Assembly: GCA_030324005.1 (NCBI GenBank)
Contig: JARDVH010000001.1
Coordinates: 143,422,690-143,486,689 of the forward strand
Direction: 5' to 3'
Length of the DNA: 64,000 nucleotides
DNA from: Negaprion brevirostris
Lineage: Eukaryota
Position 1 is the first letter of the stretch; each line of letters starts with the position of its first letter. Positions 1 to 64,000 of the stretch are shown piece by piece. Position numbers and translations under genes: made by a program. Under the pieces are notes generated by a model, which was not told where the DNA came from, did not search any database, and worked only from the letters and a program-made list of their open reading frames with translations.

Positions 1-660
1 TTCAGAAAACTCCGAGGAAAAGCCACGATGTGGAATAGCACAGACCTGAGGGGAAAAGAAATAAAGTAGATGGGAAAACAATACAAAAATAGTATTAGAA
101 GATGACAGTACTGGAAAAGGCAACACAGGCATTTTGATGTCTTAAGGGGAGCTTGAATAAAAAAATAAGACGGCTTCTAATATAAATCATAAAATGAATC
201 AAAGTAAAAGGAGCTATTAAAGAGAAATACAAACCAAATGAGAGAATTCACAGATATAGGAGGAGTCCTTCCAAGTGTATTATTCCAATGTGAGAACATA
301 ATGATAAATCCAATCCCATTTTGCAAAAGGTAAGATAATAGATTGTCACAACTTACCCAAATGCAGCATTAACAGACAGCCAGATAACTAACACCTCAAC
401 TTTTCTTTAGTAACACTAAAGTAGCTATCCAGTGATACTATGTACATTTTTAATCAGAAATGGAACTTCTTTTTAAACAAGATGTTTCATGAGAAGAAAC
501 AAATCAACCTATGTTAAAATCAGGATGATCACCACTGTTGCAAGTTTTAATGGTGAATGCTTCAAAATACTCTACCTACATTGCACTATACTTTGTTTCT
601 CTGCTGAGACTGTGATATGATAATGCTACATGAAAATCGATGAATCGGAAGGTTACATAC

Positions 661-787
661 TGGATCGTCTGTGGAGGGAGCAGACTCCATGGCCACGTAG
701 TTCTCTTCACTATCCTCCTGTGAGTCAGTGCTGGAAGCAGTGCTGTGTATGGAAGCTGGTCGGGGATTGACAGGAAACCTGGAGTGG
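661..787 (-). CDS. GAB1: GAB1 coding exon (127 nt, phase 2 to 0): (D)[42 protein letters not shown]
   Basis: Pyrimidine tract and aatcag acceptor, CCA|gtatgt donor. Matches human GAB1 [33 protein letters not shown], including the p85-binding YxxM (human Y589). Frame is continuous with the exon at 9108-9207. Confidence 0.95.
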
Positions 788-1429
788 CTGATTCTTAGGG
801 ATTATTGGGGAAGGAAAAGAAGCAAGAATCCAAACAATTACACTTTATGATCTTCCCATATACACGATCAGCATTTGCAAAGTATAAAACTGTATGTGAG
901 GCAGTGGACCGAACCGAAGACTCATGGACAAACCACAAATTATACTCAGGACGTGATAAAAATCATGCCAAGTTAATTAATAAAATATATTGTGTAAATG
1001 AGCTTAAAAGCAGAGATAAATCCAAGTTTGTCCTATGTCCAATTTTATTGATGTACAGAACGTTTGGAACAATTTTTTCAAATTAATTTTCCAAGTAGAA
1101 CAGCTTTTGGTAATTAGGATCAAATGTGAATTCATGTAAAATGAAAAAAAAATGACAATCATATAGGATATTAATTGAAAATAAGTGACTAGGAGCCATG
1201 GAACAGATCATTAGCCCCCAAATACGTTAACTGGAGTTATGTCCAATGTCACAAAAAAATGGTTAGATAGTATCCAGTTTCTTGAGATTAATCTACTTTC
1301 ACTAGATGTAGGCAAATAATCCCAATAATAGGGCAGATGCAAATGTCCAATTCTTAAATGGAATTAAATTGATTTAATCTGCTCAAAATGAATGAAAATA
1401 CTTATCTTATGTTCAACTGAAAGTTGTGG

Positions 1430-1832
1430 GTTCATGCCTTGATGCAGAAAGGTTGGTGCATAGTTTTCTCTAGCTATTCAATGTAGTTCTGAGGGAGTAC
1501 TGCACTATCGGAGGATGTCTTTACAATGTGATGCTAAATTCAGGTCCTTTCTGTCCCTCTTTGTGGAGGGAATGTTTGACACCACTATTCAAACGAAGAG
1601 GGTACTTGTCCCATTGTGCTGACTTACATTAATCCGTTAACCAACCTTATTAAAACACATGATTTGTTAATTTCTTTCAATGCTGTTTATGTAACCTTGT
1701 TGTGTATCCTAGTTGCCCTGTTTCCCTACATTAAAACAATTGACTACATTTCAAATATATCTTATTGACTTGCAAGAGCTATGGAGCATTTGGTCATGAA
1801 AGGTGCTAAAGTAAGTGCATGTACTTTCTTTC
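1430..1832 (+). mobile_element. Decayed DeuSINE/SacSINE1-like SINE
   Basis: ctgagggagtactgcact body and 3' end gaaaggtgcta...tgcatgtactttctttc resemble the shark Deu-domain SINE; related copies at 20590, 26880 and 60736. Confidence 0.6.
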
Positions 1833-2509
1833 ATTTTAACATAAAACAGTGCAAAAAGATTTTTAATTTCTAGCATCAGTTAACAGTACAAGAAAATGTT
1901 GAGGCATAACCATTATTTTTCCAAACATCTGAGAAAACAAGACTATCAATTTTACCAAAAATGTTCAAATACTGGGACCTTATCTGTTGCAAAACAAAGG
2001 TTCCAGTGTATTGCATCAAAGAGTGTTAAGGGTACATGGCTCTGTACTAAATGCTGCAACAGCTGCTCTGGAAATGAAAAATGATGGTGTTTAAATTGTC
2101 ATCAGATTGCCTTTGTGCACCACCCAATGGCCAGCTCAAGAACAGCACAGCCAGAAGCCTTTCTGCTGATTACCCTTCTGAAAGTGGTTTATGATCCAAT
2201 CAGAAAACAGGGAGCTAGAAGATAAGGATGGCAGAAAACAAGAGATAGTCCATTTGCTGCACACATTTCTTGCATGCTCCTTTTGCTTTATGGGTAAAGG
2301 AAAGTTGCCCAGTTTTAACATGAGAGATTCTCATGTTGTGAGATGCAAAAGGCTTGTTATCATAGAAGATAGGGATTGCATGCAACACAACAAATTTGCA
2401 ACTCATCTGGAATTTAAATTATGGGGGTTAATTTAAGCATGTCTGACTTCTAAAATATTTTCTGGATGTGGACACCACTCAAAAATTTAGTGTTCAAAAA
2501 TGATTTTAG

Positions 2510-3860
2510 ATGTATTCTTTCAGGGGATGTGGGCATTGCTACTAAAGCCAGCATTTATTGTCCATCCCTAATTGCCCTCCAGAAGGTGGTGGTGAGTTTT
2601 CTTTTTGAATATTGCAGTCCATCTAGTGTAGGTACATTTCAGTGTTGTTAAGAAAGGAATTCCAGGATTTTTGATCCAGTGACATTGAAGGAATGGAGAT
2701 ACATTTTCCAAGACAGGAAGATATGTGGTTTGATGGGGGTGGTGTTCTTAATCATCTGTGCCCTTATCCTTATAAATGCAGAAGTCACAGTTTTAGAAGG
2801 TGCTGTCAAAGAAGCCATGGTGAGTTGTTGCAGCGCATATTGTAGATGGCAAACACTTGTCAACATGCATAGGTGGTAGGAGTGAATACTTTAGGTGGTG
2901 GATGGGGTACCAATCAATCGAGTTGCTTTGTCCTGGATGGTGTTGAGTTTCTTGACTGTTGTTGGAGCTACATTCATTCAGGAAAATGGAGAGTATTCCA
3001 TTACACTCCTGACTTGTGCTTTGTAGATGGTGGACAGACTTTGGGGAGTCAGGTGGTGAATTACATGCTGCAGAATTCCCATCCTCTGAGCTGTTCTTGT
3101 AGCGCAGTATTTATATGGTTACAGTTCAATTACCAACATCCTGGGGAGTTGGAGTTGGGGGGAGGTGGGAAGACACCATGCACCAGAAAATGAACTGGAC
3201 CTGCCATATAAATATTGTGCATACACACACCAGTCTGCTTTGGAACTCTCATGCAGCTCCTTCACTGTCACTATGTCAAAATCCTGGAACTTCCTTCCTG
3301 ACAGCACTATGGGTGTTCCTACAACACATGATTCAAGGCGGCAGCTCACCACCAACTTCTCAGGGGCAACAAATGCTGACCCTGCCAATGATGCCAACAT
3401 CCCCTGAATGAAAATGTTTTTAAAAAGGCATAGCTAAACTTCTGGTCACTAGTAAGATCAAGGATGTTAATAGTGAGGGATTCAGTGACTGTAATGCCAT
3501 TCAATGTCATGGGGAGATGGTAAGAATCTCTCTTGTTACAGACTGTCATTGCCTGGCACTGTTACACAAATGTTATTTGCCATTTAACAGCTGAAGCCTG
3601 AATGCTGTTCAGGTCTTGCTGCTTGTGCATATGGATTACTTTTATATCCAGGAGTTGCAAATGGTGCAGTGAACATCTCCACTTCTGACCTTAGGATGAT
3701 AGGAAGGTAATTGATAAAAGCACCCAAGTATGGTTGGGTCTAGGATATTGCTTTAAGAAACTCCTGTGTCCTGGGACTGAAATAATTGACCTCTAACAAC
3801 TACAACCCTCTTCTTGTCTGCTCAATATGACTTCAACAGTGACGAGCTCTCCCTCCAATT
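2510..3860 (-). mobile_element. Decayed CR1-group LINE 3' portion (RT C-terminus and 3' UTR), interrupted at ~3130-3425
   Basis: Minus-strand translation LTPQSLSTIYKAQVRSVMEYSPFS*MNVAPTTVKKLNTIQDKATRLIG; 3' tail aattagggatggacaataaatgctgg...cccacatccc; contains stops. Confidence 0.8.
3130..3425 (+). mobile_element. Internally deleted, oppositely oriented copy of the same CR1-group LINE nested in the 2510-3860 copy
   Basis: tccttcactgtcactatgtcaaaatcctggaac...gctcaccacc...aaatgctg...acatcccctgaatgaa is the approximate reverse complement of 2510-2700. Confidence 0.75.
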
Positions 3861-4915
3861 CGTATCAAAACTGATCCAAAGATTTCCAAGGATTTATAAT
3901 TATATCCATACAACTAGTTTATCTTTCAGTCATAGTTAGCTCTAGTTAGCCCACTATTTGCATCCTCACCAACCCAAAGCTCGGGAACAAATGAAAAGTA
4001 GATTGTGCTACAAGTCTACTTTCAATAGCCAAGTTAATCAGTAGGTGTTACATAGCTAAGTTAGGGAGACTGAAAAAGCATACATTTATCAGGGATGGAA
4101 TTGGGAATGCACTGGTGTACTTTTATGAATGAATTTTTAATTTAAAAAAAAATCCAAGCTAACACCTATATCACCCAAATTTGGTGGAATCAAACATTGT
4201 GGCCACATCCAAAGTTAGTTAACCTTCATGGAGAAAAAGTTAATGTATAAAGCAACCAATTAATACTTTATGCACAATTTTCAAGCAATACAGGCTGAAA
4301 TTACACCATATACGTGATCCTAAAATAGAAACATTCCTGCGGAAAAAAAATGAACATATAGGGATTTATCACACTGATAATCTCTATTTAACTAATAATG
4401 TATAGACTGGAGAGTATATTTTAAATCTGAAAGATGTAGGCATTCAATATAGGCAATTAAACATTTCAGAACTAGGCTTTTTCCAGTCAAGAGTCTGATG
4501 TATTTCTGTGCAATATGCTGTAAAAGTAACCACAAGATGATACAAACAAGCTCTGGCTTGCAAGGATTACATTCTTTCAGCTGGTACACAAGCCAAGTGC
4601 CACAAATAGATTCTGGTGTTTGTTTTGTTATTACAGCAGTGCAAGTTTTTCTTTCTACAGATCAGGGTGTGGGCCAGTAAATCAAACACTCCTACAACAT
4701 TGTGCTATGTATATTTCACAGAATTCAATCAAGGGGCCAGTTAATAATTTAGTGGGGTTAAGTTTTTAATATCAGTACTTCTAGGTAATAGATACAGTGT
4801 ACCCCCTTGCAAAAAAAAGCACAGTATCTCAAGTCACAGCGTACAATTATAAAGCCTTCAGTAAAATATAAATTTGATTATGCAAGGTTACACGTTAAAT
4901 AAATAAAAACAAATG

Positions 4916-5700
4916 AGTGGAATTTCCCATTTTTGAAATTAAGTGCAGTGGTGAATGGGTTCCATGACACATGTCCTGCTGGGCAGTGTGGTGGGAAATT
5001 ATATCTGATTTCACACTTGTTCACTCATTAATTACGTGTGATTTTATCTCTGAATCACGTGACGGTTCGAGAACTGATTCGTTCACCCTCGCTGTCACCT
5101 GGTGCCATATTTAAACATCAAACTCACTCTGTCTAACTCAGCTTTCAGAAGAAGAGGTATGGCAATGGCTGTGGCAAAGAAAAGACGTTGCTCCAAGATT
5201 TTGCAATGACTCCGTGGGGGCTCTCATAAATGATGTGTGATAACGCTAGGATACCCTCTACACCAGGGGTGGCTCCAGGAGGTCTAACAGCCTCATCGGC
5301 CTGGTACACCTTTGAGAGGGTGGTGAGCTCATTGTGTAACCGTCCTCAAAAATACAATTCAGTGCAGGAAGTCAATGATTGATTTCATCTGCTTCGCCAA
5401 GGTAAGTCACCCTTCTCCTCATTCCAATCTCACATTCTCATTATGACATCATGCACTCCAAGGGTTACACTGCTTAGCGATCTCACACAATGTTAGCAGA
5501 GACACATCTCCAATCACCAGCATTTCATCTATCATGCTGCACAAACTCCCTCTTTACTGGGGAGGGCTCAGCACACACACAAGGTATGCATGCTTCCCAA
5601 CTCTCCATCACATTCCATCAACATATCTTCATCCAGTCCAAGCTTGCCCAGAACAAGAGGGAGACATCCCAAGCTGGGAAAAGAGGGATAAATGCAACAA
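4916..5700 (+). mobile_element. PIF/Harbinger-type transposon remnant with a spliced Myb/SANT-like pseudogene
   Basis: Decayed frame VAPRFCNDSVGALINDV**R*DTLY...TIQCRKSMIDFICFAK ends at AAG|gtaagt (5401/5402). It resumes in phase at ccag|SKLAQNKRETSQAGK (5637). The pattern resembles NAIF1/MSANTD-like Harbinger accessory proteins. Terminus-like gagtggaatttccc at ~4916. Confidence 0.65.
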
Positions 5701-5774
5701 ATATATTTTGGTGTTTGTTGTGTTATTATAGCAATGCACATTTTTCTTTCCACAGAACAGGGTGCAGACCTGAA

Positions 5775-5936
5775 AATCATAGAGTCCCTACAGTGCAGAA
5801 GGAGGCCATTCAACCCATCGAGCTTGCACCAACAAGCCCACTCAAGTCCGATCCCCATAACCCCACATATTTACCCTGCTAATTCCCCTGACACTAAAGA
5901 TCAATTTACATTGCCAATCAACCTAACCTGCACATC
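5775..5936 (-). mobile_element. HE1-like V-SINE, 5'-truncated, CR1-type tail
   Basis: atcatagagtccctacagtgcagaaggaggccattc tail and ccaatcaacctaacctgcacatc core are shared with the full copies at 10190 and 44744. Confidence 0.85.
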
Positions 5937-7105
5937 AAACACTCAAAGTGCTGTATCACGTATATTCCACAGAATTCAATCAAGGATTCACTCTTGGACC
6001 TCTTTGGACACATTATAAAATGTATAACCTTATCAAAACATCTTATCTTTTATGCCAATTAACCTTAACTAGCACTTCAGCAAAGACTGGATTCCATTTG
6101 GTCTGTGATCCATGCCAACTGGCTGAAGAATCTTAGAGATTGATCTAGCATGTCTGCAGCAGCTGTGCTTCCCAGATACTTGACCTCATTTCCATTCTCA
6201 CATTCCTCTCTGTTGAAGCTCAAATTGAGTGACTACACTGTGAAGCTAGTGACTCCTGCAGTCTCTTTAAAGCACTTAAAAGGCAACAGTTCCAATGTAA
6301 ATTTCTCGAGGGGATCCTTCACTTTTCTCCTATCTCTGATTCCATTTCAATGTTTTGAGTGCAAACAGGCTGAGACCGCCCCACAAAATGGGCTCCCGAG
6401 AGGAGCCTTGGGATCCTCCGATATACTGACTTGGAATTCTCCCCTCCAGGTACTTTTTCGCTTGGGATTTGTTAGTGTGCCTTTATTTCAATTTGTCAAG
6501 ATGATGGCATTCAGATTTTATTAGACCAGCTTTGATCATTCCTCAATGAGTGTTATCATTCCTCCAATTTTCCTGGAACTCTATGGCTGCAGGTAGAGCT
6601 CTCCCATTATTCTACAACATCACCCCTCACTACTCCTGGATCCTAGTTACAGTGGTCAATATGCCATCCTTCCCGCCTGAATCCATACCTTCAATGTCAC
6701 CATGCCCACTGTGGACCTTGACTCTCCCTAATATTGAGGTTGTGTGAACTGTCACAGAAGAAATCCAGGAAAGTCTCGAATAGCCCCTCTGTATTATCAC
6801 TCCCCCTTTACAAGCCACAGGTGCCTCCCCCAACTCTTAGCATCCCATCTATGGTCCAATACGAAGACAGACAAGACCTTAGCCGATGACAGCAAGATCA
6901 TGGCCTACACACCAAATGATGTCTCATTCCAGTTGAGCACATAGGCCTTGCCCCTCCCTGAAGTGGGATTACAACAGACATGCCATTCATAGCCCAATAG
7001 CATTGCCTGGAAAACCCTTGAACTGAATTCAATCTTGCACCCTGACCATCAGGTTTGCTAAGTCCCAGGAACAATTTCCCTCTTGCACCCTGATTACTTG
7101 GCCCA

Positions 7106-7258
7106 AGAAGTCTGACAACACCAGGTTTAAGTCCAACTGACGAAGGGCAAACCCCGTAAGCTTGTGAGTTTACTATCAAATAAATTGGTTGGACTTAAAC
7201 TTGGTGTTGTCAGATTTCTTACTGGGTTTACTCTAGTCCAACTGGCATCTCCACATCA
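7106..7258 (+). mobile_element. Palindromic Penelope-like mini-element with degenerate hammerhead core
   Basis: Arms agaagtctgacaacaccaggtttaagtccaac / gttggacttaaacttggtgttgtcagatttct. Core CTGACGA-agggcaaacccc-GTAA-gcttgtg at 7137-7166. Imperfect TSD tacttggccca (7095-7105) / tacttggtccca (7259-7270). Confidence 0.75.
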
Positions 7259-7269
7259 TACTTGGTCCC

Positions 7270-8200
7270 AGAGCAGCAATTTTGATCATCTTTCTCTTAA
7301 TTCTCCCATTCCTTCTTGACTGCTGACAACAGTGTTCCTCCCCCACAACCTGGCCCTCATGTGCAAGCCTCTCTCTTCCCTTACATCCCTGAATCTCTGT
7401 GCAAGCCTTAATCACTTATGCCACACTCCCCACCCTCTTTTACAATCTGCATGCATCCATTCCAACTCATTTAATTCTGTTCCCATTCCACTCCTTACTG
7501 TGTCTACATTTCAGTCTTTAATGTGAGGTTCTAGCTTCACCACCTATGGCCTCCCATCTGCCTCTGCCGTTGTTTTCCCAACTCCTCCAGCCCCATTGTT
7601 GTCCATTGTCCCCTCCCCCACCCAGACTCATTTCTCTGGTCGCAAAGCTCATCCTTGTCTGGTTTGCTGTCCTGCCTGGGCATCCAGACAACACCCTCTT
7701 GGGCACTGGAGGAAGCCAATAAGGACAGCAAGTCTACACCCCCACACTGCCGGTGTAGCGTCTCCCTGGCCTTGGCAAGAACCCGGAGCGGCACTTCTGC
7801 AGGTAGGTTTTAAATGTCATACTCATCTTGAATTCATGAGCGAAATGAGTGGCCCTTATTTCCAAACATGTTTCAGACTGCTCTTATTTTCTACTAATGT
7901 GGCGCTAGATTAGGAAGGCTGAGAGATTCCGGCGAATGGCATTTTTAATGAGCATTCATGACCTGGTAAGGAATGCAAATGGGATTCCTGCCTGGATTAA
8001 TGGGAAACGCAACCCACCATCCACCATTGTCTATGAAATATTGGTACTTTTCTCACACTATTTCTTCACAATCGCAAACTGGCCACTCCCTGACTCTTCG
8101 GGAAGAGAAAATTCAACACTTTCGGGTTTCCGATTTTTGACACCTCTCTAAATTTTTTGTCCTGCCCACCATGAAACCTGTCATGGGGAAAATTCAGCCC
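7270..8200 (-). mobile_element. Probable Harbinger-type DNA transposon remnant
   Basis: Ends in gggaaaattcagccc (8186-8200), the reverse complement of a GGGCTGAATTTTCCC-type terminus similar to that at 4916; weak Myb/SANT-like start (RSAAP...) on the minus strand near 7640-7800. Confidence 0.35.
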
Positions 8201-8547
8201 TCTGTTCATTAAATAAGCTTAACGCATATAATTTTAATTCTCTTGCCAGCGTGAATCTGTGCTCCAGAATAGGATGGTAATGAAGGAAAGACAAAGCAAG
8301 TATAAAATATAACTGTTGAGAATGAAAGATTGAGGTCATTTGGCAAACAATGTGAGCCTATAGAAAGTGGGAATTAGATTCAAATCATTTTGGGATCCTA
8401 GACCTGAAGAACAGGTAACCTGGAACGTCAACAGAACAGGAATTTTGTGTTAAAGAGGTCAGAAACTGAGGAAACACAAGTCAGGATTCAGAGCTCAGGT
8501 GGTCAAAGAGAGGAGTAGTGGTAGGAGAGGATACAAGATTCAGGTTA

Positions 8548-8833
8548 AAAGTTAAAGTTTATTTATTAGTCACAAGGAAGGCTTACATTAACATTGCAAT
8601 GAAGTTGCTGTGAAATTCCCCTAGTCGCCAGGGTCTGGTGCCTGTTCGGGTCAATGCACCTAACTGCACGTCTTTCAGGATGTGGGAGGGAACTGAACCA
8701 CCCGGAGGAAACCCACGCAGACATGGGGAGAACGTGCAAACTCCACACTGACAGTGACCCAAGCCAGGAATTGAACCCGAGTCCCTGGGTCTGTGAAACA
8801 GCAGTGCTAACCACTGAACTACCATGCCATCCT
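8548..8833 (-). mobile_element. V-SINE with tRNA head and alternative (non-CR1) tail
   Basis: Minus strand: A box (tggttcagtggttagc) and B box (gggttcaattcc), V core gggtttcctccgggtg, tail ggggaatttcacagcaacttcattgcaatgttaatgtaagcc...gactaataaataaacttt. Confidence 0.85.
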
Positions 8834-9107
8834 GTGTATGTATTGTGTCAGTTTGATAGCAGAGTCAGAATGGGAAACTCAGAAGTTTCTAGTAACTTTG
8901 TTCAAATTTCCATGCCAACTTGAGGTAACTGCCTTTTTATGTCTTGATACAGTTCAAACCTTTAAATTTCCACGAACATTTAAAACACATAATTAATGCA
9001 AAATCAGCTATACTTAAGGATTGATATATCCAAACCCTGTTGAACAAATGCAATGTGACAAAAATGCAATACTTTACAGATAATATTAAGTGACTGTTAG
9101 GACTTAC

Positions 9108-9207
9108 TCTCTGGTAAAGGTTTTGGTCACTGGCGATCTTACTGGAGCTAATTCTTGCATTTCTTCAAATTCAGGTAAAGGTTTAATTTCCAAGGGGGCA
9201 GGTTTAA
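9108..9207 (-). CDS. GAB1: GAB1 coding exon (100 nt, phase 1 to 2): (V)[32 protein letters not shown](D)
   Basis: ccacag acceptor, AGA|gtaagt donor. Matches human [31 protein letters not shown], including the ERK-site RSP. Absent from the ORF track. Confidence 0.96.
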
Positions 9208-10189
9208 CTGTGGTATAAAAAGTGCACATGAATATACTTACTGTAGAAAATTGCTGGGTGTCATTTAACAAACAGCATACAAAATATTAAAGATGCTGGT
9301 GGCATGTTTACAACTCAGAGCATCAATTAAAATTGGAAAAGCATACAACTTGTAACTAATATCACAGACATATTAATTGGGGATTATTGGGCCCTTTGAA
9401 AATACTCTCCATTAAACACAAGAAGCTTCAACTGTGCTTCAGGCACTTGGACTTACAATGGTTCGTTATTGTAACCACTGGAAAATCAGTTGGCATCATG
9501 GCCAATTCTCAGGAAGTGTGAGAAAACAAGAAATATGGTTTCTCAATCTACCTCTTCCCCACCCTCCTGAGAAAATGATCAAGATCTGGCAAAACTCATG
9601 ACAGTTAATTCATTTAATCATCCATCTCAGGTTCTCAGAAACGCAAGCCATGTGTTTTAAACATGTAGCTAGTTTTAGAAAACTGTTCTGTGAAAAACTC
9701 GCTGTTTGCGCAAGACTAAAGTCATCAAAAACTTAGACTATTTAAAATCAGTAAATGTACTGCAGAATGTATTACTGCTCATGTTAACTCGGGCAAACAG
9801 AAGTTGGCTGCAAATCAGCGAGGAAATTTCAGAATGTAGCTGCACTAATTAGAAACAGAGAGCATTTGATTGCCCAACCTTGACATCAAGTATAGCCTGC
9901 CTGATACACAAGGTGCTGATTTTACAAGACAGCAATATTGGTGGGGAACTTCACTGGCCAGCAGAGCCATGAGAAACTACAGGAGGTAAGGCCAATGATC
10001 TTCCATTCATTCATTTGAAATGTTAAAAAACCATGTCAATCCACATCTGATGTTTCAAAGTGTGCAGCCAAATAAAGAGACTTCCTTCTAAAAAGGATAG
10101 ATTCAAAATCTTTCTTAATGTGCCAAGCACAGAGTCCAATTAAAATGTATGATTTGGTTGAATTCCGTAAAAGTGCAGACAATTTTCTG

Positions 10190-10492
10190 GAATTCACAGA
10201 ATCCCTACAGTACAGAGGGAGGCCATTTGGCCCATCGAGTCTGCACCAACCACAATCCCACCCAGCCCCTATTCCCTTAACCCCACACATTTACCCTGCT
10301 AAATCCCCTGACACTAGGGGGAATTTAACATGGCCAATCAACCTAACCTGCACATCTCTTTACTGTGGGAGGAAACCCACGCAGACACAGGGAAAATGTG
10401 CCCACACAGACAGCAACCCAAGCCAGGAATTGAACCCAGGTCCCTGGCACTGTGAAGCAGCAATGCTAATCACTATGCCACCACGCTGCCCC
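10190..10492 (-). mobile_element. HE1-like V-SINE, near full length
   Basis: tRNA-like head (gggcagcgtggtggcatagtgattagc; gggttcaattcc), V core and CR1-type tail ...ctgtagggattctgtgaatt. Confidence 0.9.
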
Positions 10493-10609
10493 AATTATAC
10501 AATCTGTTGAACTTGTAAGCAGCACCAAACCAAATATTTCATTGTTAAAGTCCAACCCATTTCAAAATAAGCATCAAGATTTTAAAATTATTTCTCAGTC
10601 ATTTTTATT

Positions 10610-10918
10610 CACAGAATCCACGAAGTGCAGAATGGGCCCATCGAGCCCCCACTGACTCTGCAACAACAATCCTTGGTTTATCACTGTAACATCATGTATT
10701 TATGCTGCGAATTCCTCCTAACCTACACATCCCTGGGGCAAATTAGCATAGCTAATCAACCTAACCTGCACACCTTTGGACTGAGAGGGGAAACCAGAGC
10801 ACCGAGAGGAAATTCACAGGAGAACGTGCAGACAACACGCAGACAGTGTACAAGGCCAGAATTGAACCCAGGTCCCTGGCACTGAGAGACAGCAGTGCTA
10901 ACCACTGTGCTGCCCGTG
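10610..10918 (-). mobile_element. HE1-like V-SINE (older or variant copy)
   Basis: Head gggcagcacagtggttagcactgctg...gggttcaattctgg, core gtgcaggttaggttgattagctatgctaatttgcccc, CR1-type tail. Confidence 0.85.
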
Positions 10919-11658
10919 CTAATAAAATTGAAAAGAAAAGTTGCAGCTAAATCGATCTCTATTCTTCCAGTCCTAACTGTGGAAGACAATAGATTTCAAA
11001 GGCATACTGCTGAAGGCTGTTCAAGGAACAAAACTACTTTCATTTGTGTTTTTTATGTATTATATAAACACAGTTTGCTTCATGTCAGAATGCAAGTTGC
11101 TTAGTAATAAGACGAAGACTAAACTAACAGGGTTTTAAAAATATTCACCGTGACATTTTAATATGTTGGAACCTTTCTGCAAACTCTCATCAGGACAGCA
11201 GAGGCCACTCTAAACAAAGTTTGCAATTTATTTCTGCTCAGATTCATGGTGTGAATTACTGTACAATGGTTCATTTTTGTTCAGTATACAAATACAGTGT
11301 AATTAAGTTGTCAATAAGTTCTGCTGTCAAGGTAAAATGGAGGCACGTACTGATAATAAAGTTTAAAAACCTTCGTTTAATGGCAGCCACATGAACTGTT
11401 AGAATGCAAATGTTTTACAGGTGTAGAAGGTTATGGATTATAAACAGCAGATTTCATGACTTATCCAGAAATATTTAGCATTGTATAAAAGGTATCAAAA
11501 GTGTAAAATGACAAACAGAGACATAAAGTTTACTGATTAATTGAACAAGAATGCAATCTATTGATGGGAGGATTAATCGCATAGTAACAGACATTACCAA
11601 AAGTTTAGTCAGTTAAAGTTCCAAGCCATCTTAATATTGCATGCTGAACATTACCTAC

Positions 11659-11748
11659 CCTTGTGTCGTCTTGGAGGAAAGTCACCTATGGTTTGAGTAT
11701 CAGTTCGTTCTAAAACAGGTTTAGCTCTTAATATTTTAGGACTTTGAC
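11659..11748 (-). CDS. GAB1: GAB1 90-nt symmetric cassette exon (phase 1-1): (G)QSPKILRAKPVLERTDTQTIGDFPPRRHK
   Basis: ttttctcatcaattag acceptor, AGG|gtaggt donor, exactly 90 nt. Matches the 30-aa insert of the long human isoform as I recall it (GQSPKILRLKPHGLERTDSQTIGDFATRRK). Confidence 0.93.
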
Positions 11749-13467
11749 CTAATTGATGAGAAAAGAAGACTCTTCGGTTATAATTTTTCTTTGTAAAATG
11801 GTTTTGCAATATTGGGCTCTTAGCGTGGCCAGTTAGCTGTGCTGAAATTGCAGGTGCAAGTGATAACCAGCCGAGCAAAAGCAATCTGGCCAATTAGCCA
11901 GTCTTCACCATGCTCATGCTTAGAGATTCAAAACATTATTTATTTATTTTTTAAGTAGAGGAGGAAGTAGCTATATCATGCACACATCTGAAGCAGTGTA
12001 GTCAAAGCAGGCAATTATTGAAAAGTAAATGCAGAATTCTTCCCAGGGTACAGATGAACTTCCCAGTGTCACACAAACAGCTGAACGCTTCTGTCACAAC
12101 CACCAGCCTAAACCTCTTTCAAACAGCTCCACAAGATTCGCCTACTCTCAGATGCCTTTTTCAAGTAGCCATTTTTGCAGATTTTCTGAACATTAAACAT
12201 CTGCAGAATCGTATGCGCAGGAAGAAAAGCAGTGGAGTCTAATCTGATCCTGCTCTTAGCCGACACATACACATGTTACAGCAGGACTAGCTAGATAGCA
12301 ATCAGTTTATAGGAAGAGGTGACTAATTTTTGCCCATCCCTGATTGCAATGCAGTGAAGTCAGTTGCAAAGACAATGTCATCAGACAGATTCATTTTTAT
12401 CTTAAAATCTTATGGAGTTTTGTTCTCTGCTTGTGCCGAGGAATGGAATATCTTTCATTTCAAACAGCCACCGTCATCAGCCAGGCATGCATGGTGAGAT
12501 GCTGAGTAAACATACTCTGCTGTATCTGACCAACATGCCTGGCTCTAACTCTCAAAGCTCGTCCTTTCGCCACATGTGAATGATCACCAACTTGGTGCTC
12601 AACTAGGGTGGGACAGCATTTTCAACTCAGGAATGCAACATTTAAAAAAAATCTATACTGCAAGCAAATCTTAAACGTTATCAGCCATCTGCAATTCCAT
12701 CAGTCATTTCCAGTAAGCAGACTGACTCCTGTTTGGTTAGTTTAGCAATCAAACTCGTGGAGACATCAAGACTTCTGAAAGCCACATCCTCAATTTCAGC
12801 CATTACCTCAATCTTTCAAATTACACGGGAAACAAACCACATTTAACACTGGCATTTAGACTAGAATTGAACTACTTGCTCACAAAATCTCCACTGCTTG
12901 CTTTAGCAAGGGGTGTGAACAGTTGGCTCCCATAAGCAGTAATGACTTCAAGCCCAAGGATGGCGGGAGACTAATTTGTTTCCCCCTCAAGTTGTACAAG
13001 GAAGAGCTAGTTTCATTGTGGACTGCTGTGTAATGTACTATGTGAAATGGAAGCTTCACTCTGATGATAGGGAAGGGCAAATAGACTCGCCCTCCTTGAA
13101 CTTGAACTTTGCAGCCTGAGTGTCTGAANNNNNNNNNNNNNNNNNNNNNNNNNNNNNNNNNNNNNNNNNNNNNNNNNNNNNNNNNNNNNNNNNNNNNNNN
13201 NNNNNNNNNNNNNNNNNNNNNNNNNNNNTGAAGTGCTTAGTGGAGTTAACCAGCAAACAAGCTAGATCTACATGACAGGGAAGACCTGGATTAGGTTGCC
13301 AATTAGCTGTGTTAACTGATATCAACATGGAGGAATGCGTTACAGTCAGCCATGATGCCTCCTGGTCGGGGATGGAGGTAGAAACCGGCAAACACTTCTG
13401 CACTCAAATCTCATCAGGGGCACTTGGTGGAACTGCAAATGTAATTATCAGTTCTGGGTAGGATTAG

Positions 13468-14522
13468 TACAAAAGCAAAATACTGCAGATGCTAGAAATC
13501 TGACGTGAAAACAGGAAGTGCTGGTCAGGCACCATCTGTGAAGAGAGATAGACAGCTAATCTTTCAGATCAATGACCTTTCATCAGAATTGGGAAAGTTA
13601 GAAATGTAACATATTTTAGTGAAGAGGCAGGGAAAGGGTTTGGGAAGAGGGAATGACCAAACTTGACCAAGATTCTTCTTGATAGGGAAGATTAAATGAC
13701 CAAAGGAATGATGGTGCCAGGGTAAAAGGGTATGGTGATGGGATAAGCAAAAGGAAGAAAAGATGTGTGCAGAGAATTTGTAAATGAGAAGGGCAGAATC
13801 GTCACCAGTTGCAATTTAGAAAAAGGATTATAATCAGAAATTGTTGAAACCAATGTTCAGTCCAGAAGGTTGTATCTTCCAAAGATGAGGTGCTGTTCTT
13901 CAAGCTTCACTGTAGGTTCCAATAGGGTAGGAGACTGACAGCAGAGTCGGAGTGGAGCAGAGAATTATAATGACAGGCTACCTGAAGCTTGATGTGCAGT
14001 GAGTGGAAGTGTCCCACAAAGCAGTCACTGAATTGAAGCTTGGTCTCCCCAGTGTAGAGGAGATTGAGTAGTGATCAGTGAATGCAGTGTAATAAATTGA
14101 AAGCAGTACAAATAAATTGCCTTCGCACATGGAGCAGCATTTGAGACCCAGGGAATTGGGAAAGAGAGAGATAAAAGGCCAGGGGTTGGATCTCTGATGC
14201 TAAGAAGGAAAGACCAAAGGGACTGAGATTCCTCCTGATAGCGAAGATTAAATAACGAAAGGGATGATGATGCGAGGCAAAAGGGATGGTAATGGGATAA
14301 ATAAAAGTAAGAAAAGATGTGTCTGGAGGATTTGTAAATGAGAAGGGCAGAATCATCACCTACAGTTGATATGTAGAAAAAAGATTATAATCTGAAATTG
14401 TTGAAACCGATGTTCAGTCCAGAAAGTTGTATTTATCTCTCTTCATAGATGCTACCTGACCAGCACTTCTTGATTTCACTTCAGATTTCCAGCATCTGCA
14501 GTACTTTGCTTTTATACTAATC
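13468..14522 (-). mobile_element. Penelope-like element remnant (GIY-YIG C-terminus and pseudo-LTR with hammerhead core), internally rearranged
   Basis: Minus strand LYTGETK...KLEEQHLIF...QPSGLNIGFNNF at ~13835-14060. Core CTGATGA-a-AGGTC-att-GATCT-GAAA at 13586-13562. Confidence 0.8.
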
Positions 14523-14559
14523 TTGGGTGGGTACAGCGGTCAGAGGTGGTTCTGTTGGG

Positions 14560-15240
14560 GATGATAAAGAATCACCCTGCCCTTCTTTTTCTAGCATTCT
14601 GAAGGGACTGCCACAACATTCTGGTCCACTCTTCAATCACTTGTACCTTTTCAACTTTGTATACTTTACTCATTGTTCACAATCCTCTATATTGTAGAGA
14701 TCAACACACACTGGGTGGGTGACCACTTTGCACAACACCTCCACTCAGTCTAAAAGTGTGACCTAAGCTTCCAGGTACCTATCGTTTTAATACTCTGCTC
14801 CACTCTGACCTCTCATCTTGACCTCTTGCACTGCTCCAAAGAAGCTCAACATAAACTGGAGGGACTGCACCTCATCTGTGAATCAGACACTTTGCAGCCT
14901 TCCAGGTTCAATATTGAGTTCAACAATTTCAGATAGTGCCACTGCCCTATTTTTATACATTGGCTATTGAAGAAGATCCTGCTCTCATCATTTACAGTTC
15001 TCCTGGACCCAGCTGCAGTTTCTTTATCAACCCCCTTGTGCCTTGTATCACTGTCATTTAATCACACCTGTCTTCGTGCCTATCAGAGGCCTTCACTTTT
15101 GTTCCCCTTTGCCTGACTCTGTACTCGCCTAAATCCTGTTACATTTCCAACTCTTTCCAGTTCTGACAAAAGATCAGCGAATTGAAACGTTTCTCTCTCG
15201 AAACAGATACTGTCTTACCACCTGAGTTTTCTGTTTTGAC
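14560..15240 (+). mobile_element. Second Penelope-like element remnant, opposite orientation
   Basis: GDHFAQHLHSV...AQHKLEGLHLI...TLQPSRFNIEFNNFR (GIY-YIG C-terminal half); degenerate core CTGACAA...GAAACGTT at 15163-15191. Confidence 0.8.
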
Positions 15241-18200
15241 TCTGAATAGGGTTAGGTTTGGCTATGATGTTCTCCACGGCCAAACAGGATGTTGACACTA
15301 GCCATTCTGAATGACATCAACATTAGCCATTTAGGCGAAGCATCAGATATTTATGGGACTGCATAACTATAGGGAATGGATATCTTATGAGAAACCTGGA
15401 AACGTTGGTACGAGAAAGCAAACAGCTCTGCAATGAATTGAAAATGCAACACTGTAAACTGATCTACAGTACAAGGTTACACTTCCTTCAGGGATGTTAA
15501 CTCAACTTATCAAATCCTTGATTAATGCAGTTGGTCTACTCTAAAAATTGATTAAAAACACAATTTACACATTTTGCACATGCATTAGCATGCACAATGT
15601 GTATAATTCTTACAACTTTCAGTATAATGAAGGAAAAGTTTTACGCTATAACTGAACTGATGTCCATGTCAGCCTGCATCCCAATGTGCATCAGGTTAAC
15701 AGCCAGTTAATTTCTTTGTCAAAGTCAATTCTAAACTTACAAGGTCGACAAGTTATTGTGACAGCAGTCATTCTGGCCAATTTCAGGATACTTTGGATAC
15801 TGACTTGCTATCACATTGTTCTACAATACTTCAAAAATTGCTGCCGAAATGTGTGTGCATTAATATGCAAGTTTTGTACAAAACTAATCAGAGTAAGTAC
15901 TCCAAGGTACTGAAATTAATCTGGATCAGGACTGTAAACAGTGAATGCAGTATTTATGGAGCCAATTATTCACTCTTGTCTTGCTATAAGGAAAGCGAAT
16001 TAAGATTATTCTGCAGAAATGCAAAATGAAAGTACTTCATACCTCTCACTAATTTCCGCATTATGCAAGTGGAATGGCTGCAATCTTACTGCAGGAAAGC
16101 AAAAGTGCTTCCCCATGATTTAGAAACTTACAGACTCCCCATGTTTATTACGCATCAATTAACTTGGAACCAAATGTCATTTAACTACAAGAGGATGTTG
16201 CCACTAGCAATTTCTTCCAGCCCAAATGGTTCGGTGGTCATGCTTCTGCCTTATTACTGGCAAGGCCCATGCAGTAAAGAAGTACTTTTTTTTGATTTCC
16301 CCTATATTTCTTGGGATTGCTTTGGGACTTCTAAGTTGAGGATGGATGGCAGGGACAGGCACAGGAACCTAATGATAATGCTGCAATTTTGGTGAAGTGT
16401 GGTAAATGAGAAGATTTATATTTGTTAGACATTTTCTTGGGGATTCTCCAGCTACGCCATCATAATTATGGTGGACACCCTGTTTACATGCATTGTTCGG
16501 ACTGCTGTTCAACCTCTGTTAAGCTACAATGGTGTACTGAGAAAAAGCCCAGAGGTAATTCCCAGTGATTATTTTTCATTAAATGTTTTATCATCTGTGT
16601 CTCAGTCAACAATTCAGAGCATGTATATTTGCTGCCAATTCTTTACAAATCCTTTAAAAGCCCTCTTGCTCCAAGCATTTTGGATTTTATCACCTCCTCA
16701 CTCAGTCTGTTACCAAGAGTCTCATTAATGCGGTTTTAGCTGGTGTGAACGATCGGTTCAGGACCATCTTCCCATTGATGTTTCTTCCCCAAAAGTAAAA
16801 AGCTAGCCACTTTCTCCAATAACGTGGCCACTCTCAGAAATTTGCAGAGTCGGTAGGAGATAAATCACAGAGTAACCTTGATCCACTGCACATCATCATG
16901 AATTTATTGCCTTTCTCAGAGGGCTGTATATTCTTTTTTGTTTCCTCTAATTAAAGTCAGTAGCATCGGTAGTGATTGACACATTCATTTTATCTCAGCT
17001 TGGCAAGAATCTAGCTCGGAATGAGGCAGGAAAGTCTTTGCTCTCCATTGGTTGTGAGGATCTATGTGAAACATGTTTGGTGAGTCTCATATTTTCCAGT
17101 GGGTCTCCTGAACAGAACTGGCAACTGATTGGTACAGAATGAGAAAATGATCAAATGGTTAGTGTGGATATGGAAATAAAAAATATCTGTGCAACTGAGA
17201 GCACTCTTTTGGAGTTTGAGATTAAATGCATTGTTGTGACAGTGGAGTTTTCCACTGCATTGGCCCAAGCAAAGGACTTGACCAGAGAAGGGCTGAATCC
17301 ACTGAGTATCCCAAATGAAAATGTTTAATTTCCTAGCTCTACACAAACCAGATTTTCACAGCATAACACTAACATCTAAAAGCTTCACAGAATTCACAGG
17401 GGCTGTAATCTTTCTCTGACAAATACAAACAAAAAAAAGCAAAACTCAAAAGCTTGCCTCCTTATTAAAAGCAGGAACAAATCAATCTACAAAACTTCCT
17501 GAAAGTAGTTGTTCACATAGTATCATGTCAGGATGAATTCTCTATGGTTGAAAACCTACTTTAAAATGGAAAAGAAATCTATTACATTTCCCCAACAATG
17601 CTTTCATATCTCTACAATAAAAACATTTCCTCTGCAGTTAAAAATGAAACATGGCAATCTGAACCTGCAGTGTTACAGGGAAGTTTGCCTGTAAGTGCTA
17701 TCGATTCCACTTAGCAACTGCATTTCAGGAGGCAAAGATCAGCACAAATACACATCTTTGCTAACCACAACACATACACACCTAATTGATACAACTCATC
17801 CCCGTAGAAAAATGCCATTAGAAATTAGTATGTATATATATTTTTAAAGCAGCCATATTACACAGTAGGAATTGTAAACTAAATTGTGTATTTGACATAG
17901 CCTGGTCCCTATTAGGGAACAATCACTACCTAGGAAATCTAGGCCTTGCACTGGCTAGCTGGCAATATCTTAAGCAATACCAATACATCTGAGTTTGCTG
18001 TTTTCTCTCAATCATCTGCATAGATTTTAGCTAAATTTGAAGGGAATAAGGTTGATGTGGAAAGGAAAATTTCTCAGTTTTAACAAACCTCACAGAATTT
18101 ATATAATCCTGAGAAAATATGATTGCTCTGAAATGAACTGTACTCATGAACCTTCCCAACCCCCCACACCAGTACCAGATTTAATAACAATGTAAAATAA

Positions 18201-20290
18201 CAAATTTTCAGCATCTTTCAATCCTTGTGGAACCCTCAAATCACTGTTATGGACCAGGCATTTCTCAATGTCGAATATGGTCACAAACCACCTTTCAAAA
18301 TATGTTCCAAGCAAAATTCAAGAACCATTCTACTTGGAATTTTTGTCTTATAACACTGTCTGAGAAGTTATCTGACATTTGAAACTACCGCCCTAACACT
18401 ATTGCATAAAAAGATTGCGTTCTGCCACGACAGCTGTAATTCAAACACTGAAAGTAAAGGCAAACTTGCTTTCAATTTACAAGCTTGGTTTCAATCTAAA
18501 GTGAAGCTACTGGGTTGGAATACCGTACTCTTATAAGGGTACAGCATCCTTCAAAGGGTGATGGTGATGTACCACCTACATTCTGTAATCACCAGTACCA
18601 GATCAGTCTCACAATCCGAATAGCTTGGATGTTGCGAGATAAGGAGCATTGATTGCACAGAAGCAGAGGACAAAGAAAGGNNNNNNNNNNNNNNNNNNNN
18701 NNNNNNNNNNAGATTATTCAGATAATATTCTTCAAAGTTTAACATGCATATATTGTCACTAGGATCTTCATGAAAGATAATAAATCACATTTCTGCTGTG
18801 GTCTACTTGATTGTGTAAACCACCCCACAAAACAATTATAGGTTCTGTTTTTCCAAACTTGGGCAGTGTTCAAAGAACATTTGGAGCTGTAAAGCATGAG
18901 GGCCAAGTTTTGAGCTGGGAGCAATGCGAGATGCCAAGCTTTCACGCAAGAAATAACGTGGTTTTCTGCCCTGTCCCCACAATTATTGGCACCAAGAAGC
19001 CAAACGTGCCTAGTGACAATAGTGACGCAAGAAACTTCAATCCACTTCCTAATGAAACATTGAAAATACTTTTTGTACATAACTTAAAATGCAGGTGATG
19101 TTAAAATTAACCCAAAATCTTAGAAGCAAATGCAATGTGATGTTTGAGTATAAACTCAGCTATAGCAACCTCCACCAGAAATAGCTGAACAATAAAAGCA
19201 TTTTGCAGCAAGGCCCAGGTACAAGAGCGCATCAAATTTATAAAAACAGACAGCAGATACAAAAACATTCCAAATACAAATCAAAACATTTTAGCATTTC
19301 ACCACTTCTAAAACAGCAGTAGATCGAATCAAAATAACTAATTTACTAACTGAAAAGGAATGATTCAAGTGGTTTCATGTAATAATGTCAATTAAAAGAT
19401 ATTTTCAACCAAAACTGAATTGTCTGATCTAACTAACATGAAACTCGTGTTAGGTTTCACTGGATAATAGCACAAACTTGGAACGTAAACTTTGAAAAGC
19501 AGCATGGCTCTGACAGAAGGATAAAAATCCATTCAACATACATCTGTGTATGGTGTAGAGAAAGTCTGCTTCACAGTTGAAAGCAATTTAATGCTAACAA
19601 ACCAAAAGCATTTAAGACTGCAGATGACCTTGTAACACCATTATTTTCCACACCACCTAGTCCAGGCCTTTCTCATGAGCCGTGGTACTGGAAAAGGATA
19701 TAGTTATTAATGTAGTAACTCTTTTTGAATCTGGAAGAGTTCTTCAAGCATTTTTTCAATTTTATTACACTGATATGTAAAATTAATTAAAATTAATATG
19801 CAAAACTCAGCTCTCTTCTGACTTTTTTTTAAATAGTTGTAGATGCCATAAATATTTTTAAAAATTGTCAATAATCTAATTGGTTTTGCAGCCAGCAAGC
19901 AGCTGCGCAAATTTTCCTTCTTTTTCGCCAAATTGTGCAGTGAACGCTTCCATTTTAAAATCCAGCACTTCAAATGAAAATCATAGACACATCACATTCT
20001 TCCAAATTAACAGCAAACATTTCAAAATTATTTTATCCTGAATGTTCAAATAAAATATTTCTACTTACTCATGTTTTCAGTGAATCACAAAATATTAAAT
20101 TGATACATCACCTTAATATTTTTAACACAAGATTAAACCACAATGAACNNNNNNNNNNNNNNNNNNNNNNNNNNNNNNNNNNNNNNNNNNNNNNNNNNNN
20201 NNNNNNNNNNNNNNNNNNNNNNNNNNNNNNNNNNNNNNNNNNNNNNNNNNNNNNNNNNNNNNNNNNNNNNNNNNNNNNNNNNNNNNNNNN

Positions 20291-20498
20291 AACCCATGTG
20301 TGCTGGAGGTGGTACCTGCATTCCCAGTCCAGGGAAATCAAAAGGACCAGGTGTCATAGCTACATAATTCGTGTCCTGGATTGGTTCAGTGTGGCTGATT
20401 GACTGCAGGCGTGGTGGAGAGTTGGCATCCATGGGTACATAGTTCTGGTCAGCTTCTTCATTACACAAACTTGACAGTGGCAGCATATCCTTCCTTTG
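20291..20498 (-). CDS. GAB1: GAB1 exon 6 equivalent, visible part (3' end lost in N gap 20149-20290): [69 protein letters not shown]
   Basis: aattttaag acceptor in phase 0; two p85-binding YxxM motifs (human Y447, Y472); the Met-binding sequence [11 protein letters not shown] distinguishes GAB1 from GAB2/GAB3. Confidence 0.97.
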
Positions 20499-20589
20499 CT
20501 TAAAATTGAGGGGAAAAAAGTTGCAATTTTAAAAAAAAACCCATTCAAATTGCTCAATTTACTCAAAAAAAAGAACAGCATTCTTCCTA

Positions 20590-20955
20590 ATATCAGCTTG
20601 CTAAATGGCAGCATTCTCACCTCAGAATCGGAAGGTCCTGGGTTCAAACCTCATTACAGGTTTGAGCACATATGCCAGACTGGCTTTCAATGGTACTTAA
20701 GAAGTTCTGCATTGTCAGAGATATGAAATCAATAAGGTCCCACTGTACTATTCAAAAAGGAGTCCTCAACCAGCTTCCAAAAACAGATCAACTGGCCATT
20801 TGTTCTACTGCTGTTTGTGTAAGACCTTGTAATATGAAACTTGGCTGTTACGTTTGCCAAAATTATAACAAGATTACTCTTCAGAAGCTATTCATTGGCT
20901 GCAAAGTACTTTCAGATGTCTCAGTGACATCAAGGATGCTAAAGGTTATGTTTTA
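20590..20955 (+). mobile_element. Decayed DeuSINE/SacSINE1-like SINE
   Basis: tRNA-like head (gcattctcacctcagaatcggaaggtcctgggttcaaacc) and body aaacagatcaactggccatt...tgctgtttgtg...attcattggctgcaaagtacttt. Confidence 0.65.
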
Positions 20956-21113
20956 ACTCATTAAGTGGGTGGGTTTTGAAGGAATTAAAATCTCATCCTA
21001 CATGTTTTCACTTATTCAGACCTGTATAGTTCAGTACCGTAGCAATCTTCAAGTACTAACTGAAATACTGGGGATAGCCTGCCCTGGTAATGAGCTTGGA
21101 GGGAGAAAAATTG

Positions 21114-21297
21114 ATGTGGAGATGCCAGCGTTGGACTGGGGTAAACACAGTAAGAAGTCTCACGACACCAGGTTAAAGTCCAACAGGTTTATTTGGTATC
21201 AGAACTCCCTACTCACCTGATGAAGGAGCAGCGCTCCATAAGTGTTTGTTACCAAATAAACACGCGGGGCTTTAACCTGGTGTTGAGACTTCTTACT
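21114..21297 (+). mobile_element. Palindromic Penelope-like mini-element with degenerate hammerhead core and 13-bp TSD
   Basis: Perfect TSD gggagaaaaattg at 21101-21113 and 21298-21310; ~50-bp inverted arms; CTGATGA-a-GGAGC-agc-GCTCC-ATAA at 21217-21241. Confidence 0.85.
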
Positions 21298-21359
21298 GGG
21301 AGAAAAATTGCCATGGGGTTACAGGCCATTTAAAAGGCCTCCGCTCCCCGATCCTTCTT

Positions 21360-21680
21360 TAAAAATTAATTCTTGAGGTGTGGGTAATCCTTGTTGGGCA
21401 ACATTTAATACCAATCCCTAGATGCAGTGGTAATGGTGGGCTGCCTTGAGTTACTAAAATCCACACGGAAGGTGTCCTTACAATACTGTTAGGTAGGGAG
21501 ATTTAGGATTTTGACCCAGGGAGGTTGGAGGAATGGTGACATATACAAGGGCAGCACGTGACTTACAGTGGAGTTTGAAGATGGAGGTATCGCATACACC
21601 TGTTGCCCTTGTCCTTTAAGGTGGTGGTGGTCACAGTTTGGGAGGTGCTGCAGGGAAGTGTCAGCAAGTTGTAATCTTAA
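21360..21680 (-). mobile_element. Old CR1-group LINE 3' fragment (same family as 2510-3860)
   Basis: aggattttgacccag...gaatgg...tgcccttgtcctt...ggtcacagtttgggaggtgctg is homologous to 2660-2810. Confidence 0.65.
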
Positions 21681-22388
21681 ATAATACATTATGCAGCCAC
21701 GAGACATCATAGACATTTAGACTACTTCCATTCTGCTATATCCAGGCTGTCCAACCTTTTCACTCGGCAGGGTGGGAAGGAGAAGGTACAAAGACTGTTT
21801 GTCTGGCTCACTCCAAATCTCTTGATGCTTAATCACTCACACACACTCACTGGGAAAGTAGGAGTGTTTGTGCCTTAGTATGTGGAGGTGAGAATGAGTA
21901 AGAAACCTGGAAGGGGGGGGACGCTCGCAGGCAATGCATTGGACAAGCCTGTGCTAGATCTATGCTCTCAACTTTCCTTTGGGAATTAATTTGCAACTCT
22001 GACTTGATTACAGGAGTTAAATGGCCAAATGTACCACAAACACTCGAGTACTCCACTGGACTGTAAGTGTAGATTTTTGTGCTCAAGCCCTGGAATGGGA
22101 TCAGTACATTGTGGACCAGAGGCGAAAGTGCTCCAACTGAGCCATGGTTACACAGTTTTTTCTGGAATTACTCAATAAATATCTCTTCTGCAAATACTGT
22201 ATTTGATAATGACTATTCCAGGGCATATGATTTGATTATTTTGGTTATTTTAATTCTACCCCATTATGCCTTACAATGTACACTGAAAAAGTATGTTGTT
22301 ACATTTTGAAACCTGAAGGGTTAAGAACTGATTCTAAATAAATGCAGCCTTGTGATGACTTGTGTTAAAATAAGTAAAACACACTTAC

Positions 22389-22471
22389 TAGGTAACTACT
22401 AAACCCTTCCCCAAGATCGACTGAATTTGAAAATGTTCTTGGAATATCGTAGCTATCTTGAGGACCACAGT
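22389..22471 (-). CDS. GAB1: GAB1 exon 5 equivalent (83 nt, phase 1 to 0): (D)CGPQDSYDIPRTFSNSVDLGEGFSSYL
   Basis: tcttttacag acceptor, CTA|gtaagt donor. Matches human DASSQDCYDIPRAF..EGF; phases fit the flanking exons. Confidence 0.95.
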
Positions 22472-23369
22472 CTGTAAAAGACAGAGTTTCAAGACTGAGG
22501 TTACTAAAATCAAAATGGGAAGAAAGTAGGACACGAACAGCAGAACATGTTACATTCAATGTTCAAAAATATCTAATTTGTTGAAAACTGAAATGAAACC
22601 AATGGTTTAAATTACAATAGCTTTTGGTGTTGATTCCCTCTCAAAATGGCAGTCAAGATCACTTACTAATAGTACAACAGTTCTGTCCATCACAATTGCA
22701 TAGATCTTTAAGACTTTGAAGTTTGAGGGTACTGTATGCTTAAAAGCATTTGTTTCTCTATAATTGGTTGATGTCTAAGGTGAATCTTTTATACCGATAT
22801 AGGGTGATGTGCTGTAATTTGACTAACTGAAAAAAACAGCTTTATAGCTATAAAGAAATGGATTTATTACAAATATGTAATAAAATTAATTCCACAGAAG
22901 TTACTTAATGTCTGGGTTTTACTGCAGCCTGCACTTCCTTTTAATTTCATTCTTTAATGCATTCAACCAGACCTTCCAAAACAGAAAACTCGCTCCAATA
23001 CTGATTTGAAATAAAATAGAAATGACAGAAATGTTCTATTTATGAAGTGAAAATGTTCAAAAGATTGGAGAGCAATGAGTGAGTCAGCGCATGGATACAG
23101 TCACTGCATGTGTAAATCCAGCTTGTAGCAGAAACTAATCACGTGCCAAGTTCTCCAAAGGAGGAGTAACAGTGCCTCAGAGAGAAGAGTCTAAGTTATG
23201 CTTGCTTCCTACTCTCTGGTTACAGCAGCAGCAGAATGCTGTATACTTTTAGCTGGAGGGCATTGCATGGTACGAGCTAATCAGAATACCTTTCCTGACA
23301 GTAAAGTTAACTGATGCCACATTTCCCAAGGCTGATTTATATACTTCTTTAATTATTNNNNNNNNNNAC

Positions 23370-24047
23370 CTGGATGTCCTTGTTCATGAGACACAAAGTT
23401 AGCGTGCAGGTGCAACAAAGCAATTGAGGCGGCAAATGGTATGTTGGTCTTTGTTGCAAGGGGAGTTGAGTACAAATGTCTTGCTGCAGTTCTATAGAGC
23501 CTTGGTGAGGCCTCATCTGGAGCACTGTGTACAGTTTTGGTCCCTTTATCTTTGGAGGGATATACTTGCCATAGAGGAAATGCAATGGAGATTCATCAGA
23601 TTAATCCCTGGGATGGCGGGATTGTTTTATGGGGAGAGATTGAGGAGACTGCGACTGAAAGCCCTAGAGTTTCGAAGAATGAGAGCTGACTTCATTGAAA
23701 TGTACAAAATTCTTACAAGGTATGACAGGGTAAATGTAGATAGGCTGTTTCCCCCAGCTGGTGAGTCTAAAACTAGGGACATAATCTCAAGGATAAGGGA
23801 CAAGTCATTTAAGACTGAGGGGAGAAGGAATTTCTTCACTTGGGGGGTGGTGAGTCTTAGGAATTCTCTACCCAGAAGGTTGTTGAAGCTCAATTATTGA
23901 GCATATTTAAGAAAGAGATCAATAGTGAATATATCAAGGGACATGGAGGTAGTGCAAGAAAATAGCATTAGCATGGTTGATCAACCATGATCTAATTGAA
24001 CGGTGGGGCAGGTTTGACAGACTGAACAGCCTACTCCAGTTCCTATA
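23370..24047 (+). mobile_element. CR1 LINE 3' end (RT C-terminus and tail)
   Basis: ORF 23424-23900 LLQFYRALVRPHLEHCVQFWSLYL...LEFRRMRADFIEMYKIL...RRNFFT is a typical CR1 ORF2 C-terminus. Confidence 0.92.
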
Positions 24048-25338
24048 TACGTGCATAATAATTTTAAATCATTATTCCAACCTGTAACCAATGCAAATTG
24101 AAAACCTTACCCAGTTTAGGTTGAATTTAATGATTTCATAAATGGGAACAGGAAGATAAAAAGCTTGAAAGGGGAAAAGCTGGCATATAATCTGACTATT
24201 GCAGCTTTCTTATTGAATTCAATCATTTTTAAGGCAATAACATAACACAAATGAATGAAAGGGCAGTCAATCCTTATGGAGTCAACACCCACACTCGGCA
24301 ACTAAACCTCGAGCAGTTGTCACCCAAACACAAATCAAAGCCCCTGTCCAACCTGAAAAACTTTCCTTTAAATGTGCACCAAGATATTAGCAGCTTTTTA
24401 AGTAAATTGTTACATACAAATAATGAAGTTAAAACAAAATGCTGGGGTAAGAGAATATTTTGCATTGTAAGTACTTCCCATCATTCTTATTTAATAGCAA
24501 TTAATGGCTGTACACGGGCACACACCTGGCTGCAGAATATAGGTGGCAGAAGTATCTGAAACTTTAAGCAGGGTAATGAGGATGTTGCTAGTAAAAGACA
24601 ATCAGAAACCAAACAAAACTGAAGAAAGCAAACAACCGTACATAAGCACAGCTGCCCGGGGCTCTATCCCATTCATTAGAATTCTAGAACAGCACAACAG
24701 GAATATTATGTGATACAATTGAGACAACCATCACATGGTTCCCTGTTTCACAGAATCGACACTTGTGCTGGGAGCATAATAGGCCCTGGACAACTTGCGC
24801 TGAAGTTGCTAATTGACAAGCTCAGACACGTGCTAGACTCAATGACTTCAGATCTCTCTTCAGAAACTCAAATAAAAATCTACGTGTTTGAAGTAATGTC
24901 ATGATAGCCCCTGGCATTTTTGAAACAGGCTTGGTGACCATCAATTTATTTTGTACAGCAGAGTACACATCAACAATGAAAGCAAATTCCTCTCCTTTCT
25001 AGCCTTTACAAAAATTATACATGGACTATGAAAATAGGCTTACGATGAGAAAGGTGCATCGTTTCAATGTTACTAAATATTATTTCAGAGTCAAATTTCC
25101 AGACAAGTACGGGCTTGCCAATGTGAATTCGCTTTTTTGGCTTCATGGCTTGTCCTTTAGGGGGACAACTCCACATTTATGAAAAATGTTGTTTTCTCAA
25201 ACATATTTCCCACCACTCCTCATTTAAAAGCTATTGATTCGATAACATTTCACAGGCTCCTACTCGATTCACAAGCCTCAGCAGCAAATGTTGTTAAATT
25301 ATTCAACCATGGAGAGAACCATATTCCAGTCCTCACTT

Positions 25339-25340
<2 letters not shown>

Positions 25341-25372
<32 letters not shown>
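25341..25372. repeat. (CA)16 microsatellite
   Basis: Directly visible. Confidence 0.95.
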
Positions 25373-25375
<3 letters not shown>

Positions 25376-25613
25376 TCTGCAGGAGGGGGGACACTGCACA
25401 GCAAACTGGAACAAAAAACTGCTTTACTTTTCCCCTCATTACTCCAGGAGCAGCGAGACCAACTGTAACAGTTTTATTACAATCACAGAAGTGATCAGAT
25501 ATCTCAACACTGCCTAGCAATTGAACCCGGAGCCTCCGTGGTCTTTATGACTCAGTGGTTAAACAAGAGAGATCAGAGAAAGTATGGTTACTTACTCAAG
25601 CCACTGAACTGAC

Positions 25614-25946
25614 CTTTTCTTAGCCAATGGCCTTCCACAGTGCCAATGGTATTGCTTCGAAGAGTTTTGCCTGATGTAGGAATGCTGTAATTAGTATCAG
25701 CCTCTGAGGACGAGCGTGGTACACAATAGGTGTCCACGGGGGAACGGTCATGAGATAGAGAAGGTTTTGGTGGGCGAGGTGGAGGAACATCTGGTATAGG
25801 TTCCAACTTTGAGCAACTTTGACTTAGGGTCCCCTCTCCGGAAGGTCGTGGAATCTGATAAGTACCTCCTGGCGTGGGAGGAATGTCATAACAGACAGAC
25901 ATCTGTCTCATTTGATTTTCTATACCAGATATCCGTGAGGGTGTAT
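25614..25946 (-). CDS. GAB1: GAB1 exon 4 equivalent, visible 3' part (5' part lost in N gap 25947-26530): [110 protein letters not shown]
   Basis: Matches human [15 protein letters not shown]...PPPRPPKP (Grb2 SH3 site)...RSNTI...LRK; AAG|gtcagt donor in phase 1. Confidence 0.97.
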
Positions 25947-26879
25947 NNNNNNNNNNNNNNNNNNNNNNNNNNNNNNNNNNNNNNNNNNNNNNNNNNNNNN
26001 NNNNNNNNNNNNNNNNNNNNNNNNNNNNNNNNNNNNNNNNNNNNNNNNNNNNNNNNNNNNNNNNNNNNNNNNNNNNNNNNNNNNNNNNNNNNNNNNNNNN
26101 NNNNNNNNNNNNNNNNNNNNNNNNNNNNNNNNNNNNNNNNNNNNNNNNNNNNNNNNNNNNNNNNNNNNNNNNNNNNNNNNNNNNNNNNNNNNNNNNNNNN
26201 NNNNNNNNNNNNNNNNNNNNNNNNNNNNNNNNNNNNNNNNNNNNNNNNNNNNNNNNNNNNNNNNNNNNNNNNNNNNNNNNNNNNNNNNNNNNNNNNNNNN
26301 NNNNNNNNNNNNNNNNNNNNNNNNNNNNNNNNNNNNNNNNNNNNNNNNNNNNNNNNNNNNNNNNNNNNNNNNNNNNNNNNNNNNNNNNNNNNNNNNNNNN
26401 NNNNNNNNNNNNNNNNNNNNNNNNNNNNNNNNNNNNNNNNNNNNNNNNNNNNNNNNNNNNNNNNNNNNNNNNNNNNNNNNNNNNNNNNNNNNNNNNNNNN
26501 NNNNNNNNNNNNNNNNNNNNNNNNNNNNNTTAAATAAATCACTTGAATCAGCAGTCAAGAGAAAGTAAATCCACTGGAATGCAAACATGCAGACAAGAAA
26601 TTTTACATTTCAACTACAGATCAAATTACATAGCTTTATTTAACACACAATTTTCACCCCCATGGAAGCCTATTGAGACTCTGCCCTCTGTAAACCTTCT
26701 TATCCAAATCTCCGCATATCTTACATGGCATCAAGTCCCACTCACCCATTTCCTTGGTCTTCACCAATTATATTGAATTCTACTTCCCCATGCCACAAAT
26801 TTAAAATTCTCGTCCAAGTTATTAAAAAAACACATTACCTATACAGATTACACACTTCTCAATAAACGTGAATAAAACT

Positions 26880-27030
26880 TTAACAATGCTAGTATCTGAA
26901 CAACTTCAATATATGACTGAGAGCGCTGTTGGAGAGGTTTTGTGTTACAGTGGGTACCGTTCCTGCCTCTGAACCAGAAGCTTTCAATTCAAGTCCAACT
27001 CCAAGACTTGATGGCCGAGCTGTGTCCCTT
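26880..27030 (-). mobile_element. Decayed DeuSINE-like SINE 5' half
   Basis: tcaagtccaactccaagacttga and gcctctgaaccagaag segments resemble the SINE head at 20590-20700; orientation and boundaries are uncertain. Confidence 0.3.
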
Positions 27031-27567
27031 ATACATCTAAACAGGTTGAGTATCCAGTTGTACATCTTTCCCAACAACGCAAAGGATCGATAGTNNNNNN
27101 NNNNNNNNNNNNNNNNNNNNNNNNNNNNNNNNNNNNNNNNNNNNNNNNNNNNNNNNNNNNNNNNNNNNNNNNNNNNNNNNNNNNNNNNNNNNNNTGATAG
27201 ATAGTAAAAATGGGAGATATTTCTGGTCAGCCAAGTGATGGAAAGAAAACTGAAGCCTCTACCATCACTATTCATGGCTCTGGTCAAAACTTGCATGTCA
27301 AGTGCATAGGGCTGGTTTGCTCATGGCCTGTGTACATCATATTGGTGCAAACAGCTTGGGATTTGATCCATGTTCCAGCTAGGATGGATTTGAGACCTGC
27401 CTCTTTGTCCTATCTGTGGTGGAGGTTGCCTTTGAACAGAAAGAAAAAGAGCTGCTTCAGGACACAGTGAAACAGAATAAAGTGAAGACCAATACTGGAA
27501 ATTCTACTGGTGCAATCAACTGCACCTCCACCATATTCAGATTCCATACATTTCTATACAATTTGGC

Positions 27568-28350
27568 CATATGAACATATAAAATTGGAGAAGTAGACCA
27601 TTCGGTCTCTCAAGCCTACACTGCCATTTGATAAAATCAAGGCTGAGCTGTTTGTGTTTCTAGTCCCACATTTCCATCTACCTCAGATAACCTTTGATTT
27701 TCTTGTCCAACAAGAATCTAACTACCTCTGCCTTAAAAAAAGTTAATGACCACAAATTCTGAGGCAGAGGGTTCCTAAATCACACAAACCTCAGAAAAAC
27801 ATATCTTCATCTCTACCCTAACCAGGCCAACTCCTATTTTTAAAATATTGCCTCCCAGTTCTGGACTTACCTACAAGCAGAAACATCCTTTTCCATGTCC
27901 ACCTGGTCAATAACGTTCAGGATACTGCAATCAGATCCCCCTCACTCTTCTAGACTCCAGTGGACACAAATCAGTCTGTCTAGCCTTTCCTCATAAGGCA
28001 ACCTGCTCACTCCAGGTATCAATCTAGTGAACCTCTGTTCAAGTACCTCCAATGCATTTACATTTTCCCTTTAATAAGGAGACCAAAACTGAACACAATA
28101 TTCGAGATCCAATCTCACCAATACTCTATAACTGAAGCAACATCCTTACTTTCATGTTCAATTCTTCTTGTAATAAAAGACAGTCTTAATAATTACTTGC
28201 AGTTCTTGGATACAAATTTTTTGTGACTCATGCACTGGAACACCATGAATCCTCTACAGCCATTTCCATCTAGGTTTTCTTATTCTTCCTGCTAAAGTGA
28301 GCAACTTCACATTTATGCATCATCTGTCAGGTTTTTGTCCATTTGATAAG
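27568..28350 (-). mobile_element. Decayed CR1 LINE 3' end
   Basis: catatgaacatat tail and tccccctcactcttcta...ccaggtatcaatctagtgaacct...aaggagaccaaaactgaacacaatattc are the reverse complement of the CR1 RT C-terminus seen at 23500-23700. Confidence 0.8.
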
Positions 28351-29634
28351 ATNNNNNNNNNNNNNNNNNNNNNNNNNNNNNNNNNNNNNNNNNNNNNNNN
28401 NNNNNNNNNNNNNNNNNNNNNNNNNNNNNNNNNNNNNNNNNNNNNNNNNNNNNNNNNNNNNNNNNNNNNNNNNNNNNNNNNNNNNNNNNNNNNNNNNNNN
28501 NNNNNNNNNNNNNNNNNNNNNNNNNNNNNNNNNNNNNNNNNNNNNNNNNNNNNNNNNNNNNNNNNNNNNNNNNNNNNNNNNNNNNNNNNNNNNNNNNNNN
28601 NNNNNNNNNNNNNNNNNNNNNNNNNNNNNNNNNNNNNNNNNNNNNNNNNNNNNNNNNNNNNNNNNNNNNNNNNNNNNNNNNNNNNNNNNNNNNNNNNNNN
28701 NNNNNNNNNNNNNNNATTGGGAAATGCGGCAACAATTTAAAGGATGGAAACTAGAGTCTAGTCATGTTTTAATAATGGAGATTGTGCAATTGTGACAGTT
28801 TAATTATAATTCTAGGAGCAAAGTAACTCTTTATAGTTTCCAAACACAATGAAGTTCCAAAAAAGTTTTTGATCACCGATAAATTTGGTTTTACAGCTGG
28901 GCTATAGACAGAAGCATCACTGCTAATGTCATTTTAGGCTTTGATACATGGAGGACATCTGCTCCTTAAATTGTCTTTGAAGGAATATGACAGATATACT
29001 AAATCTAAATCCAACCTGGATAATCCTTTCAAAAAGTACTATTGCCAGCGTGCAATTCTCTCTCTTTTTCGCACATTAATTCTCATGCTTTTGTCTTTAT
29101 TAAGTATGTCTCTTAGAAATAAATTAGAGAATCTTATCCCATTATGAAAATCATGTACATTATTCATGTCGAATTAAATGAATAGCGAGTCTTTCGCAAG
29201 GCAGTTTAATGAGTTCAACTGGTCCTTTAAGTGTTCTTTGTTGGACACATTCATGGTCAAAGATATGGTGCACCAAAGAATTAAGGACACAGTTGAAGTT
29301 ATTTGCTTGATTGGATTTTCTGACAGGGAGCGTGGGGAAAAGATAAAAGAACAAAAATTGTATTTCTACAATTCGCCATGACATTACGAGAGAACATGTC
29401 AGACTGCACAGCAGCATTTTCATGGAAAAACAAAAGAGAAATGGAAAATCACACAGAGGACCAGTCAGAGTCTGTCGAGATAACAGACCCTCCTTCACCT
29501 GAAGCACTAAATTTAATCCATTCTCCCCAAAGCTGACGGGGCTGCAGTGTCTTCCCAGCCTTTTCTGTTTTTGATTCAGCATCTGCACCATTTTATTTTT
29601 ACTGACATTCTCAAGGAGTTTGATCCAAACAAAC

Positions 29635-30280
29635 AGAATCATAGAATTGTTATGACACAGAAGGAGGCCATTTGTCCCATCATGTCTGCACTGCCACTCA
29701 TGTGGCTCTCCGGCTGAGCAACTCACCTAGTTCCATTCCTCTACCTTCTCCCTGTGAACATTCACCCTTTTTGGATAGCAGTCTAATTCCCTTTTGAATG
29801 TTTGAATTAAACCTGCCTCCACCGTGCTCTCAGGTAGTGCATTCCAGGCCTGCTTATCTCAGCTTTATCTCAGATCATTTTTGCTTCCTTTAAGAATTAT
29901 TTTAAATCACAGAAATCCTACCATGCAGGAGGAGGCCACTTGGCCTGTCAGGTCAGCACTGACAACAGTCCCACCTAGATCCTATCCCCATAACCCACCA
30001 TATTTACCCTGCTAGTCTCTCTAACCTACGCATCCCAGGAGACTAAGGGGCAATTTAGCATGGCCAATGCATCTTACCAGCACATCTTTCAGACTGTGGG
30101 AAGAAACCCACACAGACACGGGGAGAACATGCAAAGTCCACACAGACTGTGACCCAAGGAATCGAACCCAGGCCCCTGGAGCTGTGAGGCAGCAGTGCTA
30201 ACTACTGTACCAATGTGCCGCCCATAAATCCGTGTCTTCTCATTCCTGATCCTTTCACAAAAGGGAACAATTTCTCCATC
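29635..30280 (-). mobile_element. CR1 3' tail fragment interrupted by a SINE
   Basis: agaatcatagaa...acagaaggaggccatt tail; agtgcattccagg; resumes after 30224. Confidence 0.7.
29909..30223 (-). mobile_element. HE1-like V-SINE, full length, nested in CR1
   Basis: Head gggcggcacattggtacagtagttagcactgctgcctcacagc, B box gggttcgattcc, flanked by a taaatc direct repeat (29903-29908 / 30225-30230). Confidence 0.9.
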
Positions 30281-30284
30281 AGAG

Positions 30285-30605
30285 TGTGGCTGGTACAGAG
30301 TGTAATTACTGCGGGTTTGGACACTGGTTTAAAGGTGTTTAACAAAAGAACCAAAGGTGGTATGAGGAAAAACATTTTCATGTAACACATGGTTGGGATA
30401 ATATGAAATGCACTAGCTAAGAGTGTGGCATGGGCAGAGTCAATTGTGGCTTTCAAATGGGAATTAGATTATGATCTGAAAAACTGTCCAGGGTTATTGG
30501 GAAAGGGCAGAGAAAGATGACTAGCTGAGTTGCTCTTGCAGTGTGCTGGCACAAACACAACAGCCTTATTAGCTTCCTTTTGTGCTATAGCCATTCTATG
30601 ATTCT
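30285..30605 (+). mobile_element. CR1 3' end fragment
   Basis: gaggaaaaacatttt...aatgcact...gagttgctcttgca...ccattctatgattct tail; same family as 60235-60735. Confidence 0.75.
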
Positions 30606-31114
30606 GTAATATGCAAATATAACTCAACTTCTGGTAACTGCAATAACAACCTGTAATGGCAATGAGCAGGCAAGTCCATAAAAAAGTGACAAATATTGGT
30701 CCATTTCTTTTAAAAAGTTTTGGGTTTCCATGAGTAATTTGTATCTCAATTCATCCACACACTAACATCTTGCTCATTCATTATTTTTACACGTTGAGTG
30801 ATTCAGTGATCATCTCTCATTGAAACAAAATATCTCATACAACTAGATTTATCATATTTTTCCATAGTTCAAATAATTAAGTATGTGATCTTAAAAAAAA
30901 AAAGCCCCAAATCAAAAGTAACCTAGATGGGAAGCCTTATGCTATTTATCTTCAGGCAGTTTTTTAGTTACCTTGAAAATTTTGAAATACAACGTCTGCA
31001 AAGGTGTACAGATTTGTTTGTTGCTTTTGTAAAGTTGACTGCTGCAATGTTAAACATTGGTATGACCCTGCGGATTCAAAAGGGTCCTTTAAGAGACTTT
31101 TGGATATGTACATG

Positions 31115-31225
31115 GGACTTAGTAAGATAGAGGGTTATAGGTAAACCTAGTAGGCAGGGACACGTTTGATGCAACTTGTGGGCCGAAGGGCCTGTTTGTG
31201 CTGCAGTTTTTCTATGTTCTATGAC
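31115..31225 (+). mobile_element. CR1 3' tail fragment
   Basis: caacttgtgggccgaagggcctgtttgtgctgcagtttttctatgttctatg is a canonical CR1 terminal hairpin plus microsatellite. Confidence 0.75.
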
Positions 31226-32699
31226 ATGCATATCACTAATGCCAACTCCAAAAACTGGATTTATGGATCCACAAGCATTAGCAATCTTCACATTGGAGCC
31301 TAGGCAGTGACTGTTGGACACCCACTCGTAACCTGGTCCATAGTTACGAGTGGTTCACCGTTTCCACGTTGAAAATTCCATTCTTGCTCTCTCCGGCCAA
31401 TTAACAAGCTCATCAAGAGCTTAACAGGCTGTTAATTAGAGGCAAACTGGTTCCCACCTCCCTTCCACTCCCCCACCTCACCTTCGCTCTAAAAATTGGA
31501 GTGCATCAAGCAGGCATTACTAAACAGGAATGCCTTCCAGGGTTGCCATTTTCAAATTGTTCTCCACCCTGCCAGCAACTGAAAATACAGCTTGTGAACT
31601 GTTACAAGGATCAGCAATATCCAAGGTGTTGTTGTTCCAAGGTGGTGAGATAATTGGCTTCCTTCAATCATTACCCCACATCCACCTAGACTACCATCAA
31701 GTAAGCAGTAAATTAGGATACCTTGTTCAATTTCCAACTTCTTAACTAATTCTCCTCCTTTTGTTTGACTTCTGGGATTCTGTAAAGTCTTACTTTTATT
31801 GTCAGTTCAGCTGGTGCCACTAGGACACATCGCATTGTCCTTGTCCTCCTGGGCTGAGATGGAAATGCATCAAAGTCTAGTCCACATCCTGTGCCTGTCC
31901 ATACTGATCTTCAGTCAGTTCACCAGAGAGGTAAACCCTTCTTTGTATTCTCTGTATCTTGGTGTCAGGTTCCCTGGTAGTTTCTCCACCACTGATGGGC
32001 CCCTCTCTCTCTCTCTCTCAGTAGCTTAAAGATGTTTGTGTGGTAGATTTGTTCAGGATGCCTTCTCTGAAAGCATCTGATCTTTATAGTACACCATCTA
32101 TAGCATCATAAGGTTCTTGCCACAAAGCAAAGACCTTGCTTTCCTGTTACTACACAGGAATAACTAACTTGATCCACTCCCTCACTTTCATTATGCGTTC
32201 AACAATATTTTTGGAGAGTTTCTCTTTAGCACTGTCAAGGAATCTGCATGACTCTTGTCCACAGAACAGGTCACCAGGGAATACTTCATTAAAGACTTAA
32301 GCACCCCACTAATGGCAAGCATAGTATAAGGCACTGGGTTAACCCAATTTTCCAAGTTCTTTTTGACTACCATTCCTTTGACATATACTTGAGGGTTTCA
32401 CTGAACTTTCCACAGGGCTATTGTTCTGAGGACCAGCATGGAGGTCCTTAGCTCTTAATACAGAATGAGGTACAAAAGTCTTTCAGCAGTTTGGACACAA
32501 AGGGACTAGCTTGTTAAGATTTTCTTTGGGTTCCTTATCTATAGAACACCTACAATTCACCCAATAAGGTTTTAGAGGTTGTGTTCCTTAGTGGAATTGC
32601 CTTAGGACGTAGTCAATGTCTAACAAAATATATTGATGTCCTCGAGATCACTAGAAAGGTCAGCACACTTGGTCCATAATGATTGTTTCAAAGAGCAAC

Positions 32700-33810
32700 T
32701 TAATTGTTGACTTTGACGGAGTTGACTATACCATCTTACTCCAATGCAAGTTCACTATCGTCCAGCTGAGGGGGACCACACTCATTGGTCTCAACTCTTA
32801 ACTACCTAACTGTAGCCAGAGTGTAATCTGCAATGGTTTTTCTCTTTGCTCTGTTACACCCGTTATGCTCCAAAGATGTATACTTGGACCCCTTCTACCT
32901 CGCATCTATACACTGCCCCTGGCAATATCATGGAGAAAAACAACATTAGTTTTCACAGGTATGTTGATGACAACCAGCTCTACCTCACCACCACCTCTCT
33001 TGTCTTCTCCACTGTTGTTAAATTACAGACTGCTTATCCACCTTCCAGGACTGGATCAGCAGAAAATTCCTCCAATTAAGTATTGGGAAGATTGTAACTA
33101 TTCGGTGGCAACTTCATTCCCGAGCTACCAATTCCATCCCACTCTCTGGCAACTGTTTGAGACTGATTAGTCTGTTCACAACCCGTTTGACCTTGAGATG
33201 ACCTACTGATCACAATCCCCTCTAGTATAATAGCCTGTATCTCAGTATTCTCCTCAACAACATTGTCTTTTTCCTGTGTGAATACTGATGAAAAATATTC
33301 ATTTAGTGCCTCTCCTATCTCTTCAGACTCCACACACAACTTCCCACTACTGTCCTTGACTGGCCCTAATCTTACCCTAGTCATTCTTTTATTCCTGACA
33401 TACCTATAGAANNNNNNNNNNNNNNNNNNNNNNNNNNNNNNNNNNNNNNNNNNNNNNNNNNNNNNNNNNNNNNNNNNNNNNNNNNNNNNNNNNNNNNNNN
33501 NNNNNNNNNNNNNNNNNNNNNNNNNNNNNNNNNNNNNNNNNNNNNTTCTAGGATCTTGAGTATTCCCCATTTTAATTCCTCCATGAATGATTGCTGTGCC
33601 TTTAGCTTCCCAAGCCCTAAACTCCAGAATTTCCGCCCTAAACCTCGCTATTTCTCCTTTTTCTTATGAGACGCTCCTTAGAATCTACCCCTTTGCCCAG
33701 GCTATTGGCCATCTGCCCTCATGTCACCTTATATGGCTGAGTGTCAGATTTTATTTCACTTCTGTAAAGCGCATTGGAATCATTTCATTGTTAGACGTAC
33801 TGTATAAAAA
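32700..33810 (+). mobile_element. Decayed L2 LINE (RT core and 3' end), interrupted by a CR1 fragment and an N gap
   Basis: ILGPLLPRIYTLPL / NIMEKNNISFHRYVDDNQLYL (YADD region); 3' end tgtaaagcgcattgg...tgtataaaaaacaagttatt. Confidence 0.8.
33210..33411 (-). mobile_element. Young-looking internal CR1 ORF2 fragment
   Basis: Open frame FYRYVRNKRMTRVRLGPVKDSSGKLCVESEEIGEALNEYFSSVFTQE; abuts an N gap. Confidence 0.88.
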
Positions 33811-33819
33811 ACAAGTTAT

Positions 33820-33935
33820 TAGGTTAGATGCAATGACCCAACTGGGCGCCGGAGTGTGGTGACTTGGGGAATTTCACAGTAGCTTCATTGCAGTGTTAGT
33901 GTAAGCCTTACTTGTGACTAATAAATGAACTTAAT
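33820..33935 (+). mobile_element. 3' fragment of the alternative-tail V-SINE
   Basis: ggcgccggagtgtggtgacttggggaatttcacagtagcttcattgcagtgttagtgtaagccttacttgtgactaataaatgaactt matches the tail of 8548-8833. Confidence 0.8.
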
Positions 33936-34822
33936 TATTGTTATTATTGAGTAAGGAACCAATACAGGGCCTAGATCCACATTTCAGTTCTTCAACACCT
34001 AACTTATTTCAGTATCTACCTCTTTTCAGCCCTCCCCTTTTATGCATGACTGGCTTTCCAATCCAAGTACAATTATTTTTGAAGACTAGGCTCTTAAAGA
34101 GATTGTACTCTTCTTCTGGGAATATCATCATCATCAACTTTCAGCCTCAATCAATTGGCTTCAATGTTCAATTGAATATAGTACACAGACACTGGATATT
34201 TCATATACATGTAATATAGATACATACATTATATGCATATATTTAGAATGTACTCTGATTAAGTGAACCATTTAAAAAAGGTATAGCTGACATTTTTTCC
34301 ATCTAACATAACATTCAAAGGTAATTCACTAATGCCTCATCTTGGAGCATTCCTTTAATTGCACTAGAGTATTTAGATAGGTTTAAATATCATTGGATTC
34401 AGCTTTATTCAATATGTTTACCACCAACTTATGAAAGTTAGAATCAATTCATGTAGCGATCCATTTCAACAAATTAGATTAGTGGATCATATAAAACATT
34501 TCTTCAAGGGTCTACGTTGGTTAATAATTGATTGACAAGTAAGTGCCATGCAACCTTTACCATCCTGGACTCAGGATTCACCAAGCACGAGTTCCACGCC
34601 ATGCCATTTCCCAGAAACTCTGACGTAATTTCACAAAAGCCACTGTAAAGAGTTAGTAGGAAGCAGATATATCAAGGTTAGAATTTCAAGCAGTGGCAAG
34701 AGTGTAGTTTGCAGAGTGGAAAGCCAAACCATTTCTGGCACACAGATCAAGTCTGAAATGCTGAGAACTGCATACGGGTCCACGTTTTCACTATAGACCC
34801 ATTTGCAATTCATTAAACTCAC

Positions 34823-34909
34823 TGATTGTGAATCGGATGCTTTTTGCTTTCAAAATCTTCCAGCAGAAGATACTCGTCCCCCTCTTCTGTGGTAAATGAT
34901 GATGCTCGG
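34823..34909 (-). CDS. GAB1: GAB1 87-nt symmetric cassette exon between exons 3 and 4 (phase 2-2): (S)RASSFTTEEGDEYLLLEDFESKKHPIHN(Q/H); probable striated-muscle-specific exon
   Basis: tccatttcctctgtgaaatag acceptor, TCA|gtgagt donor, 87 nt (multiple of 3). Open in the frame set by the phase-2 donor of exon 3. Peptide resembles the mammalian muscle exon as I recall it (EEGEEYLLLEDFESK). Confidence 0.88.
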
Positions 34910-35959
34910 CTATTTCACAGAGGAAATGGAAGATGACAACATAAAAATGGCTTGGCTAAATCTAATTTCAGTGCAGAATGTAATAAAGATCTTAAACAAA
35001 AAGAAGCAGACATTAAGTGCCATCTTCCTCTGAAATGCAGCTGATGACAAAGCAGCCAATTACAGAAATGTAATGAATTTTGCGCATATCCTGTCAAATT
35101 AGAATTGGTAAAAAAACACAAACAGAATGAAATATATAAAATTTGACCAAGGCACAGGCAAGTAAGTGAATAAACTTGAAACATTAAACAAACAGCTAAT
35201 TTCCAACGTACTTAAGTAACTCAAATATTTGTTTTGCAACATCAGATTACTTTATTATTGTTCCTTTAGGGCCAGTGCCATAGATAAAACTAAGCTATAA
35301 AAATATCTCAAGAATGAAAAAATACACAATTACTGGAAGCCAATTTATTTTAGTCATTTGGTAGTACGTTACTTAAGTATTGCTGAAAAGAAATACTATT
35401 CATCTCATCAGGACAGTGAAAGAACAATTCACACTACATGAGAAGAGCACTGATTCATTGGCAAGTAGACTCTGAGCATTCTTTACATAAAAAAGGAGAA
35501 TATTATGATACTGATTGTGTATTCTCATTGTTCTACACTTTTCACAGGATATGTACTAGAAGAAGTGCACAGTTACTAGATAATTTTATACACTCATGAC
35601 CATTGTGAACAAATGAGCTGGATCAATATTATTTATTGGGTCTACAGTTTTAGAACAGTCATGTTACAATGAGGAATACAAATTTTTGGCAAAGGCTACA
35701 ATGTAAATACATAGAAATCTATATGTATGTCAACATACGTGAATATATCTAGACATTTGATTGCCACTCTTGAAGTCCATTGGATTGTCTATGTAGTTTC
35801 AGGAATAGTTCATTCAATATTTTTGTTTCCCCCTGCCACCACCAACCAAATGCAAATTTTGCCACTCCAGGTGACTGCCTTGTTTGCTTAGTGGTTGCAT
35901 CAGTCTGATGATATAATGGATGTTTGCAATCACATACGTTTTATTCACATATTCACTTA

Positions 35960-37600
35960 TAGAATGGTTCACTTACAGGCCTTTTGGCAAGTCTGTCGTA
36001 TCTGTGTCAGCTTTCAGCAACAGCAAACTAGCTGAACCCCTTCTTTCCCCATAGCCTTAAATGTTCTCTTTGAGGTGCTTTTCCTTTAAGAGACCAAATG
36101 GTATCCCTCACCAACCTCTCAGGTTTTTGCTGTGCAAGTGTTTTTCCTTATGTTATCGTTGATTCTTTAGACAACCAGCTTCACGTCTTCTGGCACTTGA
36201 CTGTCCCATCAACAGGAACAATTACTGTCTGTCTGCTCTGTCCAGGCTTCTCATGTTTTTGAACACTTCTATTATATCTTCTCTCAACTTTCTCTTCTCG
36301 TAAAAGAACAACCCCAACTCGCACAATCTATCCACATAACTCAAGTCCCTCATTTCCAGAGCCATTCTCAAAAAACCCGAAAAACGTGCAGTACCTGGAA
36401 CTGGACAAAATACTCCAGTTGAGGCCAAACCGATNNNNNNNNNNNNNNNNNNNNNNNNNNNATTCCTTACTTTAGAACTCTGTCTCTATTTGAAAAGCCC
36501 AGCATCCTTTAAACATGTTTAACCACATTCTCAACCTCACCTGTCACCTTCAATGATTTGGGCGTACATACGCTGGTTCTCTCTTTTCTGGCATCCTATT
36601 TAGAATTGAATTTTTTATTTTATATTGCCTCTCCTAATTCTTTCTACCAAAAAGCACCACTTCACACTTCTCTGCATTAATTTCATCTGCCACATTATGC
36701 CGATTCCAGACAACTGCTTCTTCAAGTCTATCACTGTCCTCATCAGTTTCCACTAATTGTCATATGTAACTTTTGAAATTGAGCCCTGCACACCCTTAGA
36801 GTCTAAGTCATTAAAATATATCAAGAAAAGCAGTGGCCTTAGTACCAACCCCTGGGGAACCGCACCATATATACGTGCCTCCAGTTTGACAAATAACTAT
36901 TAACCATTAAACCTGTTTCCTGTTACTCAGCCAACTTTGAATCCATGCTGCCATGTCCCTTTTATTCCATGTGTTTCAATTTTTCTGAGAAATCTATCAT
37001 GTGGCACTTCATAAAACATTTAGCCAAAGTCCACATACATTACATCAACCAACCTTCATCAACCATCTGATATCTTAGCAAAACAATTCAATCAAATTAG
37101 TTAAACTCAATTTGCTTTTGACTATTCCGTGCTGGTTTTCTTAAATTAATCCACACTTGTCCAAGTAATTGTTCCTTTTATTCCAAAGATCATTATCATC
37201 CCTCCAAGCTTTCCCACCACCGTAGTTAAACTGATGGGCTTGAGTTTCCAGTCAGAGGTCCAACATTTCCAATTCTCCAGTCCTCTGACACCATCTCTGT
37301 ATCTAAAGAGTATTGGAAGATTAAGGCTAGTGCGTCTGCAATTTCCAACTGTAATTCCCTCTGCATCCTCGATGCATCTGATCCGGTCCAGGTGACTTAC
37401 TAATTGTTACTGCCTTATCCATCTTTCGACAATCCTGTTATCTCCGCTTTCACTGATTTTGGCATCATCTTCCTTGATAGAGACAGTTGCACTCATTTAG
37501 TGCCTCAGCAATACTCCTCTGCCTCCATGCATAGCTTCCCACTTTGGTCCTTAAACCGCCTCATCCCTTCTCTTTACCATCTTTTCACCATTTATATGCT
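35960..37600 (-). mobile_element. Old CR1 LINE remnant (RT domain to 3' end)
   Basis: Minus strand LSYVDRLCELGLFFYEKRKLREDIIEVFKNM; agtaccaacccctggggaacc is GVPQGLVL reversed; tcatctgc is the FADD region. Confidence 0.8.
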
Positions 37601-37769
37601 TACAGAATCAAAGTTTAACATTTAAGAGTTAGAAATTTAACAGCTCATAAAACACAAATATGAATAAAGAAGCTTATTCAAAGAAATTCTGCAGTTTATC
37701 ATCATAGGATCAAACTGTGTTATGACAGTTGCTTTGGTTATATGAAATGCTTCTAGAACATTTGGAAAA

Positions 37770-38215
37770 TGATGATTTGAGCTTCCTTATAAGGTAATGG
37801 TGAGCCGTCTTCATGAACCGCTGCAGTCCATGTTTTGTAGGAATACTCATGGTGCGTTTAAGGAAGGGAAACCCAGGATTTTGATCCAAGTGACAATGAA
37901 GTAACAGCGATATAATTCAAAATCAGGATGGTGTTTGACTTGGAGTGGAACTTGCAGCTGGTGGTGTTTCCATACATCTGTTGCCCTTATCCTTTTAGGT
38001 GGTATAAGGTTACAAGTTTGGAAGGTTCTGATGAAGGAGTATTGACCAGTTGCTGCTATGCATTTGTACACAGCACATGCTGCTGCCACTGTGTGTCAGT
38101 GGTGGAGGCAGTGAATGTTTAAGCTGGTGGATGGGGGGTGCCAATCAAGTAGGCTCCCTTGTCCTACATGTTGTTGAGCTTCTTGAGTATCATTGGAGCT
38201 GCATTCATCCAGGCA
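37770..38215 (-). mobile_element. CR1-group LINE 3' fragment (same family as 2510-3860)
   Basis: ccaggattttgatccaagtgacaatgaag...ggtggtgtttcc...gagcttcttgagt...tggagctgcattcatccaggcaa aligns with 2660-2985. Confidence 0.8.
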
Positions 38216-38396
38216 ATAGGACCAGAACCAATGGTTAAAGAGACAATATCAATTAATAGGCAGTTGCAGACAGGGGTTGGGTATAAACTTTAGATTCAAT
38301 ATCAGTGTTCTCTTTTCTTTGTCATCACGTTGTTTTGAATCTTCTCGCTTCTATAACAGATGCATTCTAATGCAGCACTTTGCACGAGCTGCTGTT

Positions 38397-39003
38397 CATA
38401 TTAGGAACATGGAAACAGAAACTAGAAGCAGGATTAGGCCATTAGGCCCTTTGAGCCTGCTCCGCTATTCGGCACGATTGTGGCTGATCCTCAAATTCAA
38501 TATTTCAATCCTCCCCCATATTCCTTTAGCCCCAAGAGCAATATCTAATATTTTCTTGAAATCAGACAACATTTTTGCCTCAACTAATTTCTGCAGTTGT
38601 GAATTCCGCATATTCATCACCCTGGCTGAAGAAGTTTCTCCTCACCTCAGTTCCAAAAGGTTTACCCTTATCCTCAAACCATGACCCATAGTTCGGGATT
38701 CCCCTACCATCGGGGGATTCTTTCTGAATCCACAATGTCTAACTCTGTTATAACTTTATAAGTTTTAATGAGATTCCCGCTCACTCTTCTAAACTCCAGT
38801 TAATATAATCCTAACCTATACGACAGACCTGCCATCCCAGGAATCAGCCTGGTAGACCTTCACTGCACTCTCTCTATAGCAAGAGCATCCTTCCTCAGAT
38901 AAGGACACCAAAGCTACACACAATATTCCAGGTGTGGCCTCACCAACGCCCTATAGAATTGTAGTAAAATATCCCTATTCCTTTACTCAAATCCTCTTGC
39001 TAT
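38397..39003 (-). mobile_element. CR1 LINE 3' end
   Basis: gaaacagaaactagaagcagga tail...ccatcccaggaatcagcctggt...tattccaggtgtggcctcaccaa is LVRPHLEY reversed. Confidence 0.88.
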
Positions 39004-40199
39004 ATAAGAGGATTGCAATGTTTTATGAATAATATTGTACAAGGCAAAAACAGGTAGTGTTGTTCTACAAAATTGAGGTATATGTTGTTTTGAAGTTACA
39101 AAGCTTGTAACAGCAGTGAGGTAAACACTGTGGGGGATACAGATGTCAATTATGACCTTTCAAACACCAAAACTAGATTCTCAGTTTTTGAAGGAATCCA
39201 TTGTATTTCAACTGAAAAATAATAAGACTGTGACACTGATGTATGAAAGAGAAATTAGGAAAACAAAGTGCAAAAGTGGCATATTAAATGTTAATGGTAT
39301 GGTAAAATAGAAAAGGTGCTGGTAAATGTTGAGAAAATCTATAAATACTCAATTTACAGGTCCTAATGCTGTGTTTCAACTACTTTATTTTATACTAATT
39401 GTTCTGTCAAATGTTTATCTCGCATAACATGGTAAATAAATTCAATATAAATGCATTTCTAAAACATATTTTGAAACATTAGTTCTGAGCATTAAAGAAT
39501 AAAAGCTGCAAAACCGTACAGAATATGGTTGCCATGACAGTTCTGAAGAATCTAGTGCAGGTTCAATTCTCCTGCACTTCCATCAGCTCTGCCCTTGCTG
39601 TGGTCTACTGGCCTAGTGCCATCATGCAGTACCAATGTTAAGATGCTTGTCCTTAGATTAAAACCCTTCCATGACATCATTCAATCATGCCGAAATAATA
39701 GAACCATACATGCACCAGCTATTCTTCAGTGCAGATTTTTGCTTGTACCCTGCTTTTTCTGCAACTTCATTAAAGACCAATCTTTCTGTGACCAGGCTCC
39801 TGGCAACTTAGTCTCACTCAACTCTGAGTCAGAGATTATAGTGTTAGCCGATCTCCAAAACTGAAATACAGCATTTTTAACATATAAAAAAGCTGACACT
39901 TCATAGAATCACCGGAGACTCTGACAGTGAGGACACGTGTCCAGTCTTTCTCTTTGTTGGTTATCCCCCTCTCAAGTTCTGCAGTATCTTTTCCTTTCTG
40001 CATACTTAGTTCCTCTTTACACTTCATATTTCACGTAACATCTGCTGATTCACTCCACTCTTGCCCATGTGACAGTAATCTTCTTCTGCATTCATTTTAA
40101 GTGGTTACCACACTTGGCTACATGCCCCAAGCTTTTGGCAAAGGATGGGGTATTTTGCTGCAGGCTTCATCATCCCTAAATCTGCCTCAGTTAACACAT

Positions 40200-41350
40200 A
40201 ATTTATTAAGTGATCCATTCATTACAATTGTTCAACAGTTCCACGTCTTCATGCTCACACATGCCCCGAATGATGGCAAATCTTCTGACCCATTCCCAGT
40301 CACTGGTGGAGTTAAACAGGGCTATGTGCTGGCACCAATCCTCTTCAGCATGTTTTTCACTGCCATGCTGTGATTAGATATTGCATGGATGGAAGTTGCC
40401 GAACCTGAGACAGCTCCAGGCAAAGAGCAAGGTCTCCAAGGGTGTCCTTTGTGATCTCCTGTTTGCTGATGACTGTGCACTACTGCCAGTTCAGGGCTGG
40501 TCATGCAATGTAATCTGGACTTGTTCTCCAACACATGCCACAGCTTTGGCCTGATAATTAGCACAAAGAAAATTGAAATAATGCACTAGCTTGTTCCAGG
40601 AAAGTCCTATCTTGCGATAAAGATTTCAGTCCATGACCAGATCTATCAGCAGTGGACATGTTCATTTATCTCAGCTGTTTATACTGATGACAAGACACAT
40701 GCAATAATTTCCCAAAGCATCTGTAGCCTTTGGCAGACTTTGATCATCAGTTTGGGAAAGGAGGAGTAACGTCTGCCTACTATACAGCAGTAGTCGTGCT
40801 TACTCACTCTTTGCATGCCAGGCTTGGACTGTGGACCAGCCAAAAAGCTCAACTACTTTGGAAACTTCTGCAGATTAGATGTCAGGTGTTCAACCCAAGC
40901 TGGCATGCCAAGCATCAATGCCATATTGAGACAGTCACAACTGTAGCTGGCCGTTCATGTAGCCAGAATGTCTGACACTTCTATGGAAAGCTCGAGTCTG
41001 GGGTATGCTCTCGTGGTGGCCAAAGGAAGCACTACAAGGCCTTGCTTTGGAGTTTTGATATTGATTTGGGTCCTTGGAGGAACTTATCCAGGATCTCTGC
41101 ATCTGGCATAATCAGACAAAAAAATAATGTGCCTCCTTTGAAAGCAAGTGCATATCGGAGGTGGAGAGAAAACGCAACGAGGGGAAATTCTGAACCAGCA
41201 ACTCATCCAAAGTTCAATCATCTATCGATCCTATATGCAGCAGAACCTCCTGGCAGAGTTCAACATGAGCAGTCACATACATTCCCTCTGGAACATCACC
41301 AAACGTCTCAGATGATGAACAAGGTCATCTTCATAAGGCAAACAACACAA
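40200..41350 (+). mobile_element. Decayed RTE-clade LINE (RT to 3' end)
   Basis: SDPFPVTGGVKQGYVLAPILFSMFFTAML, LLFADDC, FGLIISTKKIEIM, YGKLESGVCSRGGQRKHYK are RTE hallmarks; frameshifted. Confidence 0.85.
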
Positions 41351-41787
41351 AGTAGTAGTTTTAAGTGTTCCAGGAATTTTCTTTTATCTGTAGCAATTAT
41401 TGCGGCTTTGAAAGAGAGCTGGATAACTGGTTGCACGTCCCACTTCTAATCTCTTTTGTTTATTGACATTTGGAAATCTGGCTGGGATAAATCTTTTCAT
41501 TCCTGAGGAGATATGCATTCCAATGAAACAGTGGTATTGTTGTGACAAAATTTCATCCGGAGACCATTTTCACTAATAAGTTAGGGTTAGGAATCTGTGC
41601 AATTTGGATGAAAGAATTGTTTTGTTCTGTATTGCTGGACACACAACTAGAATGAAGTACTTTTAAAAAACTTCAGTTTCAATAGCATAATGATTCTAAT
41701 AAGTTAATTTAAAGAAAATGTATAGAGGTTTAAAGTTTGATGTAGAATAGGAGATTAAAGACTGAATTAAGGAAATCAGGTAATCAA

Positions 41788-41804
41788 CAGAGAGAGAGAG
41801 AGAG
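41788..41804. repeat. Short (AG)n microsatellite
   Basis: Directly visible. Confidence 0.8.
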
Positions 41805-42400
41805 ATTTTGGAAAAGAGACAAAGCTTGAGAGTAACAGCATCAAAGATGCAGAAACTGAACAGAGGAAAGGTAAGGACAGTTTCACCTCCCAGTTTTCCT
41901 CCTCTTTGACCAACCAAACATCATTCTCTTATTTTCAACAATATCATACTGGTCACAGTTTATGTAAGTTAGTCAGGCAACAAACTAAATCCATCAATAA
42001 AGTAGGGCACAACCATAAAAGTCAACTTTCTGCATTTTTTCAGCATCTCTAGATAATAATATTTGATAGCTCCTATAACATTGCAAGCAATAAGCAATAG
42101 AGACCCAGTCCTGATATCAGTGGCCAAAGTGCAACACAGGAACTTGCCTTATGCCTAAATCAATTGAAAACTCAACTCCAAACCACAAAAAACAAGTAGC
42201 CTTAATAGAATTTTTTTAAATTACTTCAATTCAAGAGTATCAATGACCACTGACAAAAAGTACAACTTCTATTCACATTTCATATGAATAATATTCCAGT
42301 TATACAAATTATGAAGTTGTGTCAGGAATTCAGGTTAAATAGTGTGGCCCTAAGGGAGTTTACAAATGATACTGCTACTCTTCCCAAGTACTCATCTTAC

Positions 42401-42614
42401 CTAGTGGGTTCAGGCTTTTTGCTTTCACAGTTGGCTAGCCACAGATAATCCTGTGGATCTTCCTGGCTGGATAACGATGCCAGACGTCGCACGCTGATGG
42501 GCTGATAGGGGGGAGGTAGCGAGCCCATGGAAACTGCTGGCCGTACAGAAGGCTGCACAGAAAGAGGTACCTCAGTACCAGCATTACCAGAGGGATTTGA
42601 TGGTTTAACAGCAT
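42401..42614 (-). CDS. GAB1: GAB1 exon 3 equivalent (214 nt, phase 1 to 2): (D)[70 protein letters not shown](R/S)
   Basis: ttttttgtaccattatag acceptor, TAG|gtaaga donor. Matches human DPVKP...LPPPYQLI...[22 protein letters not shown]. Confidence 0.96.
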
Positions 42615-43544
42615 CTATAATGGTACAAAAAAAAGTGTAATCAATAAATGAAATAAAAAGACCGTAACAACAATGTTCAACTTTTAATGGCACAGACTGA
42701 GAACCGGGCAGGGATTGGATCAATATTTGAAAATTGAAAGAATTGATCAATCTACAATGTATTTGTATGTAAATTCAGATTGTGGCAGCGAGTTCTGAAG
42801 TATTCCAAAATGCTAACAGCTTCACCAAATTGCTACCCATATGAAAAATTAAACTGGATGCACTAGAACTGTTAATTATACAGCACTGTATTTCAGTGCA
42901 ATGGCAAACCGCAGAGCAATACTGCTGTGTTTCACAAAGTTTTAATTGACATTTTCTCTGGAGCTCAAAATGCGTAAAAAATTGCAGAATAAATTTTTGT
43001 TACAGATGTCAAATACTTCCTTACGCGAATTTNNNNNNNNNNAAAAGAGAAATTTTCTAACTTTTTAAAAAAATTCCTACTTCTCTAATCATTTTTAGTA
43101 ACCCAGCAGGATCCTGGAATTGTACTCTCAAACTAGAATGAGATATTGGACACCATTGCGGGGAAGTTCTTTTGGAAGGCAAGATAATATTTTGAATGTT
43201 AACAAAGCTGATGCAATAGTGAAGCTATTCAGTCTCTTAAAAACTTTCCCTGCACTTCCCCCACACAGCCCATCAAAAATACATTTGTTGAACATCTTGA
43301 CAACAAATTTCCATAAGCAGCAAAACCAGCATTGAACCAAAATATATATTTGCGAGATTGGCTTGAACAAACAGAATCTGAATATGTTAACAGATTAGTG
43401 ACTTAGAAATTGTCTCTCGCCTTGGTGCCACATTTAGTTTCTAATGAGATATTTCTAACTCTAGATAACAGATGGAAATTGCATTTTAAGACATCACTAA
43501 AATGAATGTTGGTCATTTTGTAGTACAAAATTTGAGTATTGTTC

Positions 43545-44120
43545 AAAAAGGACATTTTGTCGAAGCTTTTTGTCTCATCAGGATGATTGCAAGAATACCA
43601 CCATCAGGGGAAATTACAACTTTATACTGTATGAGAAGAGGGCGCTGATTGGTTGGCAAGTAAATTTTGATTGGTAGAACCATTACCAGGGAGAATGCAC
43701 CAGTTAATAATGAATGAAAGTTAACTGCCAAGCATTGTTTTCAATTTAAACAAAGCTGTTTGGACTCTGGTCAGGACATTGCCCTTTGGAATGAGCCAGC
43801 AAATGGTTACAATTTATTTGTTTAGCTGAAATGTATGTAAATATTCTCTCCACAAGGAGCAGGGTCCTGCATATTAATATATGCAACTTCCAGTACACTC
43901 AAATGGACCACACAGAGCCCAACTGACAATATTTAACTAGTCGTAAGCATAATTTTTGCACATTGACAATTACTTAGCAAATGTCGTCCAATTGCAGAAT
44001 CACATCGACCTTTGGACACACTGTTCTGCCACATGTTATCATATCAAACAGCATGTCCCTTTCGCTCTTTGCAACGTGCAAAATATAGACCATACCAAGA
44101 CAGCCCATGCTTGCAAAATG
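43545..44120 (-). mobile_element. Penelope-like element remnant (third family) with inverted 5' piece
   Basis: Minus strand RCDSAIGRHLLSNCQCAK...VHLSVLEVAYINMQDP (GIY-YIG C-terminus); degenerate core CTGATGA-gac-AAAA-agct-TC-gac at ~43559-43584; related fragments at ~11165-11197 and ~35395-35475. Confidence 0.7.
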
Positions 44121-44743
44121 CTAGTTAAGCTCAGAGGCATGGGGCTTTGAGCATACTAGGCACTCATCGAACTATCGAATGCCTTTTGGAAGTCTGAAAA
44201 CATAACTTTGTGGGATTAACGATTGTGAATTTAACTTCCTCAAAAAAACTTAAGGAAGTTGGCCATGAAGGTTCTTCCTCATTTAAAACAGTGTTTTAAT
44301 AATGCTTTATCACTCTTCTGAAAACGAAGATCATGTTAGCCTGTTTCTAATCAAGTGCTATCTCCTTGGCATCCATTGCTATTAAAACAATTTGCAGTGC
44401 TTCATAAACTTCACGAGTCTCGCTCAATACTCTGGGAGCATCTAGTCCTGGGATCTCAGTTTTCCCAAAACATCAACTCCTTGAGAACCAAACTCCGAAA
44501 TAAACCTTTGCACAAGTAACTTGACATCATTTTTCCCTTCTTAACACGTTAACCCATTTATGATCAGGTTTGTTGAGTCTGAGCTTGCTGATCTCATGAT
44601 GGAGGTGGGAGAGGGGCAAGGGCGGCAGCGGTGCTGGAAGGGCAGTTGGTAGATTTTATTGCAAGCAAGTGTGTGGGTTGGATGTGGGTCGAGTTAAGAC
44701 CTGGAAAAATATGAGCATATGAGGAAGCCAGCTCCTATTATAC

Positions 44744-45054
44744 AGCACGGTGGCATAATGGTTAGCACTGCTGTCTTACAGCACCAGGGACCCGGGTTCA
44801 TTTCTGGCCTTGGGTGACTGCATGTGTGGAGTTTGCATGTTCTCCCCATGCCCTCCGGGTGTTCCGGTTTCCTCCCACATTCCAAAGATGCATGGATTAG
44901 GTTGATTGGCCATGCTAAATTGCCCCTTAGTGTCAGGGGAACTAGCAGGGTAAATAGGTGGGGTCGAGGGTATATGGCCTGGGTGGGATTGTGGTCAGTG
45001 CAGCTTCAATGGGCAGAATGGCCTCCTGCTACACTAAAGGGATTCTATGATTCT
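44744..45054 (+). mobile_element. HE1-like V-SINE, full length
   Basis: cagcacggtggcataatggttagcactgctg (A box), gggttcatttctgg (B box), V core, tail ggcagaatggcctcctgctacactaaagggattctatgattct. Confidence 0.92.
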
Positions 45055-46863
45055 AAGTGCATTACACGAAGCTGCATATACCTTACCCCTTTAACAGAGA
45101 TGGGGTGTCAATTTGAATGTGTTAATTGCTCAATTCTACTGATATTAACATGGCTTTTGCAAATTATCTGTGGGAGAGTGGAATTCCCAGAACAAAATCG
45201 TGTAAGTCAGGAGAAGGTACAATTACAAATACCACCAAATTTGCCTCATAACTGTTTTCTTGTCTGCGTGTAAGGAAAGGCTTTATTGAAAACACTTCTG
45301 CTGGAAGATTATTTTTGAAGGTGTCTGTAGAGTAAAGTTGATCATGCCCATAAACATGTGTAGTTTGGTGACATTCCTGGATGGCATGAGTTCTATTTTG
45401 GCTTTTCTCTTCTGGAGCGATTCCTTTTCTGGGCTCTTACAGACCTCTCATCACATTCAGGGAGCTGTTACTAAAAGTAGGTCCCTGAATATCTGGAGTC
45501 TATTTTGTGAATTCCTCCTTTTGTGCTCCCAACTACAGAAAATTGCATGTGTTTGGAGTGTCCCTGTAATGTCACCTCAAGCTGGCTGACATCTTGCCAA
45601 ATGGTAACAAAACCCAGGAATACAGAAATGCGGCGTCCCATTTAAAAGTCACTCACATGCATGCTGCGCCCACTTTCAAGCTTCCTATGCCCTACTGGAT
45701 CTTACTCACAGAGTTAAAATCCAGCTTTGCATTTGTCTTACGTACTCAGTATTAACACTTAAAAGTTTGTCGTCTACTGAAATATTAATAAACTTCCTGT
45801 TTCGCTACATTTATTTCATTCTTTTAAAAATTTCTTTTGTTTCCTCATCTTACAGCCAAATCCCAAGATTGCTTTAAATTTGCAGCAATGTTACCCGTGG
45901 TTTGCATGACTGAAACTTCTTGAGCCATTTAAGAATGTTAGATTAAGGTGAGCGCTAGCTTTCATGGCTGGTCTTGCACATTTGAGTCATGAAACAGTCA
46001 TGCATTACATTTACCAACTCTAACTCCAAACCTCCTGAGAATCCAATTTATGTTTAGTTGGTTGAAGTTTCCATTTCCAATTACGTTCCTATTTCTCAAT
46101 GAGTCTATCTCCTCACAAAGCAATCTATCCTCCTCGTGCTGACCTTTAGAAAATCCCAAGCAGCAGCTTGGATCTTTTTCCCATTGGAAACTTCTATCCT
46201 AAAGTGGTTCTTTATGTACCTCATTTCCTCCCATTGGATCAATTTGTTTTATGCTCCAATTGACCCTGACATATATGATGACATTGCCTTTTTTCCTGTC
46301 CGTTCCCCGTACTCAATACCCCAAATGTTAAATTAATTTCTATCCTATGGGTTTACCACATTTCTGATGTTCCCACCATGCTTTGTTCCAAATTGCCATG
46401 AACAGTTCCACACTTACATTTAAACTGCTTCTAATATTCAAATTTAACCATCTGACTTTAATTTTCTTCCTTTTATTATGCTAGTTTTTTCCCTGCTAGA
46501 TTAAAGGTACATGTATATATTGCTGGGTCACTGTAATCAATACTTGTTGACTACCCTCTACCCTACTAACTTTCCCACTTGTAAACTGGTTACTTATCCT
46601 CTCTCACTCTCAAAACCCCCCAACTCCCCTGCACCTCCATTTACTTTATACTTTGAAAATATTCCCAATTATTTATGACTGTTGTTTTGTCACCAGATAG
46701 TCAGCCTTCATTTAACACCTCCAATTATGTTGGTGAAGTCCTTCCTTTCCTAAGTTCTGCAAGGTCAATTTTCCTTTAGGTGCTAAAGAACCTCGAAGGT
46801 GGCCAGGATGGGGGCCTAAGCTCAAACATCGATTTAATTTGCACTGATGGCAAGATCTTACCT

Positions 46864-47148
46864 TAAAGTTTATTTATAAGTGACACAAGTAGGCTTACAC
46901 TAATATTGCAATGAAGTTGCTATGAAAATCCCCTTGTCGCCACACTCCGGCATCAGTTTGGGTACACTGAGGGAGAATTTAGCATTGCCAATGTACCTAA
47001 CAAGATACCTTTCAGACCGTGGGAGAAAACCAAAGCACCCAGAGAAAACTGATGCAACACAGGGAGAACGTGCAGACTCCACACAGAGTGACCCAAGCCG
47101 GGAATCGAACCGAGATCCCCAGCGCTGTGAGGCAGCAGTGCTAGCCAC
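46864..47148 (-). mobile_element. V-SINE with alternative tail
   Basis: Same head and core as the HE1-like copies; tail gggatttt-catagcaacttcattgcaatattagtgtaagcctacttgtgtcacttataaataaacttt. Confidence 0.88.
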
Positions 47149-47149
47149 A

Positions 47150-48640
47150 GGGCTATAATTTCTTGGATTGTCTTCTGCCCTTCTTAAACAGAGAAATAAC
47201 GTTACCTAGTCTACAATCCTCTGGTACCTCACCCCGTGGCTAAAGGGGATACAAAGATTTTGGCCAATGCGTCAGCAAATTCTTCCTGCGCCTCTCAGTA
47301 TTCTGGGATAGACCCTATCTAGCACTTGGGACTTGCCTACCTTATAGTGTTCTCAAAACCTCCAATACCACCTTCCTTTTTATCTCAACATGCTCTAGAA
47401 TGTTAACATCCTCCTTTCCATATTCACTATCCACCAAATCCTTCTCCTTTTGAATATTGATGCCAAGTATACGTTAAGGACCTCACCCACCTCATCTGCT
47501 TCCAAACATAAATTCCCTCCACTGTTGTTGAGTGGACCCATTCTTTCCTTAGCTATTCTCTTCCTCTTTATATATGGATAAAAAGACTTGGGATTCTCCT
47601 TAATCCTGCCTGCCAAGGGCATTTCATGGCCCCTTTTAGCCTTCCAAAGCTCCTTCCTGCTACCTTTGTATTCCTCAAGAGTCTTGTCCATTTTCAATTT
47701 CCTGAAATTTATGTATGCCTCCTTCTTTTTCACTAAGCTCACAATCTTGTCATCCAGGGTTCCCGAATCTTGCCATCTTTATCTTTCATTTTTACAGGGA
47801 CATACTTGTCCTGAATTGTTAACAAGTGACTTTTAAAAGCCTCCCACATATCAGATGTGGATTTACCCTCAAACAGCTGTCCCCAGTCTACATTCCCTAG
47901 CTCCTGCCTAATACTATCGTAGATAGCCTTCCCACAGTTAGTACTTTCATTCTGGGACTACTTTTATCCTTTTCTATAAGTATCTTGAATCTGGCAGAAT
48001 TGGATCACTGTTCAAAAAATGGTCCCCCACTGAGACATCAATCACCTGTCTGGGCTCTTTTCTCAGAACCAGGTCTAAGATAGCCTCTTCCCGAGGTGGA
48101 CTAACTACACAATGCCTCAAAAAGCACTCTTGGAAACACTGAAGAAACTCAGCCCCATCCAAATCCCTGACGCTAAAGGAATCCCAGTCTATATTGGGGA
48201 AGTTAAAATCACCCTGCTGTTTTCACATCTTCCCATAATCTGTTGGCATATCAGTTCCTCCACTTTGCGCTGGCTGTTAGGAGGTCTTGAGTATAACCCC
48301 AACAGTGTGATTGCACTGCTCCTGTTCCTGAGTTCTACCCATATGGCCTCACTGCATGATTCCACTAAGGTATCCTCCCTCTGTATAACTGTGACATTTT
48401 CCCTAATCAGTAAAGTAACACCCCCACCTCTTCTGCCACCCTATCTCGCCTGAAGCACCTAAATCCTGGAATGCTAAACTACCAGTCCTGCCCTTCTTTC
48501 ATCCAAGTCTCCATAATTACCACAACATCTTTCTTTCATGTAGTAATCTAAGCTTTTAAGTTCATCTGCCTAACCAGTCATACTCCTTGCATTAAAGCAA
48601 ACACATGTCAGACCATCTGTCCTGTCCAATTCAGGTTCTT
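47150..48640 (-). mobile_element. Decayed CR1 ORF2 (APE endonuclease to linker)
   Basis: Minus strand DGAEFLQCFQECFLRHCVVSPPREEAILDLVL and IKENPKSFYPYIKRKRIAKERMGPL...LNVYLASIF; frameshifts. Confidence 0.9.
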
Positions 48641-51600
48641 CAGCTTGCAGATTAGAAAATCATTTGGCACAAAAGTATTTTTTTAATGACAAATTGATTG
48701 GAACTCACTCTCTTCAGAAGTTTTAAAACTTTGTCTGCATCGCCTCTGAAGCATTCTCTCCTGGTTCACATTCCTCTAGTCATTAAGCTCTGTTGCCCCA
48801 AGTCTGTAATGATTACTAAATACCCTGGAATTGATCTATGTGGTGATCCAGCTAGACCCCCTCCAAGATATTCCCCTGACAGGCAGGTGGAGAAAAGCCA
48901 AGCATTATTCTTAACATAGAATGTGATGTATGATTTCTAAACTATATTTATTCTGGCTCTGTATTTCCCAGTCTTGACCATATATACTCATCAACCTATT
49001 TACCATCTCTATAAGCCCTATAACAATGCCCCTGAATTTTAAGCATTTTATGAGTGAGGCACCAGGTCGGTCTCTTTATCTGTTCTGCATTCAAGCATGT
49101 CAGGCAAATCTAGAATTACCATGACGTAAATGCCTTATTTATTGACATAACCAACATAAGAACTTCTTCCACACTGAGTCCAGTCACCAATACAAAATTA
49201 GTCTTCAAAGTATTTGCCCCAAATCTGAACTCCCACATAAAAATTTGCTGATGTCACAAAGGTAGAAGGATTGTATTAACAATGGCTTCATCCAAATCAT
49301 AGTTAAAGTTGCTTCAAACTAAGGTCATAACCCAGATCCTGACTTATGTTGATTATTTGTGTCAACCTAATTGGCCTGCTGTGCCAGGTGGACTCTGTAA
49401 CCAAGGCCCATGCAAAAATGGCAGAGCTGAGGTCTGACATCCGGGTGGAAGACAAGCAAACTGATTTTGTTATTAATATTCCAGCAATGAGTTCAGGATT
49501 TGAAACGCAGAAGGAGGAATGGTATGAGAAAGGACACAAGCTTCCCAGAGGTGCTCAATTAAGCAACCACCACCACCACCAGGAGTGCCATCCCATACCA
49601 TGGGCAGACTGGTACCAGTCACTGGAAGGTCAGAGAGGCAAAAGAAAAGGGTGACTGGCACCCTCACTAAGAACTGCGCGTTCTGCTCCAGCAAAGAGAG
49701 AAGGTAAGAGCGCCACAAAATGGAGATACATTACTAGAACAGGCAGACATGTCCAAACACCCAGAGCCACTGATCTGTCAGCAAGGGAAATGCTTGCTTT
49801 TGCCTGTGAATGTACTGAATGAAACCGAGACTGATTTAAAGAAAGCTTTGCATATTCATTTTATGGCATTTCACCCTCTCATTGTGCTTTCACCTCCTGT
49901 AACGAGAAAAGTTGCACAAACAGCAGGGGTCCAGAACGTCTCCAGCAAACTGCCATTGCCCTAGGAAAATGGCAGCTGATTGATACCATAATGGCTGCAA
50001 TTGGCTTCTCACCACAGCCAAGTGGTTTGACACCCAGGCACACAGCCAGCTCCTGGGAAAAGCAGCCAGAGGCAGGAAGCATCAGAGAGCTGGCTCAGTT
50101 CACTACTTTATNNNNNNNNNNNNNNNNNNNNNNNNNNNNNNNNNNNNNNNNNNNNNNNNNNNNNNNNNNNNNNNNNNNNNNNNNNNNNNNNNNNNNNNNN
50201 NNNNNNNNNNNNNNNNNNNNNNNNNNNNNNNNNNNNNNNNNNNAAAAAGCTTTAGGATTCAAAGAAAAGTTGTTCCAATGATAGTTAAAACTGAGTTGAA
50301 AGGGCACGTTGGTTCTCATCTTTTTATTCAAAAGTTTATAATGGGTTTGGTTTAATTTTGTGACCAGAAATAGTGAATAACCAGGCTGGTTAAAAGACAA
50401 CATGGAAGCACTGCCCAAAATAGCTGGCGCATTTAATATACATCAGGCAAGGCAGCTGTTGAGGATAAGCAGGGATGCTTTAAGTGTTGGGGCCTGTATA
50501 GACTATTTACCATCAAACAACTTTGTCCCCTCTTCAAAACTTCCTGTCAAGTTGCCGAGACATGATTTATATTTTCAAGGGCCATATTGAGAATCCCTAA
50601 TACGCAGCACTCTTTCAAAACATTGTGTAGAGCATATCTAATAATACCTTTAAGTATTGAATGTCAAATTGGCATACATTTGCTAGACACCGACTTGCTC
50701 CCTTTGTTAAATATAGGCGCGACAGGCTTCTGTCCAGTCAATGGAAACATTCCCAGACTGCAACAAACTGATAAGTACGTGAGCCAAGTGACTGGCATTT
50801 ACTGAGGTGAATACAATCCAGACCAGCAATCCAACACTAGCAAGGACATATTCTTCAACAAATTCCAAGGGTTCAATATTGATGTAATTTTGTTTTATTT
50901 GCCTGTTCTGGCAATTCTGCAACGTTCTTAATAGTAAAAACAGATCAAAAGTCATATCCTGTTCTACTTTCCTTTGCACCATTAAGAACATTAAAAAGGC
51001 AGTACACTAACCAGTTTCACTCACCAAAACTTCAGACAGAAACATTGGCAATGACATTTATCTCTGTGACCCTAATGATTTGCACAAACCAACATCTATG
51101 ATGACTCAAAATTGCTACCCATCACCTAGGTATAAACAAATATTCTGAATAAGCCAGGGACTTATATATTGGGAAACATGGAAAGAGACAGCTAAAAGCT
51201 TCTCAGACACAAATATGTAACCTGGCTGACTACATCTCTTCAATGTCTCAAGTTACCAATTATAGTTTTATATTTCAAAATTGTGAAACAACTTTCTATT
51301 GCTAAATCATAATCACATTATGAACTGTCTCAACTAGAATCCATTCATCAGCCTCAGTTGCCCCATCAATTTACATAAATCATTATTTTTGCACCAAAAT
51401 TTCCAGGAAAATGACAGACATCTCAACAGTTTAACTACTGGAATTCTGAGTTATCAAACAAAGGAAACTCAATACATGGCAGACATCATGTTAAATTTCC
51501 ATTCAACACCAATACAATGAATAAATTTATGTTTTCATCAGAAGGAGTGGCATTCTCCTCATGGAGGGGGGTGGAAAACTGTGCATTGTCCCCATGTACC

Positions 51601-53924
51601 ACCAGCACACCCCCCTTCGCCCACCCAAAGAAATTCGGCAGCAAGCCCGTCTCCACGCAGCCAGAAAAATCTGACTTTGTCTTATTGTTAAACTGCTAAG
51701 TGGTTTAGGTAATGGCTTTTGTGCCATGTGTTTGGTGTCCGCCTTCAGAGAGCTGTTGGCCCATTAGATGGCTGGCAGTCTCAGCACTGGGAGTGGTAGC
51801 CACTGCTGCAACTGCAGTCAGTCCCCCATGTGGAATGGCACAGAGGCTGGACTGCAAGTTAAGTATGGCGGCCTCTCTTTGGCTAGTTAGGAAGGGCTGT
51901 GATCGGGAGGTCAGGATGAGGTGGGTGGGGGAGTCGGAATAAGTCAGAGTGGCAATCACTGTTAGGAGAGCCTCTGTTGGGGTCCTAGAGTGGCACCCTA
52001 AGCCCAACTGGCTAAAGGGTGGGTAGGTGAGCCAGCCCATACCTACCCTGCCACTGGTAAAATACCAGTGGAAACAGAAATTTCCCACGCCACCTGATTC
52101 TTAATGTCCGTTCCATAAGCAAAGTTAGATTGGAGTGCAAGATGGGGGGCACAGGGTGGCTGGTATAAAATTCCAGCCATATCTTCAAAGCAATTTTTGA
52201 TAAAAAGCAGTTAAGCCACAAATCACTTTGTTTAGATTAGTTTATATTGTTCCTATTTAATATCTGCTAAAATCTTTCTTGCTTCAATTGTTTTGATTGT
52301 GGATCAATGTATAACCTTTTTTTAAGCTTGGAAACATTGTCATGTTGATGATAGCCAAAATGCAGTCCAGCTTAACAATGAAAGTTGAGTTGACATCAGT
52401 TCAACAGTGCATAACCTTGTTGTTCTATTCAATGCCGACCATAGCTTCAAACTCCACATCCACTCCTACATCAAGACTGTGCACATTCATCCTAAAATAA
52501 AATCTGTCTGTTTCATCCCAACCATTATTGAAACCCTTGCTCTAGTTTGTCCAAGCTTAATTTCTCAAATGCCTAGAATTCTACCTAAATAAACTGCCTC
52601 ATTCATAACTCTTGTTACCTGCACCCCTGTGCTATCTAAGATCCTGCTCCTCTCTATCCATGCCAACCTCTGATAGTAGGTGCTGTTGCCAGCCTTCCAA
52701 GTGAAATAGAGATCTTTCTCTAGCTTTTTTGAGACTGTTTTGTGATCTGGTTGCAACAGTCTGAAGGGTTTGTTATGATCCTCATACTGAACAATAACCT
52801 TTTAAGGAAAAAGGAATCCCTACAATGCCAACAGTACAAAATATATTGGACAAGATTTTGCTTTCTAAAAAGCTTTCACTGTAATGATCTAATTAAAATC
52901 AACGCACAGTGAACTCTTGATGAGTCACTCTCAGGTGGCATGAAATTCTGCTTTGTTGACGTTAACAACTATTCCTGCTGGCAGAATTATCAAAAGCAAC
53001 AGAACAATGCCCATGACTCGCTGAAATTCCATAATGATTGATCTGGATTAGCCAAACCTTTGCTAGGTGCTGACAAGAGAAATAATGCTGAAATCAGGGG
53101 TCACAAGATTGTGCCAAAAAAGCAGATTGGTTGGAGCTAAGTGCACTCAAATTTCTCTGTGGAACTAGACCTGGCAAAGACCTGTGAGAAAGTTAAAGAT
53201 TTTGTTAACCAGAGCAAAAAATTGAGAGGGCAGGTGGAAAACAGTGACAGAAAGTAGACACTGCAAGAAAGCTGGGAATTCTGCCATCATATTTGTCCAC
53301 AATTCTGAAAGCCAAGGAGAACATCTTGGAACAGTTCAACAAATGGGTATTCTCTCCAGCAAAGGAAGAGGAGGAGAGAATGACCATCTGTGCCAACATT
53401 GAAGCAGCTCTGCTAACGTGGTACAATCCATGCTGGCCAAGCAGAGATGTGCCAATTTCCGGCTCCATCCTGCAGAAAAGGGGAGTCACCATGGTGAAGA
53501 AGCTAGGACACATGGAATTTACATGCAATGATGGATGACTGGACTGATTCAAGACAAGGCACAACATTGTCTTCTGCTCGGCGAGTGTTGAGGGCATTGC
53601 CATTACGACAACAATGACAGATGACCGGCTCTTAAATGGTCTTGTCCATGTCTTGAATGTAAATGCATAAAGAGACATATTTGACATGGGTGAAACCGGA
53701 CTGTTTTACCGTCTTTTGCCAGACTGCTGTTTGGCGTTTACAGGAGCACGTGTAATGGCAGAAAGCAAAGAACGGACCACGGCTATGGACAATGCCAACA
53801 TGGATGGCATCAAAAATCTGTTGCCTCTCATGAGGAAGACCAAGAAACCACAATTCTTTTCAAAAGTTACTACCCACACAGAATAAGGCAAATAAAAAAA
53901 AGGATCAGAAAAGTGGACAAAATG

Positions 53925-54275
53925 TTTTTTTTTGGTTCATTTGTTGGACATAGGCTTCACTGGGTAGCTAGCATTTATTGCCCATCCCTAGTCACCAGAG
54001 GGCAATTGAGTGTCAACCACGTTGCTGTGGATTTGGACTCACATGTAGGCCAGACCAGGTAAGGACGGCAGAATTCCTTCCCTAAAGGACATTAGTGAGC
54101 CAGACAATTGACAATGATTTCATGGTCATCAGTAGATTCTTAACTCCAGATATATTTTATTGAATTCAAATTTCACCATCTGCCATAGCAGGATTCGAAC
54201 CCCGGTCCCCAGAACATTAGCTGAGTTTCTGGATTAATAATCGAGCAATAATGCAACTAGGCCATCACCACTCCC
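53925..54275 (-). mobile_element. tRNA-derived SINE (third family) inserted in the Tigger transposase
   Basis: Minus-strand head gtgatggcctagt (A box) and ggggttcgaatcc (B box); tail agggatgggcaataaatgct is shared with the CR1-group LINE at 2510. Confidence 0.85.
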
Positions 54276-55095
54276 TGGGAATCAAAGAAAAAGAACATTG
54301 CCATCATTGTAAACAACTACCCTGACACTGCTGGCCTCAAGACCATCAAGCTGATGTTCCAGCCAGTGGATGAGGGTGTGCTCAGGATCTGGAAAACCCA
54401 CTAATGAAGGCAGCAGATCTCTCAGGCCATTGATAAGAAGTAGGGCTAAAATCCCACTGTTCTCCAGGCCACGTTGACACTGAAAAAGATGGGGAAGGAA
54501 AGCCACATTTGCAAGCTGCTTCAACAATGCTGGGTTCAAACAGATTACAGCTGCAGAAAACAATGGCAGTGATGAGGAGCAGGGGGATGCCAATCTACAC
54601 AATGGTGAGGCATTTTCCTTTTGCCTCTTGGGGGCTAAGATGGAGATTCTGGCAGAGACAATGATAGAAAGATAGATGATGCCGTATGATGTACACTGAA
54701 CTGACAGATGATACCACTGTAGATACAGCACATTCTCTAGCCAAGGAGGTGATGACCCTGAAGATTCCGATGAATGTCTGTTTGTTTACCTGGGTCATGC
54801 CGTGGAGGTGTAGAGATTTTCTAAAATTTCGCACTGCAACACGTAAATACTAACAACACACTTGACTGCATGGCAACATTGAGCACATAAAAGGATTATG
54901 GAGCTTTTCTAGTGATAAATTGTGTGCTGGAGCAGACGAGTGAAGGAGCAGAGAGACAGATAAGAAATTACCTGTTAAAAACCTGTTTAAATAAGNNNNN
55001 NNNNNNNNNNNNNNNNNNNNNNNNNNNNNNNNNNNNNNNNNNNNNNNNNNNNNNNNNNNNNNNNNNNNNNNNNNNNNNNNNNNNNNNNNNNNNNN

Positions 55096-55208
55096 GGGAG
55101 TGTGGAACTGAGCCACGACAGATCAGCCATGATCTTACTGAATGGCGGGGCAGGCTCGAAGGGCTAGATGGCCTACCCCTGCTCCTATTTCTTATGTTCT
55201 TATGTTCT
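55096..55208 (+). mobile_element. CR1 3' tail (5' part in N gap)
   Basis: gatcagccatgatcttactgaatggcggggcaggctcgaagggctagatggcctacccctgctcctatttcttatgttcttatgttct. Confidence 0.85.
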
Positions 55209-58200
55209 AAACCCCTACCTTTCCCCAGGTCAACCCCATCCCCCAAGGATGGCCAACAAAATGTAAACTATACATAAACAAATTGAGTAAAGATTTTTTC
55301 ACTATTACTGTGTAATACTATGTTTCTCATTTCAAATTTGAATCTGAAAAAAACTAATACAGTAGATTCATTTGTAGGTATATTGGGTTACACACTTGCA
55401 TATCCTGGTGCTAAATTGGGCCTCATCAGATATCACAATACTCTGTTTAACCAAAAATTAAAGGCAACTTTGCTTGGATTCAGCTCATTGAGAGTTTCTT
55501 GTAACTCAAACATTAATTAACAGATGAAAGGCATGTCGAACAAAGAGGTAAATAATTGAAACAACTGGCTGCAAAAACGAGGCAACACGTGCAATCACCC
55601 AGTCTCCCCAGCTCAATCCTGCAGTGTAGGATCTTTCACTTCTCCCTTGACCATTTCAGCCCTCGAGTTGCATTCAGCAACAGCCATATTTCATTTATAA
55701 AATCGCTGAACGCTGTTTGTTACCACTGGCAAGGTGCACATCTATGTGCCGTCTCTCACTTGCGTCACAACAGTCCTGATGGCACAGCATCCTCAGCAAC
55801 TCCGTTTTCTGACTGACCTCTTCAAATGACTGGGGGGCTCTGGCAGCACTGAAACAGCTCATCCCTTGCACTGTATGTCCTTAACTCTCTTCCCTTCCCA
55901 GGGGCCAGGTGGTGTGGAGGAAATGCATGCAAATGCCAGATCATTTGGGAGGGGGCACCCTATGTTAAAAGGAGGTTGTTGATGGACCTGCTCACGCCCT
56001 GTCCACTCAAGGTCTGAGCTGAGTCACTTTTTGGCTTTCTCCCTGCCCCTGCACTCATTCAAACACCTGAAAATTGGGGCCTGATGGGAAGTGGAGCTTA
56101 AGCAGTTATTAATTCTGCCCCAAGGAACCAATTAACACTCTTTCAGAAAGCATCCCAGTCCCATCTGGTTTGAAGGGGATGTAACACAAAAGTAAATACA
56201 GGCTTCTCCTGGGGTCGTTGCAGATTGATGTAGTTGCGCAAGGTGCATTTCTTTAAAATGCTCTCTTGAGCAACGACCTGACAAAATCAAGATGACTTAA
56301 AATAGATATTCAGTTGCATTTGGCTTGCTGCTAGGATATTATTCAAGAAATCAGCCTTCCTGTCCAAGCACCCCACCTTCTCCATGACATACTCTTGAAT
56401 ATGCATTATAGCCTCATCATACATCATGGCTCTCATCAGGTCAAGAATGATTCTGACCAAGCTTTGAGAAAGTTCTGAACTAGATGGCTTGGTAATGTCC
56501 TAAAGACAAATGTACCCTCTGTTCTTGGACACAGCCACAGTGTTGAGCCCTTGCATGGTGCATAAGCTTGGTAACATAAAGGAGACAACTTGTCTGTCAC
56601 CTGTATGGGAATTTTCAGGTTGCTGAACATTCAGCTGAGGGGAAATATTGCTTATTATCTTGGGAGACGCACTGTCAGCATCAACTAGTAAATTGGGAAC
56701 TTCCTAAAGTTGGCCCAAGGATTATTATCATTTTCATATTGTCCAGTGGGCAGATTTATAATCACTCTACTGACCACTTGGTTATAATTCTCTATGTGAG
56801 TTACTATAACCCCACAAAGAGTACACACTAGAAGTTACTATAGCAAGTTCTGTCCTTCCTCTATCTGTGGTGACAATTTCAGGTTAACCCTTGTCTTGTG
56901 TAGACAATCGAGTTCAATTGATAGCAAGACTTACCTGACAGGATTAGTTTCATGACCCACATTATTGGGCATGAAGAAAGGTGGCTTCTGCCTCTACTCG
57001 GAAGGCTTCATATTGGTAAGAATTCACCTCACATGCTAGTATGAAAACTGAGAATCAGATTGTGCCCAACAATAAATGAATCTGCTCAGATCATTTTAAA
57101 CTGACACTACAATGTTGCTCTTGTGTGTACTGTATTTGAAATACCAAAAGCCTGACTAATTGATTGTGTCTGAATTATATACCAACAGAGGAATCATAAT
57201 GCCAAACAATATTATGAACACCAGTCATTGCGTTTGCTGATTCATGCCTTGTGTGGGTAAGTCCCTGGCGTTATAAAATCCACCTACACACACATCACTT
57301 GTTCTCAGAGAGGAAAAAAAGGATTTGTTCCTTCAATTGCACTGGCAAATCTATTGAGGACAAATTTAAAGTAAACAGAATTAAAGATGATTCAATTTAC
57401 ACTGAAATATATTATACAAATAATACATTCTCTGCTGTAGTCATACATCAATTATAATAGAATAATATAATTGCACACACAAATCAAACTGGACACATGA
57501 CTACAGCTAGAAATGCTCTAAACATTCACATACTGTCTGAATTGCTCTTTCTTCTGTTTTCTAATCCTCCCCCATATCCTATTTTTAAAAACTGGTGTTG
57601 TGGGGGCCAGTTTACTATTCCAGATCACCTTTATCAAAAGGTTAAACTTTACTCAAGGTTAAACCAGCAAGTGCAATTAATGTTTTGTAGCCAAGGTCTT
57701 AAAAAAAATTCCAAATGGGAACCCTGGTATTGTTTGTTTTGATTTGTTTAAGGTTTATGCAAATACAAAGGTTAACCTACAAATGTCACTTCTGTTTTGT
57801 ATACAGAGTAATCTAGCATAGTTTGTTGAAATACATTACTATGCATTTAGTGAATGTTTTAGTTTAAATAATTTCCCTAGCAATGCAGGGATGCTACATT
57901 CTACACGAACACGCATGTTACATTTTATTATTAGTAAAGAGCAGGGAACTGATAGTCATGTGAACATGTAGCTCTGTGCAACATGAATGCCATATTCACG
58001 TTGCACTGCAGTCAGATTCCAAGAACCTAATGTCTAATGCGATGGCCCATGTGCTTTTGGGGAAAATAAACATTAATTTTGAGGTGATGGTTCCGACAAA
58101 AGATAGGTTTCTCCAAAAAAAGAATTATTGTAAAAAGCAGCTGACATGCAGTAATTGATCATGTGACCCATGTTGCCTGGGAGGGGAACAATGATTGGGG

Positions 58201-58799
58201 CTGGGGGGTAGGAAAGAGGTCAACCAGGATAAGTATGAGGGGGACCCTGGGTGTTGTTCTGTGTCAAGCAGTTTGGGTTTATTTCCAGATCAAGGTGGCT
58301 AGGAAGGCCTTATCTTTCAAGCAGGATTCAGCTGAAAGGGTGTGCTGGCTAAAATTATTTTTTTTAAGCTTCAGAATGGATTGACTCTACTAACACCAAA
58401 TAGAATATCTTGAAAAGCCAAGCTAGGAAGAGAGGGCTCTTAGATACAAGACTCCAGAGTTAGAGTATAAAAAGCAAGAGTCCTGACCAGAAGTGGTCAT
58501 GCTTAAGATGTTAGTTATACTTGTTTTAAACTGGGAGACCATAGCAGAAGATGGTTGGAGGAAGTTGGAATGGATAGCCTTGCTAGAAGCAAGCAGAAAT
58601 GCAGACAACTTTTTCTTGAAACATTCAGCACACAACTCCAGTCAAAGTTATGTAATCATAGTAACTTCGTTGCAGTGTTAATGCAAGCCTACTTGTGAAA
58701 AAAATAGAACTACCAATATGAATTTCGGGAACTAAGTGCGCATGTTGACAATTTCATAAGTTGAAAAACACAGTCATAAAATGTGAATTTAAAGACACA

Positions 58800-59380
58800 G
58801 ATGAAAGGATGGTTGGTTAACTCATATGGGGCACTGCAAGCCTGAGGTACAAAAACTTATTGGAAAGGGCAAGCTCACAATTCAGCAGACTGCAGACCCT
58901 GCCAGAGTCCACGAAATCTCAAGCCGAGATGGAGGCACCGACTGCCAAAACAGCCAGCTTTTAATTAAGAGTGATACAGTGCAACAGCAACAAGAGAATG
59001 CACGCCAGACAGACAGAAAGATATACAGTGGTTGCGGAAGACTGAGTCCGCAAACAGAAGGAAATGTCCTGCAGGTCTTGTAGGAAACCCAAATCATTGG
59101 GAAAAGATGTGCCAAACAAAGAGAAGATGGTGAATGAGTTATTAGAGTTACAGCAACTGGGAGAACAAAAAGCAAAAAAATTCAAAGCTTCCATATCCTG
59201 GAAGGTGATGATGAGTTTGGAGGACACAATAGGCATGGGAACCAAAAGAGCGGCATGAAATGGCTGGATCCAACAGTTCATGCAACCATTCAGATCAGCA
59301 AGGGGGTTAGAAATAAGCCAACTACAAATTTGAGGCTGAAGCTTGAGACTTGAACATAGAGCAACATGGTGCAACTCAGG
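58800..59380 (+). mobile_element. Highly decayed RTE-like LINE C-terminal fragment
   Basis: Fragments EMSC..RK, HILEG and MKWLD occur in the order expected for an RTE ORF end; heavily frameshifted. Confidence 0.4.
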
Positions 59381-59484
59381 CTCCAGACCTTAAAGAAAAT
59401 GGGCACCTAAGGAAAGGTGCTTTGAAACCAAGCAACATTTAAACAGCATATGGGGGGGTTATTCTAGAGCCATGATTTTTTTTA

Positions 59485-59790
59485 AAAAGTTTATTTTATT
59501 ACTGCCATTAGGCTTACATTAACACCGCATGAAGTTACTGTGAAAATCTTCGAGTCACCACACTCCGGCACAGATACATTGAGATACATTGAGGGAGAAT
59601 TTAGCACAGCCAATGCACCTAACCAGTACATCTTTCAGATTGTGGGAGGAAACCAGAGCACCTGGAGGAAACCCACGCAGACATTGGGAGAACATGCAAA
59701 CTCTGCAAATGACCCAAGCCAGGAATCGTACCCAAGTCCCTGGTGCTGTGAAGCAGCAGTGCTAAGCTCTCTGATACTCTGCTGTTCATG
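59485..59790 (-). mobile_element. V-SINE with alternative tail
   Basis: ggcttacattaacaccgcatgaagttactgtgaaaatc tail with V core and tRNA head (gacccaagccaggaatcg...gcagcagtgctaa). Confidence 0.85.
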
Positions 59791-59937
59791 ATCAATGGGA
59801 CAACTTGGAGGACAAAATGAATGCTGATAGTGGTTTTACCAATCAATCCAATCAGATAGTTATTTGTCTGACATCAGGTGTACACGTTCAGTCCATTGTT
59901 ACAATACTGCATCTGTTTGATCTGTGAAAACATTTAT

Positions 59938-60190
59938 CAGAATCATACAATCCTATAGTGCAGTAGGTGGTTATTCGGCCCACTGAGTCTGCACTGACTT
60001 GTACCCAGGCTTACCTATAACCACACATATTTACCCTAGCAATCCACCTAACCTGTGTGTCTTGGAACATCAAGGAGCAATTTTATCATGGCCAATCCAC
60101 CTAATCTGCATATCTTTGAATGTGGGAAGAAACTGGCTCAACCAGAGGAAACCCACGCAGACACAAGGAGAAGGTGCAAACTCTGCATAG
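59938..60190 (-). mobile_element. HE1-like V-SINE, 5'-truncated
   Basis: cagaatcatacaatcctatagtgcag tail, catggccaatccacctaatctgca core, ggaaacccacgcagacac. Confidence 0.85.
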
Positions 60191-60234
60191 CTAAATATTT
60201 ATCAATCTTCTTTACCCCTGGCTCTGCAGAAGGC

Positions 60235-60735
60235 TTTGATTGAAGCCTCGCACTTGAAGTACTGCATCCAGTTCTGAGCATTACACTTCAGGAAGGTTGT
60301 GAAGGCATTAGAAAAGGTGCAGTAAAGATTCACAGCATAGATTCAAGAAGCTGGACCTGTTCTCATTAGACAAGAGAAGGTTGAGAGGAGATTTGATAGC
60401 GATATACAAAATCATGGCAAGGATGGACAGAATAGATGGGGAGAAACTATTCCCAGAAAACCAGAGGACATCAACTTAGCTTGATTGGGAAAAACAGGAG
60501 TGGTGACAGGAGGAGAAACTTTATTAAACAACGCATGATTAAGATCTGGAATGCACTGCCTGAGTGTTAGTGGAGGCAGATCTAATTGTGATTTTTAAAA
60601 GAGAATTGGATCACAAATCGAAGCAGCATTACAGTGAAAAGAAAGGGAAATGGCACTAAGTGACTTGCTCTTCTAGAAAGCCAGTGCAGACACAACAGGC
60701 CAAATGGCCTCCTTCTTTGTAGTAACCATTCTATT
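60235..60735 (+). mobile_element. Decayed CR1 LINE 3' end
   Basis: YCIQF*ALHFRKVVKALEKVQ...FSLDKRRLRGDLIAIYKIM...KIWNALPE; tail ggccaaatggcctccttct...ccattctat. Confidence 0.85.
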
Positions 60736-61095
60736 TAATCCTTGCTGACACTGAAGTGCAATACTCAGCCAGAACAGTATGGCTGAAGATGTCACCTTTG
60801 AGAAGAGGTGTTAAACAGAGGTCTCTGCTGCTTACTCTGGTGGTATAAAGATCCATTGCAATAATTGCAAAGGAAAAAAACATTTTTCCCATGTCCTTAA
60901 TCAAAACCACTAGAAACAGATTAACTGATCCTTTATCTTACCCAATGTTTGTGAATCCTGCTGTATGTAAATACACTTTCATATTGCTCACTTAATGTCA
61001 TACGTCCACTTACTCAAGAGTAATCAATTGGTTATGCAGCACACTGGGCTGCATAAAGCATCCTGAGGGCCAGAAACGTCCATAAATGTCTGGTA
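60736..61095 (+). mobile_element. Decayed DeuSINE-like SINE
   Basis: gtgttaaacagaggtc...aaagatccattgca...aaacagattaactg...ttgtgaatcctgctgt...taatcaattggttatgcagcacactggg is similar to 1430-1832 and 20590-20955. Confidence 0.55.
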
Positions 61096-62827
61096 AACAG
61101 TTTACTTAACTTGGGGAAAGCACACTTGATAATCAAAGGGTTCAAGTTAGCTGCTAATGCTGTAACCATGTTTTTTGGGTCGTGTAGTTGCACTGTGCTT
61201 GCAATGACCTCATTCCTAAGACTAATTGTGGTAGTGTGCCTGACCCAGACCAGATCAACAGCTATTTCCTGGTTCTTCCTACACATATGTTCTCACCGCA
61301 TGACTACTGTTAAAATTATTTCCAATTATTCTGCTCTAGTACCATAGCAGTGGGCCCATGTAACCCAGCTGTCAAGACAGATGCACAGTAATAAAGTGGT
61401 ACTGTAAGGTTTCAACTGCAATCTCTGCTGTGTATTGAATCAAAAGTTCATTCTTCAAGAATGGTTGAAAGTATGTTAACTAATCGTACTAACTGCACGC
61501 ATTTCACCAAACTGTTAAAATTGGAGACAGATGTATCAAATATGAGCAGTTTTGCCAATGCAAATGATAACTTGTGATCTAATCTGTTTGTGTGCCAGAA
61601 CAAAAACAGGAAGACAAGGACACCCGGCCCATCTGGGCACCCATTTAACTTGTTTCTCTTAAATCAGGAGTGTCGTGTGCAAGACACTAGATCATTTTTT
61701 GCTTTGCAGGAAAGACAATAAACTTTGATGTCTGACAATAGCTGGATATCAACAACAAAGTTCAACAGACAGAATGCCCTGTGCCAAAATTTATCATTTA
61801 AGCTTGCTTCATTACATCAGTTCACTTTGCAGAAAGCAATAAACTTCGTCAACAGGCAATGGCAGCAAGAATAATGGCAACACTGACCCCTTTCAGAAAA
61901 ATTAGATTCAGCACAAATATGACCTTGTTTGTCAGTATCGCGCCCACTACAAGAAATGGTTAGTGCCGTCCATAAAAAAACAACAATATTCTGTAATAGA
62001 CAGATATTCAGGATATATGGAAAGGATTCTAAATGCTTACCAAAAACCCATCTGCCTCTGTTCTAAATATTTTGACAGGCTAACGCACCTGTGCAAGCAA
62101 GCTTGGTAAAGTAATGAATTGTGGTGGACGGCAGGCACAAAGGTAATTGTATAAAGTAATTTGGTGCATATCTTTTTTTAAAAAGGAAATCTTTAAATAA
62201 TTCTCAAATTTCTGAGATGACAACTTTCCAAGACCTGCTGCATGGTTCTCAAAGTTCTAACGAAAATATTTTACTAAGGTCACCGAAGAGAAATGGCCAT
62301 TTGAGTGACGTGCTGAAAGGTCAACACTATCTTGTTGAACTGTCAAGGTGTCATGTTCAGCAGAAGGGAAATAAGGCCAGAAAATTGGAAAGTTGAGCCA
62401 ATGTGGGAAAGTGCACTCTCCTTTTAGCATGTGTTTCTATTTGTTCTCAATATATGTTTTTAACGATTTGAGTGTGAAGTTGAACTGAGAAAAAAAGCTG
62501 TGATCAAGAACAGTTTTCCCACCAATTCAGCACTTTTGGGAGAACCTTACCTATTTAATGAATGCAGAATTATTACAACCTAGAGATAGATACACTCCAA
62601 TGTAGTTAATTTATCAAATAAAAATGGGACATCTTTGCATAAAGCAAAGAGGTTTTTACACAAGAGTGCTGCTAATGGCAGACAGGCTGCTATCCCTCTG
62701 CTGGCTATTCTACACACAAGAAACTATCTGCATGAAATCAGTGTCTGTGATAGGTGCCAGTTTCAGCAAAGTAAATACAATGAATCTGACTTGTACTTTT
62801 ACTTTCAAGGACAACAATTGTAAAGGG

Positions 62828-62990
62828 TTTAAAATTTATTTATTAGTGTCACAAGTGGGCTTACACTCACACTGCAATGAAATTATTGTGAAAATCCCCT
62901 AGTTGCCACACTCCACCCCCCTGTTTGGGTACACCGAGGAGAATTTAGCACTGCCACTTCAACTAACTGGCATGTCCTCTGTGGGAGGAA
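62828..62990 (-). mobile_element. 3' half of the alternative-tail V-SINE
   Basis: tttatttattagtgtcacaagtgggcttacactcacactgcaatgaaattattgtgaaaatcccctagttgccacactcc...gagaatttagca. Confidence 0.8.
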
Positions 62991-63149
62991 TGGGTATACA
63001 GCAATCAGCCTGGAGATTGAACACCTAATCAATATCCAATGACTTCTGCGGAAATAATGCTTGTGTTGGGTGAAAAGCAACAAAGCCAGTGTGACGGCCT
63101 GTCAGAAAATATATCTATGTTCAAGCATTCCGTCACACAGACATACAAC

Positions 63150-63996
63150 AAGTGGGAGAACTTGGCCACTGCGTAAATACCATTACACTTTTCATTTTTT
63201 CACTTAACCGCTGAAGCAGAGAGGTGAGCTCCAATGGGCTCTTGGCTTCTGGTCGGAAGTATCCCGGTGGCTGGTCATGACCCACTCTGGGGACAACGGC
63301 AAGTGGGGAGTTTGACTGGGGTGGTACACCTGTCACACCATAACACAGGTGTCCTAAGGTGACCTCAGGGAGGACAGAAACCTCCTGTGGAGCAGAAGAG
63401 CAAAAGCTTGCTTGATCTTTATCTTCAGCACAAATACAGACTGCGGCAGAAACTGTGAAGTTTACAATCCTTGTAACCTTTTGGGTTTTAAGCAGGAGGT
63501 GTCAAGAAAGTTATCACAAGGATAACTGGCTTGTGGCATTCATAGCTATGCCGCTTTTTCATCTTTCGATCTTGACACTTCCTTTCTTTGTGAAGCAGAA
63601 TTCACCAAATGTTAAATTCACCAAAGGTTCAACCACTAATATGGAACACGAGCACGGTTTAGACTGTTGAGACAGGTTAGTTTCATCCTACTGATGATGT
63701 ATCGTTGTAATAGTAATCTTGCCCAGTACAAGATGAACTGCGGGTTTAGATATCTGGTGTATGTGCTTGGTGGAGGAATCAATAGTGCAATGCTACCTTC
63801 TGTGGGATTATGACTGAACACCTCTAAGTCAGAATCCTGCCTCAAAGTAACAACACTCTAGCACTGCAGATCACTGGTTGGCCTGGGATAGCTGATTACA
63901 GTCGGTGCCTAGTGCCACTTGATTCAGGGCTGGGGTGTGGCTGGATTGGTGCCATCTCTCCTGTTAGCGCACATGTTCATAGGTAACCTGGTGCTA
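63150..63996 (+). pseudogene. Decayed fragment of 28S (LSU) rRNA, 3' third
   Basis: Universal LSU motifs in order: gtggggagtttgactgggg, caggtgtcctaagg, gggaggacagaaacctc, ggataactggcttgtggc, gaagcagaattcaccaa, gagacaggttagttt, gggattatgactgaa..cctctaagtcagaatcc. Many CpG-to-TpG/CpA changes and indels. Confidence 0.95.
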
Positions 63997-64000
63997 TGGT

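Follow-up and report, generated by a model that had tools for sequence, protein, structure and literature searches.

Alternative exons born by tandem exon duplication are a known class. The closest described single exon is an 81-bp exon of mammalian Gab1 that lies between exons 3 and 4, encodes 27 amino acids and was found in heart and embryonic skeletal muscle, using mouse tissues and rat cardiomyocytes (Yasui et al. 2016, PMC5115770). Its description notes conservation among mammals and no homology to any known domain. In mouse and rat, neuregulin-1 leads to phosphorylation of the long isoform, which is needed for sustained AKT activation; overexpressed long and short isoforms raise AKT activation almost alike, and the 27 extra residues accompany a gel shift from 100 to 120 kDa (PMC5115770). 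According to an excerpt of PMC10453317, the roles of Gab1 isoforms remain unknown. The closest described motif surrounds Tyr183 of Gab1, which lies in a helix defined by NMR from Pro180 to Ile187 (Dietrich et al. 2026, PMC13435814). In the portion of that paper available, Tyr183 is conserved, reported to be phosphorylated, without known partner and practically unstudied; the words isoform, exon, splic- and duplicat- are absent from this portion.

The window, i.e. the whole stretch of 64,000 nucleotides from Negaprion brevirostris analysed here, carries GAB1 on its minus strand with a cassette exon in the intron between exons 3 and 4 (Table 1). This position was set by mapping the exons of Mustelus asterias GAB1 onto the window, where exon 3 has 97% identity to residues 123-193 and the readable part of exon 4 has 100% identity to residues 316-425. 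Translation of minus strand 34909-34823 gives the cassette peptide RASSFTTEEGDEYLLLEDFESKKHPIHN(Q). On the acceptor side there is a pyrimidine-rich tract ending in TAG, on the donor side GTGAGT, and phase 2 at both ends of the cassette equals the phase of the exon 3 donor. A scan of 15,871 nt of intron for open, frame-preserving segments of the form YAG..GTRAG, 60-120 nt long and with a pyrimidine tract, returned the cassette as its one candidate.

Table 1. Coordinates in the window of the GAB1 exons, motifs and candidate regulatory elements discussed in the text.
Feature	Position	Strand	Remark
GAB1 exon 3, constitutive	42401..42614	minus	ends in phase 2, donor AG/GTAAGA at 42401
3' part of exon 3, ancestral Tyr183-type motif	42412..42480	minus	Tyr codon 42447-42445
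Upstream intron flank, pyrimidine tract and acceptor AG	34910..35050	minus	conserved in more distant species (run X10)
GAB1 cassette exon between exons 3 and 4	34823..34909	minus	87 nt, phase 2-2, +29 residues
Cassette Tyr codon, second Tyr183-type motif	34872-34870	minus	
Cassette 5' splice site GTGAGT	34817..34822	minus	run contigs depart from the reference here
Candidate QKI element ACTAAC	34652..34657	minus	166 nt downstream of cassette
Candidate RBFOX element TGCATG	34547..34552	minus	271 nt downstream of cassette
GAB1 exon 4, readable 3' part	25615..25944	minus	5' part is N in the window

Splicing was followed in public sequencing runs. Twenty-one runs were listed, none of them recorded as RNA; 15 were presumed to be RNA from word shares of 0.06-0.12, which is about what the cassette exon alone would yield, and four were examined. 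The joint 34909/42401, which skips 7491 nt with GT..AG ends, is present in contigs of three of these four presumed RNA runs (X1, X3 and X7), coming from three studies and two organism labels, and the exon 3-to-cassette joint has no differences in X1 and X3. Contigs of the remaining run, X10, hold no joint and carry the cassette together with 141 nt of upstream intron instead. In X1 the cassette lies on a contig of 147 nt (30+87+30) shaped like a bubble arm, suggesting that included and skipped paths are both present. The downstream joint, from cassette to exon 4, is known from predicted proteins. An identical insert is found in the RefSeq-predicted GAB1 isoforms X2, X4 and X6 of Mustelus asterias and is absent from X3 and X5; among 63 chondrichthyan predicted GAB1 proteins, 28 include the cassette and 35 skip it. 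The cassette is a real, spliced and optional GAB1 exon. The first-pass annotation had described it as a frame-preserving exon with ag/gtgagt borders in phase 2-2, lying in non-repetitive sequence, and had named the 42401-to-34909 junction as a check. Splice sites, phase and the spliced upstream joint in the presumed RNA runs bear out the exon, and its non-repetitive setting is confirmed by the absence of any repeat match to it within the window and by a single match in its own genome. The word 'hidden' was overstated, as the identical peptide is already part of the predicted Mustelus asterias isoforms.

Other optional parts of GAB1 were seen in the same material. The exons at 661-795 (minus strand) and at about 60-190 bases beyond the window start behave as a mutually exclusive pair, one with a YxxM (PI3K-type) site and the other with a Y-C-x-V-P motif. 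Of 252 GAB1 proteins none carries both exons, 199 and 44 carry one of them and 9 neither. The second form occurs in sharks, chimaera, coelacanth, fishes, turtles, alligator and birds, with none among the mammalian rows listed. All nine chondrichthyan proteins of the second form also carry the cassette, compared with 19 of 54 others, these being predicted isoforms from related species. An exon of 30 amino acids at 11660-11749 (minus strand) is optional as well, also in shark predicted isoforms; we take it to be the one that separates the human isoforms of 724 and 694 amino acids. The predicted Mustelus asterias isoforms X5 and X6 (P0002, P0004) lack most of the PH domain, with P0004 beginning at a Met inside exon 2. 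Fragments at 53208-54785, in GAB1 intron 2, presumably derive from a CENP-B/Tigger-type transposase, which they resemble, and those at 36225-38970 and 47398-48440 are presumably decayed LINE-like intron fragments of CR1/L2 type; the LINE-like fragments attract many repeat-derived run contigs.

Position, phase and sequence identify the shark cassette as orthologous to the striated-muscle exon of mammals. The human insert-bearing protein P0170 (D6RIS0) is identical to the shark cassette at 18 of the first 23 residues, and by eye the cassette also matches the antigen peptide given in PMC5115770. Predicted insert-bearing isoforms exist in sharks, rays, chimaera, coelacanth, sturgeon, paddlefish, teleosts, reptiles, birds and mammals. 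A region search with the shark query returned 23 close chondrichthyan proteins only; with the coelacanth query amniotes were reached (best 120 of 227 matches), and no amphibian GAB1 was found among these best 120. The inserts measure 29 amino acids in chondrichthyans and coelacanth, 30-31 in ray-finned fishes, 27 in mammals, birds and turtles, and 24-25 in squamates. The background given in the first-pass annotation, that mammals have a striated-muscle-specific Gab1 exon of 27 amino acids between exons 3 and 4, agrees with PMC5115770, and the proposed orthology holds, with homologous peptides in GAB1 of chimaera, coelacanth, ray-finned fishes and amniotes. Its two further statements need rewording. 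The isoform was placed before the split of cartilaginous and bony fishes, and it is seen on both sides of that split, yet its age is probably greater, with lamprey and hagfish carrying a copy. The shark exon was called two codons longer, which is correct as a count (29 and 27), but 29 codons is likely the ancestral jawed-vertebrate length, from which amniotes lost codons, rather than a gain in sharks.

The origin of the cassette was approached by comparing it with the 3' end of exon 3, a likeness overlooked in the earlier annotation. The segment 42412..42480 of exon 3 aligns ungapped to 34905-34837 of the cassette, with D-Y-L-W-L-A-N-C-E-S-K-K at the end of exon 3 facing E-Y-L-L-L-E-D-F-E-S-K-K in the cassette. 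The protein alignment scores 41 over 22 residues with 10 identical, a score reached by 1 of 20,000 shuffles. At the DNA level 44 of 69 nt are identical (score 63, reached by none of 5,000 shuffles); identity by codon position is 18, 14 and 12 of 23 for first, second and third positions, so that the DNA likeness, highest at first positions, may reflect protein constraint only. The likeness extends beyond the core into C/F-E-S-K. Exon 3 has its phase 2 end fifteen residues past the Tyr in shark GAB1, GAB2 and GAB3, and the cassette ends 14-16 residues past its own Tyr, whose Y-x-x-L motif is the second one and stands 28 residues behind the first. For a family profile, 17 windows around the first site were taken from GAB2, GAB3, invertebrates, teleost gab1-like paralogues and two cyclostome genes, excluding jawed-vertebrate GAB1 proper. 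On this profile the cassette Tyr ranks second among all Tyr in all seven proteins scored and is clearly above background in six of them; the shark cassette obtains 16.1 bits, which none of 300 shuffles reached. GAB2, GAB3, amphioxus, tunicate and invertebrate-like Gab/DOS proteins have one Tyr183-type motif each (best 150 of 1094 matches), which makes the copy in exon 3 the ancestral one. Between exons 3 and 4 of shark GAB2 and GAB3 no second copy of the motif was found, the best scores being 2.9 and -11.3 against 43.2, with 212 N in the GAB2 stretch. Taken together, these comparisons make it likely that the cassette originated as a tandem copy of the 3' end of exon 3 with its Tyr183 motif.

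The spacing between the two tyrosines is 28 in shark, chimaera, coelacanth, chicken and human despite differing exon length, because the length changes fell behind the motif. It is 25-26 in squamates, 29 in ray-finned fishes, and 30-31 and 39 in cyclostomes. Y-L-L-L-E is invariant across the 169 jawed-vertebrate proteins that bear the cassette, and 133 of the 169 keep the 11-residue core; these counts are partly circular since the search pattern demands Tyr and Leu, and their rows are isoforms, not species. Residues flanking the motif drift freely in ray-finned fishes and cyclostomes. The second copies of ray-finned fishes and lamprey retain the Cys of the motif. The R-A-S-S-F at the start of the cassette was considered as a site like the 14-3-3 site at GAB2 Ser210 and dropped, the Arg not being conserved. 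Dileucine, YxxPhi and LIR readings of Y-L-L-L were set aside as too unspecific.

Cyclostomes, whose split dates back over 500 million years, were used for dating the copy. Of the 10 cluster members among GAB1-like proteins of lampreys (Petromyzon, Lethenteron), 8 carry a second motif 30 residues behind the first, and 2 are without exactly that 28-aa segment. Hagfish have a second motif in two paralogues. Myxine P0244 holds a segment in register with the shark cassette and with the same N-Q end, and P0249 and P0389, of the second paralogue, have a longer acidic insert that puts the second motif 39 residues behind the first. Lampetra P0247, which groups with these two, has no second motif, and no second copy was found in the lamprey B and teleost gab1-like representatives among the proteins examined. 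This gab1-like paralogue (P0242, P0243, P0250, P0257; salmon and pufferfish among those named) groups with GAB1 and has one motif copy in its representatives. Cyclostome second sites prefer the cassette profile over the exon 3 profile by 11-23 bits and first sites by 2-5, a difference inflated by the exon 3 profile being the tighter of the two; the preference favours one shared origin. The second site of hagfish A is weak, with 8.4 bits against shuffle maxima of 7.6 and 11.3, and is not above background on the family profile. A clade of GAB1 with the cyclostome genes is neither rejected nor demonstrated (p-AU 0.34), and the two GAB trees, one of them a quick tree, leave the base of the vertebrate GAB family without resolution. 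With lamprey and hagfish carrying it, the second copy probably predates jawed vertebrates; the simplest account, which we consider probable, is that part of the exon was duplicated once in the GAB1 lineage before the cyclostomes branched off.

With regard to regulation, the contig of run X10, which carries a different and more distant organism label, differs from the window over 34821-35050 by 14 other letters and 7 gap letters, with only 2 listed differences within the cassette. Over exon 3 the same run has 17 other letters. By this measure the upstream flank has changed about as little as exon 3, a coding exon, which is what one would expect next to a regulated exon. Downstream of the cassette stand ACTAAC and TGCATG, a candidate QKI-type and a candidate RBFOX-type motif. 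Both factors usually promote inclusion from the downstream side. Against the background, ACTAAC is present in 13.5% and TGCATG in 13% of 584 windows, and both occur together in 5 of the 584 overlapping windows, the cassette site included, a combination picked post hoc. Ten splicing-factor motifs were counted, and none was significant alone. GAB1 is absent from four supplement files of PMC7782589 and one of PMC6961840. In the proposed mechanism, muscle splicing factors would include the cassette via the downstream TGCATG (+271) and ACTAAC (+166); that these elements promote inclusion is a tentative assignment, somewhat less probable than its opposite. By analogy with mammals, we lean towards inclusion of the cassette in shark striated muscle.

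Inclusion of the cassette would add, 28 residues behind the first motif, another one of Tyr183 type that is more acidic, and the muscle isoform would exchange a single site for a tyrosine pair. Paired action is known from other Gab1 tyrosines, such as Tyr627 and Tyr659, which serve tandem SH2 domains (PMC13435814, in the portion available), and on this ground the muscle isoform is predicted to form a phosphorylated and bivalently docking pair. The acidic, helix-prone second motif would be phosphorylated by ErbB4-type kinases, the cassette Tyr, paired with Tyr183, would dock the same partner bivalently, and this would tune neuregulin-to-AKT signalling in cardiomyocytes; the chances for this combination of phosphorylation, bivalent docking and tuned signalling appear to us evenly balanced. 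A helix may form in the cassette, going by the likeness to the Tyr183 motif and by a helix propensity scale. The AlphaFold model of the GAB1 alignment has a mean pLDDT of 37.2 and is poor even over the PH domain. The cassette Tyr corresponds to Tyr211 in human P0170 (D6RIS0), and the cassette falls inside the PAK4-binding region of GAB1, given as aa 116-234 in the available part of PMC2747914.

Different readings of these observations were weighed. That the cassette is a chance pseudo-exon or a processed copy has practically no probability left: the runs are only presumed to be RNA, which is all that was found in its favour, and the joint in three studies, the single genomic match and the conservation from shark to human have already refuted it. 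A motif this short in a low-complexity acidic context could also come from an exonised intron segment converging on a Tyr183-like sequence, the more so as the DNA likeness is explicable by protein likeness, and separate duplications in cyclostomes and jawed vertebrates would fit trees that do not settle the orthology of the cyclostome genes (p-AU 0.34). We find both distinctly unlikely. Convergence would have to account for the tandem position, the same phase, the same donor distance, a likeness going beyond the core (C/F-E-S-K) and the Cys retained in fish and lamprey copies, and independent origin is opposed by the preference of the cyclostome second sites for the cassette profile.

The main rival to a docking motif is an acidic spacer effect. 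Here the exon is real and orthologous and acts as a spacer or conformational switch, affecting access to Tyr183, the PAK4-binding stretch or autoinhibition by the PH domain, and its own Tyr is no docking site. The cassette has 7 acidic residues in 28-30, its 27-residue counterpart accompanies the gel shift and both isoforms activate AKT similarly (PMC5115770), and its location within the PAK4-binding region agrees with such an effect (PMC2747914, in the part available). Nevertheless, this reading is unlikely in view of the flanks that drift freely in ray-finned fishes and cyclostomes while the motif stays, and of the constancy of Y-L-L-L-E (169/169) and of the core (133/169), partly circular and counted over isoform rows as these figures are. 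Another question is tissue. Muscle specificity was demonstrated only in mouse tissues and rat cardiomyocytes (PMC5115770), so sharks might include the cassette broadly or in other tissues, the restriction to muscle being a mammalian specialisation. This is somewhat improbable: predicted forms that skip the cassette are no rarer than those that include it (35 versus 28), and a regulated muscle exon would agree, if weakly, with the conserved upstream flank and the RBFOX/QKI-type motifs downstream.

Our preferred reading, held with good though not full confidence, is that the cassette is the alternatively spliced orthologue of the mammalian muscle exon, a tandem duplicate of the end of exon 3 and a predicted second Tyr183 docking motif for heart and muscle GAB1. 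A wider version is more speculative, and we would not expect all of it to hold: a pan-vertebrate duplicate of the Gab/DOS Tyr183 helix motif, older than the lamprey-shark split, would be switched on by splicing in striated muscle, giving a spaced tyrosine pair that docks a conserved partner bivalently, and in non-mammals it may be co-regulated with the mutually exclusive exon swap that removes the third PI3K (YxxM) site. The finding gives a handle on the role of the heart-specific 27-aa Gab1 insert and on the binding partner of Tyr183; if the insert has been a second Tyr183 motif since early vertebrates, one pull-down with two peptides addresses both questions. In the neuregulin/ErbB pathway of the heart, GAB1 would then exemplify how tissue-specific splicing can double a short signalling motif. 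The exon itself is already known in mammals and automatically annotated in fishes; its evolutionary reading is new. No report of the exon duplication, of conservation in fishes or lampreys or of a splicing regulator of the exon was found in the literature searched, which was mostly open access.

Compared with the mammalian exon of PMC5115770, the shark cassette agrees in gene, in its place between exons 3 and 4, in preserving the frame, in alternative splicing, in 18 of the first 23 residues (human) and in the Tyr-Tyr spacing of 28. It differs in length, with 87 nt and 29 aa versus 81 nt and 27 aa, the difference lying behind the motif; the likeness to exon 3 was not remarked on in PMC5115770. 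RefSeq-predicted GAB1 isoforms of chondrichthyans, coelacanth, ray-finned fishes and amniotes have the same insert, as automatic annotation without tissue, origin or function. GAB1-like isoforms of Petromyzon, Lethenteron, Myxine and Eptatretus carry the insert too, lamprey models existing with and without it. With the Tyr183 helix motif the cassette shares the core D/E-Y-L-x-L-x-x-C/F-E/Q-S-K, the place relative to the exon end and a similar helix propensity, which on the scale used is within the top 2-6% of tail 7-mers. The cassette copy differs in being more acidic, in having no Asp-Pro helix start and in being optional, and its Phe replaces Cys except in ray-finned fishes and lamprey. Like tandem-duplicated alternative exons, it is an adjacent paralogous segment of the same phase in alternative use; unlike them, it can be recognised as a copy of no more than the 3' part of exon 3, and it is an add-on cassette and not a mutually exclusive one.
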